Below, piece by piece: positions 1 through 64,000 of a DNA stretch of 64,000 nucleotides. This stretch comes from Lobosporangium transversale (lineage: Eukaryota). The position numbers and the translations under genes are program-made. A model generated the notes under the pieces. It did not search any database. It was not told where the DNA came from and was given only the letters and a program-made list of their open reading frames with translations. Every line of letters starts with the position of its first letter. The stretch's first letter is position 1. Location: positions 1 to 64,000 of the forward strand of contig NW_019028995.1 of the NCBI RefSeq assembly GCF_002105155.1, read 5' to 3'.

Positions 1-720
1 CTCTTTCGCCTGGAATCGGCCTCAAGGAAGTCTTTGATGTCTCTAATGCTGTTCACCGTATGGAAGAAGAGTCACGTCGTCGCCACGCACCGCAATTCTC
101 AAATCTTCATCCTGTTGATGCCCTCAACACAACGAGCCGTCAGCGTCAGGCATTCATGTCCCAGTTGAAATGAGGAGGATGAAGAGGAGGAGCGGTCATC
201 ATATTCTGATACAACTGGCTCGATCTCGAGCGATGATGAGGCAGTCATTTCGAAATTGAATAACGCTCAGATCGATATTAATAATGTTCAAGAAGAATCG
301 AATGTCAAGGAAAGAGTGGATGAACAAAAAGCTCAAGAACTGAAATTGCTACTCCAACAACAACAGCAAGAATATCAGAAGGCACAAGGTGAAATTGCAG
401 CGGAACATCACCAAAAGTATTTGAAGCAACAGCAACAGGCAGGACACTCGATACCAGCTCAACAGCAACCACACGCCGTACGTGGCAATAACCAAGTTGG
501 GCCAAGTGGATCAAAACCGCATCCTACTATTAGTAACTCGACCTCAACTTCAACCGCAAGCTCGGCCTCGACGACATCGACAACCCGTCGCCGTCGAGCT
601 GGGTTTGAGTTAAATATCAACCATGCTACATTACTGAATCGTCGGGCGAAGCAGCAGCAACATCCTTCCATGATGCTGGATCAGCAACAGCAACAGGAAT
701 CTCCAGCCATGGCCATCTAG
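1..720 (+). CDS. 3' end of a Rck2/Srk1-like MAPK-activated CAMK-family protein kinase (5'-partial; apparent 1-nt frameshift at 168-170)
   Basis: Frame 3 from nt 3 reads LSPGIGLKEVFDVSNAVHRMEEE. Frame 1 from nt 169 reads NEEDEEEE...GFELNINHATLLNRRAK to TAG at 718-720. I recognise both motifs from C-terminal tails of fungal Rck2/Srk1 kinases. The kinase domain lies outside the window. Confidence 0.7.
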
Positions 721-1529
721 AGAACACAATATTACAATGTTTTCTATTACTATTGCTTCTTTTTTTTTATCCCATCTCCTTTTCTTTTTTTTTTTTTTGC
801 TCAGTGATTGTTGCTCATTCCTATTCCTGTATCAATAGTTGTAATTATTAACCTCAAAAAGAACTAGCAAACAAAAAAAAAAAAAAAAAAAAAAAATTGA
901 CGATAATGATGATGATGAACATTGGCCATCTGTGATCAATTATAGTCAAGATAGAGTGAACAACGTGGGAAAATACTATTTTTGCATCTATACTCGAGTT
1001 TAATCGATAATAAATCGTTGCTATATGTTTTTATTAATGAGCAACTATTGATATGGCATCAAAATTGAGTGGGCAGATGGATGGATGGGCGAATCAATTG
1101 TGTTCGACAGGTAGTTACTCAATAGTCAAGATCTCGGTCTAGCGTTGCTGTTATTCTAGAAAGGGCGCTTCCGAAGATAAAACATTTGTACATGTACACA
1201 GGTCCTTCAAGAACAAACTTTCAAAAGGCTTATAAATGCTTATTTTAGTTTCCATTTCTGTTTGTCTGTCGCCCTTTCTGATTCAATGAAAGTGGATGCG
1301 AAGGGAAAGAGGAGAAAATCCATAAGGGGTTTATGTGGGCCCTGCGGAAGGAAAAAACAAAACAATTGCTCACGAGCGCATATTTCTCCAGAGAACAGAC
1401 ACGACTCCACATCCATACCTATTTACTATTTAAACCTTTTTCTTTGCTTGCACTTGTCCATCACTTCTTTTCACTCCCTATTCCCTACTCTTGTTCGCTC
1501 TAATACCTCCTCCCTCCCCTTCTGTGCCC

Positions 1530-3018
1530 ATGACCTTGACTATTGTTCTTCAACAAGCACGCCGTGGTGTTGCAAAGGTATTCATTAAATTTTCTCCTTT
1601 AACGTTTGTTACATGTTTATTCCCACGGGTCAGATATCCACATTCTGTAACTTGTTTCGAAAAGTCTTTTCTTTTGGAAACAGAAAAGTAAGGGACAACA
1701 CGGCGTCTGTGGAAAACCCTCATCTTCCTCATCAACCTACATTGTCAACAACAGAGCACAATTGACACTGAAAATAACTCATTCAACATTGGCCCATGAA
1801 GATGTCGTTTTTTCCTACACTTCTCATATTCCTCATGTTACACCTTTCGTGCACCACGCTGACGTTTTTTTTTTTTATTTTTTTATTTTTTATTTTTTTT
1901 TTTATTGAGTTTAGAAGGTGACCATTACTGCCTTCACTACCACAATCGGCCGCCAATTCTCTATATTCCGCCCCGTCTATAAGCAGGCAGCTGCTGATGA
2001 TGAGCTGGTCGAGAACTTGAGCAAAGTTTATCCTTCAGCGGAGGAAGCTGTCAAGGATATCCCTTCAGGTTCGACTCTGATGGTTGGAGGATTCGGACTC
2101 TGCGGTATTCCAGAGAATTTGATCGCAGCATTGAAGAAGCGTGCTTCAGACTGTAAGGACTTGATTGTAGTTTCTAACAATGCTGGCGTGGATGATTTTG
2201 GATTGGGACAGCTCCTGCGTACCAAACAGGTATGAACTCGTATAAATATTTCAGCTACTACTTTTCCCCACAACAGTCTCGTAATGTGGAATGTGAAAAC
2301 GATGTAAATGTCTCTGTAAAGTGAAATAATCTAACAGCATATCTGTACTCCGTATTCTGTCTTGTTCAATCATATCTTCGTATAGATCAAACGCATGATC
2401 AGCAGTTATGTAGGCGAGAACAAGGAGTTTGAGCGCCAGTACCTCTCTGGAGAGCTCGAGGTTGAGTTGACTCCTCAGGGTACTCTAGCAGAGCGTGTTC
2501 GTGCTGGCGGTGCTGGTATCCCAGCTTTCTTCACTCCTACTGCTTATGGAACTGAAGGTATGCACACAAGGTCAATCATCACTTTAGGGTTTTAGATGTA
2601 TAGCGTTCTATCTTTGCTCGGTCGGGGCACTGCAGCATGAGAACACAATCTCTCTCTTTACCTTCACTTGACTGCACTGAGATTCATGAGAAATGATAAT
2701 GGCTTTATTCATCAGACTTGCTTCAATAACTCATCTATCTGTTCTCTTTATTCTAACTTACGGGATTGGGACTCTAATAGTTCAAACTGGTGAGCTCACA
2801 ATCAAGTATAGTCCGGATGGCAAGCCTTTGATCCGCAGCAAGCCTAGAGAAGTGCGCGAATTTAATGGCCGCAAGTATATTATGGAAGAGGCCATCGTTG
2901 GAGACTACTCATTGGTCAAAGCCTGGAAGGGTGATGCCTATGGAAACCTAATCTTTAAGGGATCTGCTATGAACTTCAATCCGGTCATGGCGAAGGGTTC
3001 CAAGAATTGCATTGCCGA

Positions 3019-3052
<34 letters not shown>

Positions 3053-3986
3053 GGTCAGAGTAGATGGTACAATATGAACTTTACGAAGGACGACGCAAGC
3101 TGAGCAAATTATAACAGATGAGAATGGCCTTTCCTGTTGGTTATCAAACTAGGTCGAGGAAATCGTTCCCGTTGGTTCTCTCAGACCCGAGGACATTCAC
3201 TTGCCTGGCATCTTCGTAAAGCGCATCATCCAGGGTAAGAACTATGAAAAGAGGATTGAACGTCTCACCTTGACTGAGGACAAACCTGTCGGCGTTACCA
3301 ATACCTCTCCTGTGGTTGATGAAAGGGATGAAGCTGCTCGTCGTCGTGAGAAGATCGTTCGCCGTGCCGCTAAGGAGTTCAAGAACGGCATGTATGTCAA
3401 CTTGGGTATTGGTATGCCCATGCTTGCGTCCAACTACCTCAAGAAGGGCGTTGCTGTCCACTTGCAAAGCGAGAACGGTATCCTTGGTTTTGGTCCCTTC
3501 CCCAAGCCTGGTGAACAGGATCCTGATCTGATCAACGCTGGAAAGGAAACTATCACACTTCTACCTGGCGCCTCACTCTTCTCAAGTGATGATTCGTTTG
3601 CAATGATTAGAGGATCACACGTAGATTTGACTATTTTGGGAGCATTGCAGGTGTCGGCCAAGGGTGATTTGGCCAACTGGATCATCCCCCGAAAGATGGT
3701 CAAAGGAATGGGAGGGGCCATGGATCTAGTCGCCAGTCCCGGTACCCGTGTTGTCGTGACGATGGAGCATCTGGCAAAGGGCGGCAAGCATAAGATCCTA
3801 GAAGAATGTACATTACCTCTGACTGGCGTTGGTTGTGTTGATAGAATTATCACAGACCTGTGTGTGTTTGATGTCAAGGATGGCAACCTTGTATTGACCG
3901 AGTTGATGGCGGATGTTTCATTGGACGATGTGAAGCGTGGAACAGGTGCCAAATTTACGATCTCCCCCGACCTCATCCAGAACTAG
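1530..3986 (+). CDS. Mitochondrial succinyl-CoA:3-ketoacid CoA transferase (SCOT/OXCT), 5 exons
   Basis: Motifs [57 protein letters not shown]. Exons approx. 1530-1577, 1918-2229, 2386-2557, 2781-3019, 3153-3986 with GT-AG introns. Confidence 0.95.
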
Positions 3987-4183
3987 ACAAATAGCATCCC
4001 ACTCTCCTTTTGTAAAAAAATATAAACACAATTTATTATTATTCCAGGCTTGTAAGATGTTGAGACAACAGGATGAATTCTCCTGACCAATCAGGCCGTG
4101 CTGAGGACTATAAGGAAAAGAAAGGAAAAAAGGCTGTGCACTAAAAGAAAATAAGGCAAGCGTGCATCAAGGGGGAGCGCAAC

Positions 4184-4284
4184 AGAACATAATGGAAACT
4201 TGATGGAACACAATCGAAAACAACAGAAAAAAGAATGTAGAATTTTGTGGACAGAGAGACCAATGTTTTAGAAGGAGATCGAAA
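4184..4284 (+). promoter_or_regulatory. Candidate step-type heat-shock elements upstream of HSP90
   Basis: GAA trinucleotides at 10-bp spacing (4185/4195; 4206/4216/4226; 4271/4281), the spacing of step-type Hsf1 sites, ~250-350 bp upstream of the HSP90 ATG. The background is A-rich, so chance occurrence is possible. Confidence 0.4.
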
Positions 4285-4529
4285 AAAAAGTGTCTTCGCC
4301 CACTCATAAATTCTGACACTTCAACTGCTGGGAATAGATAAATAGCTTTTCTTCACTTCTCTTTTTTCATCACTTTTCTTTCCTTTCTTTTCCCTACCTT
4401 TTCTCGCAGACAGACTGCATTACACCCCACTCATCTCTCACGCTCTCATTCCACTTTGAAAGTGAAAAGGAATCATTTCTGCTCAATTCACACCCATAAA
4501 CAACACAGTCAACTTTCATATATATAACC

Positions 4530-6743
4530 ATGTCGACCGAAACATTTTCATTCCAGGTAGGACACCCACCTCCTTATTTACCATTGGCCTCAAGCCCTTG
4601 AGTGCTCGATAACAGTAAAAAGCAATGATGTGATTATTGATCCAGACCATTACTTTTCGCTTGTTAAATTATATAGGCTGAGATCTCTCAGTTGATGAGC
4701 CTGATCATCAACACTTTCTACTCGAACAAGGAGGTCTTTCTGCGTGAGCTGGTCTCGAACGCATCCGATGCCCTCGATAAGATCCGCTATGAAGCCTTGA
4801 CTGACCCTTCCAAGCTTGATTCAGAGAAGGAGCTTTTCATTCGCATCACTCCTGACAAGGAGAACAAGATCCTCTCGATCCGCGATACTGGTATTGGTAT
4901 GACCAAGGCTGATCTCGTCAACAACCTTGGTACTATCGCCAAGTCTGGTACTAAGGCTTTCATGGAGGCCCTTAGCAGTGGTGCCGATATCTCCATGATT
5001 GGTCAGTTCGGTGTCGGTTTCTACTCAGCCTACTTGGTGGCTGAGAAGGTCCAGGTCATCTCGAAGCATAATGATGACGAGCAATACATTTGGGAGTCGG
5101 CTGCCGGCGGTTCCTTCACCATCACCCGTGACACTGTCAATCCTCCTCTTGGTCGCGGTACAGAGATGCGTCTCTTCATGAAGGAGGATCAGCTCGAGTA
5201 CCTCGAGGAGAAGAGGATTAAAGAGATTATCAAGAAACACTCCGAGTTTATCGGATATCCAATTCAACTTGCTGTTGAGAAGGAAACCGAGAAGGAGGTT
5301 GAGGACGATGAAGAAGAGGAGGTCAAGGAGAGCGATTCTAAAATCGAGGAGATTGAAGACGAAGATGAGAAGAAGGAAAAGAAGAAGAAGACTATCAAGG
5401 AGAAGAAGATTGAGAATGAGGAGCTCAACAAGACCAAACCCCTCTGGACCCGCAATCCCGAGGATATCACCAACGAGGAGTATGCCACCTTCTACAAGTC
5501 ATTAACAAATGACTGGGCCGATCATATGGCTGTCAAGCACTTTGCCATTGAAGGTCAGCTCGAGTTCCGTGCCATTTTGTTCGTCCCCAGCCGTGCTCCT
5601 TTTGACATGTTCGAGACCAAGAAGAAGCGCAACAACATTAAGCTGTACGTCCGCCGTGTCTTCATTATGGATGATTGCGAGGACCTTATCCCTGAGTGGC
5701 TGAACTTTATTAAGGGTATCGTGGACTCTGAGGATCTGCCCCTGAATATTTCCCGTGAGATGCTTCAGCAGAACAAGATTCTCAAGGTCATCCGCAAGAA
5801 TCTTGTTAAGAAATGTCTCGAGATGTTTGCTGAGATTGCTGAGGATAAGGAGCAGTTTGCTAAATTCTACGAAGCCTTCTCTAAGAACATCAAGTTGGGC
5901 ATCCATGAGGACTCTCAGAACCGTGCTAAGCTCGCTGATTTGCTCCGTTATCACTCCACAAAGTCGAGCGACGAGATGACATCACTCAAGGACTATGTCA
6001 CTCGCATGCCCGAGAAGCAGAAGAATATTTACTACATCACTGGTGAGTCTCGCACTGCTGTTGAGAACTCACCTTTCATTGAGGTCTTGAAAAAGAAAGG
6101 CTTTGAGGTCCTCTTCATGGTCGACCCTATTGATGAGTACGCTGTAACCCAACTTAAGGAATACGATGGCAAGAAGCTGGTTTCTGTCACTAAGGAAGGA
6201 CTTGAGCTTGAGGAGGATGAGGAGGAGAAGAAGGCTCGCGAAGCCGAAGAGAAGTCGTACGAAGGTCTCTGCACACAAATCAAGGAGATCTTGGGTGACA
6301 GAGTTGAGAAGGTCTTGATTTCCAACCGCATCTCTGAATCACCTTGCGTTCTCGTCACTGGTGCTTTCGGTTGGTCCTCAAACATGGAGCGTATCATGAA
6401 GGCCCAAGCTCTCCGTGACTCCTCTATGTCTTCCTATATGGCTTCCAAGAAGTCTTTGGAGCTGAATCCCAAGAATTCGATTATTAAGACTCTTAAGGCC
6501 AAAGTCGATGCCGACAAGAATGACAAGACCGTCAAGGATTTAACCTTGTTGATGTACGATGTTGCCCTCATTGTTTCTGGCTTCAGTATCGATAAGACTG
6601 ATGTCTTTGCAGACAGAATCAACCGAATGATCAAGCTGGGCTTGGCTATTGATGATGATGAGGAAGAGGCTTCTACTGCAGATATGCCAGCTCTTGAGTC
6701 TCAAGATGTTGTAGAGGCTTCCGAGATGGAGGAGGTTGATTAA
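4530..6743 (+). CDS. HSP90: Cytosolic Hsp90 chaperone, 2 exons
   Basis: Exon 1 4530-4556 (MSTETFSFQ), intron 4557-4676, exon 2 [19 protein letters not shown]...[10 protein letters not shown]...; C-terminal MEEVD. Confidence 0.99.
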
Positions 6744-7357
6744 ACAGCGGCCTATTAGAATTTTAATCATTAGTTTCATGTTCATAGTATCATTGCATGG
6801 CGGTTGTAATTAGTTCTTTATTTTTTTTCCTATTCGCCAAAATAAATGCAGTCTGATCATCTCTATTACTGTATATTTGCATTTGTATATATATATGTAT
6901 ATTTGGTGACAGGCTTCGGGGATTGAAATACAAATGAAAATCAACATCCAGCCATAGGGACAACTCTACATGAACGTGTGTCATTTTGCTAGCTTTGCTT
7001 TTTCTGATCCTTCAGCTTTCAGCAGCTTTCCAAGATGTAATGGAGAAAACCTTGTCTAAAGGACAAGAAATGTGACATTAGTACATGTAAAATGAAATTG
7101 TATCTGCATCCCATTTCATCGTAAAAGAGGAGATATGCTTCGCCTTTAGAAGAGCCCTTTCGATCCAAGCTATTTCACGGATCAGCATTAAGTTGGTTTG
7201 TTGGAGCATGATCATTGGTGACTTTCTTTTTTTACTTGAGCGAAAATTGTCCCCCAGATCGCAGTATTGCCATTGGATGCTTTATTTTTTTTTTATTTTC
7301 TTTCAAGGTTGGATACGTGTAACATTCTGGAGGCTTTCTTTGCAGTGATAAATTGCA

Positions 7358-7393
7358 TGTTGACACGTCAACAGTGCTATGTAGTAGCCAATC
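7358..7393 (+). promoter_or_regulatory. Candidate unfolded-protein-response element plus CCAAT box upstream of BiP
   Basis: TGTTGAC-AC-GTCAACA (7-bp perfect inverted arms, 7358-7373). Its minus strand contains TGACGTG, the XBP1/Hac1-type bZIP core. CCAAT at 7389-7393, ~320 bp upstream of the BiP ATG. Confidence 0.55.
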
Positions 7394-7689
7394 AGGTGTT
7401 GCCATATCAGGTCTCCCTGTTTCTTGAATTTATTTCTGTATTGGACTGTGTTCTATGGCCTTCTGTGTCCCAGAGCACGTACAAAAAAGCTTAAACGCGC
7501 TTTGTTTGCTGGCAAAGCCTGGCTTTCTTCCTTCTCTGGTTACAACAAACCAGCCTATATATATTCTCCCTTCTCTCTCTTTTTCTTTCTTTCTTTTTTT
7601 TTTTTCCTCATCATCAGTCTCCACCACTTCTGTTCTTTCCCTCCTTTCTTCACCTCATCTTCCATCCTCATCTCTTACGACTCCAACTC

Positions 7690-10071
7690 ATGTCAAAGTT
7701 CATCAAGAGCGTTCTCGCTCTGGTCACTGTGGCATTGGTCTGCATGGTCGCTATTACGACCGTCAAAGCCGATGCTGACGAGACCCGCGAGTCCTATGGC
7801 ACTGTCATTGGTATCGGTAAGTCAATATACTATCTCTCACACACTTTTACCCGTGTGATCATGCAAAAAAAGTCTGTACAAAGCTGTCTTGAACAGATCC
7901 AGCGTGTATTATAAAGAAAGAAAAATGAAGGCGATCAACTACCGCAATAATATCGAGGACAGATTCGTGGAGAAGCCCTTCTCATAGGAGCAGTAGCAGC
8001 AAGATCAGTTACATATTTTTCCCTTTTTTACTATGATCTGATACTCAGTGGCTATGGAGTGGGTTAAAGAGCGCAGAGCAACTATTCTGCAAATGCCTCG
8101 ATTGCGTTCATTTTCAATCTCCCCCTTCCTTGAATCGAAAATTCATCACTAACAACCGCCTCTCTTGTTTTTGCCTGTCGCTTGTTTTTTATAATTAACC
8201 AAATAGATCTTGGAACCACCTACTCCTGTGTCGGCGTCTACAAGAATGGACGCGTTGAAATTATCGCCAATGATCAAGGTCATCGTATCACTCCCTCCTA
8301 TGTCGCATTCACTGAGGACGAGCGTCTTGTCGGAGATGCCGCCAAGAATCAGTACGCTGCCAACCCCACCAACACAATTTTTGATGCCAAACGTCTGATT
8401 GGTCGCCGTTTCGATGATAAGGATGTCCAGAATGATATTAAGCACTTCCCATTCAAAGTCAAGAGCAAAGGTGGCGCTCCTGTCATCCAGGTCGAGGTCA
8501 AAGGAGAGCCAAAGACCTTCACGCCTGAGGAGATTTCCGCTATGGTTTTGGGCAAGATGAAGGAGATTGCCGAAGCCTTCCTTTCCAAGAAGGTTACCCA
8601 CGCCGTCGTCACTGTCCCCGCCTACTTCAACGACGCTCAGCGTCAGGCTACTAAGGATGCCGGTGCTATTGCTGGCTTGAACGTCCTCCGTATTGTCAAC
8701 GAACCCACCGCCGCCGCAATCGCTTACGGTTTGGACAAGAAGGATGGTGAGCGCACTATTCTCGTCTATGATCTTGGTGGTGGTACTTTTGATGTCTCTC
8801 TTTTGTCGATCGACGACGGTGTCTTTGAAGTTCTCGCCACGTCTGGTGACACTCACTTGGGAGGAGAGGATTTCGACCAGCGTGTTATTGATCACTTTGT
8901 CAAGCAATACAAGAAGAAGAACGGCAAGGATATCACCAAGGATCTCAAGACCATGGGCAAGCTCAAGCGTGAGGTTGAGAAGGCCAAGCGCACTCTTTCT
9001 TCCCAGATGTCTGTCCGTATTGAGATTGATTCTTTCCATGAAGGTAATGACTTTTCCGAGACCTTGACCCGCGCCAAGTTTGAGGAGCTCAACATGGATT
9101 TGTTCAAGAACACAATCAAGCCTGTCGAGCAAGTCCTCAAGGATGCCGGCCTCGAAAAGAGCGATATTCATGACATTGTCCTCGTTGGTGGTTCTACTCG
9201 TATCCCCAAGGTCATCTCTCTTATTGAGGACTTCTTTGGTGGTAAGAAGGCATCCAAGGGTATTAATCCTGATGAAGCTGTCGCTTATGGTGCCGCTGTT
9301 CAGGGTGGTGTCCTCTCTGGTGAGTCTGCCGCTGATTCCGTCCTTCTTTTGGATGTCAACCCGTTGACCCTCGGAATTGAAACCACTGGAGGTGTTATGA
9401 CCAAGCTTATTCCCCGCAACACTGGTATCCCTACCAAGAAGTCTCAAATTTTCTCTACCGCCGCCGACAATCAGCAGACTGTTTTGATTCAGGTCTTTGA
9501 GGGAGAGCGTGGTATGACTAAGGACAATAACCAGCTCGGCAAGTTTGAGCTGACCAACATTCCCCCAGCTCCTCGTGGTGTTCCTCAGATCGAGGTCACT
9601 TTTGAGATTGATGCCAACGGTATCTTGCGTGTCTCTGCCTCTGACAAGGGCACTGGCAAGACTGAGAGCATCACCATCACTAACGACAAGGGCCGCCTTT
9701 CTGACGAGGAAATTGAACGCATGATCAAGGAGGCTGAGCAGTTTGCCAGCGAGGATCAGGCAATCAAGGAACGTGTTGAAGCCAAGAACGTTCTCGAGAA
9801 CTACCTTTACTCTGTCAAGAACCAGGTCACTGATGACTCTCAGTTGGGAGCTAAGATTGACGCTGATGATAAGAAGACCATCTTGGATGCCATTGCCACC
9901 AAGATCTCGTGGCTTGAGTCCGAGGGTGCCTCTGCCACTAAGGAGGAGCTTGATGAGAAGAAGGAGGAGATTGAGGCCATTGTTAACCCCATCACCTCTA
10001 AGCTCTACGGCTCCTCCGGCGGCTCCGGCACTCCTCCTAGTGAGGAGATGCCTTCGCACGACGAGCTTTAA
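7690..10071 (+). CDS. KAR2: ER Hsp70 chaperone BiP, 2 exons
   Basis: Signal peptide exon 7690-7816, exon 2 8207-10071. GIDLGTTYS is split by the intron; DLGGGTFD present; C-terminal HDEL. Confidence 0.99.
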
Positions 10072-10854
10072 AAAAAATGCATTCTCTCCCCTCGGGCAGA
10101 TTCTTTTTTCTTTATCGTAAAATAATATTTTTGCCAGCTCATTCTTTTTTTTTTCTGCTTGTACAGTAATCAAATCCCCAATAAAGTAAAGAAAAAAAAT
10201 CTTTTTGAAATAAACCATAGCCTTGAAACTACATGAAAAAGCCTAAGTCCACTTCCAGATCGACAGAACATTATAAATACATAAATACATTCATGTATAT
10301 ATATGTTTTTACTACATTTCTCTTACTGGAATCTGTTTCTGAACTAGAGGAGACTTTACAGGTACCTCTGTTCTGGTTGTTTTCTCCTTCGGTCACAGGC
10401 ATCATGATGGCCCTCCCTGCTGTCCATAGACTAGCCAGCCATGACTGATCTCACGTCTTGCGGGTTGGTATGAAAATGATCATAATCAAGTATAGATTTA
10501 CAAGTATACAAAACAAAATTCCCCTGTTTGCCGCGGGATCAGTAATCAAGCCAAACTGCTTATCTTGAATACGATTTAACGTGTTTGCTATTGGAGAAAG
10601 CGTAGTTTAATTATGTCTCATTAATGCATTTTCCTTTCTGTAAATGCTTGCATTTGAGCATTGAGCCAAAGAGCAGGTCTGCATTCTACCCACATGGTGC
10701 ATCTTTCTTTCTTTCTTCTTTTTTTTTTTTGCATCCCTTTTCCATTCTTTTTTTTTTTAATCTTCTCTTCCATCGTCTTGAATTACAAAACTCGCCTACA
10801 ACTTTCACATTTCCACATCTCCATACACACATATCTCAGTACTTGAAACAAAAC

Positions 10855-13064
10855 ATGGCACCAGTCCAGATCGGAACCGGTATCGGCATTGCCAACCTCC
10901 CCAACCAACGTCATAAAATTGTCGCCAAGAATGGTGCCAGCTTCACCTTGATGGTTTGCGGTACATGTCAAGATAACAATGATAAAACTTGTTTGCTGTT
11001 ATCAAGGGCGGTGACTATGATATACATCAGTTCTCTAATAAGCTGTTGTGGCCTTCTAATCTGATTCTTAGGAGAGTCTGGTCTTGGTAAAACTACTTTT
11101 ATCAATACTCTTTTCACCACCACAATTAAAACTCCCAAGACCTATAAGCGTCGTTTCAACAAGTCGACTGAAAAGACTGTCGAGATTGAGATCATTCGTG
11201 CTGGTAAATAGTCTTTTTTTTTTTCTTTTTTTTTTTTTGCTTGAAATTTGAGTTTGACTTCAGGATCAAAAGCATCGACGGGGGCATTGCAAAACACAGG
11301 ACACAGCTCGACTTTAATTGGCATCAGTCGGGTTTGATACTCTTCCCCTCCAAAGAAAAAAAAAGGCTCCTCTCCTCTTACTACAGTATACGTTGACGCG
11401 TTCCTGTGGACCTTGTTTTTTTGCTTTTGGATTTTTATTCTTTTTTAGTTTCTTGAAGAGCATTTTTTATTAGTCCTTTTTTACTTGGTGCACCTGTTCA
11501 AATTTGTTAAATCCTCTATTTTTATATTTCAGTGATGGCTCACAAAGAGGAAAAAAAAAATCTCTTGTTGGTTGTCACTGGCTCTACTCAAATCTACTAC
11601 TGCAAAAACGGCACTGGCTGACAAAGTAGAGCAAAAAGACAATATGCACTAGAAGATGTTTGGAGCCAATAATCCATTATCGTGCTTCCTATAATGATAA
11701 TAAGCAACAACAATAACAAAAATAGGCAAGTAATACTCATGACATTTGCATTTTCTACTGTTATATTAGAGCTGGAAGAGAAGCAGTTCAATGTCAAATT
11801 GTCTGTAATCGACACTCCAGGATTTGGAGACTATACCAACAATCGTGATAGCTGGATGCCTATTGTAGATTTTATTGATGATCAACACGAGTCATACATG
11901 CGCCAGGAACAGCAGCCCAAGCGTCATGAGCTGAGCGACATGCGTGTTCATTGCTGTCTATACTTCATTCGACCCACCGGACATACCTTGAAACCTTTAG
12001 ACATTGAAATAATGAAGCGTCTGGGAACACGTGTCAATCTCATCCCTGTCATTGCCAAAGCCGATACCTTGACACCTACTGACTTGCACAAGTTCAAGAA
12101 ACGGGTACGATATTGTGTTCTTTCTAGATGATATACCTTTGTTCAGTTTAGAACTGAGAGTATTTACTAGACACTGTTAATGTCTTTCTTATCATTTAGA
12201 TCTTGGAGGTCATCGCTGCTCAAAACATTTCTTGCTACACCTTCCCTCTCGAGAGCGATGATGAGGCCAGCACCAAGCGCAACATGAGCATTATGGTATT
12301 TAGGAGTTGAGCTCAACGTGAACCACTTATATTACAGTGAAAAAAAATAGTTGTATTGCTGACTAACCTCAGAATATGTCCTGTCGTTTTGTAGGCTGCT
12401 CTGCCTTTTTCCATCATTGGTAGTACTGAAGACGTTGTCACTATGGATGGTCGTACTGTAAAGGGTCGTCAGTACTCTTGGGGAGTTGCAGAAGGTATGA
12501 TTTATGGATATACCAGGGGGAAGGCAGATTGTCTCGCATATTTTCTGATCCTAATATCATACCTTTAATATTCCTTCACTCAATAGTCGAGAATGAGGAC
12601 CACTGCGATTTTAAAAAGTTGCGACAGCTACTTATCCGTACTAACATGTTGGATCTAATTAGTTCGACCGAGGAGGTTCACTATGAGAATTATCGTAATA
12701 CTCAGATGGAAACTCGTAAAATTGGAGAGCCAAAGTATGATCATTATTTCTATTTTTTTTTTTTCTTTCTTTTTCATTATCTTTTGCTTGGATGAAGTGT
12801 CGAGAAAAAAGAAAAAGACTAATTTTTTTTTTTAGGGCCAAGACTGTGACCAATCCTAAGTGGAAAGAGGAGGAGGAGGCCCTCCGTAAGCGGTTCACAG
12901 AACAAGTCCGTCTGGAGGAAAATCGGTTCCGTTCGTGGGAACAACAGCTCATTGCTGAGCGTGACCGCCTCAACAAGGATTTAGAGGCCGAACACTCACA
13001 CATCAAAGCCCTGGAAGCTGAGTTGGAGGCAATGCAAGCTGGTCTTTCTCCTAAGCGCAAGTAG
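10855..13064 (+). CDS. CDC12: Septin, Cdc12/AspC class, multi-exon
   Basis: [30 protein letters not shown] (P-loop), DTPGFGD, AKAD, GRQYSWG, C-terminal coiled coil [24 protein letters not shown]. Confidence 0.92.
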
Positions 13065-13498
13065 ACAGGGAGAAATTGTTATATCCTTTTTGCCCCCGTT
13101 TCTTAATGATATCCGATCCGTATAATTTATAAACAAAGTATATTCTATTCACCATAATCATGCACTTCTAATAAAAGTTTTTTTTAGGCACCTGCAGCTC
13201 AAAAAAGAGCTCTAATTATAAAAAAAAAAAAGATGGACCAGTCCCTGAATGGTGCAACGTTTTTTCTTTTTTGTAGAAACATGTCTCTTAACCAAACAAA
13301 CAAACAAACAAACAAACAAGCATGTGGTTGACATGCAGTATCATCTTTTTTTCATCATCTGCTTCTGTTTTAGTTTCTTTGCTTAATTCTCTTACGAGAA
13401 GGGATGATAGAAGGATATAAAAATCTGTGTTGAACTTCAATTAGGCGTAGAAAAAGGAAAAGAAAAAAAGGAAAAGTACTTTAAAAGAATCTAGTGCT

Positions 13499-15883
<2,385 letters not shown>

Positions 15884-17020
15884 GATGAATTATAATGTAG
15901 TGTTGGATGAGAGGAGAAAGATGGATGATGGGGATGTAGAGGGTCAAAGTATAAAAAGTAAAAAAAAAAAAAAGATGATGAAGATTAGACAGAAAAAGCT
16001 CAACACGAAAAAAAAATACATAAACAACTGAGTAGAGAAGGTTCGCGCTGTAGTTTATACGATCATATTGGATACCACACGTGCTATGTATTGCGCACGT
16101 GCAAAGTGCTGTGTGTGTAACCAGCGCATCGTCAAAGAACCATAGAAGACACGGGTGAAGATCGTAAAGTCCCGATACCGACTAGATCTTCGAGTGTTCT
16201 TTATCATCTTACTAACGAGGTCATGGGCTAGTCAGATGCTCTCCAATGTTACAGTTTTAACGCCACATACAAGTCGATACCTCTTTTCTTTTTTCTTTTC
16301 TTTGCGCTTTTCCAATCCTACAGCTTGTCTTTCTAGATATCAATGACACACATCAGGAGTATACAGCTACCTGGATATGTGGGTATCTCAGACATTGTGT
16401 CAGGATGCCGCCAGTGAATAGGCTTGGAAAGTCCAATCGATGGGACCTGAAAAATAGAAATATTGAGGTCAGGAACGAGACGTGAAGGGCACAAATAGTC
16501 TAAAAATGTAAAAATACTTTACCCACATGCACTTCACCATTCTTTCTTTACTCTGTCTCGCCTCTTTTCGACTACTTCTTCACTCTCTTTTTTCTTCCTC
16601 CCTGTAACCTGGTAAGGACATGCTATTAATAACCTAGAACTTTTGGTGTCACATCTGGGGAAGACTTTCAGGATCTTTTTTGAAATATGAACAAAATCAA
16701 TGTGAATTCTGACATGACCCTCAATTTCATTCAACATTTTCACCAAGCTATTGTAGTTGAATGAGATTCAGCATACATCATCAAACTAAAGAAAAAAAAA
16801 AAAAGACTTATTTCATACTACTCATGTCTGCTTTTGCATTAAGAGGCTGAATGGATATAACAGTAACGCTGATAGAATTCAGAGCTATGGGAAAATTTAC
16901 TCTTTTGCGATCAGTATCTAGCCTTTAGAATCACAAAGCTTGTGCTATATTATCCACCATTTATTAAATCCATCGATATTATACAAGCAATCACATTAGG
17001 CTCATATAAACCATTCAGCC

Positions 17021-17415
17021 ATGGTCTCGTCGATTATGTCGTCAAGCAGCTCGAACGAAGAATCCATTGAGCGTTACAAGCGCATCTTTAATCGGTTTGC
17101 GTCTGTTGAAAAGAATGGCGAAAAATTCATGACCAGCGATGATTTTGTCAACGCTATCGCCCCGGGCGAAGATTACAAGCGGTTGCAACGATCGCAATAT
17201 GCCGTCCTGTTCAATGTGGCAGATCAATCTAGACATGGTCTCCTATCTTTGTCAGATTTGTAAGTTTCTCGGCATCTTTATCAATGGCATCAGCGGACAC
17301 GTCATGATCAACCAAGAGAACTACTGCATTATTTAAAGGCTCAGAGTAAACAGGACCCTTCCATCGCTTATTAAGTTTGACATTAACCTGTCTTCGCATG
17401 AACACCAAGCAGCTA

Positions 17416-17447
<32 letters not shown>

Positions 17448-17729
17448 ACAACGGAGAAAGGAAACAGGAAACGAGCCAAACAACCTTGCATGTACGACAG
17501 AGCGTGTAGCAGCACCAGAAAGGCCTTCTTTTGTAACTTGAGAGAGCAAATCAAACTAAACTGTCTACGGTACTCACTGCAGTCGCGCTTGACAATGACG
17601 AACTGAGGGAAAAAGAGGAATAATAGCATTATGTGATGGAAATCATTGTCCGACTCTGTCATCATATCGTATATCCACTACTACTTTAACATGATGGTCA
17701 CTAAAACGACTTCTCACACGCTTTATCTT

Positions 17730-17762
<33 letters not shown>

Positions 17763-18818
17763 TGTTGTATTTGAAAACTTATTATCTCTACCGGATGCAG
17801 AATACGAAATCGCCTTTCGACTTTTTGATACTGCGGGTACCGGTGCCATCACACGAGATCAGTTCAAGCAAATCTTAACTGCCAATATTGGAAAGGATGC
17901 GATTCCTTTTGATTTCGATTGCGAATGGCTCCGGCTCTATGCAGGAAGCAAAGACAGCCCACATGATATGCCGTACAAGGAGTTTACGCAACTCTTAAAG
18001 GGCCTTCAAGCAGAACGTCTACGCCAGGAATTCCGATACTACGACAATGAAGAGACTGGCTATATCACACCCGATCAATTCAAGAAAGTGGTGATCGACA
18101 TCGCTGGCCACAAACTCTCAGAACATGTTCTCGATAACCTTCCAACCTTATGCAATCTTTACTCAGGGAACAAGGTGTCGTTTGCAAACGTCATGGCCTT
18201 TTACAATGTAATTCGTGAAATGGACATGGTTGAGCGCGTGGTCCGCAAGGCGATCGAGAATAGTAAAGACGGCACTATCACTAAAGCTGATTTTCTGAAT
18301 ACCGCCTCAAAAGAGACGCGCTTCTCACTGTTTACACCTATGGAAGCCGACATCATCTTTCATTTTGCAGGGCTAGAAAACCCTTCAGGCAAATTGACGC
18401 TCAGGGACTTTTTCCGCTTATTGGAGGCAAAATGGGAACACGCACTTCCTGTTACCCATCCTTCCATCCCAGAACCTAAACACGGCGCTATTCACGAAAT
18501 CCTTCTAGGCTCTTGTATGTGTTAACTTCGTTATTGCTATTCAAGAACCATATCTTGACTTACTTTGTCCATCAGGTCCTTAACTTATTTTATTTTGTTA
18601 CTCTAATTCTAGATGCATTTTTGCTTGGATCTATCAGTGGTGCTGTAGGGGCAACCGTGGTTTACCCCATCGATCTCGTAAAAACACGAATGCAGAACCA
18701 GCGATCTAAGGTTGTTGGCGAACTTTTGTATAAGAACAGTATTGATTGCTTCAAGAAAGTCATCAAAAATGAAGGCGTTCTGGGATTGTACCGTGGTCTT
18801 GGGCCACAATTAGTTGTA

Positions 18819-18860
<42 letters not shown>

Positions 18861-19745
18861 AATCATGAATAAGCCGGATTTCGTCTCATTACTCGCATTT
18901 TTTTGGATTATTGAAAATTATAGGGTGTGGCTCCAGAAAAGGCCATTAAGCTTACAATGAACGATCTTGTGCGAAAATTTCTTTCAGACAAGGATGGAAA
19001 GATTTCATTTACGGATGAGCTGATTGCTGGAGGTGTTGCAGGAGGTTCACAAGTGGTGTTCACAAATCCGTTGGAGATTGTCAAAATCCGTCTGCAGGTT
19101 GCAGGTGAGATGGTTAAGTCTATGGATCTTGGTACCCCTCGACCTGGTGCCATCACCATTGTACGAACACTAGGCCTTGTAGGACTTTACAAAGGCGCCA
19201 GCGCTTGCTTGCTCCGTGACATTCCTTTCTCTGCAATTTATTTCCCCGTGTATGCTCACTTGAAGAAAGACGTCTTCAAAGAAGGGCCTGATCACCGTCT
19301 GTCAATTGGAGAGTTGTTAACATCAGGCGCTGTTGCTGGTATGCCTGCTGCTTACTTCACAACGCCAGCGGATGTCATCAAAACGCGCTTGCAAGTCGAG
19401 GCCAAGAAGGGCCAAAGCACATACAATGGTATAATGGATGCAGCGCGCAAGATTTTCAGAGAAGAAGGCTTCCGTGCTTTCTTTAAAGGAGGGCCTGCAC
19501 GAATCTTTCGCTCGTCACCTCAGTTTGGTACCACCTTGATGGTCTATGAAGTCCTTCAACGTGCATTCCCCTTTGGTGGAGAGAAGGAGGCGACACAGCA
19601 AGCTCTGACGCGGGTTGACTCTACGCATCCGGATGACCTGAGCTACTTGCAATCCAAGAACGCGCTTAAAATCCTTCTAGACGTTCACTACAAGTTTGGA
19701 ATAGTACCCCCTAACACCAAAATTGCTGGTGCAACTAGTTCATAA
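17021..19745 (+). CDS. AGC1: Calcium-binding mitochondrial aspartate/glutamate carrier (aralar/citrin-like)
   Basis: N-terminal EF-hand-like repeats ([14 protein letters not shown]) and three mitochondrial-carrier motifs [30 protein letters not shown]. Start codon uncertain. Confidence 0.93.
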
Positions 19746-19837
19746 AATACTTTTCACTCTTAAAAAAAAAGACACACCTGAAAAGCTTTTCAATCAAAAG
19801 GCAACGAGGCATGGACTTTATCCATCTACACAAACGG

Positions 19838-19879
<42 letters not shown>

Positions 19880-21049
19880 GTGTCATAGACCTATTCTACG
19901 TATACAAACTTATGCATTGCTTTCATGTCTGATTGGATTCGCGTACATGTCTTTTATTACTAATGGGGAAATACAAACTAGAATAAACCTCTACTATTTT
20001 CTTTCGCCCTCTAAGCAGCTTCCGGACTACTCTTATGCATACCCTTCACGAGATCTCTGATGCAAGCATTGTCTTTTGCTTCAACGATGGCTTCTTCTAG
20101 TTTGCCCAAGACTGCATCATAAGCATTAGTATTATTTTCCACGGAAGCGGCAAGACGCTTTGTTAGTGCTGCAATTGCTGCAAACTTGCGTTTCCTGGAT
20201 ATCATTGCCTGATCTTCCGAAGGAACAGCACTCGGAGGCATGAGCACACTTCCCGGATCACTCATGTATGCGATGGACGGTTTGCCGCTTGAAGACTTTC
20301 GTTGGACGGCAGCGATCTGATATACCCATGAATGGACAATACATTGAGGTCTATATTGTGCTGCATCCTCTCAGCGTCCGACTAGTCGCAGGCACGCTTT
20401 TGGGCATTATGGGTCTGTGGGAGTTGGATCTTGAGCGAATCTCTTGCATTTATAATAGGGGTTTCAAACTTAGACATTTTTTGGTTATTTGAGGGAAGCA
20501 CATTTGTTTGAAACGTTCATCTATACATTCGAAATAGGTCAGCCTTCTGACAGGTGCATTTCAAATGTACTATAAAAATGAAATGGTGTATCGCGCTTTG
20601 GAGTATTTGCGTGATTGTCGTTTATGAAATGTGAAACCCCAAATGAAATGAGACTATTTTGGAAGCCATTGTTTCATTTCCTTCTCTCTGTGATCCTCTG
20701 AAAACGAAGCATATTTCTGTACTAGGCTTTGAATTAGACTTCTTTTTTTTTCATACCAGAGCACTTCGTTTCCATTACCCCAAAACGAGCCCATGCCATC
20801 CGATTAGCAAAGGCATCATGCTCGCGTCGTGGTTGTCAAAAAAAAAGTGCTTACGAATGTACTTTAGGAAGGCTTCGGCGCGTGATATCAGTGATGTTCG
20901 TTAAAGTTGCTCATGTGATTGTCATGCTTGTGGTTTCATTTTTCTAGGCCATGTGTGATGTTTGTCTTGTCTGTGGTTTTATTTATTCTCATAATGTTTC
21001 AACTGCTGCCCGTTTAAAGCACGCTCGTGATAAAGAAGTTCATGACAGG

Positions 21050-21111
21050 GTGAATATTGCGCAGTACCGCATAGTGAATATTGCGCAGTACCGCATAGTG
21101 AATATTGCGCA
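21050..21111. repeat. 24-bp tandem repeat, ~2.6 copies (GTGAATATTGCGCAGTACCGCATA)
   Basis: Exact units start at 21050 and 21074, with a partial unit at 21098. Confidence 0.95.
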
Positions 21112-21320
21112 CGCAGTAAACCTTCAACAACAATGATTGATGTTTGTCCTGCCCGTAGTTCTACTCCTTTTAGATTTGTTATGAGATTAGTGGTTGACCT
21201 CTGGTGGACGTATTGAATTATTACACACCTTTCTGACGTAATAAATAATAATTAGGTTTATAACAAAAAAAAATTTCTCTGATGCAACTCTTTGTTGACA
21301 TTTTAATTCCACTTAACGCC

Positions 21321-21845
21321 ATGGGTCATCTCATTACAGTTGCAACATGCTCGCTCAACCAGTGGGCTCTGGACTTCAAAGGAAACGTTGCTAGGATACT
21401 TGAAAGTATCCGGGTAGCAAAGGAGCGTGGCGCCACACTACGTATCGGCCCAGAGCTGGAGATCACGTAAGATATAAAGAAGAGTTAAGAAGTCGCGAAA
21501 AAAAAAAAAAAAAAAAAAAAAAAAAGGTGTAGGAAGAGAATGGAATTTGATCTCTTTGATCGAAATTAGGAGACTTAACTCTGTATCTTCTCTATCGATC
21601 GACATGGCGAAAATAGTGGGTACGGGTGTGCAGATCACTTCTTAGAAGGTAGGAATACAGGGATCAGATCGTGTATAAAAGCTGACAAGTAGTATGATCG
21701 GACGAAAGCTCACTAATTGCTTGGTATTTTCTAGGGGACACATATTTGCATTCATGGGAAGCCCTTGGTCAGATCTTGAGCTCTAAAGAAGCGAAAGAGA
21801 TACTCTTGGATATCGGCATGTAAGGGTCGCGAACTCATCATTTCA

Positions 21846-21886
<41 letters not shown>

Positions 21887-21942
21887 ATAGCAACATTCAC
21901 ATGAGAAGCAAGAAGTTGGACTATACATTAATTAGTAATCTG

Positions 21943-21976
<34 letters not shown>

Positions 21977-24619
21977 TATTATATTCCGTATCAGGCCAGT
22001 TATTCATAAGAATGTAAAGTACAATTGCAGGATTCTCATCTTTAACTGTAAAATTCTGCTGATCAGACCCAAGATGTTTATGGCAAACGATGGAAACTAC
22101 CGAGAGTTACGCTGGTTTACACCTTGGGCCAAACGCCACATCACTGAAGAGCACTATCTGCCTCGAATGATCCAAAAGATTACTGGCCAAGTCACCGTTC
22201 CAATGGGTGATGCTGTCATCGCAACGTACGATTCGTGTATTGGCGTAGAAGTGTGCGAGGAGATGTTCACCCCTAATAGGTATAATTTTTGATTGAAAAG
22301 TATAAGGTTGGAATGCACATTGCTTTTTTACAACACAGATAGGCTGACTCCAAAATCCTCGGATTTTAATAGCCCTCATATTGGACTCTCTCTGGATGGA
22401 GTCGAGATCATCATCAATAGTAGTAGCAGTCATCATGAGCTGCGTAAGCTACGTAGACGCATCGATCTTATTAGAGAAGCTACTTTAAAGGTATAGAAAA
22501 TGACAGTGTACACATGAACATGCGATCACTGGCGCCGTTAAATTTATTGATTACTAAAATGCCTTTTATTCATTAGTGTGGAGGGATTTACCTGTATTCT
22601 AACCAACGGGGATGTGATGGTGACCGTATCTATTATGACGGATGTGCTATGATCATCGTCAATGGAGAAGTAGTTGCTCAAGGAACTCAGTTCTCAATTG
22701 GAGATGTAGAAGTCGTTACAGCTACAATTGATCTAGAGGATGTGCGCACCTTCAGATCCAGCTCTAGTAGGGGGATCCAAGCCTCCACCACCCCTAGCTT
22801 TAAGAGAATCGGAGCTAATATGGCATTATCCGACGGGCATCTTGAGGGTAACCCTGCCATTCAACCAACCACTGTTAAAACTATCTTTTATCACACTCCC
22901 GAAGAAGAGATTAGGTAAGTGATATGGCATAAAATTTACATGCAGAATATCGTTTGAGCCTTATTTTCCCTTAGACTAACAGCTTTTATTAATATATTAC
23001 CTTCTTCTGTAATAGCTTGGGCCCTGCCTGTTGGTTATGGGATTATCTTCGCCGTTCCAAGGCCAGTGGGTTTTTCCTTCCGCTTAGTGGAGGCATCGAC
23101 AGCTGTGCGACAGCTACTATTGTTGCATCCATGTGTCGCCTTGTTGTCAAGTCGTGCGCCAAAGGAGATCAACAAACGATTGCGGACGCAAGGCAGGTGA
23201 CTGGGGAAAGTGCTGAGCACGGTTACATCCCCAAAGATCCTCAGGAGTTTGCAAGGTAAATATAAACGATTGAACTAGTGATTTCATCCTACCTTTTGAA
23301 AACTTTAACTTATCTCATTTTATTTATTTATTTATTTTTCCCTTTTTTAGTCGTATCTTCCATACTTGCTATATGGGAACGAAGAACTCATCCGATGAGA
23401 CCAGAAAAAGAGCTAAACAGCTGGCTGAAACCATTGGGAGGTAATCATTCCCTGACTTTACTACTTTTCGATAAATGAATAATAATAATTTGAGACGAAC
23501 TAAAAACGGATTATACTCTTTTGCCAAACAGCTACCATATAGATCTTAACATGGACACTGTCGTCACAGCGCTTCAGGTTCTCTTTACTCTAGTGACAGG
23601 CAAAACTCCTGCTTTCCGTGCACACGGTGGATCAAATGTCGAGAATCTAGCCCTGCAGAACATCCAGGCAAGAATCCGCATGGTCCTCGCCTATCTATTG
23701 GCACAGCTGTTACCGTGGGTTCGTGGTCGCAATGGATCCTTACTTGTACTTGGAAGTGCAAATGTGGATGAATGGTACAGTGAAACTGAAGAAAATCAGA
23801 GCAGAAAAGGACGAAAAAACGTCATAAAGATTAAGACAAGTTTTCTGCTCACTGCTGCTAACCAAATATTTATGGTATCTGTGGGTTTGGCTCCTAGCTT
23901 ACGAGGTTACTTCACCAAATACGATTGCTCTAGTGCAGACATCAATCCCGTCGGTGGTATTGGCAAATCAGACTTGCGTCGGTTTATTGCCTATGCTGAA
24001 CTGGCTTTCGAGATGCCCATTCTTGCAGAGTAAAAATTTCTTAAGTTGATGCAAAACCAATGTTCTATTTACAGCATCTCAACTCACATAGATTTTTTTT
24101 TTTCCTCAGTTTCTTGGCTGCAACCCCTACTGCAGAGCTAGAACCAATTACAGAGACTTATGCCCAGGAGGATGAAGCTGACATGGGTATGACTTATGAT
24201 GAATTAACGGAATTTGGTCGTCTGCGCAAGGTGGACAAATGTGGACCATACAGTATGTTTACGAAGTTGGTGCATCTTTGGAACGATAAGATGGAAGTTG
24301 CCGAGGTATTACTTCTAGTGGCGGCCTTAATTTAACCTTCCTTGTTGGTATTTTATCTGATACTGAATTTACTAAATCTGGCCCTTTTTCTTCATCGAAT
24401 CAGGTTGCAGCCAAAGTCAAGCGCTTTTTCTTCTACTATTCAATCAACCGCCATAAAATGACAACATTGACCCCAGCATACCATGCAGAGTCTTATAGCC
24501 CAGATGATAACCGATTCGATCTACGACCATTCCTATATAACACTTCATGGTCATGGCAATTTGATACGATTGACAAGACAGTTCGGGCGTTTGAACGAGA
24601 AAACAATTTAAAAAAGTAA
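21321..24619 (+). CDS. QNS1: Glutamine-dependent NAD+ synthetase, multi-exon
   Basis: [97 protein letters not shown]; stop 24617-24619. Confidence 0.97.
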
Positions 24620-24853
24620 CAAATGGAATCATTCCATAATGTCTAGATGTTTAGAATGATTCATGCCTATTGAGTCTCAATAATAGATGTGATATCTATA
24701 TCAGAGGTAAACCCACTCTTTTATGCTGTCTCGAGTTGGTTACGGATGGGTATGATGAAACAATAGCAAGTATAGAAAACTGCTACAATAAAACAATAAA
24801 ACAAAAAGCTATAACTCTAAGTTGGTGTAAAGAATAAAACGCATACGAGCGTT

Positions 24854-26351
24854 TTACTTTGGCGGTGGTGTAGGAGGTAGCGGTGGAAGTTCTGTCAGCT
24901 GTGGAGAGTGAGCAGAAGAAGGAGAAACGGAGTGCTGTGGCAAAAGGGGTAATGGGCGCTGAGAAACGGATTCCAACGTTTCCTTCCCAGCTGTGGTATT
25001 TATCATGGGAGTCGAGTTACGACCGTCAGATGTCAGTTCTTCTTCATGACTTGATTCTGTCGACGATCTGGGCTCATTTGATCCAATCGAATTGCACTTC
25101 CTCCCAGTGATCTTTGATGGGAGTGAAGACAAATTTGATGCAACTGCTGATGCTGTAGCTGCAGCAACGTGAGCCAGATAGCCGCTCACGCCGATAGGCT
25201 CGATAGATACTTTGATGAACAATGTGCTATACAAATAAGGATCCCCTGAAGGGTCATGAAGCTGGATATGGCGGTAACCTTCTTGCAGGCAGTCCAATGA
25301 GATGCAATAAGACGCAATCAAATCAGAAAATTTGATGTCTTCATCTTGAACCACAAAGCGAAAGAATACAAGCTCATGATGCTCGTAATCGACACGGAAC
25401 TTGAAGGTTTCTTGCCATACAGGATTGAAGCCATTATCACTCACATGACGTGTCTTGTACTTGACAGTTGGTTGCCCAGGGACTAATAGCTCTACCTCGC
25501 ACAGAGGATCAATCACATCACCTGACTGTGCTTCATTAGGTCTTGGTAGTTGCTGAGCGGAGATCACCTAGATATTGCACAATGTATATCAGAAAAGACT
25601 GTTGCTACGAGATCAAATAGGGTGAACAACGCTCGCAGGAAAATACAAGGATTAAAGTTTACCTCCAGTGTAATTTCAACTGGATGTGACTTGACAAAGG
25701 TTGGGGCTTTATCGTGATTACAAATCTCTCCTGGACCAAGACGTAGTGGTGACGGCTTCAAAACATAACCGCAATGTCCATTCATAGTAAACATGGCGCT
25801 ATTCATCTGCATTCCTCGGTCTTATAATAATATATGCGCAAACACAGTATATCCATACAAAAAAAAAAGAAAGAAGGAAAAAAAAATTAGATTGAAAAAC
25901 CATAGAGTATATAATTTCTGAATATCTAACTTGATTAATAACTTACCATGGTTCTGATAATTCAATGCCACAACTTGAGCACCAGCAGCCCAGTGATGAT
26001 GAGGGTCATAGTTTGTAGAATTGATCCTGAAGCCTGCTGGATAAACACGTGTCAAATGGGTCTTATTCATGTTGATATATTCCTGCAGTGACTGTTTGCA
26101 ATGGCGCAAAGAGACCCGTTCTGAAAAGGATATGATCTTGAAAGGTGAACATCCTTCGTGTGTAAAGCCAGGGAAATGACGAGATTGACAATAAATCGAG
26201 ATTTCGCTCAGTGCCTTAGCGATTCGGACCTTTTTCGTCTTTGTCTTTTTTTGCTTCACACCATCAGAGTCGCTCTCACTCTCTATTAAGAATATTACAC
26301 AAATGAACTCAAATTAGACCTGGTATCTTTAAATGAGTTATATTCAACGCT

Positions 26352-26392
<41 letters not shown>

Positions 26393-29114
26393 AAACAAAC
26401 CTCGGTCAGACTCAGATTCTGTGTCAGTAGAGTATTCTTGGGTGATCGCATCTGGGGGCAGGACTTTGCTCTTTACAAGAATCTTAAATTTGAGCTCATC
26501 AGGACTCGGAAGGTTGACACCATTTGAATCTAGAGGTGCAACCACCAGCCAGCTTCCTAACTTAGTCTTCATGATGTTCGCCATTATATCTTGCTGTTCT
26601 AGATCGCAGTGGAGCTCAAGCGATAGAATTAGCGGATAAGGTGAATTGACGAAAGCATATGTTGAGATAGCTTCAATGACATCTCGAAATAGAATTTTTG
26701 AAGTGCTAATTTCAGCAACAAAATATAAATATTCTTGTGAGCCAACTTTCATAAAATCAGCAGAAAATACAAAATATGAGCCATTAGCCTTGTAAACATA
26801 CAGTGTGCGGCCATGATAAATAACAGGCTGACCATCTGAACCATCCCAACAGTCCACTATTTATAAAAAAAATATAAAATATAAAATATAAAATAAAAAA
26901 AAATTAGTAGAATCGCTTAGATTCAGCAAGTAAACCGCTGCTTTATCTCGCTCCCTTTTTTTACTCATCCCTCTCAATATTCCTTACATTCGACACAACG
27001 ACATCCGCTCTGTAAAGCCCTAATATAGCCTTCGATAGATGAAACTCCAGTTAATTGATGACCTAGTAAATATGTGTTATGAGAACTGCTGATATAATAA
27101 CTCGATAGGGTCTGAGACATGTCTTGATGGACCTGAGCATGCTTGGGTGCAATGACAGGGTTGTCAGCTGAGACCAAAAAACTCGACAGTGAATCGACCG
27201 TGAACTTCTCAAGCGTCTTGTCAACGTGCTTTCCATAAATTTCTTTGATCTCATCTTCATTTAAATGGGATTTTTGGGTGTTGATAATGAAGTTGGTGAA
27301 CTCATCGAGTGCCATTGAATCACTCTTGGTAATCGAGTTGAACAATGCACTGATCTCTCTGCGTTCTTTCAAGAGCTTTACAAAATGTGTGAAATCTGCA
27401 AAGTCCAGGTAGCCTTTCTTCTTTTCGTCCGCCTGATCAAAACGTACGCGAATTTCTTTTCTCGAAAAGTTAACATTTAGGCGGTGACACAGGCGAACGA
27501 TCTCCTCATATCCCAGCTTCGAATCTACATTTTTATCTGCGTCCATCCAGTGTTCTTTCAGCCACTGGTTAGTCTTTCGCTGTAACTGTGGAAGACCCTC
27601 TGTGACCTCGCGCTTGACTGACCACATCCGCTCGACGGCCATAATCCAGTCTTCGTATGTGTCCTTTGTGGGTGCAACTAAATGCAAAGCCTTATACTTC
27701 CCCATGGCAGAATAGATAATGGTCAGCCAGCGCTCCTCGTGTTCTGGTTGGACTCGCAATTGCTCGCGATACATTCGGGCCGCCTTTCCTTTTCGAAGCT
27801 CTTTAATTTGCTCTACATTGACTATTTGATGAACAAACAAAAATGATACATAGATCGATGGTGAGAGATCCGACAATGAATAATAATAAAAATACACACT
27901 TCCTTATTTGATCTCGTTAGGCAATGACAAGAATACTTACTACGCCCAAATTTCCTCGAATCCCACAAAATCCTGCCTTGCTCAATATCCAGCTTGAACA
28001 GACGTGAGTGTTGCTTCTTGGCTGAAATTTTGAGCATTTTGGTTCCAGTAGTAGCGAGCTGTCTAACAGTAGCTAACGTGGAGGCAGAGTCACTTGAGGT
28101 AACTTTGGTAACCTCCTCCCTCTTTGGCTCGTGAGTATGCGGAAGCGATGGCTTTTGGCTAGAGGTAGAAATAGAAACACAACTCGAGTTTCCATGACTA
28201 CCATTAGCAGCAGCTGCTGCAAGAGAATCTACAGATGTACTGCTATCTGCAGTGACTTCAGAGGCAACCTTGCGATGAAGAGATTGCGAGTTGGATTGTG
28301 GTTCAATATAGTTCATATTTGAAACAGAGGTTGTGGTAGTGGCGCTTGCCACACTTGATCGTGAGAATTGACGATCCAAAGAAGGACGCCCTATTGATGC
28401 AGTGTTGATCGGTGGTGTGGTCGCCATGTTAGTCTGTAGATCCTTAAATGATGCATCAGAACCCGTGGACGTCCGACGATGAGTCCTGAGGAAGTGTTCT
28501 TGTGAACGATTTGCAGCAGATGATGCACCGCCTCTAGGCCATTGGACCACCGATGAGTCCTGGTTCATCGAACTTAGAGAAGAAGGTTGACCTGCTTGAT
28601 CAGGCGAGCCCTTGTGAAGACTAGTAGGGCGGGGTATTCTGGCCGATGCTGACTTTGCGATTGTTACCGGCAAAGTTGAAGAGAAGATGATGATATCTTC
28701 ATCTCGCCCTTGGTGAGTGCTCTCATTTGAGATTTTAGACTCCTGAAAGCTTGAAGTGCGCCGAATAAAGAGTGATTTTGGGGTCGAAGCTAGAGCCAAT
28801 TCGGCACTATCCGCTGTATTCGAGCCTTGACTTGGCTCGGGCACTTTATTAAGCTCTTCAGGTTGCACAAACGTTGGAAGATAAGCGCCATCCTTTGGAG
28901 GCGGAAGTGGCAAAACCTCTGAAGATGGAGGCGATGACTGTTTATAGATCGAATTGCGGAAGCGGGCAGGAAGAGTGTTACGATAGGAGTTTTTTGATTT
29001 AAGGCCTGCTTCCTTCTTACCCAAAGAGCTGGCAGGCCGAAGCTGAGGCGAGGACTGAGAGTTTGGAGAATCCTCGCCCCAGTTAGAGATAGCCCGTTTA
29101 ATCTTGTTAAACAT
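24854..29114 (-). CDS. PLC1: Phosphoinositide-specific phospholipase C (PH, EF, X, Y, C2 domains), multi-exon
   Basis: YYISSSHNTYL, GCRCVELDCWDG, SLELHC, TRVYPAGFRINSTNYDP, VALNYQ, C2 domain NGFNPVWQETF; long Ser-rich N-terminus. Confidence 0.95.
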
Positions 29115-29379
29115 TCCGAGGCAAGACGGATGCTGATAGCTGTTACAATGGATTTCTTTCTATATACAGGGCTGAATTGTTTGGTAAAACCAAAAGAATA
29201 AGAGACTAAGATCTAAATGAAAGGAACAGATAACAGAAAGAGAATTGAGTAAAGTGCTGTTGCAGTGGAAAATGATGCAATCAACATTTCCAGTGCTAGG
29301 ATGTGGATGCATTTGTTGTAGTGTTAGTTTTAAGATGTGTGAAATGTCCCTACCTGTGTGCTGTGCTCTGCCTGTGCGC

Positions 29380-29450
29380 GCGTGTTCTGTATTCTGTGTT
29401 TTGTGTTCTGTGTTCTGTGTTCTGTGTATTCCGTGTGTTCTGTACTCTGT
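29380..29450. repeat. Degenerate (TGTTCTG)n minisatellite upstream of PLC1
   Basis: ...gtgttctgtattctgtgttttgtgttctgtgttctgtgttctgtgtattccgtgtgttctgt... Confidence 0.8.
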
Positions 29451-30248
29451 CAAGGTCTGTGGATGTGGATGAAAAAGCTTATGTGGACGCGTCCTTTTTT
29501 TAATTCTTAGAACTACGGCAATAAAGCAAGGAGGTCGTTAGAATGAAAGTGAAAGCAGTCGAGCTGCAAGCAAGGAGGATGAAAACAAAGTAAATGAATG
29601 GGAAGAAAGGAAAAACAATGGGCAAATGGAATAAAGAAAGGAGACAAAAAAAGCTCACAAAAGGCGCACCGGCTGGTCAATAGCAAGCCGTAGATCCACA
29701 AGTCAGAACTCCAAAACTTTTTGTTTCCCTCATTTTTCATTTTTCACCTACAGTATTTGGGCACGATTCCAACAGCATGCTGGATTGATTGACATTCATG
29801 TATCCATAACATTCAAAACCTTCAGCAATAACAACAAAAACAACCCTGGGTCATCAAATAACAAATGAATATATTACTACGGCTCTATTGCTACATTTGC
29901 CATCTAAAGATATCTCAACCTCGCAGAGCAATTTTTTTTCATAACAATGCGCCTAGACCAAGATAAAACAAAGTAAAGTCATCAACGAGCTCTTGTTGCC
30001 TCTTGATTCTATGTCTTATGTGACTTTTCTCTCTTTTTCCTGCCATGTCTTTTTGTGTCAATGATGCGAGAAATGAGAGGTTTAAGGTGAGGACGGAAAA
30101 ATGAGATAAATCTATTAATATTGTACAAGGTAAACACAGCCTCCGAATGGTTTAAGTCACGTGGGAGGTGGCGCATTGTTTTGTAGTTCAGCATAAAAAA
30201 AAAAACTCCCACTTCTCATTTGCTACAGTCCTCTCACACTATCACATA

Positions 30249-31890
30249 ATGTCCAATCAGATTGCTGAGACCCCTGTCGCTGAGGTCGCAGCACCAGCTC
30301 CGACGCCCGTTTCCGAAACTGTCGCTCCAGAGACTGAGACTACAGACGGCTCCAAAATTAATGAGAATGCAAGCGATGCCACTGACTTGAGGAGCAATGA
30401 GAAGGCCAAGATTCTTAAGCAAGTCGAGTTTTATTTCAGTGACTCAAATCTTCCTCAGGACAAATTTATGACCGAGCTCGTCCGGAAAGCTAAGGATGGC
30501 TGTATGTACCCTTTGACTTGCTCTAGCAGCGTAGGGCATTTATGGTCATACTTCTAAATCCAGTCTTTTTTTGTACGAAGGATTAGAGTTGGATGCTTAT
30601 TTATTGTATAACTCCAACGTCTTTCTCATTTTCTGTATATTGGTATTAGACATCCCTATCTCGCGCATTGCGTCCTTTAAGAGGATGCGTGACTTCAAGG
30701 ACATGGCATTGATTGTAGAGGCACTTCGTGAGTCAAAGGAATTGTTAGAGGTCAGCGAAGATGGCGAAAAGGTTCGTCGCAAGGCATCCTTCGTTCCATC
30801 CAAGGACCATTTCCAGAGAAGCATTTATGCTGTAGGTTTTTTTATTTTTTATTTTTTTATTAGAGAATCACATATGTAAGGACGTATATGGTTATGGACC
30901 GCACTCGGTATTATAGTTAACTTCTAGCACTTCAATTTCTGAAAACCCTTTAGAAAGGATTTGGTGAAGAAACTCCTTCCCTTCAATTGGAATTGGAGGA
31001 GTACTTTGCATCCCTAGGTGATGTAAAGCAGGTGCGCATGAGACGCAATGCTGAAACCAATGTCTTCAAGGGGTCCGTTTTCGTTGAATATGCCACATTG
31101 GATGAGGCTAACAAGGTCGCTTCAACCAAATTGGAATACAATGGAAAGGAGTTGCTCGTCATGACAAAGTAAGCTTGATGGCTTTTTATTAGGCTTATGT
31201 AGCCATGTAGTCGTGATTTTCATTCTAGTGCAGAACTCTTTCTTTCAGAGCAGTGTGTCAAATGCCTCGACTTTTCTCAGTCCAGCATACTGTTAGCAAA
31301 AAACTCTAGTGATGTATAACTAACTAAATGTAATTATGGTATCATGTGATAGGGCTGCTTATTGCGAAATGAAAGCAAAGGAACTTGGACTAGATCCCAG
31401 CGAGATCAGGACCCGCTCTCAAAACAAAGGATTCTCTGACAGCAAGAAGAGGCCAAGGGAAGAAGAGAAACCAGAAACAATTGATGATGTCAAAAACAAA
31501 GTCATCAAGTTGTCTGGTCTCACTGCTGGTGAAAATGCTGGCCTCAAGGAGATTAAAGACAGTCTCAAGGAACATTTCCGTTTTGGATACGTACATTGGC
31601 CTAGAGATTCTAATGTGGTAGAAGTCCAGATCAAGAGTGAAGATTTGGATGCTGCAAAAGTTGTTGCTGACTTGCAGAGTAAGAACTTTGAGTTCAACGG
31701 AATCAAGCCTGAGATTACGGCTGCCACAGAGGAGGAAGCACAGAAGTTTTTAGATGAGAAGAAAGCCTGGGAAGCTAACATGGCCTCACGCGACAACTCC
31801 CGCCGTGGAGGCCGCGGTGGCCGTGGTGGTCGTGGAGGGCGTGGGGGTCGCGGCCATGACCGTAAGAAAATCCGTACTCGCGACGATTAG
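30249..31890 (+). CDS. LHP1: La autoantigen homologue (La motif + RRM + RGG tail)
   Basis: ILKQVEFYFSDSNLPQDKF, RIASFKRM, RNP1 FKGSVFVEY, C-terminal RGG repeats; 4 exons. Confidence 0.93.
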
Positions 31891-32233
31891 GATAGATGCA
31901 TTTTGTATTGTATTGTTACATTTTCAAATGAAGGTCAATTGTACGCTGTGGCTGTGCCTCACTTTGTCAAATACAGAAATACAGGGGTGCACATTTTTGG
32001 TAATTGTTTTGCCACCAATTCAAGTATAAACAAAGATTTTTTTTTTTTTTTCAATGGTCAACGAAAGGCGACGCTTCTGCACCTGTCCGTTCCCGTCAAC
32101 TGAACGACTGTTTGTCATCGTCATCACTCTATTCCAATCAATCTGACTGTATTTCATCTTTGAAATACCAAATTGCCCCAAATAATCATTTATTATTGCC
32201 TTTAACATCGACACATTCATTGCAGTTTCCATC

Positions 32234-35200
32234 ATGACGTCGCCGCCAAAAAGAAAGAGTGCATCTAAGAGTCCACCCATTCTCCCTGCAGAGTTTCTTA
32301 CTCCTGGACCATCAGGCATGCCTGCTCCTCCTGTACCTTCGCCTCATCCAGGCACTACTCGTAAGGCTTCTAGCAACAGCGATATAGGCATTCTCAAGCC
32401 ATCGGGCCAGGTCTCACAAAATGATGACAGACTTTCGCACCTGCCTACCCTTCAACATGGACAGAATAGTGGTAGTGAAAGCAGTGGAAGCGCACAACAA
32501 AGTCACTCTATTACAGAGACGCCTTATTTAGATGATTCACCAGTAGAATATACTGCAGGTAAGCTGAACTCAATTCAATACCGATGTATTTTTTTCATCA
32601 TGTCGCACCCACGTTTTACATTGATAGATACCTATAGCTTATTAAATACTCACTAAATTTAATACTACAGGGCATCAGCTCAGTCAAAAGTCATCTACCA
32701 GCGGCTCGGTACGAGGCGAGACAAGGCCTGCGCGATACACTCAATATCACCATGAGGCTGAGTCCCAGTCGATGGACCTGCTTTCCGTTCAAGAGGGCAG
32801 CGCATCTGGCCACGATAATACACAAGAAATGAGCTTTGTTCATTCTGAGGTTTCCCATATCTTCAATGCGTCGGACGAATCAGGAAGTAGCAAGGCAAAC
32901 AATAGTTTTGGTACAAACACCAGTGGTTCAAGCAACAGTCGCACGTCAGACTCACAAGCTTCTGACATCAGTTTCACGAATGCAGAAACGTCCACTCCTC
33001 GACGTACACCCATTCCTGCCGTCCCCTCTCAAAAATCGACAGTCTCGGACTCGGATCAAAACCCTTCATCTTCATCATCTCAGCTCTCCCCTACGAGGAT
33101 TATTTCGGCCTCGGTTCAGCATCGACATCGACAAGTATCCGTAGCATTAATCGAAACTCAAAGTCAAGACCAAGGCCCGAGCTCTGTCAGACCAATCTCT
33201 ACAATCCCAGAAGATGATGTCTTAAAGATCTCTGATGACAACACGCAGCAGGGCTTAGGTGATGATGCCTTAAAGATCCCTGATGACAGCACGCAGCTGG
33301 GCTTTGGTGATGACATTTCATCAGAGGAAGTGGAAGCGGCCTTCGTTGAAGTGCAAGGTGATACAAACGCAACTCAAGATTTTTGCAACCCAGAATCGGT
33401 TTCTGTTAAATTGGAAGGCGATACTCAAGACCTGGCTTCGCAAGATATCCTTAGTGCAAAGGAACCGCCGCCACCGCCTGCTAAGCACAAAAAGCGTGGC
33501 GACAGAAGGACTAAAGGATCCCATGTAAATACGTCGCTGGACTCGACTGAACAAAATTACGAATTCTTGAGCAGTGATGATGACGAGGCTAGCCGATCGA
33601 CATTGGATAACCGACTTGACCTTAATATGTCACAGTCGATAGCCCAAAGTGATCACTCTGTACAGTCGCGGTCACTGTCATCACGATCTCAACGCGTTTC
33701 AGTTACGACAACCTCTACTACAGTATCGGTTTCTTCAACGACGAACCAAAAAGAGAAAAGCGCAGATGTTAATACTAATATTACCCCTCAAAATAACTCT
33801 GCCGAACATTCTGTGGAATCTGTACTGGAGACACAGGAAATACCGGAGTCTGCTAGCCAACAGGTGCAGAGGTCTTTTAATGTCCGTCCCTCAAAGTCAC
33901 CACGTTCTCGACCGACAACTAAGCTGCCTTCTCCACGCCGAAGTCGCTCTGATCGATCCACACCTTCCGAAACGACTGACGCACAGGCGCTGCCTTCCTC
34001 GCAATCTAGTGATACGTCACAATCGTCGCAGGATCCAATCCTTTCACGCCTGAGATCAGCTGCATCCCAAGAGACCGGAGTCGAGCCCGTCTTCTCTGCC
34101 GTACCAAAACGCCGAAGAATCAGATCCGTTGAGGCAAATGCTGTTCAAGTGACTACATCTGTAGGCGATGAGGAATTCTGGAGCTCAGATCCCTATGATT
34201 CATCGAGCAAAGATCGTAATCAGCGGTCGCGCTCCCCATCTCAGGAGATCTTTTCTCTCCCCCATGGAGAGGAAGAAGAGAAGGGGCAGGAGGAGGAGGA
34301 GGACTTATTTCCTCTAGGGTCCCGGCATGGGCATAGTTCCCAATCAGAAGATGAAGGACCTTCTAGCCCTGGGAAAAAAGGGAGCCCAAGAGGATCCAGA
34401 TCATCTCGCAAGCTCCCCACAACTAGAACAATCCAAACGCGTGATCTTCGTCGGAGAAGTGCCTCTCAAGCGTCTGGATCCACTACCACGCCGACCATGC
34501 GACGACTTCGCTCCTCAGCTACTGAGGTTTTGCGCGCATATAAGGCCAACGCGGCAGTTTGGGCTCTTTGGCAAAAATCTAGATCTAAATCCTATTATGC
34601 GGGCAGAGTAATCCAAAAGAAATCTGAGAACAAGCATATCGTTCGTTTTATAGATAATTACGAGCAGGAGTGCAAAAGTTCAGATATGAGGCCTCTCATG
34701 CTCAAGCTTGGTGTTAATGTGACTGTCAACATTAAAGAAAGCAAGGAATATCCCGCTACAGTTGAAGGTTTTCAGATAAATCCAGAGGAAATCGAAGAGG
34801 CGCGTGTTGATGTCCGATATGGCGACGATCTCGAAGCCACTGTTCGGCTACATCAAATCAGTATGACGCAGAGCCAGCTTGAAGATGCAGATAATATGAT
34901 AGAATGGGATGAAGAAAGTGTTGGGCTTTCAAGCGAGACCGAACCCTCGACTTCATCGTCGACTCCACCTGGTACTCCGCGTAAAGGCAAGAGCATAGCA
35001 CAACTGGGAAGGGATGATGCAGGACCATCTACCCCAAGCCGCCGTGGCAAGAAAGCAACCCCACAAGCTGGACCACAGACCCCAAGTCGTAGAACACAAG
35101 GCATGCTGCGATATTAGCTTTGGATTCCTCGTATTGCTCTAAGATCTGAATACTAATTGAGCATCCTTCTTTTTTTTTTTTTTTTTACTGATTCGCTGCC

Positions 35201-36169
35201 TTGCGCTGTTATAGATCTGTTCAAGGGTTTTTATTTTGTTCTGTCAGTGAGTTTCGGTCAGAAACGAGCTGCGGGTTAGATTACTGATTACATTGTTTTT
35301 AACTATAAGGATAAACAACAGCATGGGGCACACAACTTATCTATGTTATCAATCTATCTTTCGAACATTACTTCAATTAGAGAAAGAGCTTACAAAGAAA
35401 ATTAACAAAATGGGTGGCACCGTCTTGGAGGGCTTTGGGGCTTTTGTAGACACCCCACGTGCTGAGCTACCAGCAAACCTGCTTCTTATTGCAATGAAAA
35501 ACATTAAAACCTCAAAGTATGTTCAGGCTTTGGCTTTGGGCGTCCCTCGTCTTTCCAATCGCTGGATCGATAGCTGTTATGAAGCGGTAAGTTCTATTAG
35601 ATCAATAGCTATTGCTGTGTCTATTATATCATTTCAAAGATACTCAAGCCATGGCAATTGCCTTTTTCGCTGTTCATAGCATCAAGTATTGTCATATCAG
35701 CCGTATCTCCTCCCGACTGGAATGTCTGAAGAACTCGAAACTATCGTCTCAAGCACACCTCCCCATAATCGAGGGATATTTTGTGGTTTAGTGATCGGTC
35801 TTTGTGGTTCCTTTGCATTCAAGGTAACTTTTCCCTGTCCGCTATACTGAGCTGTATTATGATATAGGTCCGATCTGCCTACTAAGGTTTTTTTGCTTTT
35901 GCTCTTGGCTCTAGGAGGACACAAAAACTACACTCAAGTTGGCAGGTGCCAAGGTGAAAGCTGTGACGCCTAAGAGTGGCCCACAGGACTGTAACTACAT
36001 TATATTCTATAACCTCTCGTCTCACGAGAACTATTGCAAGGTCAATACCCCTGTCCCTAAGCTATCCCACGAATGGCTTACCCAGTGTTTAATCAATCAG
36101 CGAATCGTATCTATTTATGCACATCCGAGCTATAGAGAGTTCAAGAATTATAGTATACCGACTGCTTAA
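32234..36169 (+). CDS. DNA-damage checkpoint mediator Rad9/Crb2/53BP1-like (SQ/TQ-rich region, Tudor, tandem BRCT)
   Basis: Many SQ/TQ sites; Tudor-like VWALWQK...YYAGRV...VRFID; BRCT motifs LFKGFYFVLS, KYVQALALGVPRLSNRWIDSC, LSHEWLTQCLI. Confidence 0.8.
33213..33314 (+). repeat. 48-bp in-frame tandem duplication in the Rad9-like gene
   Basis: DDVLKISDDNTQQGLG / DDALKIPDDSTQLGFG; units start at 33213 and 33261. Confidence 0.9.
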
Positions 36170-36341
36170 AACAGCACATTTAACAGCACATATTTATATA
36201 CCGTTGAGAATGGTGTAAAGTGGATAAATAAATAAATATTAAGGTTTTATGATTGCTTGTCTTACAAAGGTTGATAATGAAGACTTAATTGACCTAATAC
36301 ATTTATTTAATGTGGGTACTTTGGGAATGCTGATCTATAAT

Positions 36342-36375
<34 letters not shown>

Positions 36376-36380
36376 CTTCA

Positions 36381-36935
36381 CTAGTTAAGGATGGGGGGCC
36401 ATGGTGCACGCTTCGGTTCATACGCGATCCACCCTTCCGGCTTAGGAATCGAGGCGTCATATCTGAACGCATTTTCAGAGTCATCCTTATGTTGCTTCAA
36501 GCAGTGTTCTCTTGTGGAATCACGTCTCGCGGAGCTTGATTGGCAGTAATTGCAGATGTAAGGTTTATAGTCAGGATAGTGTGTGTCTCTGTGGCGCTTC
36601 ACTGGATCAGAGCGGGCACTGTGATAATCGCATGTAGGGAAATTACAGAAATAATGATAGGTGATAGGCTGATCATTGTGGGTCTGTTGATACTGCTTCT
36701 GCTGCTGTTGCTGCAGTTGCATTGCATTCGAGCCTACAATGGGGTTGCCATGAACATCCACTGCCACGGAGGGTAAGTTAGTACCAGAATAAGAAGACTC
36801 TGAATCTGAATCCTCAAAAAGAGACGTGTCACGAGTTTGGAGGAGTTGATGGTTGTTATAAACAAGCATATTGGAGGGGGTACAAGACGAGTCCATGGTA
36901 GCAAAGATTGAGCCTGGTGTGTAGTAAAAATTCAT
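36381..36935 (-). CDS. Two-finger C2H2 zinc-finger protein (probable transcription factor; start uncertain)
   Basis: CNFPTC...RHRDTH-YPDYKPY-ICNYC...EHCLKQH, preceded by a Gln-rich stretch; ~4 kb without recognisable genes upstream. Confidence 0.8.
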   Translation of the reverse strand: MNFYYTPGSIFATMDSSCTPSNMLVYNNHQLLQTRDTSLFEDSDSESSYSGTNLPSVAVDVHGNPIVGSNAMQLQQQQQKQYQQTHNDQPITYHYFCNFPTCDYHSARSDPVKRHRDTHYPDYKPYICNYCQSSSARRDSTREHCLKQHKDDSENAFRYDASIPKPEGWIAYEPKRAPWPPILN

Positions 36936-39900
36936 TTTTTTACAGAGAAAAGGTAAGATGTTAGAGATCCTTTCGCGTTGACGATCGATAAAGTTAATCT
37001 TATGTTTTGTTCTGTTTTTTGTTTTTTTTTTTCTCATTCACAAACTACCGATTACCTTCTATATAAAAGAAGAGATGGTTCTTGAGAAGTAATATACTGC
37101 TTGATATAGAGTGCTCTGGTTCTGCCTTAGCTACTTGAGATCTGTTTATAGAGCAATAATGGAAATAGAAAAAAACCAGTAGGATGGAATGTTAGGGAGA
37201 GACGATTAGAAGTTTGATCCAGCAACGATATATTGGATGTGATGTAGAGACTATCTATATGTATCTATGCTGTAAAAGAGCACGAGGAGTTATGTCTGAA
37301 GGGGTCTAGAGCAATATGCAAAAAAAAAAAAAAAAAAAAAAAATCCTAGGAAAGACTACAAGGCTACATGATGGGGTTTGGAGCCCAATTTGATTGTCTC
37401 TTCAGATCTGGCAAGGCATCGATCGAAGATGGGATCTTTGCGGTTCGCTCAGGGGGTGAATTATAGAAAATAATAACAATAACTTTAACAGTAGTAATAA
37501 TTATAGCGATACCAAAGAGTAAGGGCAGAAATTAGGCAGGAGGAATAGGAATAGGAAAAGAAGTGTTTTGCTCTGCTTTACCTAACAGACAGATATTCTT
37601 TTGAATGCACAAGTCGCAGATTGCTCAAAGGGGGGGGGGAGAAGGGAAAATAAAATAATAAGTAAATGCGAGTTGTGAGAACGAGATTGTTATATGCAGA
37701 AGGAAGTGAATAGTGCTTTTTTTCTCTTTTTTCTTGTCAGTAAAAGGACTTATGCTGATGATGATAACCTGCCAACGAATAACCAAAGTAAAGTGAAGAT
37801 ATAAAGGAAATAAGAATTTGAGAAATGAGGCACGATGAGGACATAATATTTATATCAGAAAAGTGGATACCCGACACAAAAGATCCAACCCTTGATTCGA
37901 ATACGTTGAGCTGTACCTGAACTATTAGATCAATCGCCTCTCTATCTTTTCTGCCGGTGGTTGGCGATCAAAAAAAATATACTGTTTTACTTGATGCTCA
38001 TTGCAACTTGGCCAGATCCCTGTATGTTGTACAGCTGCATAGAGGGATATTCAAACTGCCGTTATGTCCTTGGGCTATGGAGCGTCTATACAGTGATGGC
38101 TGAAAGTGATAGGTAATTGATGAATAGATCGCAGAAAACGAGGGGAAGCACGCCGTAATCATAAAATAGGGAGCAAATTATAATTTTGTTTACTTTCTAT
38201 TAAATAGAACTACTTACTACACCGGAAATGAAGAAGGCAAAAAAGAGGGGGAAAGGGAAAAAAATGAGAGAAAAAAGACTATACACTTCCTTACAATGCA
38301 GAGGAGAAGGCAAGAAAAAAATATAAAAAAATAAAGACTAACACTGCTTAATGCTTAATGATGTTTAATGGCTAGAATAATTTAACAATAGTGGCAGAGG
38401 GACAAAATGAGGGAAAGAAAATGTCGCTAAACAGATCATGGATGATACACTTTAGGATGATGTAGTTCGGACTAAGCATAAGCGATAGAGGGGAGGGGAA
38501 GAGAGGGAAAGGGTTAAAGAGAGCAAAGGCAAGAGTAAATGAATGGATCTCAGGTTGGTTTACACTCCGTTAACGGACGGATGGAGGGATCAATGGAGAA
38601 ATCTAACAGGTCAGGTAATCAAAGGTGTGCTCTGTGCGCGAATACAAAAAAAAAAAAAAAAAAAAAAAAAGACATAATGAGGGTGCACAAAGCAACAAAA
38701 GCATTACAAACATTTTTATTTTCGCATTTTATTTTCAGATCTCAGGGATGAAAATGTACATCTTGTAGATGTAATGCGTTGGTCGTACAAACAAAACAAC
38801 AAACGATAACGGTTAGAAATCGAAGAACTACACTACACAAGGAACTATATACAATACTACATACTACAAAAGTGCAGACATTCAAAGGTTAGAACTTTAC
38901 ATTAGGTTTAGACTTTGTCGCATTTGCGCAAGTTGCTCAATAACCATTGAAAAGCCATTGCAGTCTCTATAGCTCATTCCATCATCCTCTTCCTTTCCTT
39001 CTCCACCCTCTTTGCTTACAACAACCTTCAACTGGTTCTTTTGATACTTGCTTCTTTGCTTTACTCTCACCTTCTCTTTTCTTTTGCTTTCTCTGACTAG
39101 AAAGGGCGAAGGACGTGATTCGACTCAGTATCAGATTATCAATCTCCTCCTCTTCCTTCTCCATTTCCTCTTCTTTTCCAATTGCATCCTTATTCCACTC
39201 TCCTTAAAGCAGTCGCCGTTACTGGATCATGTTCACATTTTTATATTTTAACCACCTTAACCCCCTTTTTTTTTTTTTTTTTCAATTGAGGAATACACAT
39301 TTATAATTTTTTTTTTTTCCCTCGGTGAGCCTCTTGTATGACAAGATTCTTGTAGACCCTTTTATCCCTATTTTATGTTACCTTTAGCTACCTATGGTAA
39401 TGGTCATTGATGCAGACAAAGTTAATGTGGTTAGATCGTTTCTCTTGTAATTCCTGTTACCATCACTGATACTATTACTAGCGTTTTACCACCCTACTTC
39501 AGATTTAGAAAAGCATAGACCTGAATGTTCAGCGGTACAGATGCAATGACTTTCATGAGGCGAAGATATACTATAACTCTGATTTTACCAGGTGCCCCAG
39601 TCCGAGCCTAGTCGACGATTGTCGGCAAACCACTTAGTCTATTCAATCCTCCCTTCCGCTCTCTTTCCACCCCCCTTGATGCGCATGTTTCTTTGTCCTC
39701 TATATTGTACATAATCGCTGTATAAAAAAAATAAAATAAATAAATAAAAAAGCTCGGTAACTCCTCACTTGCGCCGGCCCCTCCCCTCTTCGCCCCGAAA
39801 TTATACAAGCATGCAGGGGGCAATGGCAAAAAATAAAAAAGAAAGAAAGAAAAAAAAAGAAAGAAAGAGAGAAATCCAGGTACGGAGCAAAATGCTTTAT

Positions 39901-40509
39901 GAGTTGTGTTCGGGCCTAGTACCTTGAAGTCACAGGAAGACATTTGTATAACAAAGGCAAATTGGAATTTGCATAGGAGCATGATAAACGATGCATCTGT
40001 TTGGGCCCGTAGTTGCCTTTTGCCGCTGACGCTGATATCAATTCAAGCGAGTCATATATGCTCTTTTTTTATTATAATTCTGCGGCCAGGGTTGAGGAGA
40101 GGCAGTTTACGACGCGATGCGCCCAAGGGGGTTGTATATCCATTATACAAGCCAATTGGTCCACCTCTTGGCTCCTTTCATCTAATATTTCCCCAATGCA
40201 GTGGCCATCACAGCTCTTCATCGATATTCCTTTATCGCGTTTCAAAATTGGTCGGTAAAGTCTATTTCGAACAGAACATTGCCAAAAGAAAAGAAAAGAA
40301 AAGAAGGAAAGATCTGTTATCTGGATCGCGTCTGGGTTAAGGGATCCTTCCATGCCTTCAACGCTATATTTACCATGTACTGTGCTGTCCATGGCCTCCT
40401 ATTTCCTCCGCCAAGGCATCAAGGTTGGCTCCAAACCTTGCATACTAAGCTTTTAAGGAATAAATGACATGGATGCTTTTTATTGCTCATACGCCTTGAA
40501 GCGAATGGA

Positions 40510-40545
<36 letters not shown>

Positions 40546-41273
40546 CGAAGCTTTAATCTCTATTGTTCCCTCCCTGCTCCCTAATTCATTCACTTCCTTG
40601 GCCTAACAAACTATTTTGTATTCATTATCCGATGATTCGAAAAGAAGGAAAAAAAAAAAAAAAAAAATCCTCCGTTGACTCCTTTTTAGGATAATAAGGA
40701 GCTGGACGGAAAAACCCGTCATGTTTGCTTACTCAATACTCATCCAGGGCCTGTGCATTGACAAACAAGAAACGAAAAAAAGATACCAGTCTTTAAGCAG
40801 GCATGATAATATACAGAAGTCTTTCTAGAATCAAGTCCTTTTCGATAGAGAGGCTTTATATTAGGTTAACTATAGAATATCAACTATCCTTAAACCGCGC
40901 AAAACTCTTCCATTTCTTGACCTAATCACTCATAAATCTTCTATTATTGCTACTGTCGTTGCCGCTGTTATTTTTCGCGGGAGGCCTTTAGGGCGATTAT
41001 TTTGGGTTTATACGACACTGACATAAAGATCAACACCCTTTTACAGAACTGACAGTGGGTTTGGATAAATGACTAGCGTGTTACTTTCATTAACATATAA
41101 CCTCATATTATCGTAGACTGCATACTTTAAGTGATACTAGAAATATTTCAAGCGAAGCAGCACTGTTAGGTTCTTTCATTGAGCATCATTGGGCCATATC
41201 AAAAGAATCTATTATTTATAAACATTTATGAAATATATAGCAGATGTAAAACGCGTCGCGATGAACTATATGG

Positions 41274-41364
41274 TACAGCCCGTTCCATTTGGTCGCGATC
41301 CCTTATATTTTTTGAATACTCTTAAATGTATTGGCAACCAATTGACTCACTTGTTATTGCAAGT
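41274..41364 (+). repeat. Solo/left-end copy of the TA-flanked TIR element found at 47710-47895
   Basis: TA|CAGCCCGTTCCATTTGGTCGCGATCCCTTATATTTTTTGAATACT...GTATTGGCAACCAATTGACTCACTTGTT aligns by eye, in direct orientation, to 47708-47807. Confidence 0.85.
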
Positions 41365-41859
41365 GGTGTGGCTGGTCATTAAAATTAATTTCAGTTTATT
41401 TTGAATCTACTAATCTGTCGAACCAGCCTAAAGGAATCTTTGCGCAAAGCCTTTGTAGTCATAGGCGGGTCCGCCTCACCTAGAAACTACCGAGTATAAA
41501 AGCCAAAGAAACTTCCTTCTTAATAAAGTCTTCAGTTTTCCCCATATGTCTTATTCTTCACCTGCAGTTCATCTTGCCATTTATCTTTTTCCCCTTTTCA
41601 CAACAAGCATTTATCTTCCGGTAACTCAGTTTGTGAGCTCACCTATAAAGCTCCCATCTTTTCTTTTGACATTCTATGGCGCTGTTTGTAGTCAAGGTTA
41701 TTTGACTCTATTTTCTCTTGTCAATCTTGTTGACACTCTTTGTCCTGCCTTTTCCTGATTGTGTCTATCTTTCTGTCCCTTAAGCAAAGATATTTTTTAC
41801 AACAATGCCACCAAACCAATTTATTATGATTAAGATATGTGGGGTCTATATGTTGTCTA

Positions 41860-42911
41860 AATAGTCTTCCCCATAAAAAAACACCATCTAGACCAAGCAT
41901 AGAAATAAAGAGATTAGTCAAGAAAGCACTGTCAAGCTAATACTTACAACTTTTTCAAGACGAAGGCCTTTCCCGACCTAGTCATGCTTGTAGTAGCTCA
42001 TGAAAAATTTTAGACAGACAAATAGTAACCAGGGAGCAGAAGTGAGAATAGGATGTGGGTTCACACATCACATCCATGGGGCATTTATCCAAATTTGTAT
42101 CAAAATAAAACTGCAAGTTTGTCTCGGGCACCATGGGGCATAGAGCTGTTAGTATGTCTGTATTATAAATTTTCATGTAACACGTGTACTGTGAAATATG
42201 CAACTGATCATATCCTATTGTTGTTGCCGGCTTGGTGTCTTTCCTCCCAATCTATCAGTGAGCATTGGTGCAACGCATATAAGGCACACAGGCTGTTGAC
42301 GAGCCTACTTCTCACCTTCGCCGTTTGACGCAGGTCAGGGTTGTGACGGTCTAGCGAAGAAAACGTAAGGGCATTAACAATACCAGGATCGCATTAGACG
42401 GTAGTTGTGGTATTTGCAAATGAGCATCGCCCTGGCTCATGGAATATGAGTCCAACATTTCCAAGAAGTTTGGGGCCCCTCTTCCAGCTTATGTTTGCGT
42501 AGTCTTCATCTATCAGGCCATCACCGGCTGCCTTTAAAACACGCCGTGTTAAGGAATCCTTGAGAAAGTTTCAATTCCTGGCTGAGATCTTCTTCATCTA
42601 CGTCAGACTGCTGCTGTCTCTTCGTCTGGACTGTGTCATAGGCAAGTGGATTCAGAACAAGGCCATTGGTAATATCGTTCCTTTGAGTTTGAACCGAGTT
42701 ATACCTTTGTCTTGTGCCTGTAGGGGTACCTTGTCTCGATAGCCATGAAACATGCGATCTCCTTCAATGTCACAAAGAGAGCCTGTATCTAGACTTCTTT
42801 TGTTCCCTGTACACATTCAAACACTGCAGCCTTGGAAGGATTGTCGAGAGGATGTCAGTTAGGACGTGTTCAGACAGATACACATACCGAGGGGGGACGT
42901 AAGGAAGTCTG
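41860..42911 (-). pseudogene. Inverted, truncated and chimeric relic of the PIN-Fanzor family
   Basis: Minus strand of 42911-42301 aligns to copy B 51075-51738, with indels and a TAA (42394-42396) just before the RuvC-I CDPG. 42248-42213 aligns to the last codons and stop of copy A (SRQQQ*). 41996-~41860 aligns to copy A's 3' region 47277-~47447. Confidence 0.9.
41999..42177. mobile_element. Possible small MITE inserted into the relic's 3' region
   Basis: Imperfect ~30-bp inverted ends: CATGAAAAATTTTAGACAGACAAATAGTAAC (41999-42029) vs reverse complement of 42148-42177, CATGAAAATTTATAATACAGACATACTAAC. The interval is absent at the equivalent position of copy A. Confidence 0.5.
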
Positions 42912-43348
42912 TTTTATTTTTTATTTTTTATTTTTATTTTTTTATTTCTTGTTGATTGTCATGGCGAAGGCTTGATTTGGTAAATGTAGATGATCGGAGA
43001 AGAGCTGTAAACAATACTCGAAATCCAAAAAGTTAAAACTTTGTCGCTGAGAATCTTGTTTTTTAGTTTAAATGCGAGTTGTTCCAAATTCATCAGCCTT
43101 TTGTTTCGTTCTCTTTCATACACCTATAAATACGTCCTGCCTCCTTCTCTTTTCCCTCTCTCTCTCTCTCATTTTACAACGACATTGCTTTCGTGCTCTC
43201 ACCCGTACTCTTACACCCTCATCCCCTCACAGATCATAACTTTTTGCTTTCTTAAAGGTAAACTATCTCTACTCTAACAACTTCAGCTTCAATCTTTAGC
43301 CGCTTAAACCAACATTGCTTGCACTGTTTTACACTATACTTTCTCTAG

Positions 43349-44408
43349 ATGGGTATTAAAGGACTCTATTCATACCTTTCAAGGAGAGACCTGCCACCAA
43401 AGGAGATTGATGTACATGAGCTTGCTGCTGAACCCCATTCATCTTTTGAGCTGGATCTGCTTGGCACTTTCCACAGCGATATACATAATATCATCCTAAG
43501 GAGATTCAGCCGGCAGAGTTCTTTCACTGCCTGCGGCCATGCTATGGCTAGTATCATTCGAAAGATCTTTGGTCCTCTTGCCACAGTGACGATACACATT
43601 GATGGGCCTCGCTGCGAAGAAAAAACGCGCGCCTATAGGGACCGAGATGCTAAGCGTACAGCAGCGGATGCAAAACTCGATACGCTCATAGCCAACATGG
43701 AAACCAAGTCCAATGAAGGCAAATGGGAATCTCGAAGCCATATGATTGCCATTAAAAAGAATCTTCGACAGCTCTTCACATTCAGTCATAACGAGAAGAG
43801 GGAGCTCGCGGCGCCATTCGGTCGATACAATAACTTTGTGATTTGCCATTGTAGAAATGAGGCTGATGTGTGTATTGCCGCCAAATGTACACCAACCAGT
43901 ATCGCTGTGTCTGGGGACTCTGACCTTCTCATCTATCCTTCTATAAAAAGAGTTCTTCGTCCAATCCCTCGTCGCCATCACATGTTTGCACTCTATGAGA
44001 AACAAGAGGTCCTGCAAGCCCTTGGGTTTTCAAGGAACAGTCAACTCTTGGTCTATGGCATTATATCCGATTACGATTACACCCCAAATATCCCAACCTT
44101 TGGTCTTGCTACAAATGCTGAGATTATCTCTGCGCTCACTGACACTGATGCCGAAAAGTTGACGGTATCATATGTTCGTGAGGTCCATGCCCGTAGCCGT
44201 CGAACTCCTGCAGAAGGCCAGTTTGACCATTCAATTAATGTTTTCTTTGGTGGGATCCAAACCCAGACCTCGCAGCAAGCAACCGCTGAAAGATTCCTTC
44301 ATTACCATGATAGAATGAGGACTGCGATATCTGCTAGGTACCAGAATAAAAATAATCAACCTCAACCCAGGTAAGCTCCTTCAAATGAACATTTTCCAAA
44401 GCATATAC

Positions 44409-44439
<31 letters not shown>

Positions 44440-47267
44440 ATCTAACCCTTGACATTGTTGTTCCTAATTAGATTCTATATCCCTAAACGCGCAAAGCCGG
44501 ATCGCTATCGGCCTGTTTTCCCTACCCAGAAAAAGGAACTTTCCCCTAAGAAAAATGACCTGACCAACTGCAAACAACACGACCGTCCCGTCAGCTCCAG
44601 CCGTCAAAGAAAGTCCCCCAAAAAAAAGGAAAAGGAAAAAAAGAGGATGAGAAAGAAGAGGAGGTTAAGGAGGAAAAGAAGAAAAAAAAGAAGAACAAAG
44701 GGAAGGCCAAGTATATCAGAAAGACTGATGAAACCAGGAAAGTGAAGGAGGCTACTGCCGAGGACCGACGGTTGAAGAGGGCCCACCCCACTGTTGCATT
44801 AACTCTGGGCACGTTAAAGACATGTGTAGTTGCCAAGCTGGACTCTACTTCCGATCCCAATCTCAATCCCGAGCAACTTGCTGCAACAATTCAGGGGCTC
44901 ATTCAATCATTTATTAAAATGTTGAATGAGGTGCGGATTCGAGCTTTCTGGGCCTGCGCCTTGTGGATCGATAACCTGCTTACCACTGGGCCATCCAATC
45001 CAGCTGATCTCCCACAACTCCTAGATGAAGTTCTTGATAGCAGGGACTTTATTTACGGCCTTGCTGCGTTGTTGTATCACGGAGTGATGAGTCCATTATC
45101 TAGGTATAGCAGGGAAGTGAAGAAAAAAGGCGAAGGGAACGTAGCCAAGCCGTCCCAGCTCAAAGCATACGAATACTTCTATGCAAAGACAGGGCTTGGT
45201 CCTTTAAACCAGATCCTGTTCAAGCAGCGCTAAGGTCTCACTATCGGAATGCGCAGGTAAATATAATATTATAATATTTTGAGGTTATCTTATAATATGT
45301 TTATAGAAATGTTCCTAATCATTTCTTCAATATAATGTCTAGTTTGACATAGATATTCCAGGCGATGGAAGAAGTTCCATCCAATTCTTTTTTGAGCAAA
45401 ATGCAACTGCCAAAAAATATCTGGATTTCCCTACGTCTGCTTTCTCGCCTCGGTCTCTCTGCCTAACGGAAGCCAGTCTCCTGGATATATTATGGTCTAA
45501 CCCAACAGTTCGAGAGGAAATAGTCCAATTGTTGGAACTAAATATGAGTACCAAGGGGGCTGCAGAGGACAAGATCCTTAACCACAAGGGGATATTGTTG
45601 CAGGAGCTGTTTTCCTTGAAAGGATACAAGGACGTTGGACTGCAATCTGATGATGGCCCTAGAAGGAAACTACGGACATCGTTCTTTACAAACGGCCTTA
45701 CCCTAACACTTCTTGCCTATGACACATCGAAGCAAAAAAGAGGTAGAGGTTCGCAAGCTGCCCAACCTTCGGATACTCAAAGATCTCAAGCAGTCCAGGC
45801 TTCTTCAAGTGCTCAGCAGGGATCCTCGTCTTCAGGCCATGGTGCAGGCGATGGTGGTGATGATGGAGACGACGACGGAAATGAAGATGACGATATCTTG
45901 CTGGGTATCAGCGATATTGACTTGCTGGAAGTTGATGAACCATTCTTAGATGGCGACGAGGGAGAAGAAGCAGCTGAAGAAGGTACATCGAGCACAAATC
46001 CACTGTCCCCGGTGAGTCCCAGTCCCCGGCGTGAGATCAACTGGAAGCAGAGATCCCGTCTCCTCGAGAATGTAGAAGTTAAATATGACACCCAGGCAGC
46101 ATGCCCTCCCCCCGAAAGCACCATTATCATTGGGATCGATCCAGGCGAGAGGTACTCGATGACAATTGCAAAGTTGGATCCAAGGAAACCTAACGAACGT
46201 GAGATCCTCCGGAATTCTAGAGCGTGCCTTTACAAACCATCCAAGAAGTTTCAGGGCGAGCTAGAGAGGCGAAAGCTTAGAAGAGGAATTACAGAGATTG
46301 AAAGCAATATTCCGTCATTCTCAAGGCCTACTTTAACACAGTATTTCGCTTATATGAGCTTGCCGCCAAATCAAGCTCCATCAAGTACTGGAGGTAGTTT
46401 CTCTGGTAGTGGGGTTGGGGCCAGTAGTAGCAGTGGAGCAGGGACTGGTAGTAACAGTGGAGTTGAGGCCAGTAGTAGCAGTGGATCTGGGACCAGTGAC
46501 GACAATAGGGAGACTATATATAGGGCGCTTGTCGATTTCTATAATGACGGGTGGTTTGTTCGGAATAGCTGGGATAATAGAAAAGCACAGAACGGATGCG
46601 TTGATTATGTGATCAAGGCAATTCTGAAGCTTGCGGGCGGAAGCAATGGAAGAAGAAGAGATGCCAATACGAATACGATGATCTGTATTGGACTAGGATC
46701 ATTCAAGACAAACCGAGGACAAGTATCGAAGCATGGGATATTGATGAAGAAGCTTGTTGAAAAGGTAAAAAAAAATCCTTTGATCAATGACATTTAATTT
46801 TTGAGTCTTTTTTTTAACGAGTATTAAATCTGGCTCGAACAGGCAAAATCTCTAGGCTACCCCATTGCAGGTTGTCATGAATACTACACATCTGCCAAGT
46901 GTCCACGGCCTCACTGCGACAGTATATTGGAGAATGTTCCTTTTCGATCCAAGTACTGTCGAAATTGTAAAGCATACTTTGATCGAGATGCTGTTGGTGC
47001 TGAGAACATCGCAAGGGTCTGTGAGTCGCAGATAAGAGAGCAAAAACGACCTGCAAATATATGCCGCCGGACGGAGGAACTCAAGGCCAAGCTTCTAGCG
47101 GTAGTGGCGGCGGTGGAGGTAGCGGTGGCAGTGGTGGTGGTAGTAGCAGAACCACAAAAAGGAAATTTTCAGATGAAGGAGGGGGAGGAGTAGAGGGATC
47201 AAGACCACCGAAAGGACCTTTGCTGGGTCCAGAAGGGAGGGGAGAGACAAGCCGGCAACAGCAGTAG
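43349..47267 (+). CDS. PIN(XPG/FEN1-like)-Fanzor fusion, copy A; 4 coding exons, ~1,220 codons, three apparent frameshifts (possibly pseudogene)
   Basis: Exons 43349-44370, 44472-45256, 45343-46764, 46843-47267. PIN motifs MGIKGL, ELDLLG, IHIDG, EAD, SGDSD, DY-TPNIPTFG. RuvC-I IIGIDPG; ICIGLG; HEYYTSAKCPRPHC; CRNC; RuvC-III FDRDAVGAENIA. Frameshifts at ~44620-44642, ~45213 and ~47057. Confidence 0.88.
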
Positions 47268-47450
47268 GACACAATCTACTACAAACATGACTAGGTCCAG
47301 AAAGGCCTCCGTCTTAAAAAAATTGTAAGTATTGGCTTGATAATACTTTTTTTTCTTGGTTAATTTATTTATTTATTTATTTCTGTGTTCTAATACATTT
47401 CTTCTTTTTACAATAGATGGAATGTCTCGTTTTTAATGATGGACTATCCT
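47268..47450 (+). ncRNA. Candidate omega-RNA/3' region of copy A (hairpin + 3'-UTR intron 47325-47416)
   Basis: Lies immediately 3' of a Fanzor ORF and is shared with the relic (41996-41860, minus). AGGTC-CAGAAA-GGCCT hairpin at 47293-47308; GTAAGT...CTAAT...TAG intron. RNA function is inferred, not shown. Confidence 0.35.
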
Positions 47451-47709
47451 TTAAACCGTCAACCTGGCAAATTTGCCATTATAAATGGGCTTAAAATCCA
47501 GCAATTCATGGGCATTGCCTTGAAATTTTATTTTGATGTCGAAATAAATGACCGAAAACTAAACTGTCATGGAGCTATCCTGGCCTCTTTATCTGTGCCA
47601 ATAAAAAATTCTTGAAGGCTTTCGCATGACACTAGCATCCTCTTGGGGGGCCCATTGTGTTGTTTATTTATTGACTGGTGTAATAGAAGTGATAATATTC
47701 GCCATAGTA

Positions 47710-47895
47710 TAGCCCGTTTCATTTGGTCATGATACCTTATATTTTTTGAATACTTTCGAGTGTATTGGCAGCCAATTGGCTCGCTTGTTGCGAGTATTGT
47801 TGCAAGTCCGTCACGTAGTGAAATGCCACCAGAACAATTCAATCATCGTTTTTAGATTAAAAATATAAGGTATCATGACCAAATGAAATTGGCGA
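47710..47895. mobile_element. 186-bp MITE-like element with 37-bp terminal inverted repeats flanked by TA (Tc1/mariner-like)
   Basis: 47717-47746 TTTCATTTGGTCATGATACCTTATATTTTT is the exact reverse complement of 47859-47888. The outer 7 bp match 4/7. TA at 47708-47709 and 47896-47897. Confidence 0.75.
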
Positions 47896-48994
47896 TATCG
47901 ACTTGAAAGCAAGCGTTTTCCATTGGTGCCTCCAGAAGAAATAAACAAACTTTATTTTGGCGGCCACTCCACAATCATGCCATGGTTATAACAATCCCTA
48001 GGAAAGGATGAAACGTGTCGGTATTAATCTCGCTTCTGTAATTCTAAATGCATATATTTTGGCGATTGGTATCAACTATCAAGTTCGCACATACACACGC
48101 CAAACGACCGCCAAAAACCACCACTCTCGCTTCTGCTCTCCCTCCATCCACAAGGCGCTGCGCAATATCACCATTAACAAGGCACCGTCCAGTAAGAAAG
48201 GGTGCTTAGCTAGCTTTTACTCCAAGCAATAAGCACATCACCTATCTCCGCCATTGATGCTGGAACCTGAGAGCCAACGAATATCTCTGCTTTAACGCAA
48301 TAGTACTGGGTTGTTGGAGCAAAGAGCATCATATGAAGCCATTCTCTAATAAAAAAGACTTTTTTTTTCTTTAGTTGTTACCTTTGACAAGGATATAATA
48401 TCTGTCAGTGCATTTATTACCCCTGTTCAAAATTATAAATCTTCTTTTATTCATTAAATTCCTCACAAAGCACAAAACAAGAGCCAGTGCAAACAAAAGA
48501 AACTGAAAAAAAAAAAATTGTGTAACAAAGGATCGACATCGATACTGTACATATTTTTTCGAATGCTTACTTTGGTATCTCAATACTATTGTTACCAATC
48601 TGTCGTTCAAGCGAGAGCTTGTATTTATTTCTCAATCTCTGCTATTGACTGGGACAAAACCCCAATCCAAACAAAGGAACTGAATAAAGATTGATGTGGC
48701 CTGTGAAGCAAAGGATCGATATCAAAACTATATGAGACAATGATAAAACTCATCATCAATCCAGGATATAAAAAGGGATCATTGTCTTCCTCCTTCAAAG
48801 TCCCATCCCTTTTACCACTGCCACTTGTTCCTGTATCTTTCCCTCAATATTCTTTATCTATTCGCTTTGAATCTTTACACCATAAAAAAGCTCATCCTTT
48901 TATACTTTTGTCGCTCTTTTTTTTTTCTTTTTCATTTCTTTTCATCACCACCATTTTTCCTTTTTTTCTTTCTCTTTTCGCTTAGATATTGACC

Positions 48995-51900
48995 ATGGGG
49001 CTGAAGTCCTTCTTCAAACTGGTTGCGGGTCGCGGGGTTTTACCTTCGGAAACTGGCGTGGGCACTTTCTTGGCGGCAAATCCTGACCATTCTGTTCATC
49101 TAGATCTCCTAGGTACGTTCTATTACGACATCCTCCGCAGAGTCGTCCATGCAAAGATGAAAAACGAAACCATCATTGATGTAGGAAGGTCCCTGGCACT
49201 CGAGATAAAGGATCTTTTCACAACGGACAACCTGACTATACATATTGATGGGGAACCTTGTACTGAGAAAGAAAAGGCAAGGACAGAACGGCAAGCCATA
49301 AGACAAAAAAATATGAACGCTTTGGAGAACAATATGAGCACCTTCGAGAGAAATTCTCGGAGTGAGGTATGGACTCGTCCTCAAGTCATGAGGCGCATCC
49401 AGAAGGGTCTTCGAGAAGTCCACACCCTGAGCGTCCAGGACAAGGATCAGCTGGCAACAGGCCTTAGTTCTGTCTTCGATGTCTGTCTGTGTGCATATGA
49501 AGCGGACCTATGCATAGGATGCCATGATGAGGAGAATGATAGGATCGTGATATCCCAAGACTCTGATTTTTTTGCGTACGAACGAGTCTGCTTCCTAGTG
49601 CCACCCCTTCCGCACCGTAGACAGCGTTATCCAAGCACTAAGACTGCCAACACACGCGCATCTGGTGTTATTCTGTGCCATCGCAGGCAATGACTACTCA
49701 AGGAACCTCGAGACGTTAGGCCTGATTACTAATCTTCGATTAATTCGAAAGGTTGCGTGGAACGAGAAGTATAATAAAATGCTTCGGGGCTACCTAAGGG
49801 AAGCTAGTAAGGTGTTGGGAAGGAACGTAGCCTCTGAGGAAGGCCGTTTCAGTGTAGCTCTCCGCATTTTTACTTCCGGCCATCAAACGTCGGCCCAAGT
49901 GTTACCATCGAACAATGAGTTCGATAACTTCAAGCAGCGTCTACTCAATAGAAAGGATCTTCGCCATAGAATGGCTCAGCAAAGGCGAGCGCAGCGCCGC
50001 AGAACGTAAGAAAGCTCAAGCTATAGTTTTTGGCCTTGAAACCAGACGTCCCCAATACTAATCGTTAGTCCCTTTCTTGAATAATGTAGAGGCGTACCAT
50101 CATTCTATATAGCGGAAGGGTCACATAGGAACCAGTTCCGGCCCATCTTTTCTGACAAGCCGAGTATATTGAATGGGCGCACAGTTGATATCAGTAACTG
50201 CCGTCAGCACGATAGGCCGGGCCTTAGGCATCCACGTCGGAGAAAGGCAAAAAAGAAGCAACAGAAAAAACAAAAGCGGAAGCACAAAGGCAAGAAGCCC
50301 CACAGGGCTAAAAAAGAAGGTGCACCAATTAAGAACTTGAAGGATGCTACGAAGGTTGATCACAGCTACAGCAGTAAGCACCCTATCAAGGCCTTAACAA
50401 TTGGGTCCCTTAAGGCCTCCATGGCAAGGAAAGGCGGACTGGACGCAGATGAAAGGGATAGTATTGCAAGCCAGATCCGAGGGGCAGTTGTTGTCCTCAA
50501 CCGACTACGCCGCTATGCATACTGGGCGATTGCCTTGGACATTGAGAGGATCATGCGGTTACCAGGGGCAGCAAAGTCGAGGAAAAAGGCACTGGACGAG
50601 GTCTTGGATAGCAATGATTATTCCTTCCGTCTCACCACCCTTCTTTTGAGTGGTCAAGGTGGCCCCAATTCAGCTTACGCGAGGGCAAAAAAACAAGGAA
50701 AGGCGGTAGAAACGCCCCATTATCTCCTCGCTTATGAACATTTCAAGGCCACCACTGAACTTTCTCCAATAAAGGAAATAGACATCACATTGGGGGACGT
50801 CCAAGGCTTTGATCCCAAAAAGATCGCATTTCCAAGAGCGTCAGACTTACTAATGGGCCAAGTACAGACATCATTAAGGCAGCACTACAGGAACGCAATG
50901 GTATAGCTTGTGTAGGGGTATTTTCATGCATATTCTGCAATCAAATGCTCTTTATTCACACCTTTTATTTTTTTTTTTATTTTTTTTTTCTAGTTTGATG
51001 TCGAGAAAACAAACGAAGATATGAGCGACATTGAGTTTTTTTTTGCGAGAGAACAAAAAAGTGAAAAAATACTCAGACTTTCCTACGTCCCCTTGGTCAC
51101 CCGGGTATGTGTATCTGTCTGAACACGCCCTAGTTGACATCCTCTGGGCGAACGAAGATACCAAGCAGCTGCTGGAGCGTATTCTGCCTCTCAATAACCC
51201 TTCCAAGACTGCAATGTATGAGTGTGTACAGGGAACAAAAGGGGTTTTGATACAGGCTCTCTTTTGTGACATTGGAGGTGATCGCATGGTTCGTGGATAT
51301 CAAGACAAAGTATCCCTGCAGTCACAGGACAAAGATCTAACTCGGTTCAAACTCAAAGGAACGATTTCTACCAACGGTCTAGTTCTGAATCTACTTGCCT
51401 ATGACACAACCCAGACGAAGAGACAGCAGCAGTCTGACGTAGATGAAGAAGACCCCAGCCAAGAACTGGAGTTTTCTCAGGGATTTCTCAACACGACGTG
51501 TTCAAAGGCAGCCGGTGAAGACCTGACAGATGAAGACTATGCAAACATAAACTGGAAGAGGAGCTCCAAGCTGCTTGAAAACGTTGAGCTCACATTCAAC
51601 AAACCAGGGCGATGCCCATCCGCAAACACCACAACTATCGTCGGATGTGATCCTGGTATTGTTAACGCCCTTACGTTTTCCTCGCTGGACCCTCACAACC
51701 CTAACTTGCAGCAAACGGTAAAGGTGAGAAGCAGGTTCTTGTACCTCCCCGTCCTCCGCTTCAATCACCTGTTGAACAAAAGGAAGCGTGAAAAAGGAAT
51801 GATTGAGGTTGAGAGCGCCATCCCTGTGTTTGGAAGGGACACGTATAATGAGTACTTTCAATGGATGAACGGGGAGTCTCAGACACAGACAGGATCAACG

Positions 51901-52475
51901 AATTTGGATGTGCTTCAAGAGTTCTACGAATCCAGATGGCATCTGAAAAAAAAATGGGACCTACGAAAGGCTCAACGAGCTACGTTCGACTACGCAGTAC
52001 AGCGAGTGTTGAAGATGCTTGGGGATAAAGGAGTGCTTGTCGTCGGCCTAGGGTCCTTTGAAAGTAGTAAAGGAGTTCCCAGCAAGCACACTGCTATAAC
52101 GAGACACCTTGTCACACAGGTATGGCTTTTTTTTAAAAAAAAGCAAGAAAAGCTGGAAAGCCATAGAACCCTTGCTAATAAATGACTGCCATTTGAAACA
52201 CTTAGGTCAAAGCGCGAGGACACTTCGCTGTAGGAGCGCACGAATTTTACACCAGCGCCCGCTGTCCCCGAACCCTCTGTGATAGCTTTTTAGAGACGGT
52301 GTACCCTCGCTCTAAATATTGCCGGGCATGTAAGGTATTCTTCGACCGTGACGCAGTAGGGGCGGAAAACATCGCAAGAATCGGTCTTACTCAAATTGAG
52401 AGACAAGAGAGACCTGCAAAGTACAAGCCCACGGAAGAGTCGCCTGCTCCGGCTGCAAAGCGCGCACGACGCTAG
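48995..52475 (+). CDS. PIN(XPG/FEN1-like)-Fanzor fusion, copy B; 4 coding exons, ~1,070 codons, two apparent frameshifts (possibly pseudogene)
   Basis: Exons 48995-50005, 50090-50900, 50994-52119, 52206-52475. PIN motifs MGLKSF, HLDLLG, IHIDG, EAD, SQDSD, GNDY-SRNLETLG. RuvC-I IVGCDPG; LVVGLG; HEFYTSARCPRTLC; CRAC; FDRDAVGAENIA; ends PAAKRARR*. Frameshifts at ~49630 and in the T9 run 51036-51044. Confidence 0.88.
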
Positions 52476-52630
52476 ACACAAGTATTTGGGTGCCGGCACA
52501 CCCACAAAAAATTTGTAAGTTCTGTTTATTTTCGTCTCCTGTATCCATCCTCTCTAATCTTTTGCCCCCGAATTTCTGGACTAACTTTAAAAACCGTACA
52601 GATCAACAGATATTTCCATGAATAAAAAAA
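52476..52630 (+). ncRNA. Candidate omega-RNA/3' region of copy B (hairpin + 3'-UTR intron 52515-52601)
   Basis: TGGGTG-CCGGCA-CACCCA hairpin 52487-52504, then AAAAAATTT|GTAAGT...GACTAAC...CAG|AT, and AATAAA at 52621. Same layout as copy A. RNA function is inferred. Confidence 0.35.
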
Positions 52631-52738
52631 ATTATTCTAAGCCACTCCGGACCTCCTTTCCAATTTTTTTTTTTTTTTTAATGGTGACCTTTCAATCTGT
52701 CAGCCTATGCGAACTGCCATTTCTCTCATCTCGAAAAG

Positions 52739-53852
52739 ATGCACAAATACAACCGCACTACCGGACCCAAGTTCTCTGCTACAGCATTGCGTGCCAAGGC
52801 GCCAGCGACACAGCAGTGCCAAAAGTGTCTTGAATTCGGTCATTACACCTATGACTGCAAAGCTGAGAGAGTTTACAAACCACGTCCCACTAGAACTCAG
52901 CAGCTCAAGAAGCCTATCAAGAGGATTGAAGTTGAAGTCCCAGAGGAGTTTTTGCCAAAGAGGTAATATCAGAATTTCATCACATTACAAAAAGTTCTTT
53001 CCGCCAATACTAGCAGAAGGAATATATGTATTAACCATTGCACCGGCGTTCTTGGCTTGTAAATCGATCACAGGAAGGGTTTAGCTGCCAAAATCCTAGA
53101 TGACAAAGAGAGAAGGAAGAAGAATGATCACAAGTCAAGGTAAAGTATTTACCATCAATGCACGCGCGCACCCTAGTAGTTGCGCTTCTTTACTCATACG
53201 ATTTCGTCCCTTTTTTTTGTGTGTTATTCATAGATCTGAGACTTCCTCAAGCGAGAGTGATAGAAGTAGCAGTAGATCATCTTCTAGCTCGTCTAGATCT
53301 AGTTCAAGGTCTTACTCAGGCTCCTCACGCTCCTCACGCTCCTCATCAGTATCATCCTCTCAATCTCGATCATACACTCGCTCCCTATCGAGGTCCCTTT
53401 CAAGGAGCAGAAGCATAAGTAGCAATAGCGGGAGTAGAAGTAGGAGTAGGAGTAGGAGTAGGAGTAGCAGCAGGAGTAGGAGAATCAGTAGAGGTATGAG
53501 CAGAAGCCATGGAGGAATTGCAAGTCGGAGTAGGAGTCAGGACAGACATTCAAGAGCGAAGAAAAATGACTCTTACACCCCTCGTCGTAGTAAAAGCAGG
53601 AGTATCTCTCCAGACCATCCACGCGGACGCACATTACAAAGAAGCCAGAGTAGGAGCAGAAGTCGTAGCCCTAGTCGTGGGAGAGATCGAGACAGAAGCA
53701 GAGGCGGATCCCGCAGCTTCAGTCGCAGTAGGAGTCGTGGCCGTAGCCCTACTTTGACAACTAGGGAGAAGCGTACTATACAAGTTAATCATTCTTCAGA
53801 TGAGGAGAGCCAGAAGCGATCTGGAAAGAAGGTGGCATATAATAGGGACTAG
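52739..53852 (+). CDS. ZCCHC10-like zinc-knuckle protein with Ser/Arg-rich tail
   Basis: QCQKCLEFGHYTYDCKAERVYKPRPTRTQQL (CCHC knuckle), GLAAKIL exon, long RS-repeat final exon. Confidence 0.85.
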
Positions 53853-53932
53853 TGATTGGGTTTTTCCTATTTAAGAGTTTTGTTTTCTTTTACTTTTAAA
53901 CATTCAAATGTTCGATGTATGTTTTTCTGAGA

Positions 53933-54780
53933 TTAATTTGTAGGAGCCAAAGCTATGGCCTTAATTTCGATGAGAAGCTTGGGCTGGACAATCGAGTGAA
54001 ATAGATACAAGCACGTATTAATACAACTACAATTATGCGCTGCCATTCTTTTTATGAAAATGAGCAAAGTCCCACTGAAAGCAAGCAATTGTCCTTACAG
54101 AAGGTAGAGAGAGCACACCGACACACGTTCTCGAAGGACCTGCTTCTGCATCAAAATACTGGTTATAAACCTAGAGAATCCATAGACCATTGTTAGCCTT
54201 GATAGACAATTGTGGATACAGACAATAACGCAACAATAGTTTGGTTGGATTGATTGATTTTTGATTACTTGCCTCGTTCATTGCACCATAATCCTTCATA
54301 TTTGTAAGAAAGACGGTCATATCGACAATATTTTTCAGAGATGCGCCCTTCGATTGAAGAATTACATTGATGCTACAGAAAAGAGAAAAAAGGATCAGAT
54401 AAAGGCAATTGAGCCCCAAAGGAATACCATAGAGTTAATCACACTGCTTACTTTTCAATGACGGCCTTGGTTTGCGCCTTGATATCGAGTTCAAAAGTAC
54501 CATCTGCACTCTCTGTAACACCCTCATATCTAAATATCCATGCAACAATAACATAACAACCCACTCAAGTTAAAAAAAAAAAAAAAAAAAAAAAAACTTT
54601 TAAGAATTGAATTGGCCGATAATTATATGTCTCTTATTACGTATTATCGAGTCGTCGGGAGGAGATGCCGGAAACGTAGATCATGCCGTTGACGGTGCGA
54701 GCATGAGGGTAATGAGCCAAGGCCTGAGCACGGTCTTTGAGGATGACAGCCTCTCCATTAGAAGAGTTAGAAGAAGACAT
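53933..54780 (-). CDS. RidA/YjgF/YER057c-family deaminase, 5 exons
   Basis: Spliced translation MSSSN...AQALAHYPHARTVNGMIYVSGISSRR...QTKAVIENI...VDMTVFLTNMKDYGAMNEVYNQYF...GPSRTCVGV...LLIEIKAIA; stop 53933-53935. Confidence 0.9.
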
Positions 54781-55096
54781 GAAGGAATGAACTGGTAATG
54801 AAGCTGAATTGATCGTGTGAAAAAGAAAAGTTTATGGATATAAACAGCTCATTAGACATGCATCATTATCATAATCATAGTCAGAGGGGCGTGTGTAGGC
54901 CATTCCTCCTAACTTTTAAAACGCCACTCGACATACAACATTCAAACACAAAGCAAAGTTGCATCATCCTTCGACTCTTAATTGCCACACTTCTTCATTA
55001 CGTCTCCTTTCCCTTTTTCTTTTTTTTTTTTTTTTTTTTTTTTTTCTTTTTTTAAAAATCCCTCCTGCTTATCTGACTCAACAACGAACTCCTCGA

Positions 55097-57136
55097 ATGG
55101 ACCCAGAAATTGCAGAGTGGTTGCAGCATGTGCTTCAGACCATCGGGGTATGACTTATGGGTTGAACAATGAAATGTCTCTGAGCAATCCCATCTGTTCG
55201 TTAAGAGATTCCTTCATTTCCTTCAGGTCGACTGGTACCATTAACTTACTCTTGTATTCTTCAATAAATGTTCTTGTCGCGATTCTTTTGTAGTATCAAC
55301 ACAAGGAGCGCATGTATGCCGACGTAGAGGCAGTTCTGCGACGATTCCAAAATTTTCTCGTGCCACATGCAGACACTTATAGTATGCCATGGATCCTGTG
55401 CAGTCTTTTGTCCTATTTGTCAAGCGTACTGGCGGATCGCAGCTTTGCTTGACATGTCCTTGTTTTTTTATTAGTTCTATCGGGCAAGATACATGAGATT
55501 AATCAGGACTCGATATCTGTGAATACTTTTTAATACTGCCATAGCCCATGACAATGGACGATCCCAGCTATTGCTCTCCCTTGTTGGCACAATCCCTATC
55601 GTGTACCAATCTGCCACCTACAACATCCCTGTAGCCTTCTGGCTCCCGACCTCGTATCCTTCTGTAGCGCCCATAGTCTTCGTCACACCAACAGCATTGA
55701 TGCTAGTCAGGGCAGGGAAACATGTCGACATTAGCGGACGATGTTATCACCCATACCTCGCATATTGGAGCAACAAGAGTGATGTATGTCCAAATACTAT
55801 ATACCTTTGATCAGATCACACAGCCATCATACCACTCATCGATTAACTAATACCGACTTGGACGCCAAAATCGTCATTCTATCATTGGCTTTTTCTTTGT
55901 GCGCTTTGAACTCTTAAATAGTCGAATCTTGTGGAACTCATCGGCATCATGCAAAAAGTCTTTTCACTTGATCCGCCTGTATATTCAAAATCTAATGTAT
56001 CAACTCAGCAACAACCGCAATCCAGCCCAACTCTTGGGGCCTACCCCTCACCAACATCGGTAAAACATTGAAATCTGGCTCCTTGTTCCTTGACACGCTG
56101 AAATGAGGATTCAGAAGACTGAACACTGTTCTTGATCGCTTCTTTACTTTTAACACTTTGTTTTATCACTATGATTTGTACGATATTACCGAATGTAGCT
56201 CAAGCCAGCTCCACCCATTTTATCATACTCTCCTAGAGCCAACAGCTCTATTACTACATCTCCGTCAGCTCAGAATAACCGATACTCGGGTTCTAGTTCA
56301 TTCGGATCTTCTCAGCAACTTACGCCCCAGCAAGCTCAATTGTATACTAAACTTCAGGCTGCATTGATGGAATTTCATTCGACATCGTCACGAGAAATGC
56401 AAAACATTGTCACTGTAAACAAACAACTCAATGATGCCGAGACTAGGACCAAAACTGAACTCCAAAGTCTCAGGGATCTGAATGTAAGAGAACTTACGCC
56501 GTTTTTGAATGTGGTTTGGCAAAGAGCCTTTTTTTTTTTTTTTTTTTTTTTGACAACTTGAATGCTTTTATTGTTACTGTTTGTAGAACAAAATTCAATA
56601 CAACATTTCAACGCTTACAAGGTCAATTGAACAGTTGGATACCAAGATTGAGCAGATACGGACATGGCCGGAAGAACCAGTGGATGAAATTATCTGTGGC
56701 AGTAGCGTTGTGCATAATCAGTATGTTAATATTTGCACTGTCAATTTTTTTTTTTTCTTTGAACACTTTGAGGATCTAGCTATTAAGCACCTTCAATACT
56801 AATCAATACTCTTTTACAGGTTATTTGAATTGGTAGCAGAGGAAATCGCAATAGAGGACACTATCTACTACTTAAGCAAAGCTCTTAGTCAGGATAAGGT
56901 TGATTTGAAAGCTTATATGAAGGTACATGGAAATAAACATTGGTCGTTAATTGCTTATTTGGCTCGGCTACTTTCTTTGCTAATGCTGGCTTTTCTTTTT
57001 TTTTTTTTATTCATCGAATATGACTTATTCATCGAATATGACTTATTGACTACAGCATCTCCGAAACTTGTCAAGAGAGCAATTCATGAAAAAAGCGCTT
57101 ATCAAAAAAGTCAAAGCGCAGCTTGGACAAGTATAA
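55097..57136 (+). CDS. VPS23: ESCRT-I subunit Vps23/TSG101
   Basis: UEV domain LLSLVGTIPIVYQSATYNIPVAFWLPTSYP...CYHPYL; steadiness box LVAEEIAIEDTIYYLSKAL...HLRNLSREQFMKKALI; stop 57134-57136. Confidence 0.92.
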
Positions 57137-58050
57137 TGAAAGATAAACTATTAAAAAACAAAAAAGCCTACTTTGCCAAGTTTACAAAGGCGTGAAATGT
57201 TTTCCCAATAATTATATGCGTCGCTTGAGGATTGATTCGACCACAATACAACACGCGAATCCTTCCTATATTTTGACTATGCCTTCTTATTATTGCCTTC
57301 TGGAAAACAGATGTGAATATTTGACCCTTTAAATCATGCACAAAAGTGACGTTGGTTTTTTTTTTCCACGGGGTTCTTCTGCTCAACGGACTCTTTTTTT
57401 TTTTAAACGGGTTTCTGGGTTTCTTCCTTTTTCTTCTTCTTATTGTACTCACCTCGCTCTTCCTCTTCCTCCTCAAATCTACCTCAGGTAAGCTCTATCC
57501 TACTCCTTCTCTTTTCTGCCCTTTCTTTTTTTTTTTGTGGATACACTAAAATAAGAATATGGTGATGATCATACATGGGATGATGAAAATTTTACAAGAG
57601 TGCAAGTGCTTGACCGATAATCATCCATAAAAATACTACATCAAAAGGAAATATGAGAATACACAGCGAAATGTAAAACCCATTCCATGAGCATAAACCT
57701 CTCATCCATCTATGCATTTTGTCATGTACCTCTGATTGACAGAATGGTACAAATGAATTACTGCAAAAAATGAATTTTTCACATAATCTGTCTCATTCAA
57801 TGAATTATAAGAATACGATTCTCCACGCGTCTTTGAACATTTGGGTCTTGTGTTATTGACTCGCCAGGGACATGTGTATAGAAAGCTTACGAAACTGGGA
57901 TAATACTGAATAATGAAAAAAAAAAAAAAAAAAAAAAAAAATCAATTGATATGTGGGATTACGAACAAAGGCTATAACTGCTTGGGCAACTTAATATCAA
58001 GAAGATAATTGACCGTACTGGCGGCTATCTTATCTATTAGATATCTCAAA

Positions 58051-59218
58051 ATGGCCACCCTCGTTCCCGTCCCTTTTGCTGATCTCGGCAAGTCCGCCAA
58101 TGACCTTCTCGGAAAGGATTTCCCCGTTGGACAAACCAAGCTTGAGCTCAAGACCATCGCCCCCAACGGTGTTGTATGTCCATCGCCATGTTTTTTCAAA
58201 TCTTCTTAAGTAACAGTTATCTCGGGAGTTTATATGCAATCGCTTTGAATCCTGATCATTGACAGCTCTCTATTTTACATCTTTGTTGTCCCTTTTTCCT
58301 TGTTTCAAACTCTGCTATTGGCATTTACGTGAATGACGACATTTTCCGTGCCAATGATATTCAATTTTTCCAAATGTGGACATTCAAATCGCGTCTTTTC
58401 GGGACCTGCACCGTCGATAACGATTGTCACTGAAACGCTACAACCAACAGACCTTTAACGTTCTCGGCAACCAAGACAACAAGTCTGGCCACATTAATGG
58501 TGAGCTCAAGACTAAGTATGTTGACTACAAGAATGGTTTGACTGTGACTGAGTCCTGGACCACCAGCAACCTTCTCACCACCCAGATCGAGCTTGAGAAC
58601 AAGGTCGCCAAGGGTTTGAAGCTCGACATCACTGGTGGCTTCCTTCCCTCTGAAGGCAAGAAGAGTGCTAAGGTTGGTGTCCAATATAAGCAGCTCGGTT
58701 TCAACACCCGTGCCTACCTCGATCTTTTCAAGGGCCCCACTTTCACTGGTGATGCTGTCGTTGCCCGTGATGGCTTCCTTGTTGGAGGTGATGTCTCCTA
58801 CGACGTCGGCGGTTCCTACATCACCCGCTTCGCCGCCGCTGCTGGTTACACCGCCCCTGAGTACTCTGTCGCTCTCCATGCCCACAATTCGTTTAAGGTC
58901 TTCTCGGCTTCGTACTACCACCGCATCAACGCTGATCTCGAGGCTGGTGCCAAGGCTACTTGGGACTCCAAGGTTGCTCCCGCTGCCGAGAAAGCCCACA
59001 ACCACAAGGCACCCGTTGCCCTCGAGGTTGGTGCCAAGTACTACCTCGATCGCGATGCTTTTGTCAAGGCCAAGGTCAATAACGCTGGTGTTCTCGGTCT
59101 CGGATATACTCAGGCTCTCCGTAAGGGTGTCAAGGTCTCTGTTGCTGGGCTCTTTGATACCACCAAGTTGGACCAGGGCGCCCACAAGATTGGCCTTTCT
59201 TTTGTCTTTGAGGCATAA
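58051..59218 (+). CDS. POR1: Mitochondrial outer-membrane porin (VDAC), 2 coding exons plus a probable 5'-UTR intron (~57488-58040)
   Basis: PVPFADLGKSANDLLGKDF, ESWTTSN, ASYYHRIN, KAKVNNAGVLGLGYTQALRKGVK, HKIGLSFVFEA. Confidence 0.97.
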
Positions 59219-59772
59219 ATGCTAGTTAAATAAGTTACCTGTTGTTTTTCAACCCTTTTCTTTCTTCTTCATCCTTCTAATGTGTATAAAAAAAAATAAA
59301 TCGATTTTGAGGCTGAACTTGAAGCAAATCAGAGTGTATGTTGAAAGTGTTTCTCCAACGAGAAAAAGGATTGTGCTGGCTGATTGGCTAGTCCTTTGGT
59401 CTAGGTGTTAGTTCACCGCTACTTTGGCTGTCAAAGACCGGGATTTGTATTAAAATGGGCACTGGGGTGTAAGGAGGCTTCGAGTAGTGGAAAAACACAA
59501 ATTGCGGTCCATCCAAGGATTCGCTGGTTAACAAATAAATTAGTAAATCGCATTGATGCAGATTGTTCTTGAGCCGAACACAGAAAATCCAACCCCACAA
59601 AATGGTCAAGTCTTTTTTTCGCGACTGGTGGCTTCCTTTCAAAGATGACTGGATGGCCAGATGACTTGATGACTTTCTTCTTTAACTTCGGCTGAGTTGG
59701 ATTTGACACCTTTCTGTCTCCTCGACTCTCATTCCTCTGTTTCTCGCTGAATTCATTTATTTGATTTTGCAC

Positions 59773-61799
59773 ATGGCTCCTGTTGTAAGCCTGCCATTGG
59801 GCCTACATCGCAAGTCAAGGTCTTCCCTTGCTGGCCTCTCCATTCTCCTCGCCTATATCCTTGTTCGCCGCCAGCAGACTCGTGCTAAGCGGCGTGCTCG
59901 TCAACAGCGTGCTGCTGCTGGCACAGCCACTGGCAGTACTAGTGACAGCTCTGCCGGTAACAAACCTCGTCGGGTCGGAGTCGATAGACACTTTGTGGAG
60001 CAACTCAAAAAATTACTCCCCATTTGTATCCCAGGCTTGGCTAGTAGAGAAGCAGGACTCTTAGCTGCCCTTGCTACCATCTTGATTGCTAGGTAAACAA
60101 TTCAATGTCAACATTATCGCCAATATGTGCTCGACAACCACTCAACATTTTAAGCCCATTTGAATATGAATACAGCACTGTAAGATTTATTGTCTCTTCA
60201 CTCTACATCGCGTTTATACTAAAGCGCTTCCTTCCTTCACCACAAACCATGATAGAACATGGTTAGATGTCTGGTTTTCAGGACTCAATGGTTCAGTTGT
60301 CAAAGCTATTGTGTCTCGCGATCGTAAAAGGTTCATAGCCAAAGCAATGATTGAGTTTGGTCTCATGATGGTATGAACTCTGAAATATGTTTTATCTGAA
60401 ACAAAACGTTTTTTTTTTTTTTTTTGGCATTATGAAATTTTAACCGTTGGTACACGCACACGCTGTTATTATTCTAGTGGCCCATGAGCATCGTAAATAA
60501 CTCGCTCAAGTTCACGATTAGCGCCTTGGCCCTCTCTTTCAGAGAACGTTTGACAAAGGTTCGTGACGCCCAAGCGCTGAACATTTATGCGATTTTTCAT
60601 AATGTAATACCGACATATCTCATCTTGTTTTTTAAATGCATGGTATAGTTTGCACATAATCAATACTTGGATGGAATCACGTTTTACAAGGTCTCCAACA
60701 TCGACAATCGCATTCAGAATGCAGACCAGCTACTTACACAGGACATTGACAAGTTTGCAGATAACCTCAGTCATCTGTACTCGGATATCGCCAAACCTTT
60801 GGTTGACATTGTCCTGTTCGCCTACAAACTAGGAGAGGCTATGTATGTGGTTATCTTGTTAGCAATTGGACTATAGTGGTATCTACAGGGCTGGACATCT
60901 GCTAATCATTTACTCCTAATTATCCCGCTCTAGTGGTGGAGAGGCTCCATTTTACATGATTGGATATTTCTTCCTCTCAGGCGTGGTCCTTCGTGCTCTC
61001 TCCCCGCCATTCGGCAAATGTAAGGAACGAATCTAATATTTACGTCAACGTGCACCGAAGCGGTCAATGAACATTATTCCACGCCATATTGGACATTAAT
61101 CTTTATTATTACCATCTATTAGATACCGCTTTGGAACAAAAGCTTGAAGGTGACTTCCGCTTTGCCCATTCGCGTATCATTACTCATTCTGAGGAGATTG
61201 CATTCTACAATGGCGCTGCACGTGAAAAGGACGGTGTCAATAACGCGTTTGATAAGGTAACAATATTAAGAGGGCGGCCGTTATGACGATAACTTACACA
61301 ATATGGTTTTCTTTTCCTAATTTTTCGTATGACATTACTTGAAACATAACCTGGATAACCTGGATTAGATTTCGCGTCATGTCAAAAAGGTCTACACAAT
61401 GCGCTTCGCTAATGGTATCCTGGATTCAGTACTTGTCAAGTACTGCGCGACTATGACTGCCTATTAGTACGTAGATGATTGCTGACTATGCTATTAGTAC
61501 TCATGGGATTAATGACTATTAATTTGAGTCTAATTCTCCCCTTTCTTTTTTGCATGTCATATAGTTTACTGGCGCGACCCGTCTTTGATCCTGCTTATGG
61601 TATACACCATTTATTGGCCCTTCTAACACCACTAAATATGTTAAATTCGGCTTTTGCTAACTTCGCCTGCACAATTTTCAATAACCGATAGCTACGGAGC
61701 ATATGGGCCGTGTTTCGGCTGACCCTACCAAAATTGTTGAGGATTATTCTCGAAACTGTAAGACTTTCAATTTACATTAGGATAGCAATACTTGAAACA

Positions 61800-61835
<36 letters not shown>

Positions 61836-63086
61836 ACAACATCAACAATCCTTGTGAAAAATCTAGCCGGATACCTCGTAAATCTTTCGCAGGCAGTCGG
61901 CCGTCTGATCCTTGCTGGCCGTGATCTTACGCGGTTTGCAGGATATACGTCGCGCGTCTCAGAACTCTTTGATGTCTTAGATGATATCAAAAAGGGCCGA
62001 TATGAACGAACCATGATAGCAAAGAATGACACCTCATCGTCACAGAGCCAAAGTGTCGATACAAATGACTTGAAGGGCAAGGTCATTACGCAGGATGGCG
62101 TTATTATTTTTGAGAAGGTGCCCATCGTGACACCCAACAACGATGTCTTGGTGAAGGAATTGTCATTCAAGGTCACTAAAGGGACAGATGTCATTATTGC
62201 CGGACCGAATGGTATTTTATTCTTGATTCAACAGTTAAGGAAACTTGGTGCAATTTGTGGAACTTTTCGTATATTGGGTGCTAACCCTCTTTTCTCCTTT
62301 CTCTCTTTCTTTGAATCAAACCAGGCTGTGGAAAATCGTCGCTGTTCCGTATTTTGGGCGACCTCTGGCCATTGTTTGGTGGTACAGTAACGAAGCCCCA
62401 TCCCTCCAAGTTGTTCTACGTCCCACAAAAACCTTACCTGGCGTTAGGAACCTTCCGTGACCAGGTGATTTACCCTGATACTAAGCAGCAGGCGCTTGCT
62501 AAAGGATTCACGGATGCGAAGTTGTTTGAGCTTTTAAGCGTTGTTCACCTCGGATACTTGATTGATCGCGAAGGTGGATGGGACTCTGTTCAAGACTGGG
62601 CTGACGTGTAAGTTTTCCCTGCTTCATTACGGAAAATCATGCTATATAGATCGAAGGCTTGAAGTATTCCAATTCATCTCCCTGTCATCCCTATTAATTA
62701 TAACATTAACCCAATCAATACATAGTCTTTCCGGTGGTGAGAAGCAGCGTGTAGCAATGGCTCGACTGTTCTATCATCGTCCTCAGTTTGCTATCTTGGA
62801 TGAGTGCACGTCTGCAGTCAGCATTGATGTCGAAGGAATCATGTATGAACACGCGCGACAGTCTGGCATCACTCTGTTCACGGTCTCACATCGTCCATCG
62901 CTAATCCGCTACCACGAGTACCTGCTTCGGTTCGATGGGGAAGGTAACTATCAATTCCGAAAACTCGGCAAGGAAGACATCCAGCAAACCGCTTTTGGCT
63001 TTGGCCATGGGAAATCTAAAAAGATCAGGAAGCTTGGTGAGGAAGATAGGGATGGCGATGATGCTGATACAGAAAATAGTGTGTAA
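59773..63086 (+). CDS. Peroxisomal ABCD-family half transporter (PMP70/Pxa-like), multi-exon
   Basis: [23 protein letters not shown], Walker A GPNGCGKSS (split by an intron), [26 protein letters not shown]. Confidence 0.95.
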
Positions 63087-63288
63087 ATAGGCAATTGAAA
63101 TTATTGTGAAGTGAGGGTGGGTCATCCATCCATAAATAAAATAAAACTATCAAATACAAATATTTGATAACCAGGGCCTGCAGGACCATGGGACTTATTA
63201 TCTACACTCTATGAACAAAATGCTCCAGAAACTATAGTCAATAAAAAGTTATACTACACAAACGTCGAAAGCGGCTGCATCCATGGTT

Positions 63289-63782
63289 TCATAAACCCTG
63301 ACCGTCGTAGTTGATACCTAAAGTCCGCCTTTCCGACCTGTTGCGCAACGCGACAAAATATCCGTCATCCATAGTTATCAAAACCTTCATTCCACCTAGC
63401 CGCTCCATCACGTCCAGTTTGGTTTTCCCAAGGTAACTGTCCCGGACTTGGTCATCCGCGATCTTGTAGATCTCTTTTACATTCAGCTTCTGTCTTTGTC
63501 TGAGGGAAGGGACAAGGAAATCATTGCTACTACGTCTGTGCTCCCCAACACAGTTGCGTCCTCTAGCGCGTTTGCTCATAGCAGTGATTCCACGAGCCTT
63601 TTCCTATTCAAAGGTGACTTTACACCGTTTGTTCCAGATTTCTGTACGGCCGAATTCTTCTATGGCCTTGACAAAGCGCCCTGCCATATATGTTGCTATC
63701 CTTGTTGTTGTCTTGAAGCCAACTTTCCAACTCTGAGCAATGGACTTGGGCGTAAGTCCATGATAAATGCCCTGCACAGACC
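63289..63782 (-). pseudogene. Probable 3' relic of a non-LTR (LINE-like) retrotransposon ORF
   Basis: Two predicted ORFs are one frame broken by TAG: ...EEFGRTEIWNKRCKVTFE*EKARGITAMSKR.... It resembles the IWxxRC...WEKxxGI C-terminal motif I associate with fungal non-LTR RT/RNase H proteins. No introns; the RT domain is absent. Confidence 0.45.
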
Positions 63783-63885
63783 AACAAAACAAACGCCCAT
63801 TTTTTTTTTTTTCTTTTTTTTTTGATAACAAGGACCCTCAGGTAACAAAACAAACGCCCACTCAATTTTTTTTTTTTTTTTTTTT
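63783..63885. repeat. 17-bp direct repeat AACAAAACAAACGCCCA, each copy followed by a poly-T tract
   Basis: Copies at 63783-63799 and 63844-63860. Confidence 0.85.
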
Positions 63886-64000
63886 AAGCAAAATACACAA
63901 GCACCCTTTAGTCACGTGTTTCAATTTATTGTCTTCTTAATCTGGCTAAAGCACTCGTCACTTGTCGTAAATCTGCTATTTACGTATCCTCTTCTTCATT

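Follow-up and report, generated by a model that had tools for sequence, protein, structure and literature searches.

An apparent spliceosomal intron within the predicted omega-RNA region of FEN1-Fanzor1 elements in Lobosporangium transversale: a possible split guide-RNA gene

Introduction

The closest described counterpart of the elements considered here is SpuFz1 (PMC10432273; PDB 8gkh, 9cey), which matches the C-terminal part of their proteins best in both sequence and fold. Its scaffold is a continuous stretch of 75 nt that extends from just after the stop codon through a terminal repeat of about 30 nt, and the guide occupies the 14-15 nt beyond (PMC10432273). Spu-1 elements contain no transposase, end in a non-coding stretch from stop to terminal repeat with a variable flank, and are accompanied by non-coding copies of this end, called ghost elements. 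The omega-RNAs of PpFz1 (Parasitella) and GtFz1 consist of a small first stem-loop of 7 bp, a variable region, and a guide; Fz1 omega-RNAs measure 75-150 nt, and their first stem is conserved while the region after it is unconstrained (PMC11423790). No splicing is described for PpFz1 and GtFz1 in the available part of that paper.

Two other systems also invite comparison. In IStrons, which combine IS605 or IS607 with a group I intron plus TnpB, the intron overlaps the right-end omega-RNA region; it is self-splicing, it comprises the whole element, its 3' splice site is the element end, and splicing destroys the guide (PMC10690162). In fungal telomerase RNA, the spliceosome acts close to the 3' end of this non-coding RNA and performs the first step only, at unusual signals: a GUCAGU or AUA(A/C)GU donor, or a strong branch site combined with a long distance, placed after an Sm site (PMC4299874).

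Here, we describe two elements in a window of 64,000 nt of Lobosporangium transversale DNA (contig NW_019028995.1, positions 1 to 64,000), which is the whole stretch that was analysed. Sequencing data were assembled contigs from four of the eight listed runs (X1, X3, X5, and X6). Run X5, though not recorded as RNA, is RNA by its joints, as host introns are joined in it at a depth of 696 versus 0 in the three DNA runs. The RNA data thus come from one run of one study and consist of unstranded contigs without small RNA.

Two multi-copy elements encoding FEN1-Fanzor1 fusions

43349..47267, plus strand: gene A, coding for a fusion of a FEN1/EXO1-like nuclease with Fanzor1 (RuvC and TNB); exons 43349-44370, 44472-45256, 45343-46764, and 46843-47267
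48998..52475, plus strand: gene B, a second FEN1-like and Fanzor1 fusion; exons 48998-50005, 50090-50900, 50994-52119, and 52206-52475

Neither A nor B is intact: they are broken copies of two different elements of a Mortierellaceae type, both of which are multi-copy and encode a FEN1-like nuclease fused to a Fanzor1. Single DNA contigs reach depths of 114-163 in run X3, against 7-11 in the unique flanks; summed contig depths were not taken as copy numbers. The window copy of gene A has frame lesions near 44557, 45215, and 47054, and is frameshifted, since all four runs have one additional A behind 47054; its stop codon (TAG, 47265-47267) can be reached only through the reading frame of the other copies. 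The window copy of gene B has lesions near 49622 and 51036. Compared exon by exon, the two proteins are 33-63% identical, and each gene has three coding introns, at matching places. Only 33 of 132 four-fold sites are identical between A and B, that is, neutral sites are saturated.

The first-pass annotation of this DNA had treated the genes as TnpB/Fanzor, and the Fanzor1 class is borne out. The TNB zinc finger (PF07282) is above the cut-off in the last exons of both genes, with four conserved cysteines. A profile built from 130 relatives matches FEN1 in front (E 2e-14) and SpuFz1 behind (E 3.3e-13). The fold comparison was made with the relative P0006 rather than with the broken window copies: its predicted structure (pLDDT 84.7) has SpuFz1 at ranks 1-3 (E 2.2e-11) and also matches GtFz1 and PpFz1, while a single-sequence prediction with pLDDT 36 was discarded. 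The RuvC catalytic D/E/D residues are kept in 70 of 79, 45 of 50, and 43 of 49 rows having a residue, and are present in the A and B translations. The N-terminal 340 aa resemble FEN1/EXO1/XPG 5' nucleases (E 2e-14 by profile, E 1.2e-9 by the structure model of P0006), and the acidic residues of this head are conserved among relatives; what distinguishes it from those nucleases is its fusion to Fanzor in a mobile element. SpuFz1, in contrast, is encoded by one ORF of about 630 aa, whereas the proteins predicted here have about 1000-1300 aa, a FEN1-like head, and coding introns in their genes.

The family is large, with 832 representatives (E up to 0.001, one relative as the query; partial and single-domain matches included), and all relatives with names belong to Mortierellaceae. 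Scans for family loci gave only three weak bacterial loci, one of which was inspected, and no family member in metagenomes, none or one weak match in prokaryote genomes, and none in viral contigs.

Conserved layout behind the stop codons

47276..47324, plus strand: conserved block behind the stop of A, with ACAA motif, hairpin, and A-tract; it would form the 5' half of the omega-RNA scaffold, and the relic is similar to it from 47276 onwards
47325..47416, plus strand: A intron in the 3' UTR, U2-type, 92 nt (GTAAGT, CTAAT, TAG)
52476..52514, plus strand: B post-stop block (ACAA motif, hairpin, A-tract)
52515..52601, plus strand: predicted B intron, 87 nt (GTAAGT, CTAAC, CAG)
41861..41996, minus strand: relic end of A type, made up of a hairpin block (41996-41948), the intron (41947-41888), and the terminal exon (41887-41861)
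42301..42955, minus strand: relic B-type coding fragment, joined to the A-type end, 85% identical to B and itself multi-copy

Behind both stop codons and in the relic, the first-pass annotation had noticed a hairpin, an A-tract, and a spliceosomal intron. The coordinates and signals of the three introns are confirmed, and the layout of hairpin, A-tract, and GTAAGT intron is real and exceeds chance in shuffles. The A hairpin (47293-47308, AGGTC-CAGAAA-GGCCT) is followed by A7T2 up to the donor, and the B hairpin (52487-52504, TGGGTG-CCGGCA-CACCCA) by A6T3. The positions of the hairpins hold, but their significance by themselves does not: their stability is weak (z -1.1 to -1.9) and was equalled by 12-45 of 300 shuffles. 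Five pairs are kept between the A and B hairpins, with two double changes, in a comparison of two sequences only. The stems have 5-6 bp plus possible extensions, fewer than the 7 bp of PpFz1 and GtFz1.

A and B had been described as otherwise unalignable in this region, a description contradicted by an ACAA(A/G)(C/T)AT block upstream of the hairpin, also present in the relic, and by the bases across the post-stop donor, 13 of 14 of which agree. The block and the donor together were matched in 2 of 2000 shuffles, and the exon part alone in 84 of 2000.

In the A intron, CTAAT lies 23 nt ahead of the 3' end and TAG is followed by AT; in the B intron, CTAAC lies 17 nt ahead, within the near-optimal branch site GACTAAC, and CAG is followed by AT. 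The donor GTAAGT is used by all three 3'-UTR introns and by none of the 12 other introns examined, and the lengths of the post-stop introns (60-92 nt) compare with 78-115 nt in those 12. With at most one mismatch, AAAAWWTTGTAAGT occurs three times in the 64 kb, exactly at the A, B, and relic sites (0.30 expected; 0 of 100 shuffles), statistics that serve as a rough guide only, as the pattern was drawn from these sites themselves. When the post-stop DNA was shuffled, a donor within 100 nt followed by a branch site and YAG arose in 5 of 5000 cases for A and 2 of 5000 for B; 60 of 12754 genomic windows contain this combination.

As with the ghost elements of SpuFz1, non-coding copies of the end occur here. 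The relic has the same layout, as had been claimed, including a 60-nt intron and a terminal exon ending in GACTAT, but it does not count as an independent case, being an A-type end with 81% identity to A over 99 nt. About 200 extra nt separate its stop from the hairpin. Its intron is 32 nt shorter than that of A, and a diverged B-type DNA contig lacks 52524-52569; the donor and the branch region are retained in both.

Element ends

47417..47447, plus strand: A terminal exon inside the element, ending in GACTAT, predicted 3' half of the scaffold (loose contig ends at 47426 and 47434; relic end at 41861)
47448..47462, plus strand: A flank, predicted guide segment with a length set by analogy to SpuFz1 (five differing flanks)
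52602..52612, plus strand: shortest B terminal exon inside the repeat (repeat end between about 52612 and 52643)
47709..47897, no strand assigned: MITE with 39-nt inverted repeats and TA on either side

A-type copies share sequence up to 47447, and their terminal exon, which resembles a terminal inverted repeat, measures 31 nt in the window copy and 32-34 nt in other copies. Five different flanks follow GACTAT among those listed (the window, the relic, and all three loose-end rows that are long enough), and the A element very probably ends 31-34 nt past the acceptor. For B, the repeat end is bracketed between 11 and 42 nt past the acceptor, as the single-copy contigs begin at 52583 in each of two DNA runs and a contig overlap of 30 letters is assumed. 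Both splice sites would then be internal, with the intron inside the last 140-180 nt of the element, where the omega-RNA is expected. The A-type and B repeat ends therefore support the earlier suggestion that the intron occupies the expected omega-RNA site, from stop to element end.

As in Spu-1, there is no transposase inside, and a non-coding stretch runs from the stop to the terminal repeat and a variable flank; a matching left repeat was not found here. Neither a left repeat nor a target duplication or empty site was detected for A or B in the available window and contigs, and no inverted copy of the B end in the window. Searched against the rest of the window with up to two mismatches, the candidate guides gave only one A/T-rich chance match. 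The relic end may conceivably be the left repeat of A, an idea based on similar copy depths and on a single short-sided joint (41915-44985). Immediately 3' of the A end, the DNA is again multi-copy: one contig of a DNA run at 47602-47645 has a depth of 88.8, whereas single-copy DNA has 7-11. As relic RNA also continues 77 nt beyond GACTAT, some copies carry this end within a larger repeated unit.

Separately, the terminal 15 nt of the MITE agree with the A-type right end, read on the opposite strand, in 12 of the 15 positions by a by-eye comparison with loose contig ends, and a truncated MITE copy starts at 41275.

RNA evidence on splicing

The main A-type RNA contig (46841-47324, depth 241.5) aligns over 485 of its 519 letters and stops exactly at the donor. 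The leftover 34 letters equal in number the 18 + 16 letters from the acceptor to GACTAT in the rows with loose ends at 47434; since they equal the terminal exon length of other copies, they lend indirect support to complete splicing at A. RNA depth is about 26, at most 76, at the start of the A intron, versus 267 at 47309. The evidence leans towards splicing at A, with the junction itself inferred. The junctions 47324^47417 and 52514^52602 are not among the best 15 of 59 and 15 of 35 joints listed, nor are loose ends at 47324 or 52514 among the best 24 of 463 and 12 of 176. For A, the missing joint row is uninformative, because the coding intron 50901-50993, with the same kind of masked T-run, also lacks one, the contig stopping at 50900. 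Intron sequence is probably also part of the RNA contigs whose loose ends lie at 47426 and 47434.

The B intron is retained in B-type RNA, with a depth of about 35-40 versus 37.6 in the exon. This RNA also keeps the last coding intron, antisense RNA is present at B, and the gene B intron 50006-50089 is joined. Relic-type RNA (41784-42451, depth 16.8) crosses the relic intron unspliced.

Splicing as a proposed step in guide-RNA assembly and its alternatives

We give a probability of roughly 0.5 to the reading that 3'-UTR splicing builds the omega-RNA scaffold by bringing the hairpin together with the terminal repeat and the flank guide. The first-pass annotation had offered assembly by splicing, spliceosomal 3'-end cleavage, and nonsense-mediated decay (NMD); the first fits best and the other two fit poorly. 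It had pictured splicing as joining scaffold to guide, whereas we propose that the intron divides the scaffold, with the hairpin on one side and the terminal repeat on the other. The model starts from multi-copy Fanzor1-type elements that keep their layout across saturated DNA and that would end shortly past the acceptor. Both splicing steps would occur, as is indirectly supported at A and predicted at B, and the read-through RNA would be trimmed to the hairpin module, the terminal exon, and about 15 nt of flank. By what is known of the family, the protein would bind the spliced RNA and cut empty target sites, and the FEN1-like head would perhaps process the cut ends. The predicted scaffold would measure 80-83 nt for A from 47276, or 88-91 nt from the stop, and 50-80 nt for B. 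A size of 80-90 nt is close to the 75 nt of SpuFz1 and was therefore counted for the splicing model; the SpuFz1 scaffold is, however, continuous, whereas here an intron would lie within it. The resulting order of small first stem-loop, variable region, and guide would be that of the PpFz1 and GtFz1 omega-RNAs. Splicing does not yield a clearly better fold (z -0.3 for A, -1.2 for the relic, and -1.7 for B, versus 0.0, -0.7, and +0.6 unspliced), and the pairings predicted for the terminal exon differ between A and the relic.

These unremarkable spliced folds would suit an ordinary inherited 3'-UTR intron that serves mRNA expression, export, or 3'-end formation, the guide functioning whether or not it is present, or lying to one side of it. 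We consider this somewhat unlikely. The genes are intron-rich, with coding introns at matching positions, Fanzor genes attain host-like intron density (PMC10530073), the region past the first stem is unconstrained in Fz1 omega-RNAs (PMC11423790), and AATAAA lies downstream at 47543 (A) and 52621 (B). Such an intron leaves unexplained the conserved exon-side A-tract and TT, the perfect donor, and the fixed placement from hairpin to end despite neutral saturation; moreover, 3'-UTR introns in another fungus are poorly conserved, and UTR introns turn over fast (PMC5006051).

Intron retention in B-type and relic RNA could instead reflect a switch resembling that of IStrons (PMC10690162), in which the unspliced RNA is the guide, a protein-stabilised basal stem blocks splicing, and the spliced form is an mRNA with an inactive scaffold. 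When left unspliced, the block folds in all three (A, the relic, and B) into an ACAA:UUGU stem whose UUGU straddles the donor, which would account for the conserved bases on both donor sides. This stem is weak (z about -1.4) and, being invariant, carries no covariation; the unspliced scaffold would be 136-182 nt long with a U-rich, indel-ridden middle; A-type RNA mostly appears spliced; and the guide here would stay joined to the hairpin after splicing, unlike in IStrons. We judge the switch unlikely. Membership in the IStron class proper was rejected, with no Rfam match (E up to 1, 41500-53000), an intron too short for a group I ribozyme, and splice sites that are internal rather than at the element ends. 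The two systems have in common an intron that overlaps the right-end omega-RNA region, predicted here, so that splicing and the guide would influence each other. Where the IStron intron spans the element, a U2-type intron of 60-92 nt lies here inside its end, and splicing would join parts.

Exon-junction-dependent NMD, limiting a toxic nuclease, is improbable: the A junction lies 57 nt past the stop, over the 50-nt rule of a route used in Neurospora (PMC6173133), but the B junction, at 39 nt, falls under it, A-type RNA is plentiful in run X5, and the hairpin and A-tract would be left unexplained. Very improbable is first-step cleavage of the fungal telomerase RNA type, in which the freed 5' exon becomes the mature RNA end. 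Although a strong donor directly follows the structured block and the B branch site is near-optimal, the unusual signals and Sm site of that system (PMC4299874) were not seen at A or B, where the donor is canonical, the branch distances of 17-26 nt are no longer than the 24-28 nt of coding introns, the tract before the donor is A-rich without an Sm-like U tract, the A contig runs 34 letters beyond the donor, and the product would be guide-less.

Implications

Among the literature matches listed, there was no report of a spliced Fanzor guide, of Fanzor in Mortierella, or of a FEN1-Fanzor fusion. The FEN1-like head represents a natural version of nuclease fusions. In the portions of the literature examined, the mapping of most Fanzor guide RNAs relied on yeast or on cell-free systems, in which an intron specific to the host could stay unspliced; predictions from genomic DNA would yield an incorrect scaffold.

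More broadly, and tentatively, we propose that the FEN1-Fanzor family has a split guide-RNA gene, in which the scaffold hairpin is encoded apart from the terminal repeat and guide and depends on the host spliceosome to become linked to them. Only spliced RNA would arm the nuclease, and only where the nucleus recognises the intron, while the DNA-level constraints on the element end would be uncoupled from the RNA-level constraints on the guide. If true, a spliced scaffold would be a new, eukaryote-specific way of making a guide RNA and the mirror image of the IStron.

Two broken genes for a FEN1-like/Fanzor1 fusion

The window holds ordinary host genes with introns and its DNA is fungal; the named relatives of the proteins encoded by the two mobile-element genes A and B all belong to Mortierellaceae. 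The features discussed here are as follows:

43349-47267, plus strand: gene A, four exons
48998-52475, plus strand: gene B, four exons
41861-42955, minus strand: relic, a chimera in which about 200 nt of other DNA separate a B-type coding fragment from an A-type end
47709-47897: MITE, high-copy, with TA on both sides and a terminal repeat like the A-type right end
41275-41364: truncated copy of this MITE

The intron positions of A and B correspond. The A/B protein is a FEN1-like/Fanzor1 fusion, since a profile built from 130 relatives matches FEN1 in its front part (E 2e-14) and SpuFz1 in its rear part (E 3.3e-13), a structure model of the relative P0006 (pLDDT 84.7) ranks SpuFz1 first with FEN1 and EXO1 next, the last exons of both genes match PF07282 above the cut-off, and the RuvC D/E/D residues, four zinc cysteines and FEN1-type acidic residues are conserved. 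Proteins joining a FEN1/EXO1-like head to Fanzor1 form a large family across Mortierellaceae, with the acidic residues intact. By every feature testable here the A/B elements are Fanzor1, and RNA-guided cutting is predicted for them from family membership only; an identity as IStrons was rejected.

Other copies are visible only through four public sequencing runs, matched to the region as contigs. Both window copies are broken: elsewhere, A-type copies have one A more behind 47054 and extra sequence at 45215, while B-type copies have extra sequence at 49622 and are one base shorter at 51036. The 11.3 kb from 41270 to 52612 are entirely multi-copy, with a DNA depth many times single-copy (in run X3, 114 and 163 for single contigs of A and B vs 7-11 in unique flanks). 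Upstream, A has an apparent 5'-UTR intron (43258-43348) whose acceptor abuts the start codon; in B, the start codon is directly preceded by an acceptor-like T-tract with TAG.

A conserved intron layout after the stop codon

The first-pass annotation described a hairpin, A-tract, donor, branch motif and acceptor behind each stop codon, and all lie where it placed them. Its view that the A and B tails are otherwise unalignable needs correction, as 13/14 bases are identical across the donor and both have an ACAA block ahead of the hairpin; four-fold degenerate sites of the two genes are at chance level (33/132 identical). The relic does share the donor, branch motif and acceptor, in an intron 32 nt shorter, but it is no third independent case, because its A-type end (81% identical) is fused to a B-type coding fragment. 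All three donors read GTAAGT, compared with 0/12 of the other introns examined, and a diverged contig of B-type DNA retains the donor too, its match starting again at 52570, 5' of the branch site. The layout recurred in 5/5000 and 2/5000 shuffles. By themselves the hairpins are weak (z -1.1 to -1.9); A and B have five pairs in common, two through changes on both sides, which for two sequences is anecdotal. On this comparison of sequences the intron layout is real and conserved. An identity as telomerase-type introns was rejected.

Right ends of the elements

The window, the relic and three loose contig ends from X3 (DNA) and X5 (RNA) all run to GACTAT and then diverge. Because five different flanks begin there, the A-type right end is placed at 47447, 31 nt past the acceptor in the window and 32-34 nt in other copies. 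As the DNA to the right is also multi-copy (depth 88.8) and relic-type RNA extends 77 nt beyond its GACTAT, some A-type ends lie within larger repeated units. A perfect 12-nt palindrome (47466-47477) lies at the left boundary of another repeat, which begins 19 nt after A's end, as a loose contig end at 47466 indicates.

The terminal exon of A (47417-47447) looks like a transposon end, since the last 15 nt of other A-type copies, on the opposite strand, match the terminal repeats of the MITE and of its truncated copy at 41275 by eye at 12/15. This resemblance suggests that the MITE and A-type elements may share a transposase in trans; none was seen within A or B. Lying head to head with A at a similar DNA depth, the relic may be a ghost element; alternatively, it may form the left arm of a composite element that has guide genes at both ends.

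In both X1 and X3 a unique contig begins at 52583; assuming the usual 30-letter contig overlap (27-28 letters where the left unique contig meets its repeat), B's repeat would end somewhere from about 52612 to 52643, or 11-42 nt downstream of the acceptor. About 100-130 nt further on lies a strongly expressed host gene of the zinc-knuckle, serine/arginine-rich kind (52738-54640); in one RNA contig, its 3' part overlaps a spliced gene on the opposite strand. Deleted derivatives in the contigs join spacer from 47974 to the body of B, so that its left arm could measure about 1 kb. A search for a left end, target duplication and empty site of the A/B elements found none.

Evidence on splicing in the RNA run

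X5 is RNA, because host introns are joined there at depth 696 and those joints are absent from the three DNA runs. It also joins the first coding intron of B. The evidence comes from this one run, as contigs without strand. The main contig of A type (519 letters at depth 241.5) covers 46841-47324, from the last coding acceptor to one base before the 3'-UTR donor, with 34 letters left over. An unspliced contig should have continued, because A and the relic share a conserved intron start that is unmasked until 47347. Moreover, acceptor and GACTAT lie 34 letters apart (18 + 16) in the contigs whose match stops at 47434, where flanks branch, and a depth of about 26 (at most 76) is left for the intron start vs 267 at 47309. 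Among the X5 joints listed, none crosses A's 3'-UTR intron; the coding intron 50901-50993, which contains a similar masked run, has no listed joint either, though a contig stops at 50900. The 3'-UTR intron of A is probably spliced.

In B, the depth is 35-40 inside the intron vs 37.6 in the exon, in RNA that likewise keeps its last coding intron (piece 52137-52487); these data are against splicing or mute. Relic-type RNA is unspliced. The antisense-spliced joint 51822^51964 (intron 51823-51963, minus; depth 199.7, absent from DNA runs) shows opposite-strand RNA over B-type sequence, which may reflect silencing or a host promoter whose transcription reads through.

Proposed guide-RNA assembly and alternative explanations

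In the omega-RNA of SpuFz1, a 75-nt scaffold that begins behind the stop codon and extends to the end of a 30-nt repeat is followed by 14-15 nt of flank (PMC10432273), and Fz1 RNAs measure 75-150 nt, the first stem being conserved and the region after it free (PMC11423790). Here the intron separates the hairpin block from the terminal repeat. Complete splicing would join the two and assemble the predicted omega-RNA, with a scaffold of 80-91 nt for A and of 50-80 nt for B; with the intron kept, it would be 136-182 nt with a U-rich middle. Set against known Fz1 lengths, these sizes lead us to favour assembly by splicing, one of the possibilities raised in the first-pass annotation, at a probability of about 0.5. 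Position and sizes speak for that proposal, B's RNA does not, and the computed folds, slightly better when spliced but none significant, are no proof.

An ordinary UTR intron is less likely, and the rapid turnover of UTR introns in Cryptococcus (PMC5006051) counts against it. Less likely again is a switch with precedent in IStrons (PMC10690162), where an unspliced guide would be protected by a stem that covers the donor; that stem is present in all three unspliced folds (A, B and relic). Nonsense-mediated decay through the intron is improbable: the stop-to-junction distance exceeds the 50-nt rule in A (57 nt) and falls below it in B (39 nt) (PMC6173133). Spliceosomal cleavage of the telomerase type (PMC4299874) is very improbable.

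Fanzor genes with introns are already known (PMC10530073). The account of unclassified Mucor elements by Bao and Jurka, where consulted, does not describe the 3'-UTR intron feature (PMC3627910), a term search of a 2026 review for spliceosomes and FEN1 returned nothing (PMC13565253), and neither a spliced Fanzor guide nor a FEN1-Fanzor fusion was the subject of any paper listed by our literature searches. In A and B, the intron lies within the expected omega-RNA; it is probably spliced in A, and its function in the guide is a prediction.
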